Shown here one piece after another: positions 1 to 64,000 of a stretch of 64,000 nt of DNA (position 1 is the stretch's first letter; each line of letters begins with the position of its first letter). This DNA comes from Candidatus Binatia bacterium (GTDB lineage: Bacteria > Desulfobacterota > Binatia > HRBIN30), in assembly GCA_038245295.1 (NCBI GenBank), contig JBBRSP010000004.1, positions 1 to 64,000 on the forward strand, in the 5' to 3' direction. The position numbers and the translations under genes are program-made. The notes under the pieces are model-generated. The model did no database searches. It had not been told where the DNA came from and saw only the letters and a program-made list of their open reading frames with translations.

Positions 1-14
1 CCTTGCGGAGCCGG

Positions 15-92
15 CTTCGACAGGCTCAGCCTGAGCGGGTGCTTGGTTGATTTTCAAAGACATTTTGTCCGCTCGCCCTGAGCCCGTCGAAG
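15..92. repeat. REP-like imperfect inverted repeat
   Basis: CTTCGACAGGCTCAGCCTGAGCGG (15-38) and CCGCTCGCCCTGAGCCCGTCGAAG (69-92) are reverse complements at 20/24 positions. Confidence 0.65.
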
Positions 93-152
93 GGTGAGCC
101 TATGTTTTGAGACAGCCTCTTTAGCCTGCGGAGTACTCCCGGGCGAAAGCAG

Positions 153-587
153 TCAGGCAGCCCGACCGAAGTCGCGAGAGAACCAGCGCCGCGGCCGAAT
201 GCGCACGACGATCTCGTTGGTGCCGTTCGGCCGCGTGCCATCGACGTAGGCATCACCGACCTCGGCTCCGAGGTATTTGCGCACGATCGGCTTGAGGTCG
301 CGCTCGACGTCGGCTGGCAGCGCCGACACTACCGTGCCCTGGATGCTCACGTACTTCGGCGGCATCTCCTCCGATTGAACGCAGAAGGCGACTCGGGCTC
401 CCGCCGAGAGCAGAGGCGCCTTGCGTGCCTCTGGCCGCGTGACAAGAACGATCTCGCCGCCAATTTTATAGAGGTACCATACGGGCACCGAGAGCAAACC
501 ACGTCCCGGCTCGTCGATCGTAAGCACGCCGACGTGAATGCCGGCGAGGAATTCCGCTCTCTCCTCAATAGTCATCGGCGCCGGCAC
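153..587 (-). CDS. Pyridoxamine 5'-phosphate oxidase-like (PPOX/F420-dependent split-barrel) protein
   Basis: 144 aa; SVPVWY, RKAPLL, YVSIQG, IRPRRWFSRDF motifs; GAGGAG 7 nt before GTG start. Confidence 0.8.
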   Translation of the reverse strand: MPAPMTIEERAEFLAGIHVGVLTIDEPGRGLLSVPVWYLYKIGGEIVLVTRPEARKAPLLSAGARVAFCVQSEEMPPKYVSIQGTVVSALPADVERDLKPIVRKYLGAEVGDAYVDGTRPNGTNEIVVRIRPRRWFSRDFGRAA

Positions 588-678
588 GATATGGCTCCTC
601 CTTCGCGAGCCATGCCTGCGAGAGGCATAGGCTTGGGCATAGGCTGAGGGGGAGACGCTATGCTAGACGAACGCCATC

Positions 679-1749
679 ATGCAATGGCTGATTGACGCCT
701 GGTTTGAACGACAACGCGAGGTCCAGCCGAAACGCCATGCGGCGCGCACGCGCGACGGCTGGGACTTGGCCTTGTATCGCTATCGACCTACCAAGACGGC
801 CCACCGGACACCGGTCATTCTATGCCACGGGATGTCGTCGAATCGGTGGGACATGGACGGGCCCGGACGCATCTCCATGGCGCGCTTCCTATGGCAAGCC
901 GGCTACGATGTTTGGGTCGTCGAGCTACGCGGTGCCGGTCGATCAACCCGCCCCAACTGGTTCAACGGCAAGAGTTACGACTGGACCTTCGAAGACTACG
1001 TCTATCACGACGCGCCAGCGATCTTGCGCACGGTCTTACGAGAAACAGGCCGCTCCGCGGTGCACTGGGTAGGGCATTCGATGGGTGGCATGATCGCTTA
1101 CGCGTTGCTCATGTCACCGATGCATCGCAAGATCGCCAGCGCCGTGACGCTCGGCTCGCCGACGATGAGCGCCGTCGGCCATCCCTCTCTGGATTTCGGT
1201 TTGCCCTACCGCAGCCTGTTGCGACTGCTCCCCAATCGCGTGCCGATCGGTAGCCTGGCTCGACTCTTCTGGCCCCTGGCACCGGTGCTTGCGACGGGTC
1301 TGCGTGGCTCGATCGACGAGCTCGGCTGGCGCCCCGGCAATGCCGACGTCGGCCTGCTGCGCACGCTGATGCTGACCGCCGTCGACGACGTCCCGGCCTC
1401 TCTCCTGCAGGAGTTCGCGCGCTGGTACGACACCAAGGCCATGAGCGATCGTTACGCCATGTTCGATTTCACGGAGCATCTCGAACGCATCCACACGCCG
1501 ATCCTGATCATCTCGGGAAGTCATGACGGATTGACGCCGGCGCGTGATCTCGAGAACGTCTACGAGCGCATCGGTTCGAAGGACAAACAGTTCAAAGTCA
1601 TCGGCGTCGCCGAAGGCTTTCGCAACGACTACAGCCATGTCGACCTGGTGCTTGGCCGCCATGCTCCTGACGATGTCTACCCGCTGGTGCAACAGTGGCT
1701 CGAAGGCCACGAGCCCAAGGGACGGCGCACAGATTCACTCGCAAATTGA
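679..1749 (+). CDS. Alpha/beta hydrolase (lipase/PHA synthase-like)
   Basis: ILCHG oxyanion motif, GHSMGG nucleophile elbow, Asp (SHDGL) and His (YSHVDL). Confidence 0.85.
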   Translation: MQWLIDAWFERQREVQPKRHAARTRDGWDLALYRYRPTKTAHRTPVILCHGMSSNRWDMDGPGRISMARFLWQAGYDVWVVELRGAGRSTRPNWFNGKSYDWTFEDYVYHDAPAILRTVLRETGRSAVHWVGHSMGGMIAYALLMSPMHRKIASAVTLGSPTMSAVGHPSLDFGLPYRSLLRLLPNRVPIGSLARLFWPLAPVLATGLRGSIDELGWRPGNADVGLLRTLMLTAVDDVPASLLQEFARWYDTKAMSDRYAMFDFTEHLERIHTPILIISGSHDGLTPARDLENVYERIGSKDKQFKVIGVAEGFRNDYSHVDLVLGRHAPDDVYPLVQQWLEGHEPKGRRTDSLAN

Positions 1750-1762
1750 CGAACAGCTTTGA

Positions 1763-2752
1763 TCACACGATGCGCGCGTGATCACAACACAAGCGCCACA
1801 GGCGTTGGCGATCAGCCGGATCCTCGCGTGTCCACGGGACGAAGTGGGTACGCCGCGGCTGACGGTCGAACCAGAATTTCCCGGTATTGCCGGCAATGTG
1901 CCGGCAGATGGCGAGCCAGACGATCGTGTCGGCTCCTTGCGCCGCCGTGCGTAACGCGTGTCGCATGAGCCGATGGAAAGCTGGCAACGAGGTTTGGACG
2001 CCGGGAGTATTCGCCCATCCGGGGTGCATCGCGTAGAAGCTGATCGACGAACCGCGTTCATGCTCGGCCCACAACTCGTTCAGCACCACCTGGGCGCGCT
2101 TGGTCATCGAATAGGCCGCGACGCCATCGAATTTGCGATTCTCGAACTGGGTGTCGGCCAAACTGAGCCGAGTTGGATACATGCCGCCCGAGGATACGGT
2201 GATGACGCGTGCTGCCGGGGCGGCTCGCAAATTCGGCAGTAGGAGATGGGTCAATAGGAACGGCCCAACAACGTTCGTCGCCCACGTTAGCTCGAAGCCG
2301 TCGACGCTCAACGCCGGATGATCGAGTAACACGCCGGCATTATTGACCAGAACATCGACGGGGCGCGCGCCGAAGCGACCGACGAAGTCACGCACGGAAG
2401 CAAGATTCGACACATCGACCTGCTCCACCGTGACCCAGGCCTGACGATGGCCGCGGCGAATCCGTTCGCGCGCTTCTTCACCGCGCTGAAGGTCACGGCA
2501 CAGCAAACGGACGTCGGCGCCCTTACGAGCCAGCGTGCGGGCTGCGGCAAACCCGATCCCCGCGTTGGCGCCGGTGATCAAACAGACCTTGCCGTGTACG
2601 TCGACTTCAAGGTCTTCGTCGCGAAACATCGAGCTGTGGACGAAATACCCGGTGCGATCGAACGACAACACAACGGTTGGATCGATCAGGCAGGAGACGA
2701 CTCGGCCCAGCAGAGGTCCGAGACTCCACGTATCAACGTCCAGGTGCGCCAT
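1763..2752 (-). CDS. Short-chain dehydrogenase/reductase (DHRS12-like)
   Basis: TGANAGIG, NNAG, SSGG, YSMTK, MHPGWANTPG. Confidence 0.9.
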   Translation of the reverse strand: MAHLDVDTWSLGPLLGRVVSCLIDPTVVLSFDRTGYFVHSSMFRDEDLEVDVHGKVCLITGANAGIGFAAARTLARKGADVRLLCRDLQRGEEARERIRRGHRQAWVTVEQVDVSNLASVRDFVGRFGARPVDVLVNNAGVLLDHPALSVDGFELTWATNVVGPFLLTHLLLPNLRAAPAARVITVSSGGMYPTRLSLADTQFENRKFDGVAAYSMTKRAQVVLNELWAEHERGSSISFYAMHPGWANTPGVQTSLPAFHRLMRHALRTAAQGADTIVWLAICRHIAGNTGKFWFDRQPRRTHFVPWTREDPADRQRLWRLCCDHARIV

Positions 2753-2921
2753 GGCTCTTCAATATGGTGCTGAATCGTACTCCAAGAAACGCTCGAGGAA
2801 AGCTCAATTCGCACTTGGGCGCCAGATAGCCTCAGGCAGGACTTGCCTGTGGGAGGAAGGAGAGAAGCGTCAGACTCGAAGCAAACACGCGTCCTGGGCT
2901 TGACCGCCCAGACCTAATGGA

Positions 2922-5207
2922 GTGAATTGCAGCGTAATGGGGGCACCACGACATGTCGCGACATGGTCTGGCATCGCCGTAGTGCTGGTTAGCACTGCGG
3001 CCGCGGTCGTGGTGCGCTGGGTGGTGCCGTTGGAGTTCGTGCCGAGCCCGTTCACCCCGTTCTTTTTTGCCGTCGTCCTCAGCACTGGGTTCGCCGGTCT
3101 TGGCGCCGGCGTCATTACGACAGCCATCGGCGCGGCCGCGCTTTTCGTCTTGTTCCCCCCCCTCAATCAGGGACCGGCAGCGAGCTTACCTCTTTATGCC
3201 GGCATGTCGTTGGGCCTCGCCTGGGTGATCAGTTGGACCGAGCAGCGAACGCATCAACTGGTGCGGCAACGGACCGCGGAACTTCGCCAGGCCAACGCCG
3301 CGCTGCGCAAAGAGGTCGGCGAGCGCCAACGCGCCCAGACTGCGTTGGCTGAAGAGCGCAATTTCGTCGACGCCCTTTTCGACGCGGTGGGCACGTTCGT
3401 CTACGTGCTCGATGAAGACGGCACCATCGTGCGCGTCAACCGTGCCTGCGAAGTGATGCTCGAATACAACTTGAGCGAGATCAGCGGCCAGCCATTCTTC
3501 GAATTGATTCCTGACCCGACTCGACGTCAATCGGCGGTCACGGCGTTCCAACACCTCACTTCGAATCCGTTACCGGCCGAGTACGAGTTTCAGTGGATAA
3601 CCCGCAGCGGCCGCGAGCTCATCCTGCATTGGAGCATGACACGCCTGGTGACGAAGCAGGGTAACTATGTCATCGGCTCGGGCATCGACGTCACCGAACA
3701 ACGCAAACTGGAAGCGACGTTGCGGGAAGAAAAGGAGCGCTTCGCGCGCGTCTTCGCCAATGCCCCGACGGGCATGGCCTTGCTCGCACCCGATAGCCGC
3801 CCGACGCAGATCAACGAGGCCTTCGCCCGCATGATGGGCTTCGGGCGGGATGAGATGCTGGGCATGAACGTCGCCGATCTTATGGACCCTGCGGACCTCG
3901 ATCAGAGCGAGCAGGATCGCAGCAAACTTCTGAGCGCCGATGTCGGTGTGTACCGCGCGGAAAGGCGGTTGCGGCATCGCAACGGTTCCGAGGTGTGGGC
4001 TGACGTCAGCGTGTCTGCCCTGCGTGATGTTCACGGCACACTCCAGAGTATGATTGCCCAGCTGCGCGACATCACGGCCCACAAGCGCATCGAAGCGGAG
4101 CTGCGCGAGAGTGAAATGAAGTTTCGCGTCCTCGCCGAAACCGTCGCCGTCGCCATTTTCTTGTACCGAGGCGATCGCAATCTCTACGTCAACCGTCGAG
4201 CCGAAGAGCTCAGCGGTCGCAGCCGCGAGGAGCTCCTGGCAATCCCGACCTGGGAAATCATCCATCCGGATTGGCGCCCCCTGGCGCGCGAACGCGGCAC
4301 AGCTCGGCAACGTGGTGAAGCCGTCGCGCAGCACTATGTTCTGCAGATCCTGCGCCCCGACGGCCAAGCACGCTGGATCGACTATACGGCGGCTGTCGTC
4401 AACTTCGAGGGAGCCCCGACGATCCTGGGCACGGCTTTCGACGTCACCGACTTGAAGAATGCCGAAGAGCAGGTGCGCCAGCGCGAGGCCGAGCTAGCTC
4501 ACGTGTTACGGCTGCACACGATCGGAGAAATGGCCGCCGAGTTGGCACATGAGATCAACCAACCGCTGGCGGCGATCGTCAACTACGCTCGCGGTTGCAC
4601 ACGACGCATCGATTCCGGGAACGCTGTGCCGCAGGAGATCCGCGAGACGGTCGAGCTCATCGCCGCCGAGGGTTTGCGTGCCGGCGAAGTCATTCGCCGC
4701 CTACGGCAACACATCCGCAAGGACACACCGGCGCGGGCAAACATAGACCTGCATCATCTGATTCGATCCTCCTTGCAATTCGTCGAGCGCGAGGCGCGTG
4801 ACGCCGACGTGTCCATCAAACTGTCGCTCCACGGCGAGCCGATTCCGGTAGCCGTCGATGCGGTACAAATCGAACAGGTCGTCCTCAATGTCCTGCGCAA
4901 CGCGATGGAGTCGCTGCAGAGTAAGAGCGAGCCGAATCGGACGATCCACATCACGTCGCGCGCCACCGCTCTGGCGGAGCTCGTCATCGAGGACAACGGG
5001 CAAGGTTTCGCCGGCGACATCGCGCCGCGCCTCTTTCAACCGTTCTTCACAACCAAAGTCGCCGGTCTTGGAATGGGTCTTTCCATCAGCCGCTCGATCA
5101 TCGAAGCTCATGGTGGAACGATCAAGGCGGAGTCAGCCGCTCATGGCGGAGCGCGCATCCAAATCCGTTTGCCACACGCGGAGGAGAGCCTTGTCTATGT
5201 CCACTGA
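2922..5207 (+). CDS. Membrane PAS-domain sensor histidine kinase (FixL-like)
   Basis: N-terminal TM helices, three PAS/PAC repeats, H-box LAHEINQPL, N-box, DNGQG, FFTTK, GLGMGL; exact start uncertain. Confidence 0.9.
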   Translation: MNCSVMGAPRHVATWSGIAVVLVSTAAAVVVRWVVPLEFVPSPFTPFFFAVVLSTGFAGLGAGVITTAIGAAALFVLFPPLNQGPAASLPLYAGMSLGLAWVISWTEQRTHQLVRQRTAELRQANAALRKEVGERQRAQTALAEERNFVDALFDAVGTFVYVLDEDGTIVRVNRACEVMLEYNLSEISGQPFFELIPDPTRRQSAVTAFQHLTSNPLPAEYEFQWITRSGRELILHWSMTRLVTKQGNYVIGSGIDVTEQRKLEATLREEKERFARVFANAPTGMALLAPDSRPTQINEAFARMMGFGRDEMLGMNVADLMDPADLDQSEQDRSKLLSADVGVYRAERRLRHRNGSEVWADVSVSALRDVHGTLQSMIAQLRDITAHKRIEAELRESEMKFRVLAETVAVAIFLYRGDRNLYVNRRAEELSGRSREELLAIPTWEIIHPDWRPLARERGTARQRGEAVAQHYVLQILRPDGQARWIDYTAAVVNFEGAPTILGTAFDVTDLKNAEEQVRQREAELAHVLRLHTIGEMAAELAHEINQPLAAIVNYARGCTRRIDSGNAVPQEIRETVELIAAEGLRAGEVIRRLRQHIRKDTPARANIDLHHLIRSSLQFVEREARDADVSIKLSLHGEPIPVAVDAVQIEQVVLNVLRNAMESLQSKSEPNRTIHITSRATALAELVIEDNGQGFAGDIAPRLFQPFFTTKVAGLGMGLSISRSIIEAHGGTIKAESAAHGGARIQIRLPHAEESLVYVH

Positions 5208-5847
5208 TCCAACCGTCTTCGTCGTCGATGACGATCCGGCAATGCGGCAGTCACTGCGCTGGCTCCTTCAATCGGTGGGCCTCAGCGTAGACACCTTTGC
5301 CACAGCCGAGGAGTTCCTGACGAGCTATCGCCCAGAGGCGCGTGGTTGCCTCTTGCTGGATGTCCGCATGCCCGGGCTGGGAGGCCTCGGTCTGCAGGAC
5401 GAATTGAACCGGCGTGAAGTACACCTGCCCGTGATCATCATCACCGCCTTCGCTGAAGTGCCCATGGCGGTCCGCGCCCTCAAGGGCGGCGCCAGCGACT
5501 TTCTTGAAAAGCCGTTCTCCGATGAGGTCCTGATCGAACGCGTGAAGGACGCAATTACGGCCGATCAGACCAACCACGAGGCCAACCTCCAGCGCGCCGC
5601 CGCCGCCGACCTGATCTCCCGCTTGAGCGTGCGGCAGAGGCAGGTGATGGATCATGTCGTGCAAGGGAAGCAGAACAAGCTGATCGCCGATATTCTGGGC
5701 ATTCGAGAGAAAACGGTGGAAGTTCACCGCGCTCAGCTTATGCGACGCCTCAACGTTGACACGCTGGCAGCTCTCGTCCGTCTCGTAACCCTTGTCGATC
5801 ATGGGCAGGGTAAACCCGTAGATCGTTACAGGAAGTTCCCAAGTTGA
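5197..5847 (+). CDS. Response regulator, FixJ family (REC + LuxR HTH)
   Basis: VFVVDDD, LLDVRMPG, FLEKP, KTVEVHRAQLM; ATG at 5197 overlaps kinase end. Confidence 0.9.
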   Translation: MSTDPTVFVVDDDPAMRQSLRWLLQSVGLSVDTFATAEEFLTSYRPEARGCLLLDVRMPGLGGLGLQDELNRREVHLPVIIITAFAEVPMAVRALKGGASDFLEKPFSDEVLIERVKDAITADQTNHEANLQRAAAADLISRLSVRQRQVMDHVVQGKQNKLIADILGIREKTVEVHRAQLMRRLNVDTLAALVRLVTLVDHGQGKPVDRYRKFPS

Positions 5848-5878
5848 GATTGCGCTGCTGTCGGGCGCAAATGCGCTC

Positions 5879-6259
5879 ATGGCGAATGGCTTCCAGGGAC
5901 GGAACTGGTCGACGAGCAGCACGGTTTGGCGTGCCCTCGATGTACTGACTGCGACCGAACGCGCCGTCCTGTGCGATCGATTCCAACTGGAACCGCAATC
6001 CAACAACGCCGATAACGTCGCGCCTATGTCCGAGAACACATCGACGTTCACCGAGCGGCTGGCCCTGCGCAAACTGCGTCGGGCTTCGATGCTGCAAGGC
6101 TTGAACGAATCAGATCATGCCGTCGGGTCCTGGTCGGACTCCCCTGTGGGTAGCGATCGACTCACCCCGACGTTTCGAAAAGACTGGCCTGCCTCCTTCC
6201 TTCGACAATGGGAGGCATGGCTAGGGGGCAGCGGTGCGGATTGGTGGGACGAGGCCTAA
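5879..6259 (+). CDS. Hypothetical protein with degenerate sigma-70 region 4-like segment
   Basis: ALDVLTATERAVLCDRFQL...ERLALRKLRRAS resembles RpoD region 4. Confidence 0.5.
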   Translation: MANGFQGRNWSTSSTVWRALDVLTATERAVLCDRFQLEPQSNNADNVAPMSENTSTFTERLALRKLRRASMLQGLNESDHAVGSWSDSPVGSDRLTPTFRKDWPASFLRQWEAWLGGSGADWWDEA

Positions 6260-6350
6260 GAGGGGGGCGTCGCCAACAAATCGCTGCAGTCATTTTCGCG
6301 GAGGCAGAGTTCCTTCGCAAATGACTGCAGCGATCCGTCCCGTTTTTGTA

Positions 6351-7268
6351 CTACTCTTCAAAAACCAGTACCGCCGCGCGCAGCATATCGTCCGAAGTAA
6401 CCAGGCCGTCACCATCAACGTCGGCGCCGCCGCAATCACTCATTGAGGCGGCCACCACCAGCGCCACCTCTTCGATATCACCCGCGCTGCGTTTGCCGTC
6501 GCAGTTGGCGTCACCTACCAAGACCGGTGTCGGGCTTGCCGTCGCGGTTGCTGTGGCTGTCGCACTGGGTTGAGAGGTGACGGAGGCTGTCGCCGACGAC
6601 GTATAGGTTGGCGTCGCCATCTGTGTCTCCGTCGCGGTTGATGTCGGTGTTGGCTCCGCCATCGTCGGCGTTACCGTGAAGGTGGCCGTTTCGGTAGGGG
6701 TCGGCGTTGGCGTCTCGGATCTGGTCTTCGTCGCTGTTCTGGTTGGCGTCGACGTGACCGACGGCAGAGGCGTCACGCTGCCAACCGCAACAAAGAATTG
6801 TACCGCGGCAGCCATGTCACCGCTGGTTGTGCCATTGAAATTGACGCTGTTGCCCGCCCCGTAGAGGATGTAGTTGTGGGCTTTTGCGGGCGCCTTCCAA
6901 CGCACCATGAATGTCGTCACGCCCTCGGAGCTACTCACCTTTGGTGCGGTCTGCACGATCTCGCCCGACTGCTCCCTCGTCCCTTGTCCGTTAATGGACG
7001 AGAGTGTCCCGTCGCTCGCCGCGATGTCGACGCCGGCGCGCCCTTGCAGCGAGCTTGTCGCGCTGACGGTAAACGTGAATGTCGAGGTCTGGCCGGGGTT
7101 CATGGCGGCTGGGCCGTCAAACGCAACCACGGGAACGCTACCGCCGCTGTGACAGATATTACAGTTGAAACCCGACTTCCCCGAATAGCCGGCAAGCCCG
7201 GTCGAGTTGGCCCAGGAAGCCGAAGCTAGAAGCCCGAGTACGCAAACGCTGAGAATGATCCGTCGCAT
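6351..7268 (-). CDS. Secreted protein: CxxCH-containing Reeler-like domain, Thr/Pro linker, C-terminal dockerin-like domain
   Basis: Signal peptide [27 protein letters not shown] linker; GDANCDG...[14 protein letters not shown]; start moved to 7268. Confidence 0.75.
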
Positions 7269-7328
7269 CTTCACCTTGAAGGACGCTGGACAATGAAATA
7301 ACTCGCGCCCAGGGTCAATCCGCAATCG

Positions 7329-9044
7329 ATGTCTACGCTTGCCGCCGACGTGGCCGACTACTGCTTCCGCGACGACTCCATGTTCGTTGTGCCGATCGAA
7401 CACCTCGGGCCGCGAGGCATGACTGTATCGTTTCGCCAAGAACTGGCAAGCCGCGAGCGCGTCGCAGCCGGTTGGAGCGATAACTTCGACGCCGCCTTTG
7501 CGCTCTACCAGGAACGTGCGGCGGCCCTGGCGGCACGGCTGCCCGGAGAATGGATGCCACCGCGCCTGCAGCACTGCTGCGTCATCACGCAACCAACGCG
7601 GGTGCGGCCGTTCTTTCAACCGTTCAACCAATCAGCCTGGCTCTTCTACGCCGACGACTTTGCTCCCGCGACATCGAGCCGCGAGCGCGCAACCTATCTG
7701 TTCTTCCATATGGAACGTATGGGGCTGCTGCGCGACGTCTCGCAAACCCTGGTGCGCAATTTGTCGTACTTCCTCACCCTGTCAGACGAGCAGAGCAATG
7801 ACTTTGCCGATGGCTGTCGACGCTCGACACGTCCCGACGCGGCGGGCTTCGTGGCTCTCGCCGAAGCGCTTCCTTGGATCCGTGGCCTAACTCACCCCGT
7901 GCTCAATCCGTCGCGGCTCGTGGCGATGACACCTGCCCTGGCACTCGCCAACACCACCCTGACGCTACCGCAAGCCTGGCGACCCCGTTTCGACGTCTTG
8001 ATGCAAGCATGGGCAGCCGCGGCCCAATCGGCGGTGGAGCAGTTCCATCAGACCTATGCGCGCCGCGGCAAGGAGCGCGGCGGCGAGCTGTGTCGGTGGA
8101 TCAGCGAGAAGCAGCCGCGGCTGCTTCTGACAGACAAGAGCGGGATCGTCTGGGACTTCGAACGGCCGGAAGACACGGTAGCCTTACGCAAGGCACTCGG
8201 CGGTGTCGGGCAAGAGACCGCCGACAGTCTGCGCCGTGATTGGCAGGCCATCGATCGCCTGAGCCGCGCCTTTCTGGCCTGCCTCGCACCCGGCACGCGA
8301 CTGCCGGAAGTCCACAGCGACCCAGGCCAAAACGGGCTCAGCTACATGCACCGCGAGCGTCAGGTCATCGCGTACAATCTGCGCGAGGCAGGCATGGAAC
8401 GCCTGAAGGTCCCGGCGCCGCCCTACGAGCGGCTGATGCTGGGGGCTCGCACCATTCACGAGTGGGGACACTTGGCGGCCGACGCGGGTTGGATCCATGT
8501 CGCACCGCAGCGCCGGGATATCTACGACACGCAAACCCGCGAGCTGTGCGATCTTCTGGATCGTTGTGCCCAAGACCTGCCATCGAAGCTCGGCGCGATG
8601 GTGTCGCCCGAGCTGATCAATCTTCGCGGCAAACACGGCAGCGTCGGTCGGGGCTTGGCGCGAGTGGCCCTCGACCGCATGTCGGACTTTCAGAGTAACC
8701 TGCTGGCGCGCGCCTTTCTGAGCGCCGACGAAACCGACACCTATGTCCGCAACAACGTCGTCAGTCGCTTCGGAGCGAGCCGTCCAAGTGCCGTGTTGCA
8801 GCGACTGGTGCGCTCCGCCTTCGAGTATCAGTACCTGCGCTTCAGTCGGATCGCGGACCCGCTGGCATACTTCCTCGACTCGACGTGGTTCCGCGAGGAG
8901 TACCTCCACAGCGGCGTCATCCGCGGGGTCGATCTCGCTCCGCTGCTGAGTCTCGTCGGCGCCCTTTGTGACGCGCAAGAGATCGATCCGCAAATCCTCC
9001 GATTCCCGGCCGTGCCGGCACCCAGACACATCGCCACAACGTAG
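7329..9044 (+). CDS. Hypothetical protein with HExxH motif
   Basis: 571 aa [12 protein letters not shown]. Confidence 0.7.
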
Positions 9045-9110
9045 AAGCACCCGAGGCATGGATTTGCGCAATTCGTGTTACCCTGCGCCCTTCAGGGAGA
9101 ACCGACGAGC

Positions 9111-10409
9111 ATGAGCAAGACCTCCACCGCCGGCCGAGCGGCGACCGAGCCGGGCGGTACCAGTGCGGAAGCGCCGGTTCTGAACCACGTCCAGCGCCGA
9201 CAGATGGTGATCGCGATTTGTGGCCTCCTCGGTTACCAGGGCTTTACCAGCTCCATCAACGGAATCGGTGCACCGTGGATCGCCGCGAGCTTTCACCTCG
9301 ATCAGTCTGAGATCGCCGGGCTCTACGCTTGGATCTCCCTATCCGCCCTCGGTGCTTTGGCGCTCGGTCGATTGGCGGATAGGGTCGGTCGCCAACGCGT
9401 GTTGTTCTGGTGCATGATCGCCACCCCGCTCAGCGCCCTGGGCGCGGCGCTCTCGTTCAATGTCGCGGTCTTTGTCGGCTTTGATCTCATCCTTTACGCG
9501 TGCGTCGGCGCGACACTCGCCACCGCCGTTGTCATGATAGCCGAGGAGCTTCCTCTCGACGCGCGGGCGCGCGGACAAAGCTTCGGGGGACTGGCTCTCG
9601 GTCTCGGCGGCGGCCTGTGCGTAACGGTCATGCCGCTGCTGGCGGATGGCGGCTACTCGTGGCGCTGGGCCCTGGTGCTCGCCGCAGCTGGGATCTTCGT
9701 TACGCCGTTCCTGGCGCGACGCATCCCCGAGAGCCATCGCTGGACCCATGCGGCGTCGACGGGAGCGATCTCGGCATCACGCTTCCACGATGTTTTCGGT
9801 GCGCGCTACCGCCGGCGCACAATCCCTATCCTGATGAGCTCACTACTCGGCATGATCGCCGGAACGGCCGCCACAAGCTGGTGTTATTATCACGCCGTCA
9901 CCGTCGTCGGTCTCACCGCCAATGCGGCAAGTGTCATGATGCTCGTCGGTGGCGGCATCAGTATGCTGGGCTTCCCGCTTGGCGCTTGGTTTGCCGATCA
10001 TGTCGGCCGTGTACCTACCGTCGTCATCTCCGGCCTGTTGGTCGCGACAGGGTCGGTGTTCTTCTACTGGGGCCCACCAGACCAAGGCGGGTCGCCCGGA
10101 CTTTGGTTGGGTGCCGGCTTCTGTTGGCTGATGGCCGCCATCAACGCGTCACAAGTCGGCGGCAACGCCGCCGCAACGGAGCTCTTCCCGACGGCGCTGC
10201 GCGGCACCATGATTGGTTGGTTTGCCCTCGTCGGCGCCATCGGAGCGGTCACCGCGCAGGTTGCCATCGCCGCCCTCGCCGGCCCACTGGGAGGACTGTC
10301 GACCGTCGTCGGTTATCTCGCTCTCCTGGCCATTCCCAGCGCCATCGTCTTTGGACTCTCGATCGAAGAAACACGCGGCCTCACCCTCGAGGTCGCATCG
10401 CGCGAGTAG
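9111..10409 (+). CDS. MFS transporter
   Basis: About 12 hydrophobic segments, GRLADRVGRQ motif A, ELFPTALRG, EETRG. Confidence 0.9.
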   Translation: MSKTSTAGRAATEPGGTSAEAPVLNHVQRRQMVIAICGLLGYQGFTSSINGIGAPWIAASFHLDQSEIAGLYAWISLSALGALALGRLADRVGRQRVLFWCMIATPLSALGAALSFNVAVFVGFDLILYACVGATLATAVVMIAEELPLDARARGQSFGGLALGLGGGLCVTVMPLLADGGYSWRWALVLAAAGIFVTPFLARRIPESHRWTHAASTGAISASRFHDVFGARYRRRTIPILMSSLLGMIAGTAATSWCYYHAVTVVGLTANAASVMMLVGGGISMLGFPLGAWFADHVGRVPTVVISGLLVATGSVFFYWGPPDQGGSPGLWLGAGFCWLMAAINASQVGGNAAATELFPTALRGTMIGWFALVGAIGAVTAQVAIAALAGPLGGLSTVVGYLALLAIPSAIVFGLSIEETRGLTLEVASRE

Positions 10410-10592
10410 CCATGAAGCCTGATGTCGTGAGATAGAATCCGTGGCAGCGGCGACGAAACGGCAGAAGGATCGCAGGTTCAAACATGTCGGCACTCTGTGT
10501 GCCGGTCGAACACTGCTCAACGCGACAATTGCCGCCTCTCCCGAGTGCCCCGCGTTGACGCCCCGGGCCAAAGAAGGTTTGATCATTTTGGC

Positions 10593-13500
10593 ATGCTGTC
10601 GTTCATCTTCGGCTACGGGCTTCCCGTCGCCGCCTTCTGGTTGGTTTGGCGCTTACGCCAGCAACACGATGAAGCACGTGAACGCGAGCGTCAACGCGAT
10701 GCGCTGCTCGACGAGCTCCGTCAGCGTCTAGACTCTCTGGAGCGCCTGGCTCAGCCGAGCCAATTGCCAATCGCCACCGAGACGGTCGAGGCTGACGCAG
10801 CGATCGAGCCGCCACTGGTCGAGGCGTCGGCGCTCGATCCATTCCCGTCCGAAGTCGTGCTGCCTCAGTCATCGCTGAACGAAACGGTGCCACCGGAAAC
10901 GCAGCCCTACGAGGCGACGCCAATTGACGTGCTCCAGGAGATTACCCCGCCAGTCGCCCCCACCTCATGGCTGCCGCGCCCGCAGATCCCCGCCATCGAC
11001 TGGGAGAGCTTCATTGGTGTCCAGTTGTTTTCCTGGATCGCCGGGCTGGCGCTGGTGATCGCCGCCGTCTTCTTCCTGCGCTACTCCATCGATCGCGGCT
11101 GGCTCGGCCCGCCGATTCGCGTCGCCATCGGCCTTACCGTCGGCATCTGCCTGCTGGTTTTTTGCGAACTGCGCGCCGCACAACGCTACCGTGTCACGGC
11201 CAACGCTCTGGACGCGGCGGGCATTGCCATCCTGTTCGCGACGCTCTTCGCGGCATACGCACTTTGGGACCTGTTGGGACAGATACCCGTCTTTCTGGCA
11301 ATGACACTCGTGACGGCAGTCGCTGTGCTGCTGTCGATCCGGCGCGACTCACTGTTCATCGCCTTGCTCGGCCTGGTTGGTGGATTCGCGACCCCGGCGC
11401 TTCTTTCAACCGGCGTGGATCGCCCGGTGGGATTGTTCGGCTATCTGTTCTTGCTCAATGCCGGTCTCGGCTGGGTAGCCTATCGCAAGCGCTGGCCGTT
11501 GCTGACCGGCCTGTGCGTCTTGATCACCGCGCTGTACCAGTTCTTCTGGGTTGCCAAATTCTTGGATGCGTCGCGCCTGCCTCTGGCAATGGCGATCTTC
11601 CTGGTGTTCCCCATCCTGCATGGCGCCACGTTTCTGTGGACAACCCGCCCTCGCGAGGGTGAGGAGGTGCAGCCGATCTTTGGCCAGATGACCGCCCTGG
11701 CAGCGGCTCTCCCCTTGCTGCTTGCCGCCATCATGGCCGTGGTGCCCGCCTTCGGCGTCCATTTTGATTTCCTCTTCGGCTACGTGTTGTTGATCGCCTC
11801 CGGCTTGGCGGCAATCGCGATACTGCGCGGACCACATGTTCTGCACAGCGCCGGCGGCATGGCCGTCTTGCTCGTCACACTGCTGTGGTTGGGCGCCTCG
11901 TACCAACAGGATGCCTGGCCGAGGATTCTCGTGTGGTTATCTCTCGCCACAGGCGTGTACCTGGCCGTGCCGGAGATCGCGCGTCGGCGAGGCCGCCCTC
12001 TCGAGCCGCGCCTGCGCCAGGAGCTTTTCGCACCACTGCTGTTGGGAGCGTTTCCAATTGTCGCCTATCTCGAACCGCACACGGCGGACCCAGGGCTGTT
12101 GTTTGGCGTGCTCTTCGGGCTCGCCGTCTTGATCGGTGTCGTCGCCGTCAGGCGGGAGTTCAGCACCATGCACACGGTTGCGGCGATTTTCATCGTCGCG
12201 ACGGAGGCGGTCTGGACAGTGAACTACCTCGCTCCAGCGCAGCTCTTCAGCAGCCTGCTCGTCTACGTCACGTTCGCCCTCTTCCATCTCGGGCTTCCGG
12301 CGCTTGCGGCACGTGACGGCAGGCACCTGACACCGAACTCCCGCGCAGCATTGTCTGGGCACCTGTTTCTTCTCGGCGTCGCGCTTCTGCCAGCATTGTC
12401 CATCCCCCCGTGGCCGCTGTTCGTCGCGCTCGCTGTTCTCGATCTCGCCTTCGGATTTGTGGCACTGCAGCAGCGCCGTGTCGGGTCCTATGGCGTCGCC
12501 ATCGCTCTGTCGCAACTGCTCCTGGCGATCTGGGTTGTGCGCGCCGACGCCGCGCCATGGCCACAGGTGGCGATGTTATCGACATGCGTCGTCAGCGCCT
12601 TCGCCATCGTTTGGATAAGGCTGGCCGAACGGCGTCAGGCCGACACAGCGGCCCACGCCGACGTCGCGATCTATTCTCTTTTCCTCGCCCTACTCGTGCA
12701 TTTCCTCGCCGCCCAGCAAGGCGGCGCACCGGCGCTTCCAATCGTCGCCGCTGTGCATCTCGTCGTCCTGATCGCCTTGCTGGCCGTCGTAGCCGAACAG
12801 AAGCGTTTCTTCGTACTGAACTTTGCCGTGGCCGCCGCAGCCGTGCAGAGCTTCGTCTGGTGCGACCGGCAAACATCTTCGTGGATCCCCACCCTGCTTT
12901 ACCTAAGCGCTCAGTACTCCCTGTTTCTCCTGCTCCCCGTGCTGCTCGGCCGACGCTCCGAGAGGTCTCGCGATCCATATCTGGCGAGCGTCGCGGCGAG
13001 TGTCGTGTTTTTGTTGCTGGCGCGCCGCGTGCTGATCGTCGGCGGTCATGAAGACATCATCGGCGTGCTGCCGGTGACCCAGGCACTCCTGCTGTTCGGA
13101 TTGTTGCGGTTCGTGTTGCAGCTCGACACGTCGGCCGGTCGCGACCCTGGGCGAATCGCTCTGGTTGCCGGGGCGGCATTGGGATTCGCGACAGCGGCTA
13201 TCCCGCTGCAGCTCGAACGCGAATGGATCACGATTGGCTGGGCTCTCGAAGCCGCGGCGCTGGCGTGGCTCTATACACAGGTCGTGCACCGAGGCCTGTT
13301 GTTTTGGTGCAGTGGGCTGGCACTCGCCGTCTTCATTCGCCTGGCATTGAACCCTTCGGTGCTTGCGTATCACCCGCGCTCGGCAGTGCCGATCTGGAAC
13401 TGGTATCTCTATACGTACGCCGTCGCCGCCGCGGCCATGTTCACCGCCGCGTATTTCTTGCGCGGCCGCGATGACAAGCTGATTGCCGGTATCCGGGCCG

Positions 13501-13880
13501 CGCCGTGGCTTGCCGGTGCCGCAACAGTCCTGTTGTTCTTGCTGCTCAACATCGAGATCGCCGACTACTATTCCAACGGCAGCGCGTTGACCTTCGACTT
13601 ACATGCCGGCCTGTCACAGGATCTCACCTATACGATTGGCTGGGCTGTCTTCGCCCTGGCACTGCTGGGCGCGGGCATCGCCGGCCGGATTCGTGTGGCC
13701 CGCATTACCGCCCTGGGGTTGCTGGTGATCACCATCGTCAAATGTTTCCTGCTCGACCTATGGCGCCTGGGTGGGCTGTACCGCGTCGGCTCGTTCGTCG
13801 GCCTTGCCGTTTGTCTTTCGCTCGTCGCCTTATTGCTGCAGCGTTTCGTTCTCGGGGCACAGAAGGAGGCGGCGGAATGA
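10593..13880 (+). CDS. DUF2339-type large polytopic membrane protein
   Basis: WESFIGVQLFSWIAG, FFLRYSI, GGFATP, KCFLLDL...RVGSF; many TM helices. Confidence 0.8.
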   Translation: MLSFIFGYGLPVAAFWLVWRLRQQHDEARERERQRDALLDELRQRLDSLERLAQPSQLPIATETVEADAAIEPPLVEASALDPFPSEVVLPQSSLNETVPPETQPYEATPIDVLQEITPPVAPTSWLPRPQIPAIDWESFIGVQLFSWIAGLALVIAAVFFLRYSIDRGWLGPPIRVAIGLTVGICLLVFCELRAAQRYRVTANALDAAGIAILFATLFAAYALWDLLGQIPVFLAMTLVTAVAVLLSIRRDSLFIALLGLVGGFATPALLSTGVDRPVGLFGYLFLLNAGLGWVAYRKRWPLLTGLCVLITALYQFFWVAKFLDASRLPLAMAIFLVFPILHGATFLWTTRPREGEEVQPIFGQMTALAAALPLLLAAIMAVVPAFGVHFDFLFGYVLLIASGLAAIAILRGPHVLHSAGGMAVLLVTLLWLGASYQQDAWPRILVWLSLATGVYLAVPEIARRRGRPLEPRLRQELFAPLLLGAFPIVAYLEPHTADPGLLFGVLFGLAVLIGVVAVRREFSTMHTVAAIFIVATEAVWTVNYLAPAQLFSSLLVYVTFALFHLGLPALAARDGRHLTPNSRAALSGHLFLLGVALLPALSIPPWPLFVALAVLDLAFGFVALQQRRVGSYGVAIALSQLLLAIWVVRADAAPWPQVAMLSTCVVSAFAIVWIRLAERRQADTAAHADVAIYSLFLALLVHFLAAQQGGAPALPIVAAVHLVVLIALLAVVAEQKRFFVLNFAVAAAAVQSFVWCDRQTSSWIPTLLYLSAQYSLFLLLPVLLGRRSERSRDPYLASVAASVVFLLLARRVLIVGGHEDIIGVLPVTQALLLFGLLRFVLQLDTSAGRDPGRIALVAGAALGFATAAIPLQLEREWITIGWALEAAALAWLYTQVVHRGLLFWCSGLALAVFIRLALNPSVLAYHPRSAVPIWNWYLYTYAVAAAAMFTAAYFLRGRDDKLIAGIRAAPWLAGAATVLLFLLLNIEIADYYSNGSALTFDLHAGLSQDLTYTIGWAVFALALLGAGIAGRIRVARITALGLLVITIVKCFLLDLWRLGGLYRVGSFVGLAVCLSLVALLLQRFVLGAQKEAAE

Positions 13881-15892
13881 GAAGGTCGTTGGTCGCGTTT
13901 TGCATCGTCGGGTTGCTAGCCGGTCGCGCCGCCAAGGCGGCGCCCAACTTCCGTTTCGAGCGACCGATCACGCCCGCCGGGGCGGGCCCCAATCGACTTT
14001 CGATCGATGTTCCCCTCCTCACCGGCGCCCGCCCGCTGCAATACGGCAGTGCAGGCTTCGTCGTCGGTCTCGACGACCTACGCCTCTACGATTCCGCGGG
14101 GCGCGAGGTTGGCTACCTTCTCATCACGCCCAGTTCAGCCACCGAACGCTGGGCTCTCGGCAGCATCACGCCCGTCAACGACTCGACACAAACCAGTGGT
14201 TTCGAAGTCGACCTCGGGCAAGTCATGAACGTCGACCGTCTGCGCCTCGACGGCGTCGCGGCGCCATTCCTCAAGCGGCTCAAGCTTGAGGGCAGCGGCG
14301 ACACCGAGCATTGGATCGTCCTCGTCGATGACGGCACCCTGTTCGATCTACCGAACGAGCATCTCAAGCGCACCGATCTCGAATTCGCGCCGCGCGAGCT
14401 GCGCTATCTGCGGCTGCGCTGGGACGATCGCAACAGCGCCCTTGTGCCACTACCTGCCTCGGTTTCGGCACGACAGGTTGGCAGCGAACCGGCGCCGCCA
14501 CAGCGTGTCCCGCTGAGTTTCGAGCGCACACCCAGCGAGCCGGGGAAGAGTCGCTTCCGCATTCATCTTCCCGGGACACATCTGCCGCTGGCGGCGATTG
14601 AGCTTGTCGCCGGGGCGGGACATTTGCGGCGCATGGCGGTGCTGACCGAGCCACGTCTCAGCGGCGCCGAAGTCAGCCCAACCCGGCTTGGGGCGCACCT
14701 GCTGATGCGCGCGCAGGAGGGTGATGCGGTCGCCGCCGATCTGCGGATTCCAATGACCAGTCCGGATTCCGTCGAGCTCGATCTCGAAGTTGACGACGGC
14801 AACAACCCGCCGCTCGAGCTGCTGGCCGCGGAAGGCGAGCTCCTGCCGCTGCCGTGGATCTTCTTCGAAAGCAGCAATGGTGAGTCCCTCAGGGCGCGTT
14901 TCGGCGACCCGCATCTGGGGCCGCCACGTTACGACCTCGAGGCTGTACGCGCAGACGTAAACGAACAAGATGTCGGCAACGCTGCATGGGGAGACCGACG
15001 TGATCTCGAGCCACAGGAAGCAGAACCGTTCGGTACGATGAGCGCTTCCCTCGCCGGAGGAGTTGTCACCGAGCCCAGACGTTACCAATATCGCCGCCCT
15101 ATCGCCGACGGTGATGCGGGGCTTGTGGCCGTCGCCCTCGACGCGGCGGTGTTGGCGCACAGTGTTCACCTGCGCGATCTGCGCATCGTCGGCGCCGAGG
15201 ACCAGCAGACCCCCTACGTCGTCGAGCGCATGGCGGCGCCGCGAGTCGTCGACCTCCCACCTCTCCGGAAGGCGCCGGAGCCGACCCCCGGGGGCACAAC
15301 CCACGAGTCGATTTACCGACTCCAATTGCCGTTCAAGGGCCTGCCACCGGCCCAGTTGGTCCTCCAAACATCGGGGCGCGTGTTCCAGAGGCAGATCCGC
15401 CTCACGGTTGAGCGGCCGGGCAAGGATGGACGTTCCGCATCCTGGCAACAGTCGGTGACCACGGCGACGTGGGCCCACACCGACGAAATGGAGCACGCCA
15501 AGGATCTGGTGCTGACGCTGCCGAGTCTCGACGTGAATACTCTCGACCTACGCATCGACGACGGTGATAATGCCCCGCTGCCGCTCGGCTCCGTGCGCCT
15601 ACTACTCCCCGCCTATCGTCTGCGATTTTTCCGCACCGACAACCAGCCGTTGACCCTTCTGTACGGAAACCTTTCGGTCGACGCGCCGCGCTACGATCTG
15701 GCGCTGCTCGCCCCCCGGGTCCTTGAAGCCGAAGCACACGAAGCCGTTCTTGGAACAGAGGAAGATACACACGCGGGTGAAGCTGCGGCCGAGCGCGATC
15801 TTCCCAAGTCGATCTTCTGGATCGCCCTGGTACTCGCCGTCGTCGCACTGGTCGCACTGATCATGCGGCTCCTACGCTCCGCCGAGCTGTAA
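13877..15892 (+). CDS. DUF3999-type exported protein with C-terminal membrane anchor
   Basis: Signal peptide, DLRL...VGY, DGDNAPL, PRYDL motifs, C-terminal TM; ATGA overlap and AAGGAGG RBS. Confidence 0.75.
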   Translation: MRRSLVAFCIVGLLAGRAAKAAPNFRFERPITPAGAGPNRLSIDVPLLTGARPLQYGSAGFVVGLDDLRLYDSAGREVGYLLITPSSATERWALGSITPVNDSTQTSGFEVDLGQVMNVDRLRLDGVAAPFLKRLKLEGSGDTEHWIVLVDDGTLFDLPNEHLKRTDLEFAPRELRYLRLRWDDRNSALVPLPASVSARQVGSEPAPPQRVPLSFERTPSEPGKSRFRIHLPGTHLPLAAIELVAGAGHLRRMAVLTEPRLSGAEVSPTRLGAHLLMRAQEGDAVAADLRIPMTSPDSVELDLEVDDGNNPPLELLAAEGELLPLPWIFFESSNGESLRARFGDPHLGPPRYDLEAVRADVNEQDVGNAAWGDRRDLEPQEAEPFGTMSASLAGGVVTEPRRYQYRRPIADGDAGLVAVALDAAVLAHSVHLRDLRIVGAEDQQTPYVVERMAAPRVVDLPPLRKAPEPTPGGTTHESIYRLQLPFKGLPPAQLVLQTSGRVFQRQIRLTVERPGKDGRSASWQQSVTTATWAHTDEMEHAKDLVLTLPSLDVNTLDLRIDDGDNAPLPLGSVRLLLPAYRLRFFRTDNQPLTLLYGNLSVDAPRYDLALLAPRVLEAEAHEAVLGTEEDTHAGEAAAERDLPKSIFWIALVLAVVALVALIMRLLRSAEL

Positions 15893-15926
15893 GACGGCGT
15901 GTGCCCATTCAGAGTAGTGTCTCAAT

Positions 15927-15956
15927 TTGGAGTCCACGCCCGCCGATGGACTCCAA
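15927..15956. repeat. Perfect 10-bp hairpin
   Basis: TTGGAGTCCA-N10-TGGACTCCAA. Confidence 0.6.
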
Positions 15957-15957
15957 T

Positions 15958-16049
15958 CGGAGCGCGCCACTGCGTGGCGCCCGGAGACAGAGCCTTACCC
16001 GCTACCGGTGTGGATTCCAGCGATGGGCGCCACGGAGTGGCGCGCTCCG
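15958..16049. repeat. REP doublet (REPIN/BIME-like)
   Basis: 25-bp inverted arms (15958-15982, 16025-16049) with one mismatch, each GGAG plus an internal palindrome GCGCCAC-N3-GTGGCGC. Confidence 0.75.
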
Positions 16050-16115
16050 CGATCCCTACCTCATTCGTGGGCCACTTGCCGCAACCGGAGCGTCACGCGA
16101 TACTTCGCCCCACGC

Positions 16116-16955
16116 ATGGACGTTCGCAGCTTTCTCGGCCTCCAACCCACCCACAATCCGCATCGCTGGGTGTTGCCCATCGTCAACAACATCTGCACAC
16201 GCGCCGACTTCCTGTTCGGCGGATGCGGGCTGGCAGCCTGCGTCGCCGCCCTCGAAGCGACCACCGGGCGATCTCTGATCTGGGCGACAGCACAGTACCT
16301 GTCGTACGCCAGCCCACCGTCGATCATGGACATCGATGTGATCATCCCGGTCGCCGGCAAGCAGACGACCCAGGCGCGGGCTGTCGGGCACGTGTGCGAC
16401 CGCGAGATCTTGACCGTCAACGCGGCGCTCGGTTCCCGCGAGTTCGCGTTGGAAGGACAGTGGCCAACGATGCCCGCGGTCCCGTCACCAGCCGACTGTC
16501 CGCCCATGCCGCCGTGGCCTGGCGCGGAAGGACGCATCGACACGCGCTTCGAGATTCGTGTCGCGCAAGGCTCAGTGGGACGCCGCGATGGGGAACCGAG
16601 TGCCGACGGTAGGTCGGCCCTGTGGGTGCGCGTCGCCTCCGGCCTCGAGATGTCAGCCGCCGCCTTGGCCATCGTCGCCGACTGGATGCCCTCAGGAATC
16701 GGCCAAGCCCTTGGCCGCTGGGCGGGCGGCAACAGTCTCGACAACACCGTTCGCATCTTGCGCCCGGTGCCGACGACTTGGGTCCTGTGCGACATCCGCA
16801 TCGACGGTGTGCAACGCGGCTTCGCCCACGGGCACATCCTGTTGTGGAGCGAGACGGGCGTCTTGATGGCAACCGGCGGGCAGTCGGCGATCGTCCGCGT
16901 CTTCGACGGCGACCTCGCGAGCAACATGCCACCGAAGGCGCGCCGGAGCACCTGA
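16116..16955 (+). CDS. Acyl-CoA thioesterase (TesB-like double hotdog)
   Basis: LFGGCGL, TAQYLS, ADWMP, NSLDNTVR, GFAHG. Confidence 0.8.
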   Translation: MDVRSFLGLQPTHNPHRWVLPIVNNICTRADFLFGGCGLAACVAALEATTGRSLIWATAQYLSYASPPSIMDIDVIIPVAGKQTTQARAVGHVCDREILTVNAALGSREFALEGQWPTMPAVPSPADCPPMPPWPGAEGRIDTRFEIRVAQGSVGRRDGEPSADGRSALWVRVASGLEMSAAALAIVADWMPSGIGQALGRWAGGNSLDNTVRILRPVPTTWVLCDIRIDGVQRGFAHGHILLWSETGVLMATGGQSAIVRVFDGDLASNMPPKARRST

Positions 16956-17060
16956 AACACTTACTTCCCGCGTCTGTCAATTTCGCTGCCCTTCGATCGT
17001 CATCGGTGCAGACACAGCCGGCGCAAACGCGTCGAGCCTTCAGACAAAGGAGTGAGCGAG

Positions 17061-17825
17061 ATGGCAGGCAATTACATCTGGTATGAGCTTTTGACGAGTG
17101 ACCCCGACGCCGCAGTGAAGTTCTACGGCACGGTCATTGGCTGGACTTGCCAGGACTCCGGCCAGAAGGAGATGGACTACCGCCAGTGGCGTATGGGCGA
17201 GGCGTTCGTCGGCGGGCTGATGGCAATGCCCCCGGGGGCCACCAACACAGGCATGCGACCCAGTTGGCTCGGCTACATCAACGTCGACAACCTCGAAGCA
17301 TCCCTCGCCGGCATCACAAAGGCCGGCGGCCACGTGCATATGCCACCCACGGAGGTCCCCGGCGTCGGGCGCTTCGCCATGGTGGATGACCCACAGGGTG
17401 CCCTGTTCTACGTGATGACGCCGATCGGCGAAGGAAAGAGCACGTCGTTCTCACCCGGAACATCCGGCCACGGTGGCTGGAATGAGTTACATTCGAGCGA
17501 CGGCGAAGCAGCCATCACCTTCTATTCAGCGCAGTTTGGATGGAAGCAGACCGAAGCGATGGACATGGGCCCGATGGGCAAATACCGACTCTTCAACGCC
17601 GGGTCGGGCAACGCGATCGGCGGCATGATGACCGACAGCAACTTCCCCCACCCCGCCTGGCTCTATTACTTCTGTGTCGACGACATCGACGCAGCCCTAG
17701 CCCGCGTCACCGCGGCAGGCGGCACACTTCTGTTCGGTCCGAGTGAAGTCCCCGGCGGAGCATGGATCATCAACGCGCTGGATCCGCAGGGCGCGATGTT
17801 CGCACTGGTCGGGCCGAAGCGATAA
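17061..17825 (+). CDS. VOC/glyoxalase family protein (two domains)
   Basis: WYELLT/WNELHS, two DPQGA motifs; AAGGAG RBS. Confidence 0.9.
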   Translation: MAGNYIWYELLTSDPDAAVKFYGTVIGWTCQDSGQKEMDYRQWRMGEAFVGGLMAMPPGATNTGMRPSWLGYINVDNLEASLAGITKAGGHVHMPPTEVPGVGRFAMVDDPQGALFYVMTPIGEGKSTSFSPGTSGHGGWNELHSSDGEAAITFYSAQFGWKQTEAMDMGPMGKYRLFNAGSGNAIGGMMTDSNFPHPAWLYYFCVDDIDAALARVTAAGGTLLFGPSEVPGGAWIINALDPQGAMFALVGPKR

Positions 17826-17989
17826 CGAATCTGCAGTCCCGGAAACGTCGGTGTGACCGCCGGCGTCACCGTTCGAAGTCCAGCGGACCAAGGCAGGCCC
17901 CGTCCCAGCAGATAGTGGACCGGGGCCTGGTCTTGGAACGATTCCACCATCGGGCCTCGGTGGCCGCCCAACTACAGCACGGTCAACAT

Positions 17990-18018
17990 TTGACAGACAG
18001 CCTCGGCGCGAGTAGGCC
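17990..18018 (+). promoter_or_regulatory. Putative sigma-70 promoter of the SDR gene
   Basis: TTGACA-17-TAGGCC ending 8 nt before ATG 18027. Confidence 0.55.
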
Positions 18019-18026
18019 GCCATGCC

Positions 18027-18851
18027 ATGAGCACGACCGAAACTTTTGCGGCAGAAGCACTTGGTACGGCACCCGGACGGGGCCGCTTACAGAGAAGAAG
18101 GATCGTTGTCGTCGGAGCCGGGACACGTCCGACATCCGATCCAGACGCTCCGGTCGGCAATGGGCGCGCCATCGCCCTACTGGCCGCGCGCGAGGGTGCC
18201 GCGGTGGCGTGTATAGACATGGATGGCGATGCGGCCCGCGATACGGCGCAGCGCATTGGCGCCACTGGGGGCACAGCCACAGCAATTGTTGCCGATGTGA
18301 GCTTGGCGGCCGATTGTGATCGCCTGGTCGAAGAAAGTATCGCTGGACTCGGCGGCATCGATGGCCTGGTCCTCAACGTCGGCATCGCCGCCGGGCGGCG
18401 CCTGGAAGGGACTACGGCCGACATGTGGGATGCCGTGTTCGCGGTCAACCTGCGAGCCCAGTTCTTGATCTGCCGGGCCGCCCTACCCCGCATGAGTGAA
18501 GGCGCCTCGACTGTCTTGATTTCTTCGATCGCCGGCATGGTGCCGGGAAGCCAATTGCCGGCATACGACGCGTCGAAGGCCGGCATCTTCGGGTTGTGCC
18601 GACATGTGGCCCTCGAAGGGTCGCGCCGTCGCCTGCGCGCCAACGTGGTGGTTCCAGGATTGATCGACACACCGCTTGGGCGTCTCGCGTCGAGCGGTCG
18701 CCCGTCGCGCGAACGCACCCCCGTGCCACTTGGACGCCAAGGTACCGCTTGGGAAGTTGCCTACGCGACGATCTTTCTCCTATCGAATGAAGCCAGCTAC
18801 ATCACCGGCCAATCGCTCGTCGTCGACGGCGGAATTACGGCGCTGATGTAG
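18027..18851 (+). CDS. SDR family oxidoreductase
   Basis: VGNGRAIA, NVGI, SSIAG, YDASK, PGLIDT, ITGQSLVVDGG. Confidence 0.9.
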   Translation: MSTTETFAAEALGTAPGRGRLQRRRIVVVGAGTRPTSDPDAPVGNGRAIALLAAREGAAVACIDMDGDAARDTAQRIGATGGTATAIVADVSLAADCDRLVEESIAGLGGIDGLVLNVGIAAGRRLEGTTADMWDAVFAVNLRAQFLICRAALPRMSEGASTVLISSIAGMVPGSQLPAYDASKAGIFGLCRHVALEGSRRRLRANVVVPGLIDTPLGRLASSGRPSRERTPVPLGRQGTAWEVAYATIFLLSNEASYITGQSLVVDGGITALM

Positions 18852-18895
18852 TCCACCCTCGACGCCCGGGCCCCGACGGCCGACCGCCAGATTGC

Positions 18896-19345
18896 TCATT
18901 CGATGCGCGTCCACACCGCGGTGCGACCAAACAACGGGATGCCGACGTAGCCACGCAGGTTGAGCTCTTTTCCATCCGCCGACGGCGTCACCGTGGCGCG
19001 ATAGACTTTGCCATTGTCGGCGTCGAGAATGTTGCCGCCGCTATAACCGCTGCTCGACCGACGCAAACTGTCGAGGATCTTCATCCCCAGGATGCGCTTG
19101 TCCTTTCGTTCGTCGGTGCACTTGCTGCACACCGTCTCCTCGGTCTCGCCAGGTCCCGGGAATACCTTCTGAACAACTCCCTGATACTCGTCCCCCACCT
19201 GGCGCAGGCGAATGTACGCGCGTGGCTTGCCGGCCGCATCGTTCGAGCGCCACAATCCCTCGATCGACGGCTCCGCTGCGGCAAGGCAGGTAAGTCCCAC
19301 GAGCGCTACGACCAAGATCGCGCTCACGCGTTTTAGCAGCGCCAT
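18896..19345 (-). CDS. DUF2147 family exported protein
   Basis: Signal peptide; CSKC, ILGMKI, GNILDADNGKVY, LRGYVGIPLFGRT. Confidence 0.85.
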   Translation of the reverse strand: MALLKRVSAILVVALVGLTCLAAAEPSIEGLWRSNDAAGKPRAYIRLRQVGDEYQGVVQKVFPGPGETEETVCSKCTDERKDKRILGMKILDSLRRSSSGYSGGNILDADNGKVYRATVTPSADGKELNLRGYVGIPLFGRTAVWTRIE

Positions 19346-20848
19346 TTAGTCCAATCCGAGTCTTTGAAATTGATCCGACGGTGACTCCACCGCTTCGAGC
19401 GCCGCACGCAGCTGGTCGCGCATGCGGTCCTCGGCCCGCGTACCGGCGAGGTTGCGCTCCTCTCCGGGGTCGTCCGCCAGGTCGTAGAGGTGCGATCCGC
19501 TAAACTGACCGTAGCCCCAGAACGGCAACAGGTCGCCGGCCACGAACGGCTGGCGGATCACCGGGATATTCGACCCGGGCATACGGTCGAGGCTGGCGCG
19601 ATCATCGGGGAGCGGCAAGCGCATATCCGGGAAGGAATGCACCGGCATGGTCGACCAGCGGTTCGACCACATACTCAGTGGCGCGTTTTCGGCGAGCGGC
19701 GCGCAGGCGTACTTGTGGCGTTCTTCGATCAAATGCACCTCGCGTCCCCACACCCCAGCCAGCAAATGTTCGCGCACACTCGATGCGGCGCCGGTCAGCA
19801 AGGGCATCAGGGAGCGACCGTGGGTGCGATGCTGCACCTTGGCGCCGAACAAGTCGATCAGTGTGGCATGCAGATCGACGTTAGTCGTAAGGGCATTCGT
19901 TTCACCCGGCGCAACCCCGGGCCAGGCGATGAACAGTGGCGTATGCCCCAGCGGCTCGTAGAGCGGTACGCCCGGCTTACCCCAGATGTCCTTCTCACCG
20001 AGATAGTGGCCATGGTCGGTGCAGACGATCACGGCGGTCGTCGGCCACAGGCCGGCCTTGTCAATCGCATCGAGCAGGCGGCCGAACCACGTGTCGATCA
20101 TCGTCAGCTTGCCGCCGTAACAGGCGCGGATTTGATGCGCCTGAGCTTCGTCGAGAATCCCGCGCTTCAGGGCACCGGCGATATAGGGAGGCCAGATCAG
20201 GTGCGGCCCCTGCCAGGACGAGTCGTACATCGAAGCATAGGGCTCCGGCGTATCGAACGGTTCGTGGGGGTCGAATTCATCGACGAAAAGCAAAAACCGA
20301 TCGTGATGCGGCGCATGTTGCTCGACCCAGCGCGATGCCGCCGCCATGGTCCGCGGCCCTGGAAAGTCGGACTCATCGCGAAAGTAGCCGCGCGAGTTGT
20401 CATACGGCATGTGACCGCGGTTGAACGATGGCGCACCCAGCCAACTCGGATCGGGGCGTGTCTGCCACAGATCACTCTCGTGGCCGCGCTGGTAATCCCA
20501 GGCGCTGAAGTCGGTGTGATAGTTCTCGCCGCCAACCTCGAAGAGGTGGGGATGATCCGTCACCAGCTTGGTCACGACGTCAGTGCGCCGTAGCGAGACG
20601 GTCAGCGGCTCTTCCCAAAGCTCGATCGAGCCCCAGGGCTTCCAAAGGAAATCGAGAGCGCCACAAAGAATGTCGTGACGCGCCGGCATACACGGTAGCG
20701 AGCCCGAGTAGTGACGTCCGAAGCGCACCGCCCGTTGCGCGAAGCGATCGAGGTTCGGCGTATCAAACTCGCGCCCGCCATAGGCGCCAAGCATGTGGCG
20801 ATTAAGACTATCGAGCAGAACGACGATGGCGTTGCGAGGGTTTACCAT
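19346..20848 (-). CDS. Sulfatase (Cys-type, formylglycine-dependent)
   Basis: LLDSL, CMPAR (CxPxR), FDPHEP, TDHG; no signal peptide. Confidence 0.9.
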   Translation of the reverse strand: MVNPRNAIVVLLDSLNRHMLGAYGGREFDTPNLDRFAQRAVRFGRHYSGSLPCMPARHDILCGALDFLWKPWGSIELWEEPLTVSLRRTDVVTKLVTDHPHLFEVGGENYHTDFSAWDYQRGHESDLWQTRPDPSWLGAPSFNRGHMPYDNSRGYFRDESDFPGPRTMAAASRWVEQHAPHHDRFLLFVDEFDPHEPFDTPEPYASMYDSSWQGPHLIWPPYIAGALKRGILDEAQAHQIRACYGGKLTMIDTWFGRLLDAIDKAGLWPTTAVIVCTDHGHYLGEKDIWGKPGVPLYEPLGHTPLFIAWPGVAPGETNALTTNVDLHATLIDLFGAKVQHRTHGRSLMPLLTGAASSVREHLLAGVWGREVHLIEERHKYACAPLAENAPLSMWSNRWSTMPVHSFPDMRLPLPDDRASLDRMPGSNIPVIRQPFVAGDLLPFWGYGQFSGSHLYDLADDPGEERNLAGTRAEDRMRDQLRAALEAVESPSDQFQRLGLD

Positions 20849-20885
20849 TTGGTCATTTGGTCATTTGGCCATTTGGCCATTTTGC
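20846..20885. repeat. 8-bp tandem repeat (CATTTGGY), about 5 copies
   Basis: CATTTGGT CATTTGGT CATTTGGC CATTTGGC CATTTTGC, overlapping the sulfatase start codon. Confidence 0.85.
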
Positions 20886-20974
20886 ACCTGGACCGCTCCT
20901 TCCCTCATCGTTTGGAACGATCGATGGTGGGAGAGGGTCGGAGTGACGGGTGAGGGCGCGTCGACCATGAGGCG

Positions 20975-22390
20975 TTACTCGATTTCGAAGTATATATTAC
21001 GCAGCTCCGAGTAGTGTTCCATCGCGTGCATGCCGAGCTCGCGGCCAATACCGGACTGTTTATAGCCGCCAAAGGGGGCTTGCAGGTGAACGCTCGACGA
21101 AGAGTTCACCGACATGACACCGGTGCGGATCGCCTGAGCGACACGTAATCCACGCTTGAAGTCGTTGGTCCACAGAGACCCCGAGAGGCCGTAGATCGTG
21201 TCGTTGGCGATTTCCACGGCCTCCGCCTCGGTATCGAAGCTGAGCACCGTCGCCACGGGCCCGAAAATCTCTTCATCGACAATGCGCATACGCGAACGGG
21301 CGCCGTCGAACACGGCGGGGCGAATGTAGAAGCCCGGCCGCTGGAGGCGATCGCCGCCACAGGCGAGGCGCGCGCCCTCTTGTTTGCCGATGGCAACGTA
21401 CTCTTCGGTGCGCGTCAGTTGGCCCTTCGAGATGACCGGACCCATCTGCGTGCTCTCGTCGAGCGGCTCGCCCAGCTGAATTGCTTCGGTCGCTGCCACC
21501 ATGGCTTCGACGAACTGCTTGTGAATCGAGCGTTGGACGATGATGCGAGAACGAGCGCAGCAGTCTTGCCCGGCATTGGCAAACACGGAGCCAACCGCCT
21601 CGCCGGCGACCTTGACGATATCGACGTCCTCGAAGATCACGTTGGGCGATTTGCCGCCGAGCTCGAGGCCGACACGTTTGATCGTCTGCGCCGCCGCCGC
21701 CATGATGGCGCGGCCGGTTGCCGTCTCGCCGGTAAAGCCAACTTTCGCGATGTCCGGATGCGCCGCAATCGCCGCGCCGATCTGCGCTCCCGGCCCAGGA
21801 ATTACGTTGAGCACGCCGGCCGGCACGCCGGCTTCGAGAGCCAACTCGCCGAGACGAATCGCCGAGAGCGGCGTCAGGCTCGCCGGTTTCAGCACCACCG
21901 TATTTCCGCACGCCAGCGCCGGCGCGAGCTTCCACGTTGCGATCACCATCGGGAAGTTCCACGGAACGATCAGACCGACGACACCAAGCGGTTGGTGCAG
22001 CGTGATGTCGAGCCCGTTCTTTTTCGTCGCGATGGTCTCGCCGAAGAACTTGTCGCAAGCGCCTGCGTAATAGCGGATCGTCTCGAAAACGTGGTTTGCC
22101 TCCCATCGCGCATCGCCGATCGGCTTGCCGGTATTTCGAGCCTCGAGCACGGCGAGCTCTTCGGCATGTGCACGCACCAGATCAGCAAAACGGAAGAGGA
22201 TGTCGGCGCGCGCGACGGCGGTGGTTCGCGACCAGGACTCAAAGGCCTTCTTGGCCGCGGCGATGGCGGCTTCCAGGTCGTTTGGACCCGCCGAGGCCAC
22301 CTCGTCCAACAGTTCCCCGCGGGATGGGTCGAGCACCTGGATCGCACCGGCGCCGCGGGGTCGCTGATCGCCAATCACCAACGCATGCAT
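20975..22390 (-). CDS. Aldehyde dehydrogenase (PuuC-like)
   Basis: PWNFP, FTGET, LELGGKSP, GQDCC, EEIFGP, PFGGYKQSG. Confidence 0.93.
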   Translation of the reverse strand: MHALVIGDQRPRGAGAIQVLDPSRGELLDEVASAGPNDLEAAIAAAKKAFESWSRTTAVARADILFRFADLVRAHAEELAVLEARNTGKPIGDARWEANHVFETIRYYAGACDKFFGETIATKKNGLDITLHQPLGVVGLIVPWNFPMVIATWKLAPALACGNTVVLKPASLTPLSAIRLGELALEAGVPAGVLNVIPGPGAQIGAAIAAHPDIAKVGFTGETATGRAIMAAAAQTIKRVGLELGGKSPNVIFEDVDIVKVAGEAVGSVFANAGQDCCARSRIIVQRSIHKQFVEAMVAATEAIQLGEPLDESTQMGPVISKGQLTRTEEYVAIGKQEGARLACGGDRLQRPGFYIRPAVFDGARSRMRIVDEEIFGPVATVLSFDTEAEAVEIANDTIYGLSGSLWTNDFKRGLRVAQAIRTGVMSVNSSSSVHLQAPFGGYKQSGIGRELGMHAMEHYSELRNIYFEIE

Positions 22391-22403
22391 GTCGTTCTTC
22401 CTC

Positions 22404-24815
22404 CTAGGCGGTTGCGGTTCGGGTCGGCGTCGCGGTTCGCGTCACGCTGGGGGTCGGCGTCGCCGACAACACCGGCGCCGGGTTGCAACGCAGCGCCAAC
22501 AAGTCGTCATCGACGAGTAATCGGTTCGCCGAGTCACGTCCGCGCGTCGTCGTCTCGATGACGCGACGTCCGGCAGCAGGTAAGGCAACAGTGCCGCCGA
22601 GGGGGACACGGATGGCCGCGAACACCGAACAGGTGTCGATGCCGGTGTATGATGGCGAGAACGAGACGGTGGTCGTGCAGACGCCGTCGCCTGCGTTCAG
22701 GCTACTGTCACACTGCGGAGACTCGGTGCAGGCGGCACCGCCACGTGGCCCGCCCAGACACGTGCCACTGACGACACCGCCGAGTGGGATCAGAGAGCTC
22801 TCGAGAGCCATGCGGTTCGGTGTGTTTACTTCATCCTGCATCGCCGCCGGGTTGGTGATGCGCACCGACTCGATGCTCTCCAGCGCACAGCCACTTCCGG
22901 AAACATTCAGGCATTGAGCCAGCCGGAAAGTGCAGGCGCGATCGCCGGTCGACCCACCGAAGTCGCATGTAGGATCGTCGTCCTGACAGGTCACCTGGAC
23001 CAACAAGAAGGCATGTGAGCATTCCTGGGCACCGTTGACGCCACCGCCCAGGTTCAACTTGTCGGGCTCGATCCGACAGGTTGAGGAGCAACCGTCGCCG
23101 CTCCTGACGTTGCCGTCATCGCACTGCTCGCCGAGGTCCGGTTGACCGCTACCGCAGCCAGGAAGCGGCGTCGCGCTGGCGGTCGACGTGGGTGTCGTCG
23201 TCGGCGTCGGAGTTTGCGTTTTGGTTGGCGTGGTCGTCGGCGTTAGCGTGCGCGTCGGCGTCAACGTCGGGGTTGCCGTCGGGGTGCCGGTCATACTCGG
23301 CGTCGCGGTCAGCGTCGGCGTACTGGTCATACTAGGCGTTGTCGTCGGTGGCTGCGTTCCGAATCGCGTATTGGTTCGTGTGGCCGTGATTGTCGGCGTC
23401 GGCGTCTCGGTTTGCGTAGGGGTCAGAGTCCACGTGGGCGTCAGACTTGGCGTGAACGTCGGCAGGGCAGACGAAAGATCGGCGGAAAAGGGGGCTGCCG
23501 CGTCACCGATCCCGTTGAAGAGATTCGCCCACTTCGAGTACTTGCCCCAGGCGTAGTGCACTTCTACCGGCTGCTGGATCGAATCGTTCCACACCACAAC
23601 GCTGTTGCCCTCGATGCGGGCGTTGGCCCAAACGAACTGGCCGCTTGGGCCACGCACCGAGAAGCCGTGAGGTGCTGCCGATCCCGGCGCCATCAGTCCG
23701 GTGGCGGTATCGGGGCGGAACTCGAGTCGCATCCGATTCGACTCGATACGCATGCCCTTATAGATCGGCCCCGAATAGACCTGCGGGCGATTGTAGACAT
23801 TCGCCAGGGCGATTCGAGCGAAGCGCCGACCATAGTCTTCCTTGTCCGGGGGATGAATCGAGCCGTCGAGATCGGCGGAGATAACCATCCCCGTATTCGG
23901 CTCTATCGAGAGTGTCTTGAAGTAGACGTCGCGCATCTTGAGCGACAGATCGTTGTCGTTCGGATCGCCGGGCAAGGGTTGAACCGTCTCATCGATGCCA
24001 AGTCCGCCGCCCGTCGGCAGTTGCACATACATGAAGGGGAAATCCCCCTGGCCCCACTCGCGACGCCAAGAGCGGATCAATCCTGGCAGGGTCGCCTTGT
24101 AACGATCGGGGCGCACCGCGTCGGCCTCCCCTTGCCACCAGGCGACACCACGGATGGCATAGGGTTCGAGCGGTTCGATATGGGATAGAAAATTGTAGCC
24201 TGGAGCGCGCTGCGTCGCGTTGAGCACGGCTTGCAAACCGGGGTCGGGATCGTCGACGACGGTCCGCCCGAGCCAACTCAGAATACCGCTCCCGCCGACG
24301 GCCTGATTGAGCAGGCCAACGGTTACGCCGAGCGACTCCGTGAGTCCAACGCCGAACCAGAAAGCCGTCCCCGATGGATTATCCTGCCAGTCGTTGCCCT
24401 TGTTGGTACGCACCAGCGGATGCTGTTGGAGGACGCTATTGTCGGGAACATTGAGGACCATGTTGGACTGACCGCTGCACAACCAAACCTCGCCGACCAT
24501 CACGTTGCTCACGTCGAGAGTCGTCGTCCCGCCGTAAACGCGCAAATGCAGCGGTCCGCCTCCGGCCATGGGATCGAGACGAACCATCCAGTTGCCGTTG
24601 CCGTCGGCGCGTGTCGTGCGACGCTGATAGGCCAGGGTAACCGTAACCGACTCGCCGGGCAGAGCCTTTCCCCAGATGGGCAGGCTGATACCACGCTGCA
24701 GAACCATTCCATCGGTGAACAACGGACTCGTGAGCGCTGGTGCCGCCATCGTCGAAGCCGGCACAGCCAGCAACAAAACGATGAGAAAATATGCGAAGTT
24801 GCGGGCGAGTTTCAT
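22404..24815 (-). CDS. Secreted sialate O-acetylesterase-family (SGNH) enzyme with Thr/Pro linker and Cys-rich C-terminal domains
   Basis: FTDGMVLQR, GEVWLCSGQSNM, WWQGEAD, IHPPDK; CDDGNVRSGDGCSSTC myxococcal Cys-rich repeat. Confidence 0.85.
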   Translation of the reverse strand: MKLARNFAYFLIVLLLAVPASTMAAPALTSPLFTDGMVLQRGISLPIWGKALPGESVTVTLAYQRRTTRADGNGNWMVRLDPMAGGGPLHLRVYGGTTTLDVSNVMVGEVWLCSGQSNMVLNVPDNSVLQQHPLVRTNKGNDWQDNPSGTAFWFGVGLTESLGVTVGLLNQAVGGSGILSWLGRTVVDDPDPGLQAVLNATQRAPGYNFLSHIEPLEPYAIRGVAWWQGEADAVRPDRYKATLPGLIRSWRREWGQGDFPFMYVQLPTGGGLGIDETVQPLPGDPNDNDLSLKMRDVYFKTLSIEPNTGMVISADLDGSIHPPDKEDYGRRFARIALANVYNRPQVYSGPIYKGMRIESNRMRLEFRPDTATGLMAPGSAAPHGFSVRGPSGQFVWANARIEGNSVVVWNDSIQQPVEVHYAWGKYSKWANLFNGIGDAAAPFSADLSSALPTFTPSLTPTWTLTPTQTETPTPTITATRTNTRFGTQPPTTTPSMTSTPTLTATPSMTGTPTATPTLTPTRTLTPTTTPTKTQTPTPTTTPTSTASATPLPGCGSGQPDLGEQCDDGNVRSGDGCSSTCRIEPDKLNLGGGVNGAQECSHAFLLVQVTCQDDDPTCDFGGSTGDRACTFRLAQCLNVSGSGCALESIESVRITNPAAMQDEVNTPNRMALESSLIPLGGVVSGTCLGGPRGGAACTESPQCDSSLNAGDGVCTTTVSFSPSYTGIDTCSVFAAIRVPLGGTVALPAAGRRVIETTTRGRDSANRLLVDDDLLALRCNPAPVLSATPTPSVTRTATPTRTATA

Positions 24816-24856
24816 AGACTAAGTGGACGCGGACGATAGGGGTGCGCGATACCATT

Positions 24857-24902
24857 TGTCAATGCAATCATCGGCGCAATCATCGAAGCAGTTCGACGAT
24901 TG
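24857..24902. promoter_or_regulatory. Divergent promoter region with repeated operator-like motif
   Basis: Minus-strand TTGACA (24857-24862); GCAATCATCG twice plus inverted near-copy TCGACGATTG. Confidence 0.5.
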
Positions 24903-24937
24903 AGGGCCTCGGAGGGGCATGTTAAGGGACGCTCCCC

Positions 24938-26539
24938 GTGTTGCGCTCCTATCGGTTTTGCCGGACGCGAGTCACTCCGCTTGTCGTCATTTATTGCTGT
25001 CTGCTCGCCTACCGAGACGCCGCGGCCATCGATTCATTTCCTTTGTCTACTCCTGGAGGCGAACCGACACAGATCACGCGCGGTAGTGACGACAATCTGT
25101 GGTTCACCGAGGCCAATCTAAATCGCATCGGACGCATCGACGTGGCCGGCAACATTACCGAGACTATCGTACCAACCACCAACAGTCGGCCGTTCGCCAT
25201 TGATGGCGGCCCTGACGGGAATCTGTGGTTTACGGAATCACTCGCCAATCAGATCGGACGATTGAATCCGACAACACTGGAAGTGCAGGAGTTCGCCATC
25301 CCGACGGCAGACAGCCAACCGCTCGGCATCGCCAACGGCGGCGCGGGAACGCTGTGGTTCACAGAGTTTTCGGGCAATCGAATCGGACGCATTCAAGTAA
25401 ACGGGGCGAGCCTCGAGTACGTGCTGCCGCAAGTCGGGTCGCAACCATTTGGCATCGTCGCCGGCCCCGACGGCCGGATCTGGTTTACAGAGTTCGGCGG
25501 CAACCGCATCGGGCGACTCAATCCGGCGCTGCCTCCGTCGAACGCGCAAGCGATCACTGAATTCTCGATCCCAACATCGAATGCGGAGGCAATCGGCATC
25601 ACCGTCGGAAGCGATGGGAATTTGTGGTTCACGGAGTTTCGCGGCAATCGGATCGGACGGATCACAACCTCCGGGGTGATCACCGAATTCAGTCTCACGA
25701 CGAACGCCGCGGGACCGCGCAGTCTCACCCTCGGCCCCGAAGGCAATGTCTGGTTTACCGCAGCCATCGGCTTGATAGGCCGCGTCTTCTTGAACGGCAC
25801 GATCACCGAGCTGCCTACGGCCGCCGATGGTGAACCGTTCGGGATCGCTACCGGCAGCGACGCCAACCTGTGGTACACGGAGGTGGGGCGCAACCGCATT
25901 AGCCGCTTGGTTCTAGGCGCAACACCGACCCGCAACCCAAGTGATCGCCCGACAGCAACACGGACACCGACGCAGCTACCGACTGCCACGGCGACGCGAA
26001 CAATCTCGCCCACGATCTCGGTGACACCAACCGTTTCCATCACGCCGACGGCCTCGGCAACACCGCCCAACACGCCAACGCCGAGCGATACGCCGAGCCG
26101 GACATCCACCGCGACGATCACCCCGTCGCCACTGGCGACCACGGCAGGACCGGCAACACTGACGGCCACGCCTTCCCTCACCGCGGAACCCGGTCCAACC
26201 GCGACGGAAACAACCTCACCGACGGCAACTCACAGCCCATCACCATCGTCGACGCCCGTCGACTCAGCGGCACCGACCGAGACGCCCACGCCAACCCCGC
26301 GACCGACGGACACAGCCACAACCGAGCCAACCGTCACCGCAACGGTCGCCTGCACGGGTGATTGCGGCGGGGATGGAGAGGTAACCGTCGATGAGTTGTT
26401 GACGATGGTGACCATCGACCTCGGCTCGGCATCGATCGACGCCTGCCGTGCCGGAGATACAAACGGCGACGGCGAGGTCACCATTGATGAGATCCTCGCC
26501 GCCGTGAATTACGCGTTGGGAAGCTGCCCGGGGCGCTGA
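24938..26539 (+). CDS. Secreted Vgb-like beta-propeller protein with Thr/Pro linker and dockerin-like domain
   Basis: Seven GxDxNLWFTE...NRIGR-type blades; CTGDCGGDGEVTVDEL...GDTNGDGEVTIDEI. Confidence 0.85.
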   Translation: MLRSYRFCRTRVTPLVVIYCCLLAYRDAAAIDSFPLSTPGGEPTQITRGSDDNLWFTEANLNRIGRIDVAGNITETIVPTTNSRPFAIDGGPDGNLWFTESLANQIGRLNPTTLEVQEFAIPTADSQPLGIANGGAGTLWFTEFSGNRIGRIQVNGASLEYVLPQVGSQPFGIVAGPDGRIWFTEFGGNRIGRLNPALPPSNAQAITEFSIPTSNAEAIGITVGSDGNLWFTEFRGNRIGRITTSGVITEFSLTTNAAGPRSLTLGPEGNVWFTAAIGLIGRVFLNGTITELPTAADGEPFGIATGSDANLWYTEVGRNRISRLVLGATPTRNPSDRPTATRTPTQLPTATATRTISPTISVTPTVSITPTASATPPNTPTPSDTPSRTSTATITPSPLATTAGPATLTATPSLTAEPGPTATETTSPTATHSPSPSSTPVDSAAPTETPTPTPRPTDTATTEPTVTATVACTGDCGGDGEVTVDELLTMVTIDLGSASIDACRAGDTNGDGEVTIDEILAAVNYALGSCPGR

Positions 26540-26544
26540 CGCAA

Positions 26545-27324
26545 CTACTCTGGGGTGACGTAGGCGCCGGTCAGACCACCATCGACCAGGAACGTCGCGC
26601 CGTTCACATACGACGATTCATCCGATGCCAGGAAGAGAGCGCCGTTGGCGATTTCTTCGGCCTCGGCCAAACGCCCCATGGGCAGGTGCACAAGGCGACG
26701 CGCCTTGCGGGCCGGGTCAGACAGCAGATTTTGCAAGAGCGGTGTGTTGACGGGACCGGGACAAAGCGAGTTGGCGCGAATCCCCTTGCGGGCAAACTCC
26801 ACGGCGATCTCACGGGTCAGCGCCAGGACGCCGCCCTTTGACGCGGTGTAGGCGCTCTGCGATGTAGCGGCGCCCATCAGTGCGACGAAGGAAGCGGTGT
26901 TGATGAGCGAACCGCCGCCGGCACGGAGCAGAGCGGGAATGCCGTACTTGCAGCCGAAGAAGACGCCCTTGAGATTGACGTTGATCACACGATCGAAGAT
27001 CGCTTCTTCCGTATCGGTGACGGACCCGTCTTCGTCGGGAAAGATGCCGGCATTATTGAACAGGACGTGCAGAGCACCGAACGTCTTTTCCGCAAACGCC
27101 ACCATGGCCTGATTGTCCGCCGCCTTGGTCACGTCGGCGCGGAAGAACGCGGCCGTCCCGCCCTGGGCTTTGATCTCGTCGACGACCTTCTGCCCGGCGT
27201 CGACGAGGAAGTCGACGACGACGACTTTGGCGCCTTCCTGCGAAAAGCGCAGAGCGGTAGCGCGCCCGATGCCGCCACCTGCCCCCGTGATCAATGCCAC
27301 TTTGTTGGCCAATCGACCTGCCAT
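26545..27324 (-). CDS. SDR family oxidoreductase
   Basis: TGAGGGIG, NNAG, YTASK, LCPGPV; AAGGAGAG RBS before ATG 27324. Confidence 0.9.
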   Translation of the reverse strand: MAGRLANKVALITGAGGGIGRATALRFSQEGAKVVVVDFLVDAGQKVVDEIKAQGGTAAFFRADVTKAADNQAMVAFAEKTFGALHVLFNNAGIFPDEDGSVTDTEEAIFDRVINVNLKGVFFGCKYGIPALLRAGGGSLINTASFVALMGAATSQSAYTASKGGVLALTREIAVEFARKGIRANSLCPGPVNTPLLQNLLSDPARKARRLVHLPMGRLAEAEEIANGALFLASDESSYVNGATFLVDGGLTGAYVTPE

Positions 27325-27346
27325 GATTCTCTCCTTCTGTATTTGA

Positions 27347-28060
27347 TTATCGCCGCCGCGCCGCCGCGGCTTGCGTAAAACTTGCGAATAGTTTCTGGGC
27401 CGCCACGTCGTCGGGCTGCATCTCGGGATGCCATTGCACAGCCATGCACCAGGGATGGCCCGCCAGCTCCAAGGCTTCGACCACACCATCTTCCGCCCAC
27501 GCTACGGCAGTGAGCGAATTGCCGATCCGATCGATAGCCTGATGGTGCCAGGAGCAGACATCGGTCGCCGTCGTTCCAACAATCTCGGCCAGGCGACTGT
27601 TGGCGGCAATTCGAACCGGGTGACAGACGGTCAAGCGCGGTGGCTGGCGGTGTGGCACTTGATCGCCAAAGGTGTCCGGCACATGGGCATGCAGATTGCC
27701 GCCCTGAACGACGTTCAAGAGCTGCAGGCCGCGGCAGATGCAAAGCAGCGGCACCTCGTCGTGCAAGGCTTGCCGGGCGAGCGTGAATTCGAACTGATCG
27801 CGTTCCTCGCTCACCGAGTAGACTGTCTCGTGTTCGGCGCCACCATACGCGGCGGGAGAAATGTCGCCGCCACCGGCCAACAGCAAACCGTCGACAAGCG
27901 TCAGCAACTGCGCCGGGTCATCTTCGCCCGGCGGCAAAACCAGGGGAATCGCCCCGGCCTTGCGCAAGCTGTCGACATAGCCGCACGGCAGCGAGAAGCT
28001 GGGCGTAGCCGAATCGGCGCGGCCATAAGACGTCACACCGATGATCGGGCGACCGGCCAC
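27347..28060 (-). CDS. puuD: Gamma-glutamyl-gamma-aminobutyrate hydrolase family (peptidase C26, PuuD-like)
   Basis: GGGDISP, ERDQFE, CICRGLQ, HHQA, VQWHPE. Confidence 0.85.
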   Translation of the reverse strand: MAGRPIIGVTSYGRADSATPSFSLPCGYVDSLRKAGAIPLVLPPGEDDPAQLLTLVDGLLLAGGGDISPAAYGGAEHETVYSVSEERDQFEFTLARQALHDEVPLLCICRGLQLLNVVQGGNLHAHVPDTFGDQVPHRQPPRLTVCHPVRIAANSRLAEIVGTTATDVCSWHHQAIDRIGNSLTAVAWAEDGVVEALELAGHPWCMAVQWHPEMQPDDVAAQKLFASFTQAAAARRR

Positions 28061-28063
28061 GGC

Positions 28064-29461
28064 TTATACCCGTTCTAGGAAGCGACGACGCTCCCAGGTG
28101 GTAACCACTTCATCGAACTTGCGTTGTTCGGTGCGTGCGAAGTGAACCAGATGTTCGACGACATCCGCGCCAAACGCTTCGCGGAACAGCGACGAAGCTT
28201 CGAACTCCTGGATCGCTTCCGGCAGGCTTCGCGGAATCGTCGGTAGTCCTTCGGCGGCGTACACGTCACCGCGGAACATCGCCGGTGGCTCGATGCGTTT
28301 GGCGATGCCATCCATCCCAGCCGCCAAGGTTGCGGCAAAGGCGAGGTAGGGATTACCGTCGGCACCCGGCATCCGGCACTCGACACGCAACCCCGCGCCG
28401 TGGCCGACGACGCGAAAGCCGGCGGTGCGGTTGTCGTAAGACCAGGCGATACCCGTCGGCGCAAAAGATCCGGCACGAAAACGTTTGTAGGAATTGACGA
28501 ACGGCGCAAACATCAGAGCACTAGCGCGGGCGTGATGCAGCAGCCCGCCGAGCCACCAGCGAAACTCGTCGGGAACCTTCGACAAGTCGCCGTCCGTCGG
28601 CGCCGGCGCCTTGAACAACGGCGTCGACCCGTCGACCGACCACAGGCTCGAATGAATATGCATCGAGCTGCCGGCATGCCGTTCATCGAACTTGGCCATG
28701 AAAGTCACCGCCAGGCTCTGTTGAATGGCGACCTCCTTGGCGAGTTGTTTGTAGATCACATGGCGGTCGGCCATTTCGAGAAAGTCGGCGTAGCGCACGT
28801 TGATCTCGTGCTGCCCAGGCCCCCATTCCCCTTTCGAGAACTCGACCGGTACACCCGAGTCGTCGAGATGCTGGCGAATGGCGCCAACCAATCCTTCGAC
28901 CTTGAGCCCCTGTAGGGTGTGGTAGTCTTCGACATACCAGCCAAAGGTCTCGAGGTTATCGAAGCCCTTCTTTTGCGCCGACTCATAGGTCTCCCGCAAG
29001 ATGAAGAACTCGAGCTCCGAAGCGCCCATGGCGCGAAACCCGAGCGATGCCGCACGGTCGACCTGGGTCTTGAGGATGCTGCGGGGAGCGACATCGACAA
29101 GAGCGTCCGTCTCCTCGTTGTAGACATCACAGAGCACAATGGCGGTGCGATCGAGCCAGCTGGCGCGCCGCAACGTCGACAGATCGGGCATGCAGCGGAC
29201 ATCGCCGTAACCGTCTTGCCAGGAAGCAAAACGATATCCGGGCACAGGATCCATATCCATGTCGCACGCCAGCAGGTAGTCGCAGACGTGCATGCCGTGC
29301 TCGATGACTTCGCTGCAGAAAAAGCGGCCGGTGATACGTTTGCCCACCAACCGACCGTACAGATCCGGCAGTACGGTCAGCACCGTGTTGATCTCGCCGC
29401 TGACGACGAGGGCTCGCAACTCCGCTTCGCTCAACATTCCTTGTGGTCGTAGATCGGCCAT
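28064..29461 (-). CDS. Glutamine synthetase-like gamma-glutamyl ligase (PuuA/GlnA-like)
   Basis: DLYGRLVGKR, ASELEF, EWGPGQHE, TFMAK, SSMHIH, NSYKR, DNRT, ECRMPGAD. Confidence 0.9.
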   Translation of the reverse strand: MADLRPQGMLSEAELRALVVSGEINTVLTVLPDLYGRLVGKRITGRFFCSEVIEHGMHVCDYLLACDMDMDPVPGYRFASWQDGYGDVRCMPDLSTLRRASWLDRTAIVLCDVYNEETDALVDVAPRSILKTQVDRAASLGFRAMGASELEFFILRETYESAQKKGFDNLETFGWYVEDYHTLQGLKVEGLVGAIRQHLDDSGVPVEFSKGEWGPGQHEINVRYADFLEMADRHVIYKQLAKEVAIQQSLAVTFMAKFDERHAGSSMHIHSSLWSVDGSTPLFKAPAPTDGDLSKVPDEFRWWLGGLLHHARASALMFAPFVNSYKRFRAGSFAPTGIAWSYDNRTAGFRVVGHGAGLRVECRMPGADGNPYLAFAATLAAGMDGIAKRIEPPAMFRGDVYAAEGLPTIPRSLPEAIQEFEASSLFREAFGADVVEHLVHFARTEQRKFDEVVTTWERRRFLERV

Positions 29462-29521
29462 GGGCGAGGTCTGTAGCACGCCAAGGCCTCGAGGAAAAAG
29501 ACGCTCTTGCGAAAGACGCGT

Positions 29522-30247
29522 CTATCCGGCCGCGACGGCGTCCTGGGGCTGGAGAAGCTGTTGCAGCCGCAAAGCCAGGGCAGCCCCCCGCCCTTCTTGC
29601 TCGTGTTTGAAGTACACGAACGTATCCTGCCATCCCGGGGTATCGGAGAGTCGCTGAGCCCATTCGGCGAGGTCGGCCTCGCTGTATTCCGGCTTACGCA
29701 GGCGGAAGTAGCCATAGTCCGCCGTCGCTTCGAAGGGAGCGCTTCGTTCTTCGCGATCCGAGATACACATCGCCATGTTGAAGCGGCGCAGGCATTCGTA
29801 GACATCGTCGCTGAACCATGTCGCATTACGGAACTCGAAGGCGCCACGGTAGCCGGGCGGCACTTGGTGCAGGAAGTCTTCGAGCCGCGGCAGGTCCTTC
29901 TTCAAAAAAGGCGGCAACTGGAACAACATGGCGCCGAGACGATGCTTCAAGACCTTCGACGTATCGACGAAATAGGTCAGCACGTCCCCGGCGTCCCGCA
30001 GGCGCAGATCATGGGTGATACGGCGCGGCGCTTTCAGCGCAAACATGAAATGTTCGGGTGTTTCCTTCGCCCATGCCTGCAGTGTTCGCACCGTCGGCAT
30101 GCGGTAGAATGTATAGTTGATTTCGACGCTGGAGAGCCGCTCACTATAGTACTTGAGCATCTCCGACTCGGCAATTTCGGCCGGGTAGAACGGACCGCGC
30201 CACTCCTTGTAGCTGTAGCCGGACGTACCAATCCAGAATCTTGCCAT
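29522..30247 (-). CDS. DUF72 family protein
   Basis: IGTSGYSY, VEINYTFY, FQLPP, FEFRN, YFRLR. Confidence 0.9.
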   Translation of the reverse strand: MARFWIGTSGYSYKEWRGPFYPAEIAESEMLKYYSERLSSVEINYTFYRMPTVRTLQAWAKETPEHFMFALKAPRRITHDLRLRDAGDVLTYFVDTSKVLKHRLGAMLFQLPPFLKKDLPRLEDFLHQVPPGYRGAFEFRNATWFSDDVYECLRRFNMAMCISDREERSAPFEATADYGYFRLRKPEYSEADLAEWAQRLSDTPGWQDTFVYFKHEQEGRGAALALRLQQLLQPQDAVAAG

Positions 30248-30285
30248 AGCGCGGCGCTCTAGCACGCGGCTCCGCTTGCGCCAAC

Positions 30286-30897
30286 TCAACGGCGGAAATG
30301 TGTCGCGTTACGACCTCTCAGCAGGCGGCTCACGGACTCCCACAGTTCCGGGATGCCTTGCCCGGTGACGGCCGAGCAAATGAGCGCCGTCGAGCCACTA
30401 TGCGCCGCGGCTTCCAGCAGGGCATGTGTTTGGCGCAACCGTTCGCCCTGATTGAGCTTGTCGACTTTTGTCCCGGCGACAACCGTCGCTACACCGTGAG
30501 CGCGGAGGAACTTAAGTAGTTGCTCATCCTCGTCCGCAAATCCGCGACGCAGGTCGACGAGCACTACGACGCCGCAAAGAGATGGGCGGTCGCTCAAATA
30601 GGCTTCCACCAGCGATTTCCACTGCGCTTTGACGGCGAGTGGAACACGAGCAAAACCGTACCCCGGGAGATCGGCCAGGATGAACGTCTCGTCGATGGTG
30701 AAGAAATTGATCTGCTGCGTGCGGCCGGGCGTCTTGCTCACCCGGGCCAACTTGCTCTGCCCGGTGAGGCGATTCAGCAATGATGATTTCCCGACATTCG
30801 ACTTACCGGCGACAGCGATTTCGGGAAGTGTGGACTGCGGAATTCGCTCGATGGTAGCAGCGGCGGCGATGAATCGCGCCGCGTGGGGGGTTGCCAT
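30286..30897 (-). CDS. engB: Ribosome biogenesis GTPase YihA/YsxC
   Basis: GKSNVGKSS, SKTPGRT, DLPGYG, TKVD. Confidence 0.92.
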   Translation of the reverse strand: MATPHAARFIAAAATIERIPQSTLPEIAVAGKSNVGKSSLLNRLTGQSKLARVSKTPGRTQQINFFTIDETFILADLPGYGFARVPLAVKAQWKSLVEAYLSDRPSLCGVVVLVDLRRGFADEDEQLLKFLRAHGVATVVAGTKVDKLNQGERLRQTHALLEAAAHSGSTALICSAVTGQGIPELWESVSRLLRGRNATHFRR

Positions 30898-30917
30898 GAT
30901 TTGCGTGGACGGTGGGC

Positions 30918-31244
30918 TCAATAGTCGTCGGGCAGGGGCGCACTGAACAGAATCGGCTCATCGTCGCGCAGCATGGCCGGGGTGACGACGTAGGAGCCGC
31001 CGAGGGACGGGATCCAAATCTTTTCCGCCGTCCCGAGATCGCCAAGCGTCAGCACGTAGGCAAAGCACCCGGTAATACCTCCGAGTGTCGCGTACACGAC
31101 TTTGGCCGGCATATAGAAAACGTTGCTGACCACAGCGAGCGCGCCGTAGCCCATATCGGCGCGATAATCCTCCGACTCCGCCACAGCGACATGTGTCATC
31201 AACGAAACGCCGAGAAGTCCGGCCAAGATTGTCTTCCACCGCAT
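30918..31244 (-). CDS. Small exported/membrane hypothetical protein
   Basis: Signal-like N-terminus and hydrophobic core; GAGGAGG RBS; in operon. Confidence 0.7.
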   Translation of the reverse strand: MRWKTILAGLLGVSLMTHVAVAESEDYRADMGYGALAVVSNVFYMPAKVVYATLGGITGCFAYVLTLGDLGTAEKIWIPSLGGSYVVTPAMLRDDEPILFSAPLPDDY

Positions 31245-31246
31245 CG

Positions 31247-31993
31247 TCACACCTCCTCTGGGGACTCCGTACGCAAGATAGCACCATGCGGCAAACGCTC
31301 CAGTAAGAAAGTGAACGCCCGCTCCAGGTAGGCACGGTCCTTCGATTCCAGGGTGAGACGCACGCGATACTCAGGGTGATTGAGCTTTGGGTAAGAACCG
31401 AGCAACAACTCGGGGAACTCAGCCATCGTTGCGTTGAGATGTTCGGCTATACTCGTTTCGTTCTCACTGGTGTAGATAACACGCAAATAGTACGGGTCGG
31501 CGGCGAAGCGCGACTTCAGAGCCAGAAACTTGCTGCGGAACAACTCGGGGATCCCGGGGAGAATGTAGATGTTCTCGACCATGACCGCGGGGAAGTTGAG
31601 GTCGTCCCCATAGATGAGTTCGGCGCCTTCGGGCACATCGGCCATCTTGAGTTGCGCCTCGTTGATTTTGGTGCCGGAGAAGGCGCGGATCTTCTCTTCG
31701 AGGACGGGATGCCGGATGACGCGCCGACCGAGGCCGCGGGCAATGCCTTCGATGGTGATATCGTCATGCGTCGGCCCGACACCCCCCGAGGTAAAGAGAA
31801 CCTCGAAACGTGGATGAAGATCAACGATTGCCTCGGCAATGGCGTCGAGCTCGTCGGGGATCACAACAATGCGTTTCAGCTCGACGCCGAGCGCGCGCAG
31901 CTCGCCGCAAAGAAAAGCGGCGTTGGTATCGACGACCTTCCCCGATAGAATTTCGTTGCCGATCACCAACGCCGCTGCGGTTCTGTTGTGCAT
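31247..31993 (-). CDS. CinA N-terminal/molybdopterin-binding-like protein (COG1058 type)
   Basis: IGNEILSG, DTN, SGGVGPTHDDIT, LPGIP. Confidence 0.88.
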   Translation of the reverse strand: MHNRTAAALVIGNEILSGKVVDTNAAFLCGELRALGVELKRIVVIPDELDAIAEAIVDLHPRFEVLFTSGGVGPTHDDITIEGIARGLGRRVIRHPVLEEKIRAFSGTKINEAQLKMADVPEGAELIYGDDLNFPAVMVENIYILPGIPELFRSKFLALKSRFAADPYYLRVIYTSENETSIAEHLNATMAEFPELLLGSYPKLNHPEYRVRLTLESKDRAYLERAFTFLLERLPHGAILRTESPEEV

Positions 31994-32032
31994 AACTACC
32001 CGGACACCGATGACCGTGCCTCGCCTGCCGGT

Positions 32033-33682
32033 TCAGACCGAAATCGCATCCTTGCGGAAGTCGCTGCGACCAATCTTGATGTTGACCAGGGCAGGTTTGC
32101 CGGCACCCAGGGCACGTGCCATGGCGGGGCGGATTTCCTCCGGCCGTTCGACGTACTCGCCGTGCCCGCCGAGGGCTTCGACCACCTTGTCGTAGCGCGT
32201 GAAGCTCAAACCCGTCGCTACGGCGCGCTCTTCGCCGTAGATCTGCACCTGACCACGACGAATCTGCTGCCAGGCGGCATCATTTCCGATGACGCCGACA
32301 ACGTTGATCTTCTGGCGAATCATGGCCTCGAACTCGAGCCCATGCAGACCAAACGAGCCGTCACCGTAAGCAATGACCACCGAGTTCTTCGGCTTCGCCA
32401 GCTTGGCGGCCATGGCGTAGCCGGGCCCAACCCCGAGTGTTCCGAGCGGGCCTGGATCGAGCCAGTGCCCCTGCTCGTAGATCTTCAGCACCGAGGCAGC
32501 GGTGGCAACAAAATCCCCGCCGTCACCGATGACGATCGCGTCGCGGCCAAGTGAATCGGAAATCTCTTTACACGCGCGCAGAGGGTTGATCGGTACGGCG
32601 TTCGATTCCAACTCCGGCTGCATCTTGGCCGATTTCTCCTGTTCGCGCTGACGGATTTCATCGAGCCAAGGTTTGACCATCGCGGCCGAGTAGCCCTCTT
32701 TCTTGGCCAGATCGGTAAGTTGCTTCATCACGAGGCCGGTGTCACCGACGATACCGATGTCGATTGGGCGATTGCGCCCGATCTCGCCACCGTCGAGGTC
32801 GATCTGCACCAGCTTGGCGCTCGGATTGAAATGCGACTCGCGGCCGTAGCCGAGACGGAAATCGAGCGGTGTGCCGAAAATCAGCACGACGTCGGCCTGC
32901 TTGAGGGCTTCCTTGCGCGTTTGCGTGAAGAAGAACGGATTCTCCGGCGGCAAGGAGCCACGCCCGAGGCCGTTTACGTAGATCGGCATCCCGAAGGTTT
33001 CGACAAACTTCGGGTAGTCGGCGCGGTAACGCGACCATCGTAGTTGGCTGCCGACCAGAGCGACTGGACGCTGCGCGTTCTTGAGCAACTCGAAGGCGCG
33101 ATCGAGATACTCCGGATCGCCACCCTGGGCCGCCTCGGTACGGTATCCCGTCGGCATCGGACAACGTGTTTCGTCGTAGACGTTGAAAAGCTGGTCGATC
33201 GGCATCTCGAGATACACCGGCCCCGGTAGGCCGGTGGTGGCGATGCGGAACGCCATCGAAACGTACTCCGCCAGCCGACGTCCTTCGGGAACCGACACGG
33301 CCCACTTGGTAATCGGGCGCATCAACTCGACGTGATTCATGTCTTGGAGTGAGCCCATGTCGGCGAACGGACGAGGCCCTTGCCCACCGATGATCAGCAT
33401 CGGAATGTTGGCACGGTGCGCACTGGCCACCCCCGTGACGGCATCCGTCAGCCCGGGTCCCGCGGTGACGACCGCTACGCCTGGGTTGCCCGTAACACGA
33501 GCCCAGCCGTCGGCGGCGTGGGCCGCGGTTTGTTCGTGGCGCGTGTCGATGACGCGGATGCCCTCGTCGACACAGCCATCGTAGATCGACATGACGTGAC
33601 CGCCGCAAAGGGTGAATATGTATGGAACGTTCTCGGCCTTCAGGGCTTTGGCAACAAGCCGGCCGCCGTGGATCTCTGCCAT
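32033..33682 (-). CDS. ThDP-dependent enzyme, acetolactate synthase-like / 2-hydroxyacyl-CoA lyase-like
   Basis: TLCGGH, RHEQ, TAGPG, GDGSFG...NDAAW ThDP motif. Confidence 0.88.
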   Translation of the reverse strand: MAEIHGGRLVAKALKAENVPYIFTLCGGHVMSIYDGCVDEGIRVIDTRHEQTAAHAADGWARVTGNPGVAVVTAGPGLTDAVTGVASAHRANIPMLIIGGQGPRPFADMGSLQDMNHVELMRPITKWAVSVPEGRRLAEYVSMAFRIATTGLPGPVYLEMPIDQLFNVYDETRCPMPTGYRTEAAQGGDPEYLDRAFELLKNAQRPVALVGSQLRWSRYRADYPKFVETFGMPIYVNGLGRGSLPPENPFFFTQTRKEALKQADVVLIFGTPLDFRLGYGRESHFNPSAKLVQIDLDGGEIGRNRPIDIGIVGDTGLVMKQLTDLAKKEGYSAAMVKPWLDEIRQREQEKSAKMQPELESNAVPINPLRACKEISDSLGRDAIVIGDGGDFVATAASVLKIYEQGHWLDPGPLGTLGVGPGYAMAAKLAKPKNSVVIAYGDGSFGLHGLEFEAMIRQKINVVGVIGNDAAWQQIRRGQVQIYGEERAVATGLSFTRYDKVVEALGGHGEYVERPEEIRPAMARALGAGKPALVNIKIGRSDFRKDAISV

Positions 33683-33755
33683 GATGTCGGGGGTCCTTTC
33701 GCGGGCGCGTTTATACAAGCGCTGTCCAGAGCAGGCAAGGTAGCGGCCAAACGCA

Positions 33756-34715
33756 TCAACGAATGATGTCGACGACCGCGTCTTGCATGTCGGCCGAGTA
33801 GGCCAGAAGGTAGGTCTTCAGCTTTTTCTTGATTCGTTCTTCGACCTGCCGCACGCGCTCGCGGCTGATCCCGTACTTGTCACCGATCTCCTGCAGCGTC
33901 AGCGGTTCCTCAGCCATCAAGCGACTATCGAAGATGACCTTGTCTTTGCCGCTCAAGGTTGAGCCGAATTCGCGAATCTTGCGGGCAATGAGCTCGCGCG
34001 ACTCGGCATCGGCGAAGGACTGTTCGGCATTGGCGCCTTTGCTGGCGAGGAAATCCAGCATGGTGGCGTCTTCGCCTTCGGCAGTGGGTGCATCGACAGA
34101 GAGGTCGCGACCGGAGAGCCGCTGATCCATTTCGATGACTTCCGACTCCTTGACGTCGAGGCTTTGCGCGATCAGTCGCGGACCCGGCCGAAAGCCCTGT
34201 GCCTCTAGGCGATCCTTTTCCTTTTGAAGATTGAAGAAGAGTTTGCGTTGCGCCTGGGTAGTACCGATCTTCACCATCCGCCAGTTGTTCATCATGTAGC
34301 GGATGATGTACGCGCGGATCCACCACACGGCATAAGACGGGAAGCGGATGCCGCGGTACGGATCAAAATTCTTGATCGCCTCGAGGAGGCCGATGTTGCC
34401 TTCCTGCACCAGATCGAGAAGGTTCTTGAACGCCCGTTGATACTGTCGGGCAATCATGACGACGAGTCGGAGATTTCCGGTTACCAGCTTGTACGCGGCC
34501 TCGACGTCGCCTTGCTCTTTGTAACGAACTCCGAGCTCGTGCTCTTCTTCGCGAGACAACAGTGGGTAGCGACGGATCTCTGTCAGGTAGCGTTGCAGCG
34601 GATCGTAGGGCGCGACCGCAGCATTGTCCGCATCATCGAGGTCGATCTCCGGGGCGGCATCAGGAGATGCATCTTCGGCGGCTTGCGGCTCATCAACAAT
34701 GTCGTCGTCGGCCAT
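33756..34715 (-). CDS. rpoH: RNA polymerase sigma factor, RpoH (sigma-32) family
   Basis: NLRLV, DLVQEGNIGL, RpoH box TTQAQRKLFFNL, TLQEIG...SRERVRQVE. Confidence 0.88.
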   Translation of the reverse strand: MADDDIVDEPQAAEDASPDAAPEIDLDDADNAAVAPYDPLQRYLTEIRRYPLLSREEEHELGVRYKEQGDVEAAYKLVTGNLRLVVMIARQYQRAFKNLLDLVQEGNIGLLEAIKNFDPYRGIRFPSYAVWWIRAYIIRYMMNNWRMVKIGTTQAQRKLFFNLQKEKDRLEAQGFRPGPRLIAQSLDVKESEVIEMDQRLSGRDLSVDAPTAEGEDATMLDFLASKGANAEQSFADAESRELIARKIREFGSTLSGKDKVIFDSRLMAEEPLTLQEIGDKYGISRERVRQVEERIKKKLKTYLLAYSADMQDAVVDIIR

Positions 34716-34763
34716 GTTCGAAACCGACCTTACAGCCTTCACCGAGACGCGGCAACTCTGGGT

Positions 34764-35720
34764 TTACAATCGCAGGGCAGCGCGCGGGGACGACGCGTAG
34801 GCAGCTTCGATATCTTCCACAGCCTTCGTGAGTTTTTCGCCAAAGGACGGCACCTGAACCATGACGCGGAGATACAAGTCGCCACTGTCCTCCTTGCCTC
34901 CACCGGGCCGAACACCGCGTCCACGCAGGCGCAATTGTTTGCCGCTCGAGGAGCCGGCTGGAATCTTCACCCTCAAGTCCCCATCCGGCGTCGGGACCGT
35001 GATGGAAGCGCCACGGACCGCTTCACCCACCGTCACGGGCACATCCATATAGAGGTCTTTTCCACGACGTTCGAGCAAAGGATGAGGCTTCACGTGGATG
35101 ATCAGGTAGAGGTCTCCGGCGGGGCCGCCCCCGTGCCCTGGTTCCCCCTTACCAGCGATACGAACACGTGCTCCCGTGTCGACTCCGGCAGGAATCTTCA
35201 CCCGCAAACGCTGGGTTGCCGGCGGCCCGCTGCGAGCCGTTTGAGGTCGGGTCAGCGTAATCTCGCGGCTGACACCGTTCAGCGCCTCCAGCAGATCGAT
35301 CTCGAATTCCACTTCTTGGTTGGCACCGCGTGCCGGCCCCTGCCAATCGCCGCGCGAGAAGAGACCGGAAAGCAAATCATCGACATCGACAAACTCGCCG
35401 CCCCGAGTCTGGCTGCCGCCAAATCCGCGGCCGTTGCCGGCACGCTGGCGTGACCACTCGCGATGGGCACGTGCCTGTTCTGCGTCGAAACCGGCCTGCA
35501 GAGAGTCTGCCCCGAACTCGTCGTAAAGGCTACGTTTGGCCTGGTCGCTCAGGACTTCGTAGGCTTGGGAAACTTCTTTGAAGCGCTCTTCGGCGGCTTT
35601 GTCGTCAGGGTTGACGTCAGGATGAAGCTTCCGCGCGAGCTTGCGATACGATTTCTTGATGTCATCGGCACTCGCCGATTTGTTCACGCCCAACGCGTCG
35701 TACAGGTCCACGTTCGCCAT
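34764..35720 (-). CDS. DnaJ-class chaperone (type II, CbpA-like)
   Basis: J domain with HPD, no zinc finger, GDLY C-terminal repeats. Confidence 0.9.
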
Positions 35721-35796
35721 ACCTCCGCCAGGTAAGGCAAGTGAGTCCCATAAGTCACCCCGTCAAGAGCAAGGCACGAGTTTTCTCGCGTCTTGA

Positions 35797-35994
35797 TCAA
35801 TCCTTGTCAGGATACTCGAGACAAACCTTGCCGTCGGCGATTTCGCGTAGGGCCGACACCACTTCCTTGTTGCCGGACTCGACCAGCGGGCGTGCGCCTT
35901 TGAGCAGTTGTTTCGCACGCCGCGCTCCGAGCAGCACCAGCTCAAAGCGATTCGGCACATTCTCCAGGCAATCCTCGACAGTGATACGAGCCAT
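35797..35994 (-). CDS. rpoZ: RNA polymerase omega subunit
   Basis: [10 protein letters not shown]...NRFELV...RAKQL...ALREIA. Confidence 0.95.
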
Positions 35995-36096
35995 GGGACC
36001 GGTCTATAGCGTGGTGTTGCGGTGGGGCAAGAGGGCAGTGGCGGGGGGGTAGCGAACTTGACTCTGCAGCCGAGCCCCAGTAAGCGTCCTGGCTGC

Positions 36097-36570
36097 ATGA
36101 CTTTCATGGATCGAGTCACTCGTCTCGTCGTCGGGCTTTCGGACAAGGAACGCGTCGCGACGCTGTTGGGCGGGGTTTACTCGTCCTGCACCGAGCGGGC
36201 GCGGCTGCTCGGGCGTCACGCCATGGAGGCACCCAACGGAGCAAGCGTCAGCCTCCTTCGCGAGCTGCAGAGTTCCGAAGTGGAATTGAGCAAGCATATT
36301 GCAACGGCACTGATTGCGGCAGGGGGACGACCGTCGCAGACTCACTCCGTGCTGCCGCCGCCGGCCAGCCCCAATCACTGGGGCCGACTTGTCCAGGATC
36401 TCGAATTGCACCGGCACGCGACGCGGGAGTTACAGGAGGCGTCGTTCCGGGTGGTCGAGGATCTGCCGGAGCTCGCGAATCTGCTTCTGGAGGCGAGCGA
36501 AGAAACACGCCGCCAATGTGAACACCTGCGCACCCTGATTGCGCGAGCCGATCCGCAAGCGCTCGACTGA
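36097..36570 (+). CDS. Hypothetical helical protein, possibly ferritin-like
   Basis: Helical, Glu-rich ORF; preceded by TTGACT-17-TAAGCG. Confidence 0.6.
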   Translation: MTFMDRVTRLVVGLSDKERVATLLGGVYSSCTERARLLGRHAMEAPNGASVSLLRELQSSEVELSKHIATALIAAGGRPSQTHSVLPPPASPNHWGRLVQDLELHRHATRELQEASFRVVEDLPELANLLLEASEETRRQCEHLRTLIARADPQALD

Positions 36571-36659
36571 CTCCCCTTCAGCGCGAACACAGCCGGGTCT
36601 TGCGCGCATGGGTTGCGACGAGGTGGTCGCACGAGTACCTTGCCCGTGGTGCCCGACAC

Positions 36660-37235
36660 ATGACGATTGAACTTGTACGCCAGCGTCTTGCCACACACGC
36701 GCCGCAAACCTTCTCCGAAGCCAGCCTCCAGCGAGCAGCCGTGGCGATCATCCTGCGCGACAGACCGACTTCGCCTGAGTTCATTGCCATCCACCGCGCT
36801 GACCGACACGGCGACCCGTGGTCGGGGCACATGGCCCTACCGGGCGGACGCCACCAGGCGGAGGACGCGACGCTCCAGGACACGGTTCAACGAGAGACAT
36901 GCGAAGAGGTCGGCGTCGACTTGAGAACCGACGGCGATCTATTGGGGCACCTCGATGACATCCAAGCAATCGGCCGCGGCAAGGTTCTGCCCCTCGTGAT
37001 CCGACCATACGTTTTCTCGCTCCGTCGTGACGTCGATCTCAAACCGAACGCGGCGGAGGTACAGGCAGCGATCTGGGTGCCCGTGGGTGAGTTGCGTGCC
37101 CCGGGGCGGGCTTCAACGTTGCGGCACCAGGCGTTCGGCCAGGATCACGAGCTTCCGGCGTGGCAGATTCAGGGTTACACAATCTGGGGCCTTACTCATC
37201 GCATCCTGAGCAACATGCTCACCCTCATCGACTAA
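36660..37235 (+). CDS. Nudix hydrolase, CoA pyrophosphatase family
   Basis: AAV, WSGHMALPGG, RETCEEVG Nudix box, IWGLT. Confidence 0.9.
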   Translation: MTIELVRQRLATHAPQTFSEASLQRAAVAIILRDRPTSPEFIAIHRADRHGDPWSGHMALPGGRHQAEDATLQDTVQRETCEEVGVDLRTDGDLLGHLDDIQAIGRGKVLPLVIRPYVFSLRRDVDLKPNAAEVQAAIWVPVGELRAPGRASTLRHQAFGQDHELPAWQIQGYTIWGLTHRILSNMLTLID

Positions 37236-37283
37236 AGCCTCGCGTTGACTCCATGGGGGGCATTCCTTATGGGTTCGCTCCGC

Positions 37284-37478
37284 ATGCGCATCACGCTCCT
37301 GCCACAACGGCAATGTATTGAGATCGCCGGACGTCGGCGCGTCAGCGATCTCTTGCGCGAGCTGCAACTAATTCCCGGCACCGTCATGGTGATTCGCGGC
37401 GATGAGTTGGTGACCGAGCACGATTTTCTGGAAGCGGCGGACAACGTTGAGATCCGCAACGTCATCTCCGGCGGCTGA
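37284..37478 (+). CDS. ttuB: Ubiquitin-like sulfur carrier (ThiS/MoaD/TtuB)
   Basis: 64 aa ending in VISGG; 2 nt upstream of the TtuA-like gene. Confidence 0.75.
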   Translation: MRITLLPQRQCIEIAGRRRVSDLLRELQLIPGTVMVIRGDELVTEHDFLEAADNVEIRNVISGG

Positions 37479-37480
37479 CC

Positions 37481-38446
37481 ATGACGCAAGCGATACGACC
37501 GCCGAAATGTAAGCGGTGCCGTGCCAAGGCACAGGTATACTTGCGGCAACACAACTCGGCCTTCTGCCGTGGCTGTTTCATTTTCTATTTTCAGCGACAA
37601 GCTGAACGGGCGATCGCGCACGAACACATGTTCGGGCGCGACGAGGTTGTCTTGGTCGCCGTATCCGGCGGCAAGGATAGCCTGGCGCTGTGGGATGTCC
37701 TGATCGAGTCGGGTTATCAAACGGTCGGGATGCATCTGGAGCTCGGCATCGCTGAGTATTCACTGTCATCAACCCGGAAAACGGTGGCCTTCGCCGAGGC
37801 GCGGGGGCAGAAGCTGATCCGCGTCGACCTCGGGGCAGAGAATGCCGACGTCCCGACCCTCGCGGGCCTTACGCGTCGCCCGGCTTGTGCCGCCTGCGGC
37901 ACCGCCAAGCGCCATCACTTCGATCGCGTCGCCGATGAAGGCGGGTACGCAGTGCTCGCCACCGGTCATAACCTGGACGATGAAGCGGCACGACTGCTTG
38001 GCAACGTCATGCGTTGGCAGCAGGGCTACCTGGCTAAACAGCAGCCGGTTCTACAGCCAACCCATGAGCGCTTCGTCCGTAAGGTGAAGCCATTCTATCG
38101 GCTCAGCGAATACGAAACTGCGGTCTACGCGTTCCTGCGCGGCATCGACTACGTTGTCGAGGAATGCCCAAACAGCGCCGGAGCCTCGCAGTTGGTTTAC
38201 AAGGATGTGTTGAACCGCCTCGAAGCCGCGATGCCGGGAACCAAGTTGACCTTCTTCCAGGAGTTCCTGCGAACAGCACAGCCTCTGTTTCAGAACGCTG
38301 AGGCATCACCACCGGGAACCTGTCAACGATGCGCTATGCCAGCCTTCGGCGATAGGTGTTCGTACTGCACCCTCCTTGTCGAAGTGGACCGACGGCGGCA
38401 ACAGGCGGAGTCGCGCGGTAGTGGAACGACAAACCCCGACGTGTAA
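37481..38446 (+). CDS. ttuA: tRNA 2-thiolation protein, TtuA/Ncs6 family
   Basis: N- and C-terminal Cys zinc fingers, PP-loop SGGKDS, CAAC, GHNLDD, EECP. Confidence 0.85.
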   Translation: MTQAIRPPKCKRCRAKAQVYLRQHNSAFCRGCFIFYFQRQAERAIAHEHMFGRDEVVLVAVSGGKDSLALWDVLIESGYQTVGMHLELGIAEYSLSSTRKTVAFAEARGQKLIRVDLGAENADVPTLAGLTRRPACAACGTAKRHHFDRVADEGGYAVLATGHNLDDEAARLLGNVMRWQQGYLAKQQPVLQPTHERFVRKVKPFYRLSEYETAVYAFLRGIDYVVEECPNSAGASQLVYKDVLNRLEAAMPGTKLTFFQEFLRTAQPLFQNAEASPPGTCQRCAMPAFGDRCSYCTLLVEVDRRRQQAESRGSGTTNPDV

Positions 38447-38480
38447 GAAAACCCGGATCGAGCCGATGAGAGGAGCTGCA

Positions 38481-39284
38481 ATGAGAGTAGACGACGCCAG
38501 CCGTTTGCGCGCCGGCGAAGCGGTCTTGTTTGTCGATCGCAAGGAGCGTGAGTACCTCCGCATGCTTGAACCCGGGAAACGATTACATATCCGACAGGGG
38601 AGCCTGCAGGCGGACCACCTCATCGGTTTGCAAGAGGGACGCACCGTCTACAACAGCGACAAAGAGGCGTTTCTCTTGCTCCGTCCGACCTATGCGCAGC
38701 TCGTACCGAATCTGCCGCGTGATGCACAAGTCATCTACCCGAAAGATATCGGCCCCCTCCTCTTGTGGGGCGACATCTATCCTGGCGCCACGGTAGTCGA
38801 GATTGGCACTGGTCCGGCGGCGATGACCATGGCGTTACTGCGATGCGTCGGCCCGTCGGGACGGGTTGTTTCATACGAGGTGAGAGAAGACTTCGCCCAG
38901 ATGGCGCAACGCAACGTCGCGCAATTCTTCGGCCCGGCACCACAGTGGACCATCAAAGTGGCCGACGCCTTCCAAGGGATCAGCGAGCGCGGGGTGGATC
39001 GGATCGTCGTAGACCTCGCTGAACCGTGGCTTCTCCTGGAAGAGTTGGCCGCCGCCTTGCGCCCCGGCGGTGTGCTCATCGGCTACATCCCGACAGTGCT
39101 GCAAATCAAGGAACTCGTCGACGCGGCACGCCGCCACGGGGGCTTCGGGGCGATACAGACGTTTGAGACGTTGATGCGATTCTGGCACGTGAAGGGTTTG
39201 AGCGTGAGGCCTGAGCATCGGATGGTGGCACACACCGGTTTCATGGTGATCTTGCGTCGGCTCGCCGACGCGAGGACTCGTTGA
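38481..39284 (+). CDS. trmI: tRNA (adenine-58-N1)-methyltransferase
   Basis: AQVIYPKD, EIGTG, YEVREDF, DLAEPW, VRPEHRMVAHTGF. Confidence 0.9.
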   Translation: MRVDDASRLRAGEAVLFVDRKEREYLRMLEPGKRLHIRQGSLQADHLIGLQEGRTVYNSDKEAFLLLRPTYAQLVPNLPRDAQVIYPKDIGPLLLWGDIYPGATVVEIGTGPAAMTMALLRCVGPSGRVVSYEVREDFAQMAQRNVAQFFGPAPQWTIKVADAFQGISERGVDRIVVDLAEPWLLLEELAAALRPGGVLIGYIPTVLQIKELVDAARRHGGFGAIQTFETLMRFWHVKGLSVRPEHRMVAHTGFMVILRRLADARTR

Positions 39285-39333
39285 CACCCCGCGAGGCCTA
39301 TAGTAGCGCACGAACTTCGTTCAGCGCGCGATC

Positions 39334-40071
39334 ATGACCAAGAACGACATTCGCCACAAAGTAGTGCAACGCTTGGCTCTTGCCGGAGCAGCTCGCTTCC
39401 CGAGTCTTGCTGAGCGTGTGCCAAACTTCAGCGGCGCAGAACGCGCCGCGCGTCTGGTCTGCGAATTGCCGATGTGGAAAAGGGCTCGTGTCGTAAAACT
39501 CAACCTCGACGCCCCCCAACTAGCCTTGCGACGTGCCGCCCTGGAAGAGGGGAAGATTGTCTACCTGGCGGTTCCTAAACTGCGCAACGAACGCTGCTTC
39601 ATCGAGATCGACCCGGCTCGTCTAGCACGCCAACTCACCCGCCTGTCGTCCATACGCGGGGCCGCCCAACTCGGACGTGCCGTCGCGCCCGCGGAGATGC
39701 GTCCCATCGATGTCATCCTTTGCGGGTCGGTTGCCGTCACCCGGCAAGGCGCACGCATCGGCGCCGGCGGCGGCTACGGGGATCTAGAGTACGCCCTGAT
39801 GCGCGCCGAAGGCTGCGTGCGGGAATACACGCCGATCCTGACGACGGTCCACTCCCTGCAAATCATCGACGAGCGCCTGCCGATGCGCGGTCACGACATA
39901 CCCGTCGATTTCGTCATTACCCCCGACCAGGTCATCGCCGCACCGAGTCTGCATCCACGGCCGCGCGGCATCATCTGGGAGATCCTACGCGACGATCGCA
40001 TCGCTTCCATCCCGTTGTTGCGTAAGAGCCGCCGCGGCACCCAGAGCGCTCAATCGCCGCGCCGCGTGTAA
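39334..40071 (+). CDS. 5-formyltetrahydrofolate cyclo-ligase family (MTHFSD-like)
   Basis: RVPNFSGA, DAPQ, GSVAV...GARIGAGGGYGDLEY, HDIPVD. Confidence 0.85.
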   Translation: MTKNDIRHKVVQRLALAGAARFPSLAERVPNFSGAERAARLVCELPMWKRARVVKLNLDAPQLALRRAALEEGKIVYLAVPKLRNERCFIEIDPARLARQLTRLSSIRGAAQLGRAVAPAEMRPIDVILCGSVAVTRQGARIGAGGGYGDLEYALMRAEGCVREYTPILTTVHSLQIIDERLPMRGHDIPVDFVITPDQVIAAPSLHPRPRGIIWEILRDDRIASIPLLRKSRRGTQSAQSPRRV

Positions 40072-40145
40072 GCAAAGCTTGCCTTGCTCGACTCACTCGG
40101 GTAATCCCCTGCCCATCAACAAAACACCGCCTTCAGGAGGATCAA

Positions 40146-40598
40146 ATGGCTGAAGATCACGTCGTACAGAACTCGGAAAACCCGATCATCGCTTTCATCG
40201 GTTGGGGCGGCCTCGGAATCTTCGCCCTCTGGTTCGCTTACCAGGTTGGTGCTCCGCTCGTGATGCAAGAACGATGGGCCGACAAGGGGAAGGTTGCCAT
40301 CGAGCTGGTCAAGAACCAGAAGCCAACCGGCGGCGATACCTTGTACGATCTCATCCGGGCATACTCGCTCAAGGCCAAAGACAAGAACATCTTCGTCGGC
40401 GAGTTCAGCTGGAGCGCGATCCAGAAGGACGGCCCTGACTACGACGTGAAGCTCCTGTGGACGGAGGGCTCACAAAAGCGCGTCGCGATTTGGCAGACCA
40501 ACCTTCAAAGCAATCAAATCACGCCGAAGAACAAGGGCGAGGCCTCGACGCTGGCAACCCATGTGACGTCTGAACCTCAACTGCAGAAGGCCTCCTGA
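40146..40598 (+). CDS. Hypothetical single-TM protein
   Basis: AGGAGG RBS; N-terminal TM segment. Confidence 0.75.
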   Translation: MAEDHVVQNSENPIIAFIGWGGLGIFALWFAYQVGAPLVMQERWADKGKVAIELVKNQKPTGGDTLYDLIRAYSLKAKDKNIFVGEFSWSAIQKDGPDYDVKLLWTEGSQKRVAIWQTNLQSNQITPKNKGEASTLATHVTSEPQLQKAS

Positions 40599-40609
40599 CG
40601 CAGCGCCGA

Positions 40610-41248
40610 CTAAGCAGCGTGCGCCGAGCCTCGTAACTTACGGGCCGCAATCCGTGCATGCTGCTCGACAAGCCCCTTTGGGCACATCGTTGCAAACGCC
40701 TTGGCTCCCACAAGGAGCACCAAGAAGTCGTCGAGCTGCCCGCCTATCGAGAATGCATCCGGCATGAGATCGCGTAGGGCGACGCCGTACACTACCCCGA
40801 ACGCGACCAGCGCCTTTCCGATCAGTGGTGATCGCGCGTCAGCCAGCAATCGGACATACACCAGGACCGCCAAGGCCGCGCTTCGCAACGCCATCTTGGG
40901 CCCACCGGTCGCAAGCGTCCCAAACACAGACCAATCGAAGATGGGCATGAGTAGCGCAAGCAGCGCGAACACGAGGATCCGCGGCAACCAGTCATCGCTC
41001 CACCTGGATACCGCGCCGCTCAGCGTCTTCCCCAACCGGCGGAATAACCGCTCGAGATCGTCAGCCGGGCCGGCACCAGAATCGTGGCTCACAAGGCTTA
41101 CATGACTCCACTCGCCGCCCGAGTCGGGTGAATCCGCAACGTCCACCTCGGCCACAGCCGCCGTCAGTGGACCCGCCCAGACGCTCGCATCCGCGCACGG
41201 TGGGATCAGGGACAGCAGAGCCAACGCCACCAGCGCCGTAACCTGCAT
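40610..41248 (-). CDS. DUF1232/YkvA-domain membrane protein
   Basis: DARSP..GK...Y....DLMPD...GQLDD. Confidence 0.7.
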   Translation of the reverse strand: MQVTALVALALLSLIPPCADASVWAGPLTAAVAEVDVADSPDSGGEWSHVSLVSHDSGAGPADDLERLFRRLGKTLSGAVSRWSDDWLPRILVFALLALLMPIFDWSVFGTLATGGPKMALRSAALAVLVYVRLLADARSPLIGKALVAFGVVYGVALRDLMPDAFSIGGQLDDFLVLLVGAKAFATMCPKGLVEQHARIAARKLRGSAHAA

Positions 41249-41275
41249 CAGTAATGCCGATCGGATGGGCGCCCC

Positions 41276-41665
41276 TTAAACACGACGCCCATCGCGCAGA
41301 AGTCGCTCCATCTTCTCCCGCACCACGTTGGGGTCAACGATCGGCTTGGCCACATAGTCGTCGCAACCGGCCGCAAGCGCCTTCTGCTCATCTCCTGCCA
41401 TCGCCTGGGCCGTAAGAGCAATGATCGGAATGGAGCGCCCGATAGCGCTCTCGCGGATCCTTTTCGTCGCCTCCCAACCATCCATCACCGGCATCTTCAG
41501 GTCCATGAAGATCAGGTCGGGGGACTCGCGTTCGGTCGCATTGACCGCCTCTAGACCGTTGTCGGCCTCGATAATGTCAAACTCACCGATCCGACGAAGC
41601 CGGTAGACAAGGATCCGCCGGTTATCGATGTTGTCCTCAACGACGAGGATCTTCTTCTTGCTCAT
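41276..41665 (-). CDS. Single-domain response regulator (DivK/CheY-like)
   Basis: ILVVEDN, MDLKMPVMDG, ALTAQAM, GCDDYVAKP. Confidence 0.92.
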   Translation of the reverse strand: MSKKKILVVEDNIDNRRILVYRLRRIGEFDIIEADNGLEAVNATERESPDLIFMDLKMPVMDGWEATKRIRESAIGRSIPIIALTAQAMAGDEQKALAAGCDDYVAKPIVDPNVVREKMERLLRDGRRV

Positions 41666-41690
41666 GCATCATCATCCGTCGCGCCGCGCC

Positions 41691-41729
41691 AAAATAAAAG
41701 GGGGCCGGTCAAATTGATGACCGACCCCC
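41691..41729 (-). terminator. Rho-independent terminator of the paralog operon
   Basis: Minus strand GGGGGTCGGTCA-tcaatt-TGACCGGCCCCC followed by TTTTATTTT. Confidence 0.85.
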
Positions 41730-41784
41730 GTGATTTGTTGCTCTGGCGGCGTGGCCCCCGTCTCGGTGACCGCTCCGCTCTATC

Positions 41785-43116
41785 TCACGGAGTACCTTGT
41801 GCGACGTAACGAACAAAGTCTCCGCGGCCGGCATTCGTACCGACGTAGTTGACGTTGAAGGCGGACGATTTCCGCGTAGCCTCGCTCGTACGGAACTCTT
41901 CGGCAATCGCGAGAACGCCATGACCGGCATCCGTCTCGCTGCCGGGGACGGTGCGAATACGGGTCTGCCCCGTCAGCGTTCCCTGCACCGCAACGTTGAA
42001 GATCGAGGTTGCTTCCTGTCCAGGGAAACGGTCGATGTTGGACAACCCGACTTCACGGAAACACTGTACTCGAGTGCTCGCGGAGAATCGTTGTTCGAAC
42101 TCATTGAACACCAACAACTGCAACGAATCGACGATCTGATCGCGGCCGTTCTCGAAGTTCTCCGTGCAAGGCACGAAGGTAACTTCCGTGTTCACAGTCG
42201 TTCCAGGGCTGACAGTCGCCGAATCGAAGAAGTGATCGAGGATTAGGACCGACGGACACTGGGCGTATTCCGCCACCGGGCACTCGGCCGAACCGGTTGT
42301 TGCCCCAAGGCACAACGTGGTGTCCGCCTGAGTCGCGCTGTTCGACGAGACAGCCTGAATCCCGATCGCGTTGTAGGCGCGCACGTCGACGTTGGTCTGG
42401 TTCACGTCGTAGATCGCCGCTTCGCCGATCAGGTCGTTGCGATTGACGGGGAGCAGGGTGAGGACGCCGTCAACCTGGATACACTTCAGCTCGCCAACGA
42501 AGACACCCGGGCGGGCTGGAACCTCGCCGAGGGGCGGGCTCAAGCTGACGCAGGTACCACCGCCGGGGCAGTCCAACGGCGGACCACCGAGCACGTCGCA
42601 TTCCTGCCCCGTGCGATCTCCGCCGGAGCAGATGCCATCCCGCGTCAGGCCGCTGCTGGCTAGCCAGCCAATCGGCTGATTCGGGGTTAGTGTGACGTCG
42701 AAGTCAACTGCGCCCCAATCGGGATCACACGTTGCGCCGTTGGTGCAGTCGTTGTTGTCCCGACAAACACCCGTGATCGGGTCGATTCTGCTGATGCCGG
42801 TCGTGCAACGCGGTGTCGCGTCCACATAGTAGCAGTGGGCCGAGCGCTGCGTGGAATCGGTGTTCGTTAGCTGGATCAGGGTGTCCCGTGGAATTCCGTT
42901 GCTCAGAACACCAGCAGGGTCCGAGACCACTTTGGGAAACATAATGAGACCGGCCGCATGGTCAGACGAGACGAGCGCCGGCGTGGGGACCTGCGCTCCC
43001 GCGATGCCGGTCGTCAGGAGACCGGCAGCCAAGGCCACCCCGCCGATCCATCGATGCAAGGTTGCTCCAGAAGCCATCAGCTTTCTCCCTTGGTTCATGC
43101 TTTCGTTGCGCACCAT
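41785..43116 (-). CDS. Secreted Cys-rich surface protein, paralog 4 of 4
   Basis: Signal peptide; FPKVV, RDTLIQLTN, HCYY, GELKC, YNAI, FVPC, NEFEQRFS; alternative start 43077. Confidence 0.85.
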   Translation of the reverse strand: MVRNESMNQGRKLMASGATLHRWIGGVALAAGLLTTGIAGAQVPTPALVSSDHAAGLIMFPKVVSDPAGVLSNGIPRDTLIQLTNTDSTQRSAHCYYVDATPRCTTGISRIDPITGVCRDNNDCTNGATCDPDWGAVDFDVTLTPNQPIGWLASSGLTRDGICSGGDRTGQECDVLGGPPLDCPGGGTCVSLSPPLGEVPARPGVFVGELKCIQVDGVLTLLPVNRNDLIGEAAIYDVNQTNVDVRAYNAIGIQAVSSNSATQADTTLCLGATTGSAECPVAEYAQCPSVLILDHFFDSATVSPGTTVNTEVTFVPCTENFENGRDQIVDSLQLLVFNEFEQRFSASTRVQCFREVGLSNIDRFPGQEATSIFNVAVQGTLTGQTRIRTVPGSETDAGHGVLAIAEEFRTSEATRKSSAFNVNYVGTNAGRGDFVRYVAQGTP

Positions 43117-43135
43117 GGGTTTCACCTCACCCCTG

Positions 43136-44248
43136 CTACGGCAGCGTGATGCGGGCGTTTGCACCCGTGCGCTCGACGTGCAAGTTGGTTGCCGCCGCCG
43201 CAACGTTGCCGGCGCTATCCGAGCTGAAGCGCTCGGCGATACCGACAACTGGGTGGGACGCGTCAATCCGCACATTGGCAAACAGCGTGTTGATGCCACC
43301 GCCAGGGAGTAGACTGGATCGCATGGTCGAGATGTCCCCGATATTGAAGCTCGTCCAACAAGAGAACGACTCCGGCACGCCACCGCTGAGTTGCGTCTCA
43401 AACTCATCCCACACGGTGAACTGTAAGGTCGTGGTCGCTGTCGTGCCGTTGCGCAGATCCAGGCTGCACGGAACGAACGTCAGGTTCGTCACGACGCTGC
43501 TACTCGGTGGACAGGTTCCGCCGCTGCAATCGCTGGCAGTCGTACAGATGGCACCTGGGGTCGCACCGCCGACGCAGAGGCCAGCGGCGCCATAGGCGCT
43601 GATCGCCGGGTCAAACGATCCGTCCGGGATCGCTTCGAGGCGCAGGGCCGCCGGACAGCTCCCGTACTCCGTGTTGTTCAGGTCCAGGTTACTTGGATTG
43701 TTGTCCTGCGTGAGAGCCGGGACAGCTACCGCATTGTACTGACTGACGTCGCCGCCGATGTTTGAGGTGAGGACTGCCTCGCCTTTCAGGCGGTTGTTCG
43801 AAATCGGAGTACCGTTTACGTCAACTTCATAACAAACGAGCGAGCCGGTAAACGGAGTCGGCACCGGCGGGATTAGACCCGGATCGAAGCCAGTGCCGTC
43901 GGCACCGAATGGTTCGCCTTGGATCGTTCCGCGCCCAGACCCGACCGTCCAATGGGTCGGTTGTTGGCGGGTAAGGGTGAGGTCGAAATCCACCTCAGAG
44001 CAAAGGGGAGCACCAGAGCGGCCGGGCGCACCGTTTACGTAGAAGCAGTGGACGTGCTCGACCAGGTTGTTGGTATTGGTGAGCTTGATGGTGGTATCCC
44101 GAGTGCCATCGCGGACAACCTTCGGGAAGATCAGAATGGATCCCGGTCGCTCGGTGTAAACATCCGCTCGCGCGGCACCGACGACGACCAGAGATCCGAC
44201 GAGTGCACCTAGCAGCCAGCCGGCGCGCACGCCTTGGATCGTCCTCAT
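43136..44248 (-). CDS. Secreted Cys-rich surface protein, paralog 3 of 4
   Basis: AGGAGG RBS; signal ending AARA; PGSILIFPKVV, RDT, HCFYVN, DEFET. Confidence 0.85.
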   Translation of the reverse strand: MRTIQGVRAGWLLGALVGSLVVVGAARADVYTERPGSILIFPKVVRDGTRDTTIKLTNTNNLVEHVHCFYVNGAPGRSGAPLCSEVDFDLTLTRQQPTHWTVGSGRGTIQGEPFGADGTGFDPGLIPPVPTPFTGSLVCYEVDVNGTPISNNRLKGEAVLTSNIGGDVSQYNAVAVPALTQDNNPSNLDLNNTEYGSCPAALRLEAIPDGSFDPAISAYGAAGLCVGGATPGAICTTASDCSGGTCPPSSSVVTNLTFVPCSLDLRNGTTATTTLQFTVWDEFETQLSGGVPESFSCWTSFNIGDISTMRSSLLPGGGINTLFANVRIDASHPVVGIAERFSSDSAGNVAAAATNLHVERTGANARITLP

Positions 44249-44308
44249 GAGCCTCCTCCTTCGTCGCGTTTGAGACATGTGAGTCGTCTGGGTCAAGATC
44301 GACCTGCG

Positions 44309-45580
44309 CTACGGAAGGGTGATGAGATCTACCGTACTCGCTGCGGCACCCAGCTGGTGAATGTTGTACGCCGCACTGGTTCCGTCGCTCGTCGTGAGAC
44401 GCGCAACACCGAGTAAGCCGCGGCCGGTAGCTGACGTTCCAACGCCGCGAATACGCGTCTGGCCGGCGATCGTCCCTGCGACACCCGCGCTGAAGATCGA
44501 CCGCGCATTGTTGCGTGTGTCGATGTTCGAGATTTGCGTGTCGAGGAGACAATCAACCTTGCGGCTCGTTGAGAAGCGCTGCTCAAACTCGTTGAATACG
44601 AGGAACTGAGCGGTCGCGTCGCCAGGATCCTGGCTAAGGAAGTTGTTTCCGCACGGGATGAGAGTCAACTCTGTAGACGTGGTGGCGTTGGTGCTAGAGA
44701 GCGGGTCGATTGCGCCATCAAACAGGTGGTCGACGACGAGAGTATTCGGGCAACCTTCGTATTCCTGGTTGGCGAGGCTCTCGGGAATCGGCGGACGGGC
44801 GACCTGGGTAGTGTCGAGAGCAACACCGAGCTGCAAGATGTCAGTGCCGTTCGGCGCGATCGCGTTGCCTGTGGCCGCGAGGCCAACTGCATTGTACTTG
44901 GCAACGTCGAGGACGGGACCGCTGCTCAAGAAGGTGGCGTGGCCAGTGAACGCATTGCGTGTGGCGGACTGGTCCGGCACCGCAGGGTTGGCCGACGGGT
45001 CGAACTGGATGCAGACGAGGGCGCCGCGGAATGGATCTTCCGGCACCGGCGGGATGCCGCTACCGAGATTGCTCTGTCCCGTGTTGCAGCCCACCGCTCC
45101 GCAACCGAAGGTGCAGGGGATGTTGCTCAGCGGATTGTTGCAGAAGAACGGGCCTTCGATCGGGAAGTCGCCACGGTGCAAGCCGCCGCTGGCGTACCAC
45201 GCGAGCGGCTGCGAGCGGGTGAGGTAGATGTTGAAGTCGATCTCGGCCCAGCCTGGCGTGCAAGCAAACCCGCCGCAATCGGTCGCATCGGAGCAGACCT
45301 GCGCCGGATTGTTCGAACAGTGGCTGTTGGCGTTGATGTAGAAGCAGTGAGCCTGCTTCGCGGTCGACGTTGCCTGGTTCGTGAGTTCCAGCAACGTGTC
45401 GGTCGGTTCGGTGGTGTAGACCGCAGCGCTCGTGTCGACGATGATCTTCGGCCACACGATGATTGACGCGGGTCGGTCGCTGGTGCTCAACGCACTCGCA
45501 GAATGCGCCAACACCATCGCCACGGCTGCCCCCGTAAGGGCCGTCAAGGCGCGATAGGCGTTTTGCTTCGTCTTGCCCAT
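44309..45580 (-). CDS. Secreted Cys-rich surface protein, paralog 2 of 4
   Basis: AAAGGAG RBS; signal ending SASA; PASIIVWPKII, HCFYIN, NEFEQRFS. Confidence 0.85.
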   Translation of the reverse strand: MGKTKQNAYRALTALTGAAVAMVLAHSASALSTSDRPASIIVWPKIIVDTSAAVYTTEPTDTLLELTNQATSTAKQAHCFYINANSHCSNNPAQVCSDATDCGGFACTPGWAEIDFNIYLTRSQPLAWYASGGLHRGDFPIEGPFFCNNPLSNIPCTFGCGAVGCNTGQSNLGSGIPPVPEDPFRGALVCIQFDPSANPAVPDQSATRNAFTGHATFLSSGPVLDVAKYNAVGLAATGNAIAPNGTDILQLGVALDTTQVARPPIPESLANQEYEGCPNTLVVDHLFDGAIDPLSSTNATTSTELTLIPCGNNFLSQDPGDATAQFLVFNEFEQRFSTSRKVDCLLDTQISNIDTRNNARSIFSAGVAGTIAGQTRIRGVGTSATGRGLLGVARLTTSDGTSAAYNIHQLGAAASTVDLITLP

Positions 45581-45647
45581 TGCCCGTCTCCTTTCACTTC
45601 TCATTGCAGGCGTCGATTGTGTCATGACTAGAATTTCCTGCTCCAAA

Positions 45648-46961
45648 TCACGGACCAACGCCCGCCGGCAGGACGATGATGTCTGGGTTGGTTCGGGCGC
45701 CGATGGCGTGAGCGTTCACTGCGGCGGTGGCTGTTTGGTTCCCGAGGGTGTGGAACTCTTCAGCGACACCCAGGATACCGGAGGACGGGCGACAGCCGAG
45801 CGGACCATTGCCGTTCGAGGAAAGGATTCCGGCTCCGCAATCCAGGTCGGTCGTGCAGACAGCTCCACGGTTTGCGCCCGTCAGGCAGCGCAGCGTATTG
45901 GTGGGCGTGACACGAATATTGAGGAGGTTTGTCCCCAGAGTAGCGAGGAAGTTTTGAGATCCGGGTTGCGGGATGTCGGCAAGGCGACGGGTGAAGTGGC
46001 AGTCGAAGTTAACGGCGTCAGCACTGAGCGGTTGCTCAAATTCGTTGACAACATTGAACCCGACTCCGACCGGCGTGGCCCCCAACTCGAGCATTTCGGT
46101 GCAGGGCACGAGAGTGAGCTCAGTGCTCACGGTGGCGCCGGTGAACGCATCGACAGCACCCTCGGCGTACGTGGTGAACGCGATGCTGGCTGGGCAGACG
46201 TTGTACTCGCCACCCTGGCCGGCATAGTCGAGGAGCAGATCAAGGTCGCCATTGTTGCCGCCGTTGGCGGCAGCGTTGCCTGTGATGGTCAGCGCGTTGT
46301 ACTCGCTCTTCTGGCCCGTGGCGGTGGCTTCGATGAGAGCCTCACCCTTGAGCTGGTTGCCTGCGAAGGGAGTGTCGCCGTCCTGTTGAACCTGGACGCA
46401 CTTGAGCTCGCCGACGAAGTCAGTACCAACTGGGAGCGGGGTCCAACGCGTCCCCTGCACTCCGGTCTCCAGACCTGGGCAGGCCTGAGGATCCGTTGGC
46501 GAGGGATTCGGTCCAACTTGCACGGTCTGGCACTGGCAGGGCTGACCGACGCGGCAAGAAGGATCCATGGAAGCGTAACGACCTGTCGAGGCGCGCCACA
46601 TGGTTGGCTGCTGCGCCGTGAGGATCAGGTCGAAATCCTGGCTGTTGCACGAGCGTGCACAGGTCTGACCTGCAGCGCAGTCCTGATCGAGATTACATGC
46701 CTGAGCCGTTTCCACACCGTTCTGCGCACATCGCCCCGTCCCGTTGACGTAGAAGCAGTGCACGTACGTCTGCAGATTCGAAGTGGTGCTCAAGGTTACG
46801 AGAGTGTCGCGCGTACCGTCCGACACAATCTTTGGATAGATCACCACTGACCCCGGCATGTCTGTTGTGACATCCGCTCGGGCCTGCCCCACATTGAGGA
46901 TCAAGGCAGCGAGCAGTACCCCCAGGCCAGACAGCCAAGGACTCCGCTTAAACCCACGCAT
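45648..46961 (-). CDS. Secreted Cys-rich surface protein, paralog 1 of 4
   Basis: AAAGGAGG RBS; signal ending QARA; PGSVVIYPKIV, HCFYVN, GELKC, NEFEQ. Confidence 0.85.
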   Translation of the reverse strand: MRGFKRSPWLSGLGVLLAALILNVGQARADVTTDMPGSVVIYPKIVSDGTRDTLVTLSTTSNLQTYVHCFYVNGTGRCAQNGVETAQACNLDQDCAAGQTCARSCNSQDFDLILTAQQPTMWRASTGRYASMDPSCRVGQPCQCQTVQVGPNPSPTDPQACPGLETGVQGTRWTPLPVGTDFVGELKCVQVQQDGDTPFAGNQLKGEALIEATATGQKSEYNALTITGNAAANGGNNGDLDLLLDYAGQGGEYNVCPASIAFTTYAEGAVDAFTGATVSTELTLVPCTEMLELGATPVGVGFNVVNEFEQPLSADAVNFDCHFTRRLADIPQPGSQNFLATLGTNLLNIRVTPTNTLRCLTGANRGAVCTTDLDCGAGILSSNGNGPLGCRPSSGILGVAEEFHTLGNQTATAAVNAHAIGARTNPDIIVLPAGVGP

Positions 46962-47043
46962 TGCACGCCTCCTTTCGGTCACTCCAGCGCATGAAAATTC
47001 TCCAATAGGGATCTACGAACGATCCCGGCGAAATCGCATCGCG

Positions 47044-47126
47044 TCTATGGCCTATTCACTTCGGACAGTCAAGAACTTACCAAATAAGAAATGACTAAAT
47101 TGCACAGTTGGAACAGGTTGGGAACA
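47044..47126 (-). promoter_or_regulatory. Putative promoter and upstream direct repeat for the paralog operon
   Basis: TTGACT-17-CATAGA on minus strand, AT-rich upstream tract, TGTTCC(C)AAC twice at 47107-47126. Confidence 0.5.
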
Positions 47127-47148
47127 CAGTCATTGAGGCAAATGACCG

Positions 47149-49887
47149 TCACGGACTGCGACGAACGACGATCTGAACGGCGGGCCCGATGTTCTGGGCG
47201 ACGGCTTTGTCACGCACCTGGAGGGTGAGCACAGTGTCACCGGACGGAAACGCGGTATTGGCCGTCGTCACATAACAGAACTGTCGCGCCGTGGATGGTA
47301 AGCCAGGGCTGATTGCACCTTCATTGCCGTCGGCCGCGAGCGTGCAGGGATCGGCCACCGGCGAGTGCGATTCGAAGCGACAAGCGAAGTCGATTAACGC
47401 ATTGGTGACGCCGTTGCTCGGGCCGAAATCGGTCGGACTGAATCCAGGTACGCCGCCGCCCCCCTGGGCAATCGGACCGGCGTCGCAGATCGCGGTGCTG
47501 CCATTGCCGAGAGCCCGATCGGACTGCAGCTGAAAATCGGGGCGCGTCGAACCGTTGGGCGTCGGCTGAGGCACGCTGTCACCGACCGCCGCACCGCTGT
47601 TACCTGGACGCACCTCCGCGACCAACAAGAATCCGTTCGGGGCGGACACCGGAAACACCCGGCGTCCCAACCCGTCGAAAACGGGAGTCGGTGTCGGCGC
47701 GCCGGCACAGTTGCAGAATGGATCGTTGCAGAAATAGCAGCCGTTGGCGTTCACGACGCCAAAGAAGGCGACGACGGGACCCGCCAGGCTTGATGTCGGT
47801 GTCCGCGTCGGCGTCGCGGTACCTGTCGTCGAGGCGGTCCGAGTGATGGTCGGCGTTCCCGTGACAGTTGGGCTGCCGGTATCCGTCGGTTGCGCCGATT
47901 GCGTCCGCGTCACCGTTGACGTCGGGGAGCTGGTCTGGGTGCGCGTCGGCGTATCCGTCCGACTGGGTGTCGCGCTCGGTGTATCCGTCGGGAATGGCGT
48001 GGGCGTGCGCGTCCACGAGGGCGTGCCCGTAGACGACGCAGTCCGCGTCGCGGTTTGGGTCGGCGTAATCGTCGGCGTGCGGGTCCCCGTCCCGGTTGGC
48101 GTCTCGGTACGGGTCGGCGTCTGACTCGCCGTGGATGTCGGTGTCGGCGTCGACGTGGGTTCGGCGGTCTCTGTCCGCGTCCGGCTCGGAGTCGCCGTCG
48201 GCGTGTCGGTACGTGTCGCGGTGTCGGTGGGCGATGCCGTCGGCGTACGCGTCAACGATGGCGTCGCCGTTTGAGTCAGGGTGTTCGTGACTGTACGCGT
48301 GATGCTGCTCGTGAACGTCGGCGTCGACGTCCGCGTCGGAGTCTCGCTGGGCAGGCCGGTGAACGTCCAACTCGCGGTCACGGTTGCTGTCGCCGTGCGG
48401 GTCGCCGTGTCGGTGGCTGTGATGGATGGGGTACGCGTATTCGTCGGGCTCGGCGAGACGGTCATGGTCTGACTGGGCGTGCCGGTATTGGTGGCCGTCA
48501 AGGTCGGCGTGGGGGTGCGGGTCACCGTCGGCGTGATTGTCCTGGAGGCGCTCGGCAGCCCGGTCACCGTGCGCGATGGGGTGCTGGTCACCGTATCGCT
48601 GGCGGTCGGCGTTGCGCTACGCGTCGGGGTGTCGGTCGAGGTGGGCGTCGCACTCCCCGTCGGCGTCGCGGTTCGCGTGCTGGTCGGCGCCAATGAGCTT
48701 GTAGGCGTAATCGTCGGCGACAGGGTCACGCTCGGCGATCGTGTCGCCGAGGGCAGCGGCGTGAAGGTCAACGTCACGGTCGCCGACGGTGTCAGCGTGC
48801 GCGTCGCCGTTTTGCTCGGCGTCAGACTGGGGCTGGCGCTCGGGGTTGGACTCTCACTGCGGGTCGGTGAAGCACTTGGCGTTGTTGTTCGACTCGCCGA
48901 GGCCGTCCGCGTCAGAGTCACTGTCATCGTGCGGCTCGGCGTTTGTGAGATGGTTGGTGAGCTGGTCGCTGTTCCGGTCAACGTTACCGTACGCGTGACG
49001 CTCGGCGTCGCCGTGCGGCTTGGCGTCGAGGTGCGGCTTGGCGTCGCCGAGTGGGTCGGCGTCGCGGTGCGCGTATCGGTGGGCTCGGGGGTCGCCGTTG
49101 CCGTCAGCGTCATGGTCGGCGTTGGCGTAAAACTTTCGGTGGGTGACGGCGACCGGGTCGGTGTATCGGTGCGCGTTGGCGTCAGACTCGGCGACGGTGT
49201 CTCGGTTGGCGTCGCTGTCTCGCTTGGTGTGTCGGTTACCGTACGTGTCGCCGTCAAGCTGGGTGTCGCTGTGCGCGTCGACGTCTCGCTGCGCGTTGGG
49301 GTTGTCGATCGGCTCGGGGTCTCGGTTGGCGTCGCGGACAGGGTCTGCGTCGGCGAGGTGCTTGGCGTTGAGGTGATTGTCGGTATCGGCGACTCGGTTG
49401 GCGTCAACGTCGGCTCTGGCGACGGTGTGGATGACGGCTGCGCGGTGGGTGTGGCGCTAGCCTCGATCAGCGTCGCCGTGGGCGTTGGCTCCACCTCGGT
49501 CGGAGAGCTTGTTGGCTCAGCCGTCGGCGAAACGGAACTTGGTGTATCGGTCGGCGAGGGTACCGACTCGGTTGGTGTCGGCGACCCAGGGGTCGGCGTC
49601 GCGGTGTCGGGCTCGCCGAGAAGCCGGATCACCCCAACCACATCCGCCGCGCTCAGAACCTGGTCGGCATTGACGTCTGCGCCAGCACAGGTGGTACCCC
49701 GGAATATCGCGGCTCCAACCGAGATTACGTCGGCCGGCGTGCGCATCCCATCACAATCGGCATCGCCGTCGAGCCCCCACCCGACCGACGGTAAGGCCAG
49801 ACACAGGATGAACATCCTGCAGAGCCAAGTGAAGCGCCCTGGCGCTGTAGCGTTCCGGATGACTTTCACGACAACCTCTTCACGCAT
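47149..49887 (-). CDS. Giant secreted Thr/Pro-stalk protein (dockerin-like N-terminus, Cys-rich C-terminal domain)
   Basis: GDADCDG...GADVNADQVLSAAD; about 610 aa T/P/S linker; LGNGS.AICD, DFACRF; start uncertain. Confidence 0.85.
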   Translation of the reverse strand: MREEVVVKVIRNATAPGRFTWLCRMFILCLALPSVGWGLDGDADCDGMRTPADVISVGAAIFRGTTCAGADVNADQVLSAADVVGVIRLLGEPDTATPTPGSPTPTESVPSPTDTPSSVSPTAEPTSSPTEVEPTPTATLIEASATPTAQPSSTPSPEPTLTPTESPIPTITSTPSTSPTQTLSATPTETPSRSTTPTRSETSTRTATPSLTATRTVTDTPSETATPTETPSPSLTPTRTDTPTRSPSPTESFTPTPTMTLTATATPEPTDTRTATPTHSATPSRTSTPSRTATPSVTRTVTLTGTATSSPTISQTPSRTMTVTLTRTASASRTTTPSASPTRSESPTPSASPSLTPSKTATRTLTPSATVTLTFTPLPSATRSPSVTLSPTITPTSSLAPTSTRTATPTGSATPTSTDTPTRSATPTASDTVTSTPSRTVTGLPSASRTITPTVTRTPTPTLTATNTGTPSQTMTVSPSPTNTRTPSITATDTATRTATATVTASWTFTGLPSETPTRTSTPTFTSSITRTVTNTLTQTATPSLTRTPTASPTDTATRTDTPTATPSRTRTETAEPTSTPTPTSTASQTPTRTETPTGTGTRTPTITPTQTATRTASSTGTPSWTRTPTPFPTDTPSATPSRTDTPTRTQTSSPTSTVTRTQSAQPTDTGSPTVTGTPTITRTASTTGTATPTRTPTSSLAGPVVAFFGVVNANGCYFCNDPFCNCAGAPTPTPVFDGLGRRVFPVSAPNGFLLVAEVRPGNSGAAVGDSVPQPTPNGSTRPDFQLQSDRALGNGSTAICDAGPIAQGGGGVPGFSPTDFGPSNGVTNALIDFACRFESHSPVADPCTLAADGNEGAISPGLPSTARQFCYVTTANTAFPSGDTVLTLQVRDKAVAQNIGPAVQIVVRRSP

Positions 49888-49951
49888 GGGGTAGAGCCCT
49901 TTGCAACCAACCACACGAGCAATAATCCCTCATCAATCACGCCCAATCATT

Positions 49952-52720
49952 CTAGGGCGTAGGCGTCGCCGTCGCTGTGTCCGTAGCCGTGCGCGTCGCG
50001 GTCGGCGTGCGAGTTGGACTTACCGTACGCGTCGGCGTCGCGCTGTTGGTGGCAGTGATCGAGGGTGTCGCGGTGATCGTCGGTGTCGCCGTCACGGTTC
50101 CGGTCTGGGTTCGTGTTCTTGTCCCGGTCACGGTCGGCGTCGCCGTCCGCGTCGGCGTCTGGGTAATGGTCGCGACGCGAACGACGATCTGCGACAGCGG
50201 CCCTAGGTTGCCCGCCTGGTCACGCAGCGTCACCGACAAGATCGATTCACCCTGCGGTAGAGCCTCCGTGGCGGTGAGATAGCTACAGAACTGTACCCGC
50301 GAGGTGCTGTTGATGAGCTTCGGGTCACGCGTCGGATCGGTAATCGTGCAAGGGTTCAGGGCGCTCGTCTGGGGATCGAACCGGCAAGCGAAATCCACCA
50401 AGGCATCGGTGACCATGCCATCGGCGTCGGTGAACTGCGGCGGATCGATCGCCGGGACACCACCTCCTCCGGCTGAGACCGGACCAACGTCACACACGGC
50501 GGCGCTACCGTTACCCAGCGGGCGGTTACTCTCGATCCATAGATCAGGGCGACCTGCTCCTGCCGGACCAAGGCTCGCCCCCGGCAATATGCCACTCGCA
50601 CCGGTCCCTCCCTCGATGACGATGAGGAACAAACCACTGCCAACCGAAAAGACCCGGCGCCCCTGCCCGTCGATCTCGGGGGTCGGCGTCGGCGTCAGCA
50701 CACAGCTCGAATTGCAGCAGCCAGTGCATCCGTCGACACTATTGAGAACCGAGAGGACGAGCACCTTCGGTCCCTGCCCGGTGGGCGTCGCCGACGGAGT
50801 TGCCGTTCGCGTCGCCGTCCACGTCGGCGTGCCGGTGTTGGGGTAGGTCGAGCTCGGCGTCGCGGTCGAGGTCACCGTCGCAGTGTCGCTTGGCGTCGAC
50901 GTCAGCGTTTCGGTGGGTGTCCACGTGGCAGTCGGACTAGACGTGCGCGTTCGCGTCGGCGTCCGCGTAATCGTTGGCGTCACGGTCGGCGTGGCAGTTA
51001 CTGTCGGTGTTTGCGTCAGGGTTGCGGTTGGCGTGTTCGTCATCGTACGCGTTGGCGTTGCGCTGCGCGTGCGGGTTTCGGAGGCGGTCGGCGTCGCCGT
51101 CGTAGTCGGAGACTGCGTCGCAGTCGACGTGCGGCTCGGCGTCGCCGTGAGGCTCGGCGTGTCGGTGAAAGTCGGCGTCTGGGTGGTCGTCAGCGTCAGG
51201 CTTGGGGTCGCACTCGAGGTCGGCGTTGACGTCACGCTGGGCGTGCTCGTCTCGGTGCCCGTCTGGGTTGCGGTCGCCGTCGCACTCGGCGACGCGGACG
51301 GAATCGCCGTCCGAGTCACCGTGGGCGATTGCGTCGCTGTGCCGGTCACGCTCGCTGTCGCTGTTTCGGAAGGGGTCGCGGTAGTAGTCGGAGTGTTCGA
51401 CGGTGTGTTGGTGATGGTCGGGGTCCGCGTCACGGTTGCGGTGCGGGTCGGACTCGCCGTCACGGTAAGCGTCGCTGTACGCGTCGGGGAGGCGGATGCG
51501 GTCGCCGTTCGCGTCGGTGTTGCTGTCGCGGTCGGGGTTGGTGTTTGGGTTACGGTTACGGTGCGCGATGGCGAGGCGGTCGGCTTCGGCGAGAAGGTAC
51601 GCGTTCCGGTGCGTGTCGGACTCGGAGTTCGCGTCGCCGTTTCGGTCGGTGTCGGGCTATCCGTCGGCGTCGGGGTACCTGTGGCGGTGGCCGTTTCACT
51701 CGAGGTCGGTGTCGGAGTGTCGCTCGGCGTGCGCGACGCGGTTGCCGAGGCACTGGCGCTCGGCGTCGGCGACGCGCTGGGCGGGGGCGACTCGGTTGGT
51801 GTGTTGGTCGGCGTGCGGGAAGCGATCGGCGACAACGTCGCCGTCGGCGTACGTGTTCCGGGTGCGGTTTGGGTCGGGGTATGACTGATCGTCGGGGTGC
51901 GCGTCACCGATCCAGTACGGGTGATCGTCGCCGTCAACGTCGGCGTGGCGGTAAGCCTGGGCGTCTGGGAAGGCGACACCGTGACCGTCGGGGTATCTGA
52001 AACGGTGGCGGTGGCCGTCGCCTGAGTCTCGGTTGGCGTCGGCGTATGGACGACCGGCGTGTTTGTTGTCGTGGCCGTGTCACTCGGAGTCGGCTCAGGC
52101 GTGTCGGTCACCGTCGCGGTGACGCTTGCCGTAGCCGTTGGCGTTGGCGACACCGTCGGTGAGTCGCTCGGCGACGGCGACGGCGACGGCGTAGTATTCG
52201 GCGTCGCCGTCGCGGTGGGGCTCCAGGTGCGGGTGACCGACTCCGTCGGCGACGACGTCTCCGTCCTTGACGGAGTCAGGGTCACCGTTGGCGGTTTGGT
52301 TCGCGTCGGCGTTGGCGACTCCATCGGCGTGTTGGTCGGTGTAACGGTCGCTGTCTCCGAGGGCGTGTCGCTCGGCGTCGCGGTTGGCAGCGCCCTCGCT
52401 GTCTCTGTGACCGTCGGTGTTGGCGTCGGCGTCAGGGTCGGAGCCTCCGTCGAAGTGGCGGTGGCAGTAGCGGTAGCATTTGGCCCGATCAGACTTGCGG
52501 CAATCAAGTCGGCCGCGGTTACCCGACCGTCCGAATTGGCGTCGAATGCCTCGCACTGCGGGTCTTCGTGGTTGAATACAGCCTGCACCAGCGCCCCGAC
52601 GGGTACTGGCGGTCCGTCCGGGCACGTCGGCGCGATGTTTGCGCCCATTGCCCGGACGGCGACTCCCAGGGACAGCGCGGCGGCGATCAGGCGAACTCGA
52701 ATGGGCACGGGGCTCCTCAT
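49952..52720 (-). CDS. Giant secreted Thr/Pro-stalk protein, paralog with extra TP tail
   Basis: Signal peptide; [13 protein letters not shown]; about 570 aa linker; same C-terminal domain; ATGA overlap with upstream gene. Confidence 0.85.
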
Positions 52721-55098
52721 CGTAGTGGCGTCGGCGTCGCGACACGCACGACAATCTGTGCGGTTGGGCCAGGGTTGCCAAGAACGTCACGCAGCCGGGC
52801 CGTCAGTACCGTATCTCCCGGCGGGAACTGTGCGGTCGAGCCGACAAAGTCGCAAAACTGTGCCGAGGCATTGGGGCTGACCAGACGCGAATCGCGCCCG
52901 GCATCAACAATCGTACACGGGGCACCGGCGTTCACGGATGAGTCGAAGCGACAGGCAAAGTCGGCAAGGGCATCCCTAATGAGGATGCTTTGCGGCGCGA
53001 AACTCGGCGGATCGATTGCCGGAATGCCACCACCGCCGGCTGACGGTGAGCCGGTATCGCAAACCGCTGTGCTGCCATTGCCCAGGGGTCGTGAGGCGAT
53101 CACCCAGAGATCCGGACGACTGTCCGAGTTGAGCGAGTCGAGCGAGAGAGCCACGGCATTGCCGCTTGGCCCGACGGCGCCTTCGATCACCAGAACCACC
53201 TGTCCGGACAGTGAAAAGAAGACGCGGTGACCGAAGTTGTCGTACTCGGGTGCCGGCGTCGGGACCGCAGAGCAGCTCTGGTCGCAACAGAACACGCAGC
53301 CGTCAAAGCGCGTCAACGCGGCAAAGTAGACGATCGGCGGTCCGATGACCGACGGCGTTCGCGTCGGCGTGGCGGTCGAGGTTCGCGTGCGCGATGGCGT
53401 CGGCGTCGCGGTTGGCGAGCGCGTCAGCGAAGTGGTGGGCGACGGGGTCGGTGTGGGCGTCGCGGTCAGCGTCGGTGTGAAGGAGCGCGTCGACGTCGGC
53501 GAGCGGGTGAACGACGGGCTCGGTGTCGGTGTCGCGGTGCGCGTCGGCGTCAAACTCGGAGTCGGCGTGGCGGTCGGCGTTGGCGTCAACGTCACCGACG
53601 GCGAGCGGCTTGGCGTCGGGCTGCGCGTCGCTGTCGGGCTAGGGGCGGGCGGGCCGCCGGAAGTTGCACTGCGGCTCGGCGTCGACGTCACGGTTGCCGT
53701 CCGCGCTGTCGCGCTTTGGGTTGGACTGCCGCTGGGTGAGGCGCTCGTCGTCGGTCGCGTGGTTGCCACACGTGTAGCGGTGCGTGTCGCGCTGCTGGTC
53801 GGCGATGGGCTTGGGCTCGGCGGCGGCGTGATCGTGGCGCTAGCGGAAGGCGTTGACGTCGCCGTAAACGTCGTGGTCGCCGAGCCCGTGATCGACCGCG
53901 TCGGTGTTGCCGTGCGGGTCGTCGAGCTGGTGAAGGATGGCGTCGATGTGGGCATCGCCGTGCGAGTGAAGGACGGCGAACGCGTCATCGTTTGGGTCGA
54001 CGTGATGCTGCGAGTCGGTGTGGCCGTCGGCGTGACGGTCGATGTCGGTGTTTCAGTCGGCGTGGCAGTCGACGTCCAGCTGGGGCTTGGCGTCGCGGTG
54101 CGGGTCGCCGTCGCGGTCAGGCTGATCGTGACGGTCGCGGTGGCGCTATGCGTCGGCGTCGCCGTGATGCTTCTCGTCGCCGTGCCGGTTGCCGTCGGGC
54201 TGCCGCTCGGCAACGGCGTGCGGGTCGTCGTCGCCGTCGGAAGACGCGTCAGCGATGTCGTTGCGGTCGGCGACGCGGATCCGCTGGCGGTCGGCGTCGC
54301 CGTCAAGGTTGGCGTTTCGCTGCGCGTGCGCGACGGTGGCACCGGCTGAGTTGGGCTCGCGGTCGTGGTCGGCGTGCGGCTTGGCGTGTCGGTTCGCGTC
54401 GCTGTCGACTCACGCGTCTCGGTAGCGGTCGGTGAATCGGTGACACTCGCCGTCGGGGTAACCGTTGCCGTGTCGTTGGGTGTCGCCGTCGCGCTGGGCG
54501 TCCACGATCGCGTGCGTGTCGCGGGAATCGTAAAGGTAGGTGATTCAGTCGTGGTGGCGGTTCGCGTCGGAGGCAGCGTCCGTGTGGCCGTGTCACTGCG
54601 CGTTGCCGTCGCCGACGGGGTCAACGACGTAGGCGTTCCCGTCGGAGTCGCCGACTGGCTGCTGCTCGGCGATGGCGTCGCCGTCACCGTGGCGCTCGCC
54701 TCGGGTGAGGCTGTCTCAGTGGGCAGATTCGTCGGACTCGACTCAGCCGTTGGCGACTCGCTCGGAGTCGGCGTTGGCGACTCCGGCGCCATCGGTGTCT
54801 CACTCGGCTCCAGCGTCTGTGTTGGCGAGGCTGTTGGCGCGACTTGAGCCAACAATCGAACGACAGCCACGAGATCAGCGGCCGAGACACGTCCGTCCTG
54901 GTTGGAATCGCTACCGGCACAGGACGATTCGGTGGTCAACGCTAGAACCACGGCGTGCACGTCGCTCGGCGTAATCACGCCATCGCAGTCAGCGTCGCCT
55001 GGAAGCACCGCCGCGGCCGCGCGCAACGTGATGACTCCGCAGAGAAGCGCACCAGCGAGGACGCCACGTGTGCACGTATGTAAGTCGGTAAGTGCCAC
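52717..55098 (-). CDS. Giant secreted Thr/Pro-stalk protein, first of three
   Basis: Signal peptide; PGDADCDG...[13 protein letters not shown]; about 500 aa linker; same C-terminal domain. Confidence 0.85.
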
Positions 55099-55194
55099 GA
55101 TGTTGACGTCTAGGTGTCCCGGCGATTCGTTTTCAATCGCTCAACTTGGAATTGATTTGGCGGAAGTGCGGCATATTGTTGCACCTAGCTCGGC

Positions 55195-55653
55195 TCAATA
55201 GACGCCACCGAGCTTTCCATGATCCCAGCTGCTGATACGCTCCGCAGTGATGCGGATGACAACTCGCTTGCGCGCCTGGTGCATAAGGGCTTCGTCGATT
55301 CCCTCGGGAAACGAGCCCATCATTTTGCCATTCACACGTTTTAGTACCTCGAGCGCGGCGTGCGGATCGCGAATCAACTCGGCGGTACCGCGGATCAGCA
55401 CTCCCTTGAGGGTGTCGTAGGTATCACCCGTCTCCGCCATCAGCGCCACTTTCTGATTGCGCTCGATATTCTTGGTTTTCTGCGACTTGTTGTAGGTCGT
55501 CATGACCGCCACATCCCCGTCCATGAAAAACCACATGGCCACGGAATGCGGATAACCGTGCTGATCAATCGTCGACAACGTGATGGTTCGGACGTCATTG
55601 AGGAACGTCCGGCGTTCTTCCGGCGTCAGTTGGATCAAATCGCGACGGCTCAT
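55195..55653 (-). CDS. PPOX-class (F420-dependent-like) split-barrel protein
   Basis: PHSVAMWF, KSQKTKNIERN, LKGV, SWDHGKL. Confidence 0.85.
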   Translation of the reverse strand: MSRRDLIQLTPEERRTFLNDVRTITLSTIDQHGYPHSVAMWFFMDGDVAVMTTYNKSQKTKNIERNQKVALMAETGDTYDTLKGVLIRGTAELIRDPHAALEVLKRVNGKMMGSFPEGIDEALMHQARKRVVIRITAERISSWDHGKLGGVY

Positions 55654-55776
55654 GCAGTCATCCTTTCGTGCATAGACCGTGCACCGTAGAGCATGGGCAC
55701 CGCACAGTCAAAATAGAATCTGCACCAAGCTCTCGGGCGCTTGATTCGCGCCACCGCATATGTTGGATCAGTCACC

Positions 55777-56130
55777 ATGCGAAAAACGATTAGATTGACG
55801 GCAGTGACGCTGCTCGCCGCGAGTGTCACTTTCGCGCGACCCGCCGGCGCCGCCGACGCCGCCAAGGGCAAGGCCCTGTTCGCCGAGCGCTGCGCCTTTT
55901 GTCACGGCATGGCAGGCCATGGCGACGGAATCGCCGGCGCCACGCTTCAACCTCCTCCGACCAACTTTACCGCCGCCGATACATGGAAGAAGCTCACCCC
56001 CGAATTGATCAAATCGACCATCAGCGACGGCCGCCCGGGCACAGCCATGGTCGCGTTCAAGGCCACCCTGAGCCCGGAGCAGATCGACGATGTTGCGGCG
56101 CACATCCTAACGTTCAAGCCGGCGCCTTAA
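55777..56130 (+). CDS. Monoheme cytochrome c
   Basis: Signal peptide; CAFCH; GRPGTAM axial Met. Confidence 0.9.
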   Translation: MRKTIRLTAVTLLAASVTFARPAGAADAAKGKALFAERCAFCHGMAGHGDGIAGATLQPPPTNFTAADTWKKLTPELIKSTISDGRPGTAMVAFKATLSPEQIDDVAAHILTFKPAP

Positions 56131-56164
56131 TCACTCAACCGACGACCGGAACGCACGAACACGA

Positions 56165-58966
56165 TCAATCGGCGCCGCCTTCGGGAAGCAGCGCCATTGC
56201 CGCCGCCACACGTTGAGCCGCCTCCGGCTGATGCGCCAACGTGTACAACTGCCCCAGACGCTGCAACACGAGACGTGCCCCGGGAGGCGACGGCGCCGCC
56301 CACGCCTCGATCAACGCTCCTGCTTGCGAGACAGATTCAGGGCCCGGCTCCGAGCGGGCGCTGCGCAAAACGCCCAATAGAGTGCGGAAGTATTCGCCAC
56401 GCCGCACTGCCGGCACAAGATCAGCGTGTGCCAGGAGTTGAGGAACGAGGTCGCGCTCGCGACCTTGCAGCGACAACCAGGCGGCCAACACCGAAGACAA
56501 TGCGGGGTCCGCCGGCGCCACCCGACACCAGGCCGCCAGCAAACCAGATACATACTCGAAGTCCAACATGTCGGCGCGTTGCAGATAGGTCCATGCCTCG
56601 CCGAAAGCAGCGGCGTCCCACGCTACGAAGCGCGACACGTGCTCGTCGTCGGTGAAGTGGACGTGGGCCAAGCCTTGTGCCTGGCCACCGCTGTAGAAGG
56701 CGCGCGGCACACTGTACTCGAGGATCGGGTGCCGATCTTGATTGACCTTGCCGGGGTGGACGAATCGGGGTAACGCCGCCGCCGGTAACACCTCCAGACC
56801 AAGCACTGTCGTGGAACGCGTCACGCCGAGCTCCTGCAAACCGCTTGCCCGTGCCAAGGCGGCAGCGTCGGGATCCCGCAAGACCCCCTGGTCGTTGGCC
56901 GCAGCAATCACGAGGTCCCACGAGTTGGACTGAAAGACCCGCACGTAACGGAAGGTCGACTGCAGCGTCCGCAAGACGACGGCAACGTCCGCGTCCGACG
57001 ACTCGTAGGAATGGAACCACTGCACCAACACGCCGCCGAGAGCCAGACGATCAGCGATCTGCTCGAAGTACTCGTGTGTAAACAGGTTGCCGATCCCGGC
57101 TACCCAGGGATTCGAGGGCTCGCTGATCACAACGTCGTAAGGCTCGCCCTGGCTGTAAAGAAAGGTGCGCGCATCGTCGACGATCAGGCGTGTGCGCGGA
57201 TCGCCGAGCGGCTGATGGTTGACGTCGTGGAAGTAGCGTTCGGCGGCGATGACCTCGGAGGCGATCTCGACAACGTCGACCTCCTTCAATGGATGTTGCA
57301 ACAGCGCACCGACGGTCATGCCGCTGCCGTAGCCGATGACCAGCGCGCGGCGTGCCTGCGGCTGCAGGAGCACCGGCAGGTGCCCGAGCAGCAGTTGGGT
57401 GTCGGCGTCGCCGCGGCTGGACGCGTCGGCCTTGCCATTCACCCTCAGCGTCGTCTCACCGTCCTCCTGGCGTTCGACGCTCACCGTCGTCGTGGCGCCA
57501 TCGCGGTAGTACAGCAATTCCTGGATCAGGCTGTCGCGATACGAGGAGAAATCCTGCGCCGCGATTCCTTCATGCCGGCGAAACTCCCCTACCGATAACA
57601 GCTTCAGGTTCCATCCCCGAGCCAGGCCGCCACCAAGCGCCAATCCCGCCAATCCAAAGCCGACGCGGGCCAAGGCCATTGGTGCGCCGCGACGCCATTG
57701 GACGAGCGCCGCCAGGCCGATCAATACCGTGGCGCCGAGGAGAAAGGTCCCATGCAAACCAAGCAAGGGCATCAGCCATAACCCACCGCCGACGGTGCCT
57801 ACGATGGTCCCCAAGGTGTTCGCCGCCAGAACACGGCCGACAGGCTTCGACGACTCGCCCGTCGAGGCCGCCGCCTGGCTCAAGGCCGGGAACAGCAGGC
57901 CGCTCGAGATCGTCATCGGCAACATGACCAGCACCGAGACCACCAACATCATGGCCTGATGCGCCGCGAAGCCGCCGCCTTGCGCATGTACGATGTAGGT
58001 CAGACGCGCCACCCAGAACGGCAAGCGGTCGTACCAGGGCAACGAAACGAGCAGCACCGTCGCCGCCCACAAACACAATCCGACGAACCAGGCTTCGGCG
58101 CGGTCGTCCGGCGGCCGCAAGGCTCGGTAGAGCAAACTGCCAAGACCAATCCCGATGATGAATGCCGCCAGCATCACGGAAAACGCATACGAGGACGAGC
58201 CGAAAACCAAACTGCACAAGCGGATCCACGCGACTTCATAGAGCATGGCGACGGCACCACAGACGGCGGCCGCCAGCGCCACGCGCTGCGGCGAAAGACG
58301 CGACACGGCCGCCGCGTTCGGCGCCGTCGTTAAACGCGGAGCTCTCTCCGTCACCGTGAGTGAGGCGTCGAGACAATACGCCCCAACACCGATCAGGACG
58401 TTGATCAGCGCGGCGCCGACGACCGGCGCATCGAGGCCGAGCTGCGGCAAAAGCAGGAAGCCCGTGACAATGCTGCCAACGGCGGCGCCAAAGCTGTTGA
58501 CCGCGTACAGAAGCGCCACCGATCCACCGACACCGCCGCGGTCGCCTAGAACACGAGTCAGCACGGGCAGGGTCCCGCCCATCGCCAGGGTCGGTATCCC
58601 CATCGTAAGGGCACACGCGAGAATCTTTACCACCAGCCGCGTCACGCTGTGGTCGCCGAGCGACGACAGCGAGACCCAGTACAGATGCGTCAACGAATCG
58701 AACGTGGCGACAAAGGCCAAAGCGCTGAGTCCGATCGTCAACTCCAGATGGCCGTATAGTCGTAGAGGTCGCGCTGCCGTCTCGGCAAAGCCACCCCACA
58801 GGCGGGCGCCGCCGGCCAGGCCGGCCATGAAAACCGCCAACACCCCAACCTGCGCATACGCCGTGCTGCCGAGGAGTAGGGCGAAGTATTTTGCCCAAAC
58901 GACCTCGTAGACGAGACCTGTGAAGCCCGAGAGGAAGAACAACAGGGCGACGAGCGTGACTAACAT
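56165..58966 (-). CDS. Fused membrane (MFS-like) / spermidine synthase-like SAM-fold protein
   Basis: SGFTGLVYEVVW, NGKAD, IGYGSGMT, VEI, DDAR, ISEPSNPW. Confidence 0.88.
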   Translation of the reverse strand: MLVTLVALLFFLSGFTGLVYEVVWAKYFALLLGSTAYAQVGVLAVFMAGLAGGARLWGGFAETAARPLRLYGHLELTIGLSALAFVATFDSLTHLYWVSLSSLGDHSVTRLVVKILACALTMGIPTLAMGGTLPVLTRVLGDRGGVGGSVALLYAVNSFGAAVGSIVTGFLLLPQLGLDAPVVGAALINVLIGVGAYCLDASLTVTERAPRLTTAPNAAAVSRLSPQRVALAAAVCGAVAMLYEVAWIRLCSLVFGSSSYAFSVMLAAFIIGIGLGSLLYRALRPPDDRAEAWFVGLCLWAATVLLVSLPWYDRLPFWVARLTYIVHAQGGGFAAHQAMMLVVSVLVMLPMTISSGLLFPALSQAAASTGESSKPVGRVLAANTLGTIVGTVGGGLWLMPLLGLHGTFLLGATVLIGLAALVQWRRGAPMALARVGFGLAGLALGGGLARGWNLKLLSVGEFRRHEGIAAQDFSSYRDSLIQELLYYRDGATTTVSVERQEDGETTLRVNGKADASSRGDADTQLLLGHLPVLLQPQARRALVIGYGSGMTVGALLQHPLKEVDVVEIASEVIAAERYFHDVNHQPLGDPRTRLIVDDARTFLYSQGEPYDVVISEPSNPWVAGIGNLFTHEYFEQIADRLALGGVLVQWFHSYESSDADVAVVLRTLQSTFRYVRVFQSNSWDLVIAAANDQGVLRDPDAAALARASGLQELGVTRSTTVLGLEVLPAAALPRFVHPGKVNQDRHPILEYSVPRAFYSGGQAQGLAHVHFTDDEHVSRFVAWDAAAFGEAWTYLQRADMLDFEYVSGLLAAWCRVAPADPALSSVLAAWLSLQGRERDLVPQLLAHADLVPAVRRGEYFRTLLGVLRSARSEPGPESVSQAGALIEAWAAPSPPGARLVLQRLGQLYTLAHQPEAAQRVAAAMALLPEGGAD

Positions 58967-59778
58967 GCGCTGGCTTGGAAGGCGGCCGTCGTCAGGTCAA
59001 CGCCCGCGGTGAAGCCCAGGAGAGCGTGACGGAACAGCTCGGGCTGTTCGATGGGCAAGTTGTGCCCCGCCTCAGCCATCATCAGCAGTCGCGCATTCGG
59101 TAAAGCTCGCCGCAGTTTCACCGACCCGCCGGGCGGCGTGAGTTGGTCGTCGAGACCCTGCAGGATCAACACCGGCGTCGTCAGACGGTTCAGGTCGGCG
59201 GTCCAGTGGTAGTCGCTGACGGCGCGCGCAGCAGCGGCATAGCCGCGTGGATCACACTCAGCATTGCGCTGCCCCGTCGCCTGTACGACATCAGGATGTT
59301 TGGCGGCAAACGACGGCGAGAAGGAACGCGCGGCGCTCGCGGAGCGTGCATCGAATCCTTTTTCCTCGATCTGATCCGCCAGACGTTGCCAGGCGGCAAT
59401 CGACTTCTCGCCAACCTCGCTAGAGGTGCTCACCAGGATGAGCGATCGAGCGCGTGCGGGGAAATCGAGGCCAAAGCGCTGCGCGATGACACCACCCATC
59501 GAGTGGCCGGCGATGTGCGCCGATTCGAACCCGCAGGCATCCAGCACACCGGCCAAATCCCGCGCAAACATGGTCGGAGAATAGGGCCCGGCAGGTTTGT
59601 CCGATGCTCCGAAGCCTCGTATATCGAGGCGCACGACGCAGTGGTGCGCCTTCAACGTCTCGAGATGCGGTTCCCAATAACGCACGTCGGCACCGAGGCC
59701 ATGCAAGAGCACGAGTGGTGTGCCCTGCCCTTCCTGCTCGACGTTCAAGGAGCAGTCACCGACAGCAATACGAGCCAT
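58960..59778 (-). CDS. Alpha/beta hydrolase (enol-lactone hydrolase-like)
   Basis: LLHGLG, DIRGFGAS, GHSMGG, AGHN. Confidence 0.88.
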   Translation of the reverse strand: MARIAVGDCSLNVEQEGQGTPLVLLHGLGADVRYWEPHLETLKAHHCVVRLDIRGFGASDKPAGPYSPTMFARDLAGVLDACGFESAHIAGHSMGGVIAQRFGLDFPARARSLILVSTSSEVGEKSIAAWQRLADQIEEKGFDARSASAARSFSPSFAAKHPDVVQATGQRNAECDPRGYAAAARAVSDYHWTADLNRLTTPVLILQGLDDQLTPPGGSVKLRRALPNARLLMMAEAGHNLPIEQPELFRHALLGFTAGVDLTTAAFQASAC

Positions 59779-59891
59779 GGGCGCGCTTCCTATCCGAAGC
59801 GACGCGCCAGGCCAAGCGACAAGCCCGGAGTCTGCTCCTGCCGACGCCGGAGACCGTCGATTTTCGGCGCTGTGTCGCTAAAGTCTGCCGG

Positions 59892-62273
59892 ATGGATGAT
59901 TCGCCGCGCGCTGGAATACTGGATGGGATCCGAATCGTAGAGATCGCCGGGTTGGCAACCGCGTACTGCGGGAAACTTTTGGCCGACATGGGAGCTACGG
60001 TTGCGTTGGTCGAGCCACCGGACGGCAGTCCGTGGCGTGCCATCGGTCCGTACCTCAAGAGCTCGGACGCTCGCGAGCGATCAGTCGCCTTCCGCCACTA
60101 CAACACCAACAAGCGTAGCATCGTCATCGATCCCACCACGCCGGCGGGCCGCAGTCGATTGCAGGATCTGGTCGACGCCGCCGATATCCTCATTGATGGG
60201 CGGCCGCTGCCGGCCAAATCCACGCCACCCGCTAACCCCGGCCTGATCCACATCAGCATCACACCGTTCGGAAGCAGCGGTCCACGACGCGCCTTGCGGG
60301 GCTCGGACCTCATCGCCCAGGCCAGCGGCGGCATGGCCTTCATCAACGGCTTTGCCGACACCGCGCCACTGCAGGGGTTCGGACCGCAGGCCTACCACAG
60401 CGGCGGACTGCACGGCGCCATCGCCGCATTGCTGGCATTGTTGCATCGTCAACGCAGCGGCCTTGGCCAGTTGGTCGATGTCAGCTTGCAGGAGTGCGTC
60501 GCCAACTGCGTCGAACACGCCAGCAGCATTTTCCATCACGAAGGTCGCGTTGCCGAGCGCCAGGGAGCGCTGCATTGGACACGCTACTTCCGCACCGGCC
60601 GCTGTCGTGACGGACACGTGATGCACTGCACACTCGGCGATTGGACCACTTTGTCCGAGTGGGTAAAGGCAAGCGGCAAGGGCGACGCTCTGAACGATCC
60701 GTTGTTCGATGATCCCGATTACCGCAAGCGCGAATGCGAGCGCCTGTTCGATGTGCTGGACGGTTGGGCACTCGACTTAGACGCCAACGATCTGGTCGGG
60801 ACTGCACAGCTCCTGCGTCTGCCGTTCGCCATCGTCGAACCGCCGGAGCGTATCCTCACCAACGAACAACTGATCGGACGTGCCTACTTCGTCGACTCGC
60901 CCTCAGAGGATGGCGGACAAAGCCTGCGCCACCCCGGCGCTCCCTACGTGTTCAACAGCAGCCCGTGGACTCTGCGCCAGGCGGCGCCGAAACTCGACCA
61001 GGATCGCGACCTCTCCTGGGAGCCGCGTGGCAGCGTTTCAGTCATCGCACCCGGCCATGTCGAGCCAACGGCGCGCGCACTCGACGGCATCCGTGTGCTC
61101 GATTTCACCTGGGTCGTGGCTGGACCGTTGTGCACGCGCATCCTCGGCGACCACGGCGCCGAGGTCATCAAGATCGAACGCCACAACGCCACCGACTTTG
61201 GCAGCCGCCGCGGCGGTCTCACCGGCAATCTCAATCGTGGCAAACACAGCCTGGTGCTCAACATGGCCACGCCACGCGGTGTCGCTCTGGCACGCGATCT
61301 GGCGGCCCGTTGCGACGTGGTCGTCGACAACTTCAGTGCACGAGTGATGAAGAACTGGGGACTCGATTACGACAGCTTGCGGACTATCAAGCCCGACATC
61401 ATCGCCCTCAGCATGTCCGGCTTCGGGCACAGCGGCCCGCATCGCGACCACGTCAGTTACGGCCCAACGCTGCAGGCACTAAGTGGACATACACACCTGA
61501 TGCGCCATCCGGGCCGCCAGCTCGCCGGCTGGGGCTTCTCGTATTCCGATATGTCGGGTGGGTGCACGGGAGCCCTCGCCGTCCTGCTGGCGCTCTGGCA
61601 CCGGCGCAACTCGGGTGAGGGACAGTTCATCGACTTGTCGCAGTTCGAAAGTCTCGTGAGTCTGACCGGGCCATCGCTGCTCGCCCTCCTCAACGGCGGC
61701 ATCCCGACGATCGAAGCCGTCGGTAACCGCTCGCAAGAAGCGCCGGCGGCGCCACACGGCATCTATCGCTGCGCCGATGAGTCCCAGGCGGGGCTGCCGG
61801 CGGATCGCTGGTGCGCCATCGCCGTTTTCAGCGACGACGAATGGCACCGGCTGCGGCAGGCGATGGGTGACCCGGCGTGGACGAACGAGTCGCGCTTCGC
61901 GACGCTAGAGGAACGCCTACGCCATCAGAACGAGCTCGATGCATGTATGGAGTCGTGGACACGCCACCATGCCGCACCCGAGTTGATGGAGAGGCTGCAA
62001 GCAGCCGGCGTCACCGCCGCCGTCGTCGCCCACGCCGCCGATCTCTGCCGCGACGAACATCTGCAGGCGCGTGGGTACTGGCAACGTGTGGTTACGCCGG
62101 AAAATGAGACTCTCGAGTTCGACGGCCAACCATACCGAATGAGCGCCTCGCCGGGCCGCGTCACCGGCGCCGGACCACTGCTGGGTGAACACACCGATCA
62201 AATCCTGCAGCGCACCCTCGGTCTATCCCCGACGGACTGCACCAGCTTGCGCAGCGACGGGGTGGTTGCGTAA
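59892..62273 (+). CDS. Family III CoA-transferase (CaiB/BaiF), two fused domains
   Basis: Two LDGIR...LADMGA/LGDHGA...NTNKRS/NRGKHS repeats; PLLGEHT. Confidence 0.9.
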   Translation: MDDSPRAGILDGIRIVEIAGLATAYCGKLLADMGATVALVEPPDGSPWRAIGPYLKSSDARERSVAFRHYNTNKRSIVIDPTTPAGRSRLQDLVDAADILIDGRPLPAKSTPPANPGLIHISITPFGSSGPRRALRGSDLIAQASGGMAFINGFADTAPLQGFGPQAYHSGGLHGAIAALLALLHRQRSGLGQLVDVSLQECVANCVEHASSIFHHEGRVAERQGALHWTRYFRTGRCRDGHVMHCTLGDWTTLSEWVKASGKGDALNDPLFDDPDYRKRECERLFDVLDGWALDLDANDLVGTAQLLRLPFAIVEPPERILTNEQLIGRAYFVDSPSEDGGQSLRHPGAPYVFNSSPWTLRQAAPKLDQDRDLSWEPRGSVSVIAPGHVEPTARALDGIRVLDFTWVVAGPLCTRILGDHGAEVIKIERHNATDFGSRRGGLTGNLNRGKHSLVLNMATPRGVALARDLAARCDVVVDNFSARVMKNWGLDYDSLRTIKPDIIALSMSGFGHSGPHRDHVSYGPTLQALSGHTHLMRHPGRQLAGWGFSYSDMSGGCTGALAVLLALWHRRNSGEGQFIDLSQFESLVSLTGPSLLALLNGGIPTIEAVGNRSQEAPAAPHGIYRCADESQAGLPADRWCAIAVFSDDEWHRLRQAMGDPAWTNESRFATLEERLRHQNELDACMESWTRHHAAPELMERLQAAGVTAAVVAHAADLCRDEHLQARGYWQRVVTPENETLEFDGQPYRMSASPGRVTGAGPLLGEHTDQILQRTLGLSPTDCTSLRSDGVVA

Positions 62274-62378
62274 CCGCTGGCTCGGAGAAATCGCCAACCG
62301 CATGAAGGAGACGGCATACGGTGCGCGTATCAAACGCGGGCGCAGGCAAGGGCGTGGGCGAAGGCACGGGGAGACGAG

Positions 62379-63752
62379 CTAGCGCTGACAGAACCGCAGC
62401 ACGAACGCTTCGAGGAGGATCTTCGGATCGTTGCGCGACGATTTGAAGCGTAGGTCGAGATCGGCCAAGTCGACGAGTGCTTTGCGCAGTCGAACCGAGG
62501 AGATCCGCGCCGCGTCCTGGAAGCGGCGAAACAGTACGAAGGGGTGGGCGCGCCCGAAGGCGTCGAGAGTTTCGCGGTCGACCTCCGGCAGCACGCGTGA
62601 CTGGAAGGCGTTGTACTGCACGTCGCCGCGCCAGATTCCACGCAGTGTTGTCTCCAGGCATTCGCGCGCCAGCAGCAACATGCGGACCTCGCGCGCCAGC
62701 ATACCCAACAGACGCAACGGCGGCTCGCCCTGGTCGAGCAAACCGCGCAGGAGTGGCAGGGCCCGCGCCACCTGACGCGTCGACAACGCCGCGGTGAAGT
62801 CGAAGATCCACGAAGCGGCCATATCCTGGAAGTTCATCCGCACATCGGCTTCGCTGATCTTCGCCCGATCACCGACGGCGAGACAGAGCTTCTCGAGCTC
62901 CGACGCTACCAATCCCACATCATTTCCGGCGCGGCGCAGCACCAGCTCCGTAGCCGCGGGCTCAAGCTGCTTGGCAAAATCGGCGCGAACAATTCGTTGG
63001 ATGAGACTATCGATCGATTCTTTGCCGAGCGCGCCGCTGCGTTCACGTTCGACGGCTAGCTCGACTACCGCACCTACCTCGCGCACGCGCTTGGTCAACT
63101 TTTTGCGCGCGTCGACCGCCGGCGCCGTCAGCAGAAGCACCGCATCGGACGGCATCCCAGCGTCGAGAAACTCCTGCAGTTGGCCACCCTCGTCGCGAAA
63201 CGCCGCGACCTTCATCTCACGTTGGCGACAAACCGCCTGAATGGCATCAAGCGCCGCGACCTCGTCGTCCTCGAGGCCATCGCCGAAGACTTCCTTGACG
63301 TGTGACTTCGGAGCCGTGGTCCAGGCCTTGGCAAGGAACTGTTCCTGCGCCCAACCCGCCATGGCAACCAGGGTCAGCATCTGCTCGGCCGCCTCGACCT
63401 GACGGCTGTCGGCCCAGGCGGCGAGCATTGTTTTGGTCAAATCGGAACGTTTCTCGCCGGAAAGGAACAAGGGTGTGTCGCGCAGCCAGACAACTTTGAC
63501 ACCCGCAAAGAAGCCGCGCATGCGAAGGCTATCGAGCACGGTGCCGAGCGGCGTCGACCGACCATCGTAAGTTTCCAGGTTGAAGGATCGCGATGCCTCG
63601 GGCACCAGGGCTTCGGCAACGGCGTGGGCGGCCGCGTTGCTGAGGAACGATTCGCCGGCAAAAACGTAGATGCTCTTGAACTTGCCTGAGGCGGCATCGT
63701 TGACGAGCGCCGCCACATCCGCCGGGAGACTGGTTGTCGTTGCCGCCGCCAT
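62379..63752 (-). CDS. holA: DNA polymerase III subunit delta
   Basis: IYVFAGE, FNLETYDG, DARKK, ELEKL, IFDF, DLRFKSS; longer than usual. Confidence 0.8.
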   Translation of the reverse strand: MAAATTTSLPADVAALVNDAASGKFKSIYVFAGESFLSNAAAHAVAEALVPEASRSFNLETYDGRSTPLGTVLDSLRMRGFFAGVKVVWLRDTPLFLSGEKRSDLTKTMLAAWADSRQVEAAEQMLTLVAMAGWAQEQFLAKAWTTAPKSHVKEVFGDGLEDDEVAALDAIQAVCRQREMKVAAFRDEGGQLQEFLDAGMPSDAVLLLTAPAVDARKKLTKRVREVGAVVELAVERERSGALGKESIDSLIQRIVRADFAKQLEPAATELVLRRAGNDVGLVASELEKLCLAVGDRAKISEADVRMNFQDMAASWIFDFTAALSTRQVARALPLLRGLLDQGEPPLRLLGMLAREVRMLLLARECLETTLRGIWRGDVQYNAFQSRVLPEVDRETLDAFGRAHPFVLFRRFQDAARISSVRLRKALVDLADLDLRFKSSRNDPKILLEAFVLRFCQR

Positions 63753-63837
63753 GGGTGGGCTATAGATGATCCACTAGCTGATTCCACCTCACACTGAGCC
63801 TCAGCCGCTGGCTGTGCCCTTGCCTTTCAACGGTGGA

Positions 63838-63918
63838 AGGCTGGGGCACGGGCTGAGGCTAAGGCTTGGGGTTGGGGTTGGGGTTGGGGTTGGGGTTGGG
63901 CAAAGGCTTAGGCATAGG
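63838..63918. repeat. Hexamer-period G-rich array containing (TTGGGG)x5 plus TTGGG
   Basis: TTGGGG repeats at 63866-63900 flanked by GGCTGG GGCACG GGCTGA GGCTAA and GGCAAA GGCTTA GGCATA. Confidence 0.85.
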
Positions 63919-64000
63919 ATGAATTGACACCCACGGACGCCGCCGATACGCCTAAGCCGATGCCTTCTACAGATTCCTCCGCCGCGCCGACGATGCGCGG

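Follow-up and report, generated by a model that had tools for sequence, protein, structure and literature searches.

S-layer proteins are hard to spot by sequence, and the accessible part of one source states that most S-layers are built from one protein (PMC12175726). Among described systems, a close counterpart of the proteins analyzed here is NpdA. This protein assembles into a tetragonal lattice and into oligomers that withstand SDS, according to the available portion of the report (PMC3110197), and it also makes tubes (nanopods) around vesicles (PMC10765051). The NpdA family occurs in Delftia acidovorans, Paracidovorax, and Haliea (PMC3110197, in its available portion; PMC10765051), and membership has been defined by BLASTP to WP_011797163 (PMC10765051). 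Further hallmarks of NpdA are a lattice made of a single polypeptide and a paracrystalline outer-membrane layer that disappears upon deletion. Haliea salexigens DSM 19537 is listed as an npdA carrier and has been imaged (PMC10765051). A PDB sequence search gave no solved relative of NpdA. A second relevant group is the ASRAH superfamily (TM1070, PDB 1nc7; ASRT, PDB 2ii7; DUF1362), whose domains are found as tetramers, dyads, or tetrads; TM1070 and ASRT are predicted sugar binders with a pocket partly formed at the dimer interface (PMC2739507).

We analyzed a stretch of 64,000 nucleotides from a Candidatus Binatia genome (hereafter the window), in which four ORFs constitute a genuine A-B-A-B operon of secreted paralogs (table 1). 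The initial annotation had proposed one operon of four diverged paralogs; operon and paralogy both stood. The proteins are two A-B pairs and not equivalent subunits; the alternation of two subfamilies across the four genes was not noticed in the initial annotation. The motifs it had listed run in the same order through all four proteins, with small deviations in gene 4 (no PGS; AIA replaces GVA and SAFN replaces AAxN). Pairwise bit scores among the paralogs are 87–196, similarity far above chance, and P0003 and P0002 share 27% identity (E 9e-28). SD-like sequences 5′ of the four ORFs (as listed, AAAGGAGG, AAAGGAG, AAGGAGGAGG, and GAGGTG) and intergenic gaps of 67, 60, and 19 nt from gene 1 to gene 4 agree with the strong ribosome-binding sites and 19–67-nt gaps described earlier. 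The hairpin behind gene 4 is suggestive by position and not by occurrence, because the same scan found 6 terminator-like sites versus 4.7 expected.

Table 1. Features of the A-B-A-B array and its neighborhood
Feature	Position	Strand	Description
Third 'stalk' paralog	52717..55098	-	weak dockerin match (PF00404, E 4.5e-4, under cut-off)
Second 'stalk' paralog	49952..52720	-	same C-terminal domain as 'stalk' gene
'Stalk' gene	47149..49914	-	secreted; long Thr/Pro linker; conserved unnamed C-terminal domain of ~200 aa
Gene 1 (w1), A-type	45648..46961	-	437 aa; signal peptide; 18 Cys; three loops bear Cys-rich inserts
Gene 2 (w2), B-type	44309..45580	-	423 aa; 13 Cys
Gene 2 (w2) C-terminal domain	44312-44764	-	modelled alone; TM1070 fold match
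Gene 3 (w3), A-type	43136..44248	-	370 aa; 10 Cys; modelled as the mature chain
Gene 3 (w3) N-terminal domain	about 44149-43715	-	TM1070 fold match
Gene 4 (w4), B-type	41785..43116	-	443 aa; 15 Cys
Intrinsic-terminator-like hairpin and T-run	41700..41729	-	12 pairs, 9 GC; 3′ of gene 4, closes unit
Receiver-domain gene, stand-alone	41276..41665	-	directly downstream of array

Signal peptides were called from sequence and hydropathy. Each of the four proteins begins with a hydrophobic segment that ends in an AxA-type site, and no later TM-like stretch was found in any of them (maximum 19-residue hydropathy 0.87–1.34), consistent with the earlier statement that a C-terminal TM is absent. None of the four matched Pfam or NCBIfam at E 0.1; PDB sequence searches with alignments A1, A2, and A8 gave no match apart from one chance row (E 2.5), and tblastn against plasmids gave none. 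Family proteins are acidic and low in Lys+Arg. Five core cysteines are near-invariant in the family consensus, small Cys-rich inserts sit in different loops from protein to protein, and of the 99 B rows counted, 77 have an odd number of Cys, compared with 2/53 in the NpdA-type family. Codon usage (CAI percentiles 20–56) does not single out the genes as highly expressed, but it is uninformative on expression: the mean for ribosomal genes is 0.69 and the genome median 0.68, which makes the test powerless here.

This genome contains 15 paralogs in five arrays, the family was detected in 30/30 sampled relatives from the same Ca. Binatia order, and it comprises at least 1,612 sequence clusters. Of the A genes, 42/42 are followed by a B gene. 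A and B units are also joined in natural single chains: as read from sequence, P0151 combines A and B with a dockerin-like segment, a Thr/Pro linker, and the C-terminal domain of the stalk proteins, and in P0122 and P0233 B is followed by a Thr/Pro linker and a hydrophobic segment resembling an anchor. An A2 search for longer fused forms gave 0 among 8,000 candidates, a weak negative since another search returned such forms. A 15-protein IQ-TREE did not separate A from B; an 87-row FastTree, built without rows shorter than 270 aa and rows in which the N-terminal motif was missing, split them with low support (0.66 and 0.39) and placed the four array positions as separate orthologs kept across the order. 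Recent tandem duplication and antigenic-variation cassettes were rejected, since every position is matched across families by orthologs of its own.

The AlphaFold model of the mature gene 3 chain is all-beta (pLDDT 90.6, pTM 0.89), as the suggestion of beta-rich proteins had anticipated. Its first domain matched TM1070 (1nc7) with Z 9.0 and rmsd 1.8 over 106 aligned residues (next unrelated row, 4.2). The second domain of gene 2, modelled alone with pLDDT 92, matched 1nc7 with Z 11.7 and rmsd 3.7 over 111 aligned residues, followed by ASRT (7.8) and then a row at 5.5. In these models the second domain shares the fold of the first, and the predicted structure of the proteins is two tandem eight-stranded ASRAH-type beta-sandwiches; gene 1 would have similar tandem domains, as read across from its paralogs. 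Profile comparison of the N half with the C half was not significant, so the case for internal duplication comes entirely from the fold searches. When the whole two-domain model was used, Foldseek returned mostly poor long alignments, with 1nc7 as the sole true domain match, and a viral fold library gave nothing clear (TM-score 0.24 or less). Among pilin and cohesin folds, for which a check had been proposed, only background-level rows appeared in the fold searches (best pilin Z 4.9 or less). A common fold by itself shows no function.

The relationship to NpdA was examined by profile comparison. A search motif taken from a sister family of other Binatia retrieved 120 loci, which on inspection all belong to one proteobacterial family. 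Same-strand gspD was located upstream in 51 of the 60 retrieved loci with at least 4 kb of upstream sequence, and H. salexigens DSM 19537 has a single copy (WP_027949665.1, the candidate NpdA). Based on taxa, size, and gsp context, this family was indirectly identified as NpdA. Without signal peptides, the first domains of the Binatia and NpdA-type families aligned with probability 89.9 (E 1.7e-6; score 46 versus a shuffled maximum of 17.7), and with the search motif removed the probability was 78.6 (E 1.7e-5). Whether the motif was kept or removed, paralogs took ranks 1–5 among 42,933 ORFs scored with the NpdA-family first-domain profile; the full-length profile placed them only at ranks 2, 4, 6, 10, and 55. 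The second domain alone gave no alignment with its NpdA counterpart (probability 2.0), single reciprocal matches were not significant (E 0.7–2.4), and the A2 profile picked the NpdA-type gene in just one of five carrier genomes (E 0.008), that of H. salexigens not being found.

Sister families from other Binatia orders (alignment A7; P0256–P0258) align with this family collinearly over the full length (profile probability 97.6 with signal peptide, 94.1 mature) and bridge to the NpdA-type family (97.9). They are patchy in the class, with matches in 18/151 genomes at E 0.001, mostly weak. These comparisons suggest remote homology between the first domain and the family indirectly identified as NpdA. 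The resemblance to proteobacterial 'cell surface'/S-layer proteins, proposed in the initial annotation, thus holds at the level of remote homology. Some genomes carry NpdA-type genes in several copies, so a role in the lattice need not extend to all homologs.

The genomic context was also compared. A 'stalk' homolog is located upstream of the ABAB array in 5/5 other genomes (6/6 with this one), and the receiver-domain gene is kept behind the array in 5/5 other genomes with 72–77% identity. The type II secretion system (T2SS) cluster of this genome lies on contig C15, apart from all arrays, and gspD was found in 1/32 array regions, at a distance of about 8 kb from the array and in opposite orientation, versus the 51/60 NpdA-type loci noted above.

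Considering these data together, we favor, with roughly even confidence, the hypothesis that the four proteins are NpdA-superfamily surface subunits that act as A:B pairs in a heteromeric S-layer-type lattice. The chains would acquire disulfides on folding in the periplasm and might cross the outer membrane via the unlinked T2SS of this genome. One A and one B would supply four ASRAH domains, equal to the tetrad favored by this fold, and such units may assemble at the surface as a square-type lattice whose variable Cys-rich loops would point outward. The Thr/Pro-linker 'stalk' proteins may serve as tethered accessories, and the arrays may represent position- or condition-specific tiles rather than interchangeable copies. 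Counting against membership in the NpdA group are the second domain, which fails to align by itself, the distance of the T2SS cluster from the arrays, and the obligate pairing of the genes. Separately, the 15 paralogs kept here speak against an S-layer, if most such layers consist of one protein as the accessible part of PMC12175726 has it.

A rather unlikely, though the strongest, alternative is that the A:B pairs form discrete non-lattice envelope complexes, that is, sugar- or small-ligand-binding heads, periplasmic or on 'stalks', whose ligand differs by array. The matches of both domains to TM1070/ASRT, the chains P0151, P0122, and P0233 that join A/B units to linkers, a stalk domain, or an anchor-like segment, the stalk genes upstream in all six genomes, and the position-specific orthologs would fit such heads. 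However, the conserved columns contain neither the ASRT pocket signature nor the strand-1 Trp, no sugar-metabolism or transporter genes lie beside the array in the window, and by sequence the family is nearer the NpdA-type family than any ASRAH entry (there being no Pfam/PDB sequence match).

That the pairs polymerize as a nanopod-like or stalk-associated filament, sheath, or tube instead of coating the entire cell appears improbable. Ordered A-B-A-B operons with conserved positions and the tubes of NpdA (PMC10765051) are compatible with it, and an unpaired member of the near-invariant cysteines, to which the odd counts of B rows point, may cross-link subunits. On the other hand, the proteins have no pilin-type N-terminus, no linked sortase, usher, or chaperone gene is present in the window, and the pilin rows are weak; the isolated second domain folds confidently, and therefore shows no sign of needing a donor strand. 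An identity as secreted enzymes or outer-membrane barrels is very improbable: the invariant E-x-E of the NEFE motif could pass for a catalytic or metal-binding site, but the two models show soluble beta-sandwiches, neither enzymes nor barrels rose above background in the fold searches (the initial annotation had named these folds as refuting its reading), and the sister and NpdA-type families carry a counterpart of the acidic motif.

The preferred lattice of A:B pairs suggests, from sequence comparison and models, that an uncultured bacterial group may build its coat from several paired subunits and not one. In mainly openly accessible literature, we found neither a description of the Binatia family nor an NpdA-ASRAH link, and the main text of a river-sediment metaproteome study with Binatia does not mention 'S-layer'. 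If the putative homology to NpdA holds, the tandem ASRAH sandwich would be a candidate fold for NpdA and might account for the tetragonal lattice of this protein, at least 1,612 sequence clusters would be tied to a tested function, and obligate paralog pairs would form an unusual surface lattice. A broader proposal, possible yet on balance doubtful, is that the S-layer of one Binatia order is combinatorial and cross-linked by disulfides, its units being obligate A:B heterodimers from 5–8 conserved arrays, and that this family belongs with NpdA and the sister families of Binatia to one large unrecognized S-layer superfamily of tandem ASRAH sandwiches. If true, it would provide the first fold assignment for NpdA and allow sequence-based S-layer prediction in uncultured lineages.

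With respect to the ASRAH superfamily, both domains here are predicted to have its eight-stranded sandwich (PMC2739507), at 5–10% identity in structural alignments. The conserved Asn at the end of ASRAH strand 2 is present in domain 1 (N30 of mature gene 3, strand 22–30, 97% conserved); domain 2 instead has Pro-Cys at the inferred equivalent place. The strand-1 Trp is absent, with no Trp in columns at least 80% conserved (strand 10–18), and the ASRT SHEshChhN pocket motif is absent from the Binatia family consensus. Two domains per chain are likewise found in a secreted ASRAH dyad of an actinobacterial family. Unlike ASRAH proteins, the Binatia proteins are disulfide-rich and have no lipobox and, at this locus, no sugar-metabolism neighborhood.

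Among S-layer proteins, Slr4 of Pseudoalteromonas tunicata was the top named cluster in a language-model search (score 0.76, under the 0.9 lead threshold); it forms a p4 lattice and is beta-helical by its authors' prediction (PMC7821379). SlaA/SlaB of Sulfolobus offer a precedent for two co-encoded proteins in one S-layer (PMC12175726, in its accessible part); they split lattice and anchoring roles, whereas Binatia A and B are paralogous and have one fold in common. The uncharacterized sister families have mostly even Cys counts, unlike the B rows here. NpdA and the Binatia family share a Sec signal peptide and the lack of a recognized Pfam domain and of an anchor. Collinear first-domain motifs (hydrophobic-P, T-x-x-x-x-x-N-T, DF-x-x-x-L, G-x-x-x-I, and YNA) are common to both, and full-length alignments place an acidic F/Y-N/D-E-x-E motif at the equivalent second-domain position. 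The four Binatia proteins are shorter (370–443 aa versus about 460–590 aa) and richer in Cys (10–18, with mobile Cys-rich inserts, versus a median of 4). The npdA gene lies directly downstream of a gsp (T2SS) cluster, whereas no gsp cluster adjoins the Binatia arrays. The NpdA lattice is known, whereas the Binatia family is known here from genes and models; and where NpdA has one dominant gene, the Binatia family has obligate A-B gene pairs in several arrays.

The four minus-strand ORFs of the operon are real (437, 423, 370 and 443 aa). They are separated by 67, 60 and 19 nt, and each is preceded by a strong SD-like sequence, as the initial annotation had described. The motifs that it listed were found in all four proteins in the same order, and the reported lack of a C-terminal anchor holds in that hydropathy analysis revealed no TM-like stretch in any of them beyond an N-terminal hydrophobic segment, which all four possess. 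Pairwise similarity among the proteins is far beyond chance, and a terminator-like hairpin lies 3' of gene 4. None of the four has a sequence match in Pfam, NCBIfam or PDB, and literature searches found no description of the family.

Profiles divide this family into two groups, A and B, and the gene order in the window is A-B-A-B. In the source genome (G000), 15 copies are distributed over five arrays, which hold 4, 4, 3, 2 and 2 of them. The named homologs belong to Ca. Binatia. In the database, 1,612 clusters at 50% identity matched the family (E 0.001 or better), and the view of their taxonomic range covers the best 150. Using a 144-row alignment, we detected the family in all 30 relatives searched (18 of the same family and 12 of the same order), with 10–25 matches each, which are not equivalent to copy numbers. 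In a class-wide sample, all 15 genomes of the same order had matches, as did 2 of 105 from other orders, weakly.

Among 251 database proteins scored, 98 were assigned to A and 116 to B (both within 330–480 aa); another 5 scored between the two groups, and 32 did not pass this length filter. We then examined 32 array regions in six genomes, merging frameshifted gene halves in two loci (L148 and L151) and including the divergent D-type locus for one other genome only: A was followed by B in 42/42 A genes, and 7 of 49 B genes had no preceding A, one of these lying at a contig end and another being the third-position C type. The unit of stalk gene, ABAB array and receiver gene is kept in all five other genomes, which span four families. 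In the phylogenetic tree, orthologs cluster largely by array position, and the A and B clades are poorly supported. Taken as a whole, A and B constitute a real, order-wide paired protein family.

Locations of the paired genes and of related or neighboring features
Feature	Location	Strand	Remark
Gene 1 (A)	window 45648-46961	-	
Gene 2 (B)	window 44309-45580	-	
Gene 3 (A)	window 43136-44248	-	
Gene 4 (B)	window 41785-43116	-	
Stalk C-terminal domain	window 47149-55098	-	11 ORFs in G000, also on C2, C4, C5, C19, C28, C37 and C41; about 200 aa, Cys-containing
Fused membrane/spermidine-synthase-like protein (NF037959)	window 56165-58966	-	upstream of stalk genes; ordinary
Divergent D-type pair	G000:C13:15512-17966		minimal core, without Cys inserts; long N-terminal Thr/Pro linker in second gene
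C-type gene	G000:C4:157934-158956		third position after an A-B pair; adjoins lptD
gspD near an orthologous ABAB array (G020)	L151:92-2842		about 8 kb away, opposite strand, Lon-like gene between
Sister-family sites	L017, L019, L020 (G044); L018 (G120)		
Sister-family array (G131)	G131:C2:117530-121987		four adjacent matches

Weak-scoring loci resembling the D-type pair were found in other genomes searched, and the C-type gene has orthologs in two other genomes (clade support 1.0). The stalk C-terminal domain has no Pfam match.

Some database proteins carry an A unit and a B unit in one chain, although a missed stop is possible in P0122 and P0233. P0151 is one of these; judging by its sequence, it also bears the stalk C-terminal domain, a Thr/Pro linker and a stretch resembling a dockerin. 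A real alternative to a surface lattice is that A and B form discrete ligand-binding heads on stalks; these fusions fit such an arrangement, as does the retention of position-specific orthologs. Separately, in three long secreted proteins (P0248, P0254 and P0190), Thr/Pro linkers and repeat domains precede a truncated copy of the first domain, which is followed by a complete B-like unit.

Cys is almost invariant at five core positions. The Cys-rich inserts occupy different loops from paralog to paralog and show a weak likeness to TIGR04201, which one homolog matched at E 0.002, short of the cut-off. The Cys count of the mature chain is odd in 77 of 99 counted B rows (of 117) and in 33 of 89 counted A rows (of 92). 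Within A, this parity tracks one position: Cys there goes with an even count (31/32) and Trp with an odd one (25/25). These counts make it likely that one of the core cysteines is unpaired.

The mature gene 3 product was predicted to form two all-beta domains (pLDDT 90.6, pTM 0.89), the first of which matched TM1070 (Z 9.0, rmsd 1.8, 106 residues aligned) and, at Z 5.7, ASRT. The second domain of the gene 2 product, modelled alone (pLDDT 92.1), also matched TM1070 (Z 11.7, rmsd 3.7, 111 aligned) and ASRT (Z 7.8), well above the next-best row (Z 5.5). Since both domains match these two proteins, each chain is, in the predicted models, a dyad of sandwiches of the ASRAH superfamily. The two halves no longer align by sequence comparison.

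Sister families are present in both weakly matching genomes from other orders; among such families in other Binatia orders, some are tandemly arrayed. One sister family, expanded to 85 rows, matched the A/B family with a profile probability of 97.6 (94.1 for mature chains). Its strand-4 motif was turned into a degenerate pattern, loosened partly after the proteobacterial S-layer protein NpdA. Run against GTDB, this pattern retrieved at least 120 loci; by inspection, all 120 retrieved loci represent one proteobacterial family, annotated as hypothetical, from which 59 complete genes were aligned. We identified this family, indirectly, as NpdA because of overlapping genera (Haliea, Dokdonella, Tahibacter, Rudaea, Chiayiivirga and Usitatibacter occur also in NpdA tables), the same-strand gspD upstream in 51 of 60 loci having at least 4 kb upstream, and the single copy, behind gspL/M/C/D, in Haliea salexigens DSM 19537, a strain listed with npdA and among the cultures imaged in PMC10765051. 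NpdA-type genes often have a peptidyl-prolyl isomerase gene and, as read by eye, an ABC-type polysaccharide export pair 3' of them (loci L024, L029, L044, L050, L072 and L089), suggesting a folding and glycan-export module. Compared without signal peptides, the sister family and the NpdA type matched with probability 97.9 over the whole chain and 86.1 in the second domain, and such Binatia families are probably further unrecognised members of the NpdA superfamily.

Direct comparison of A/B and NpdA-type profiles, without signal peptides and with E-values for single comparisons, gave probability 89.9 (E 1.7e-6) for first domains, whose score of 46 compares with a maximum of 17.7 in six column shuffles, and 77.6 (E 1.9e-5) for whole mature chains; second domains alone were not significant (2.0). 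After deletion of the search motif, the first-domain match stayed (78.6, E 1.7e-5; score 38.6 versus 16.6 in ten shuffles). Reciprocally, the NpdA-type first-domain profile placed paralogs at ranks 1–5 of 42,933 six-frame ORFs (each E 0.7–2.4), unchanged after motif removal, and 9 of the 15 were among the 120 rows listed. Two results count against the link: paralogs ranked lower with the full-length NpdA-type profile, and the A/B family profile detected the NpdA-type gene in only one of five genomes.

NpdA, the only tested relative by sequence, is an S-layer protein proven by deletion and cryo-EM (PMC10765051), and PMC3110197 describes SDS-resistant oligomers and a tetragonal lattice requiring LPS for reassembly. 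The A/B family probably works like NpdA. Its chains would be exported by Sec, acquire disulfides after export and may transit a T2SS, through the unlinked gsp system of the genome, in a presumably diderm cell (LptD is encoded beside another array). A:B units could then tile a putative lattice; with two tetramer-prone domains per modelled chain, a square lattice is possible.

Comparison literature comprised available portions of PMC7821379, PMC8660804 and bioRxiv 2022.03.11.484050; NpdA or Delftia is absent from the main text of an S-layer survey (bioRxiv 2024.05.28.596244) and from the accessible part of PMC12175726. According to PMC2739507, the defining residues of ASRAH domains are a Trp in strand 1 and an Asn in strand 2; the domains are predicted to bind sugars and include tetramers, dyads and tetrads. 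The Binatia family shares this fold in predicted models, but its conserved columns retain only the Asn, in domain 1, and lack the Trp. NpdA genes are linked to gsp, whereas the gsp cluster of G000 lies on contig C15, unlinked to the arrays (neighbors read by eye), and the A/B family does not show this linkage. Since that linkage is missing, the homology is remote and a single-subunit lattice is only hypothetical for the A/B family, we do not file the family as NpdA but regard it as a novel variation on the NpdA type of surface protein.
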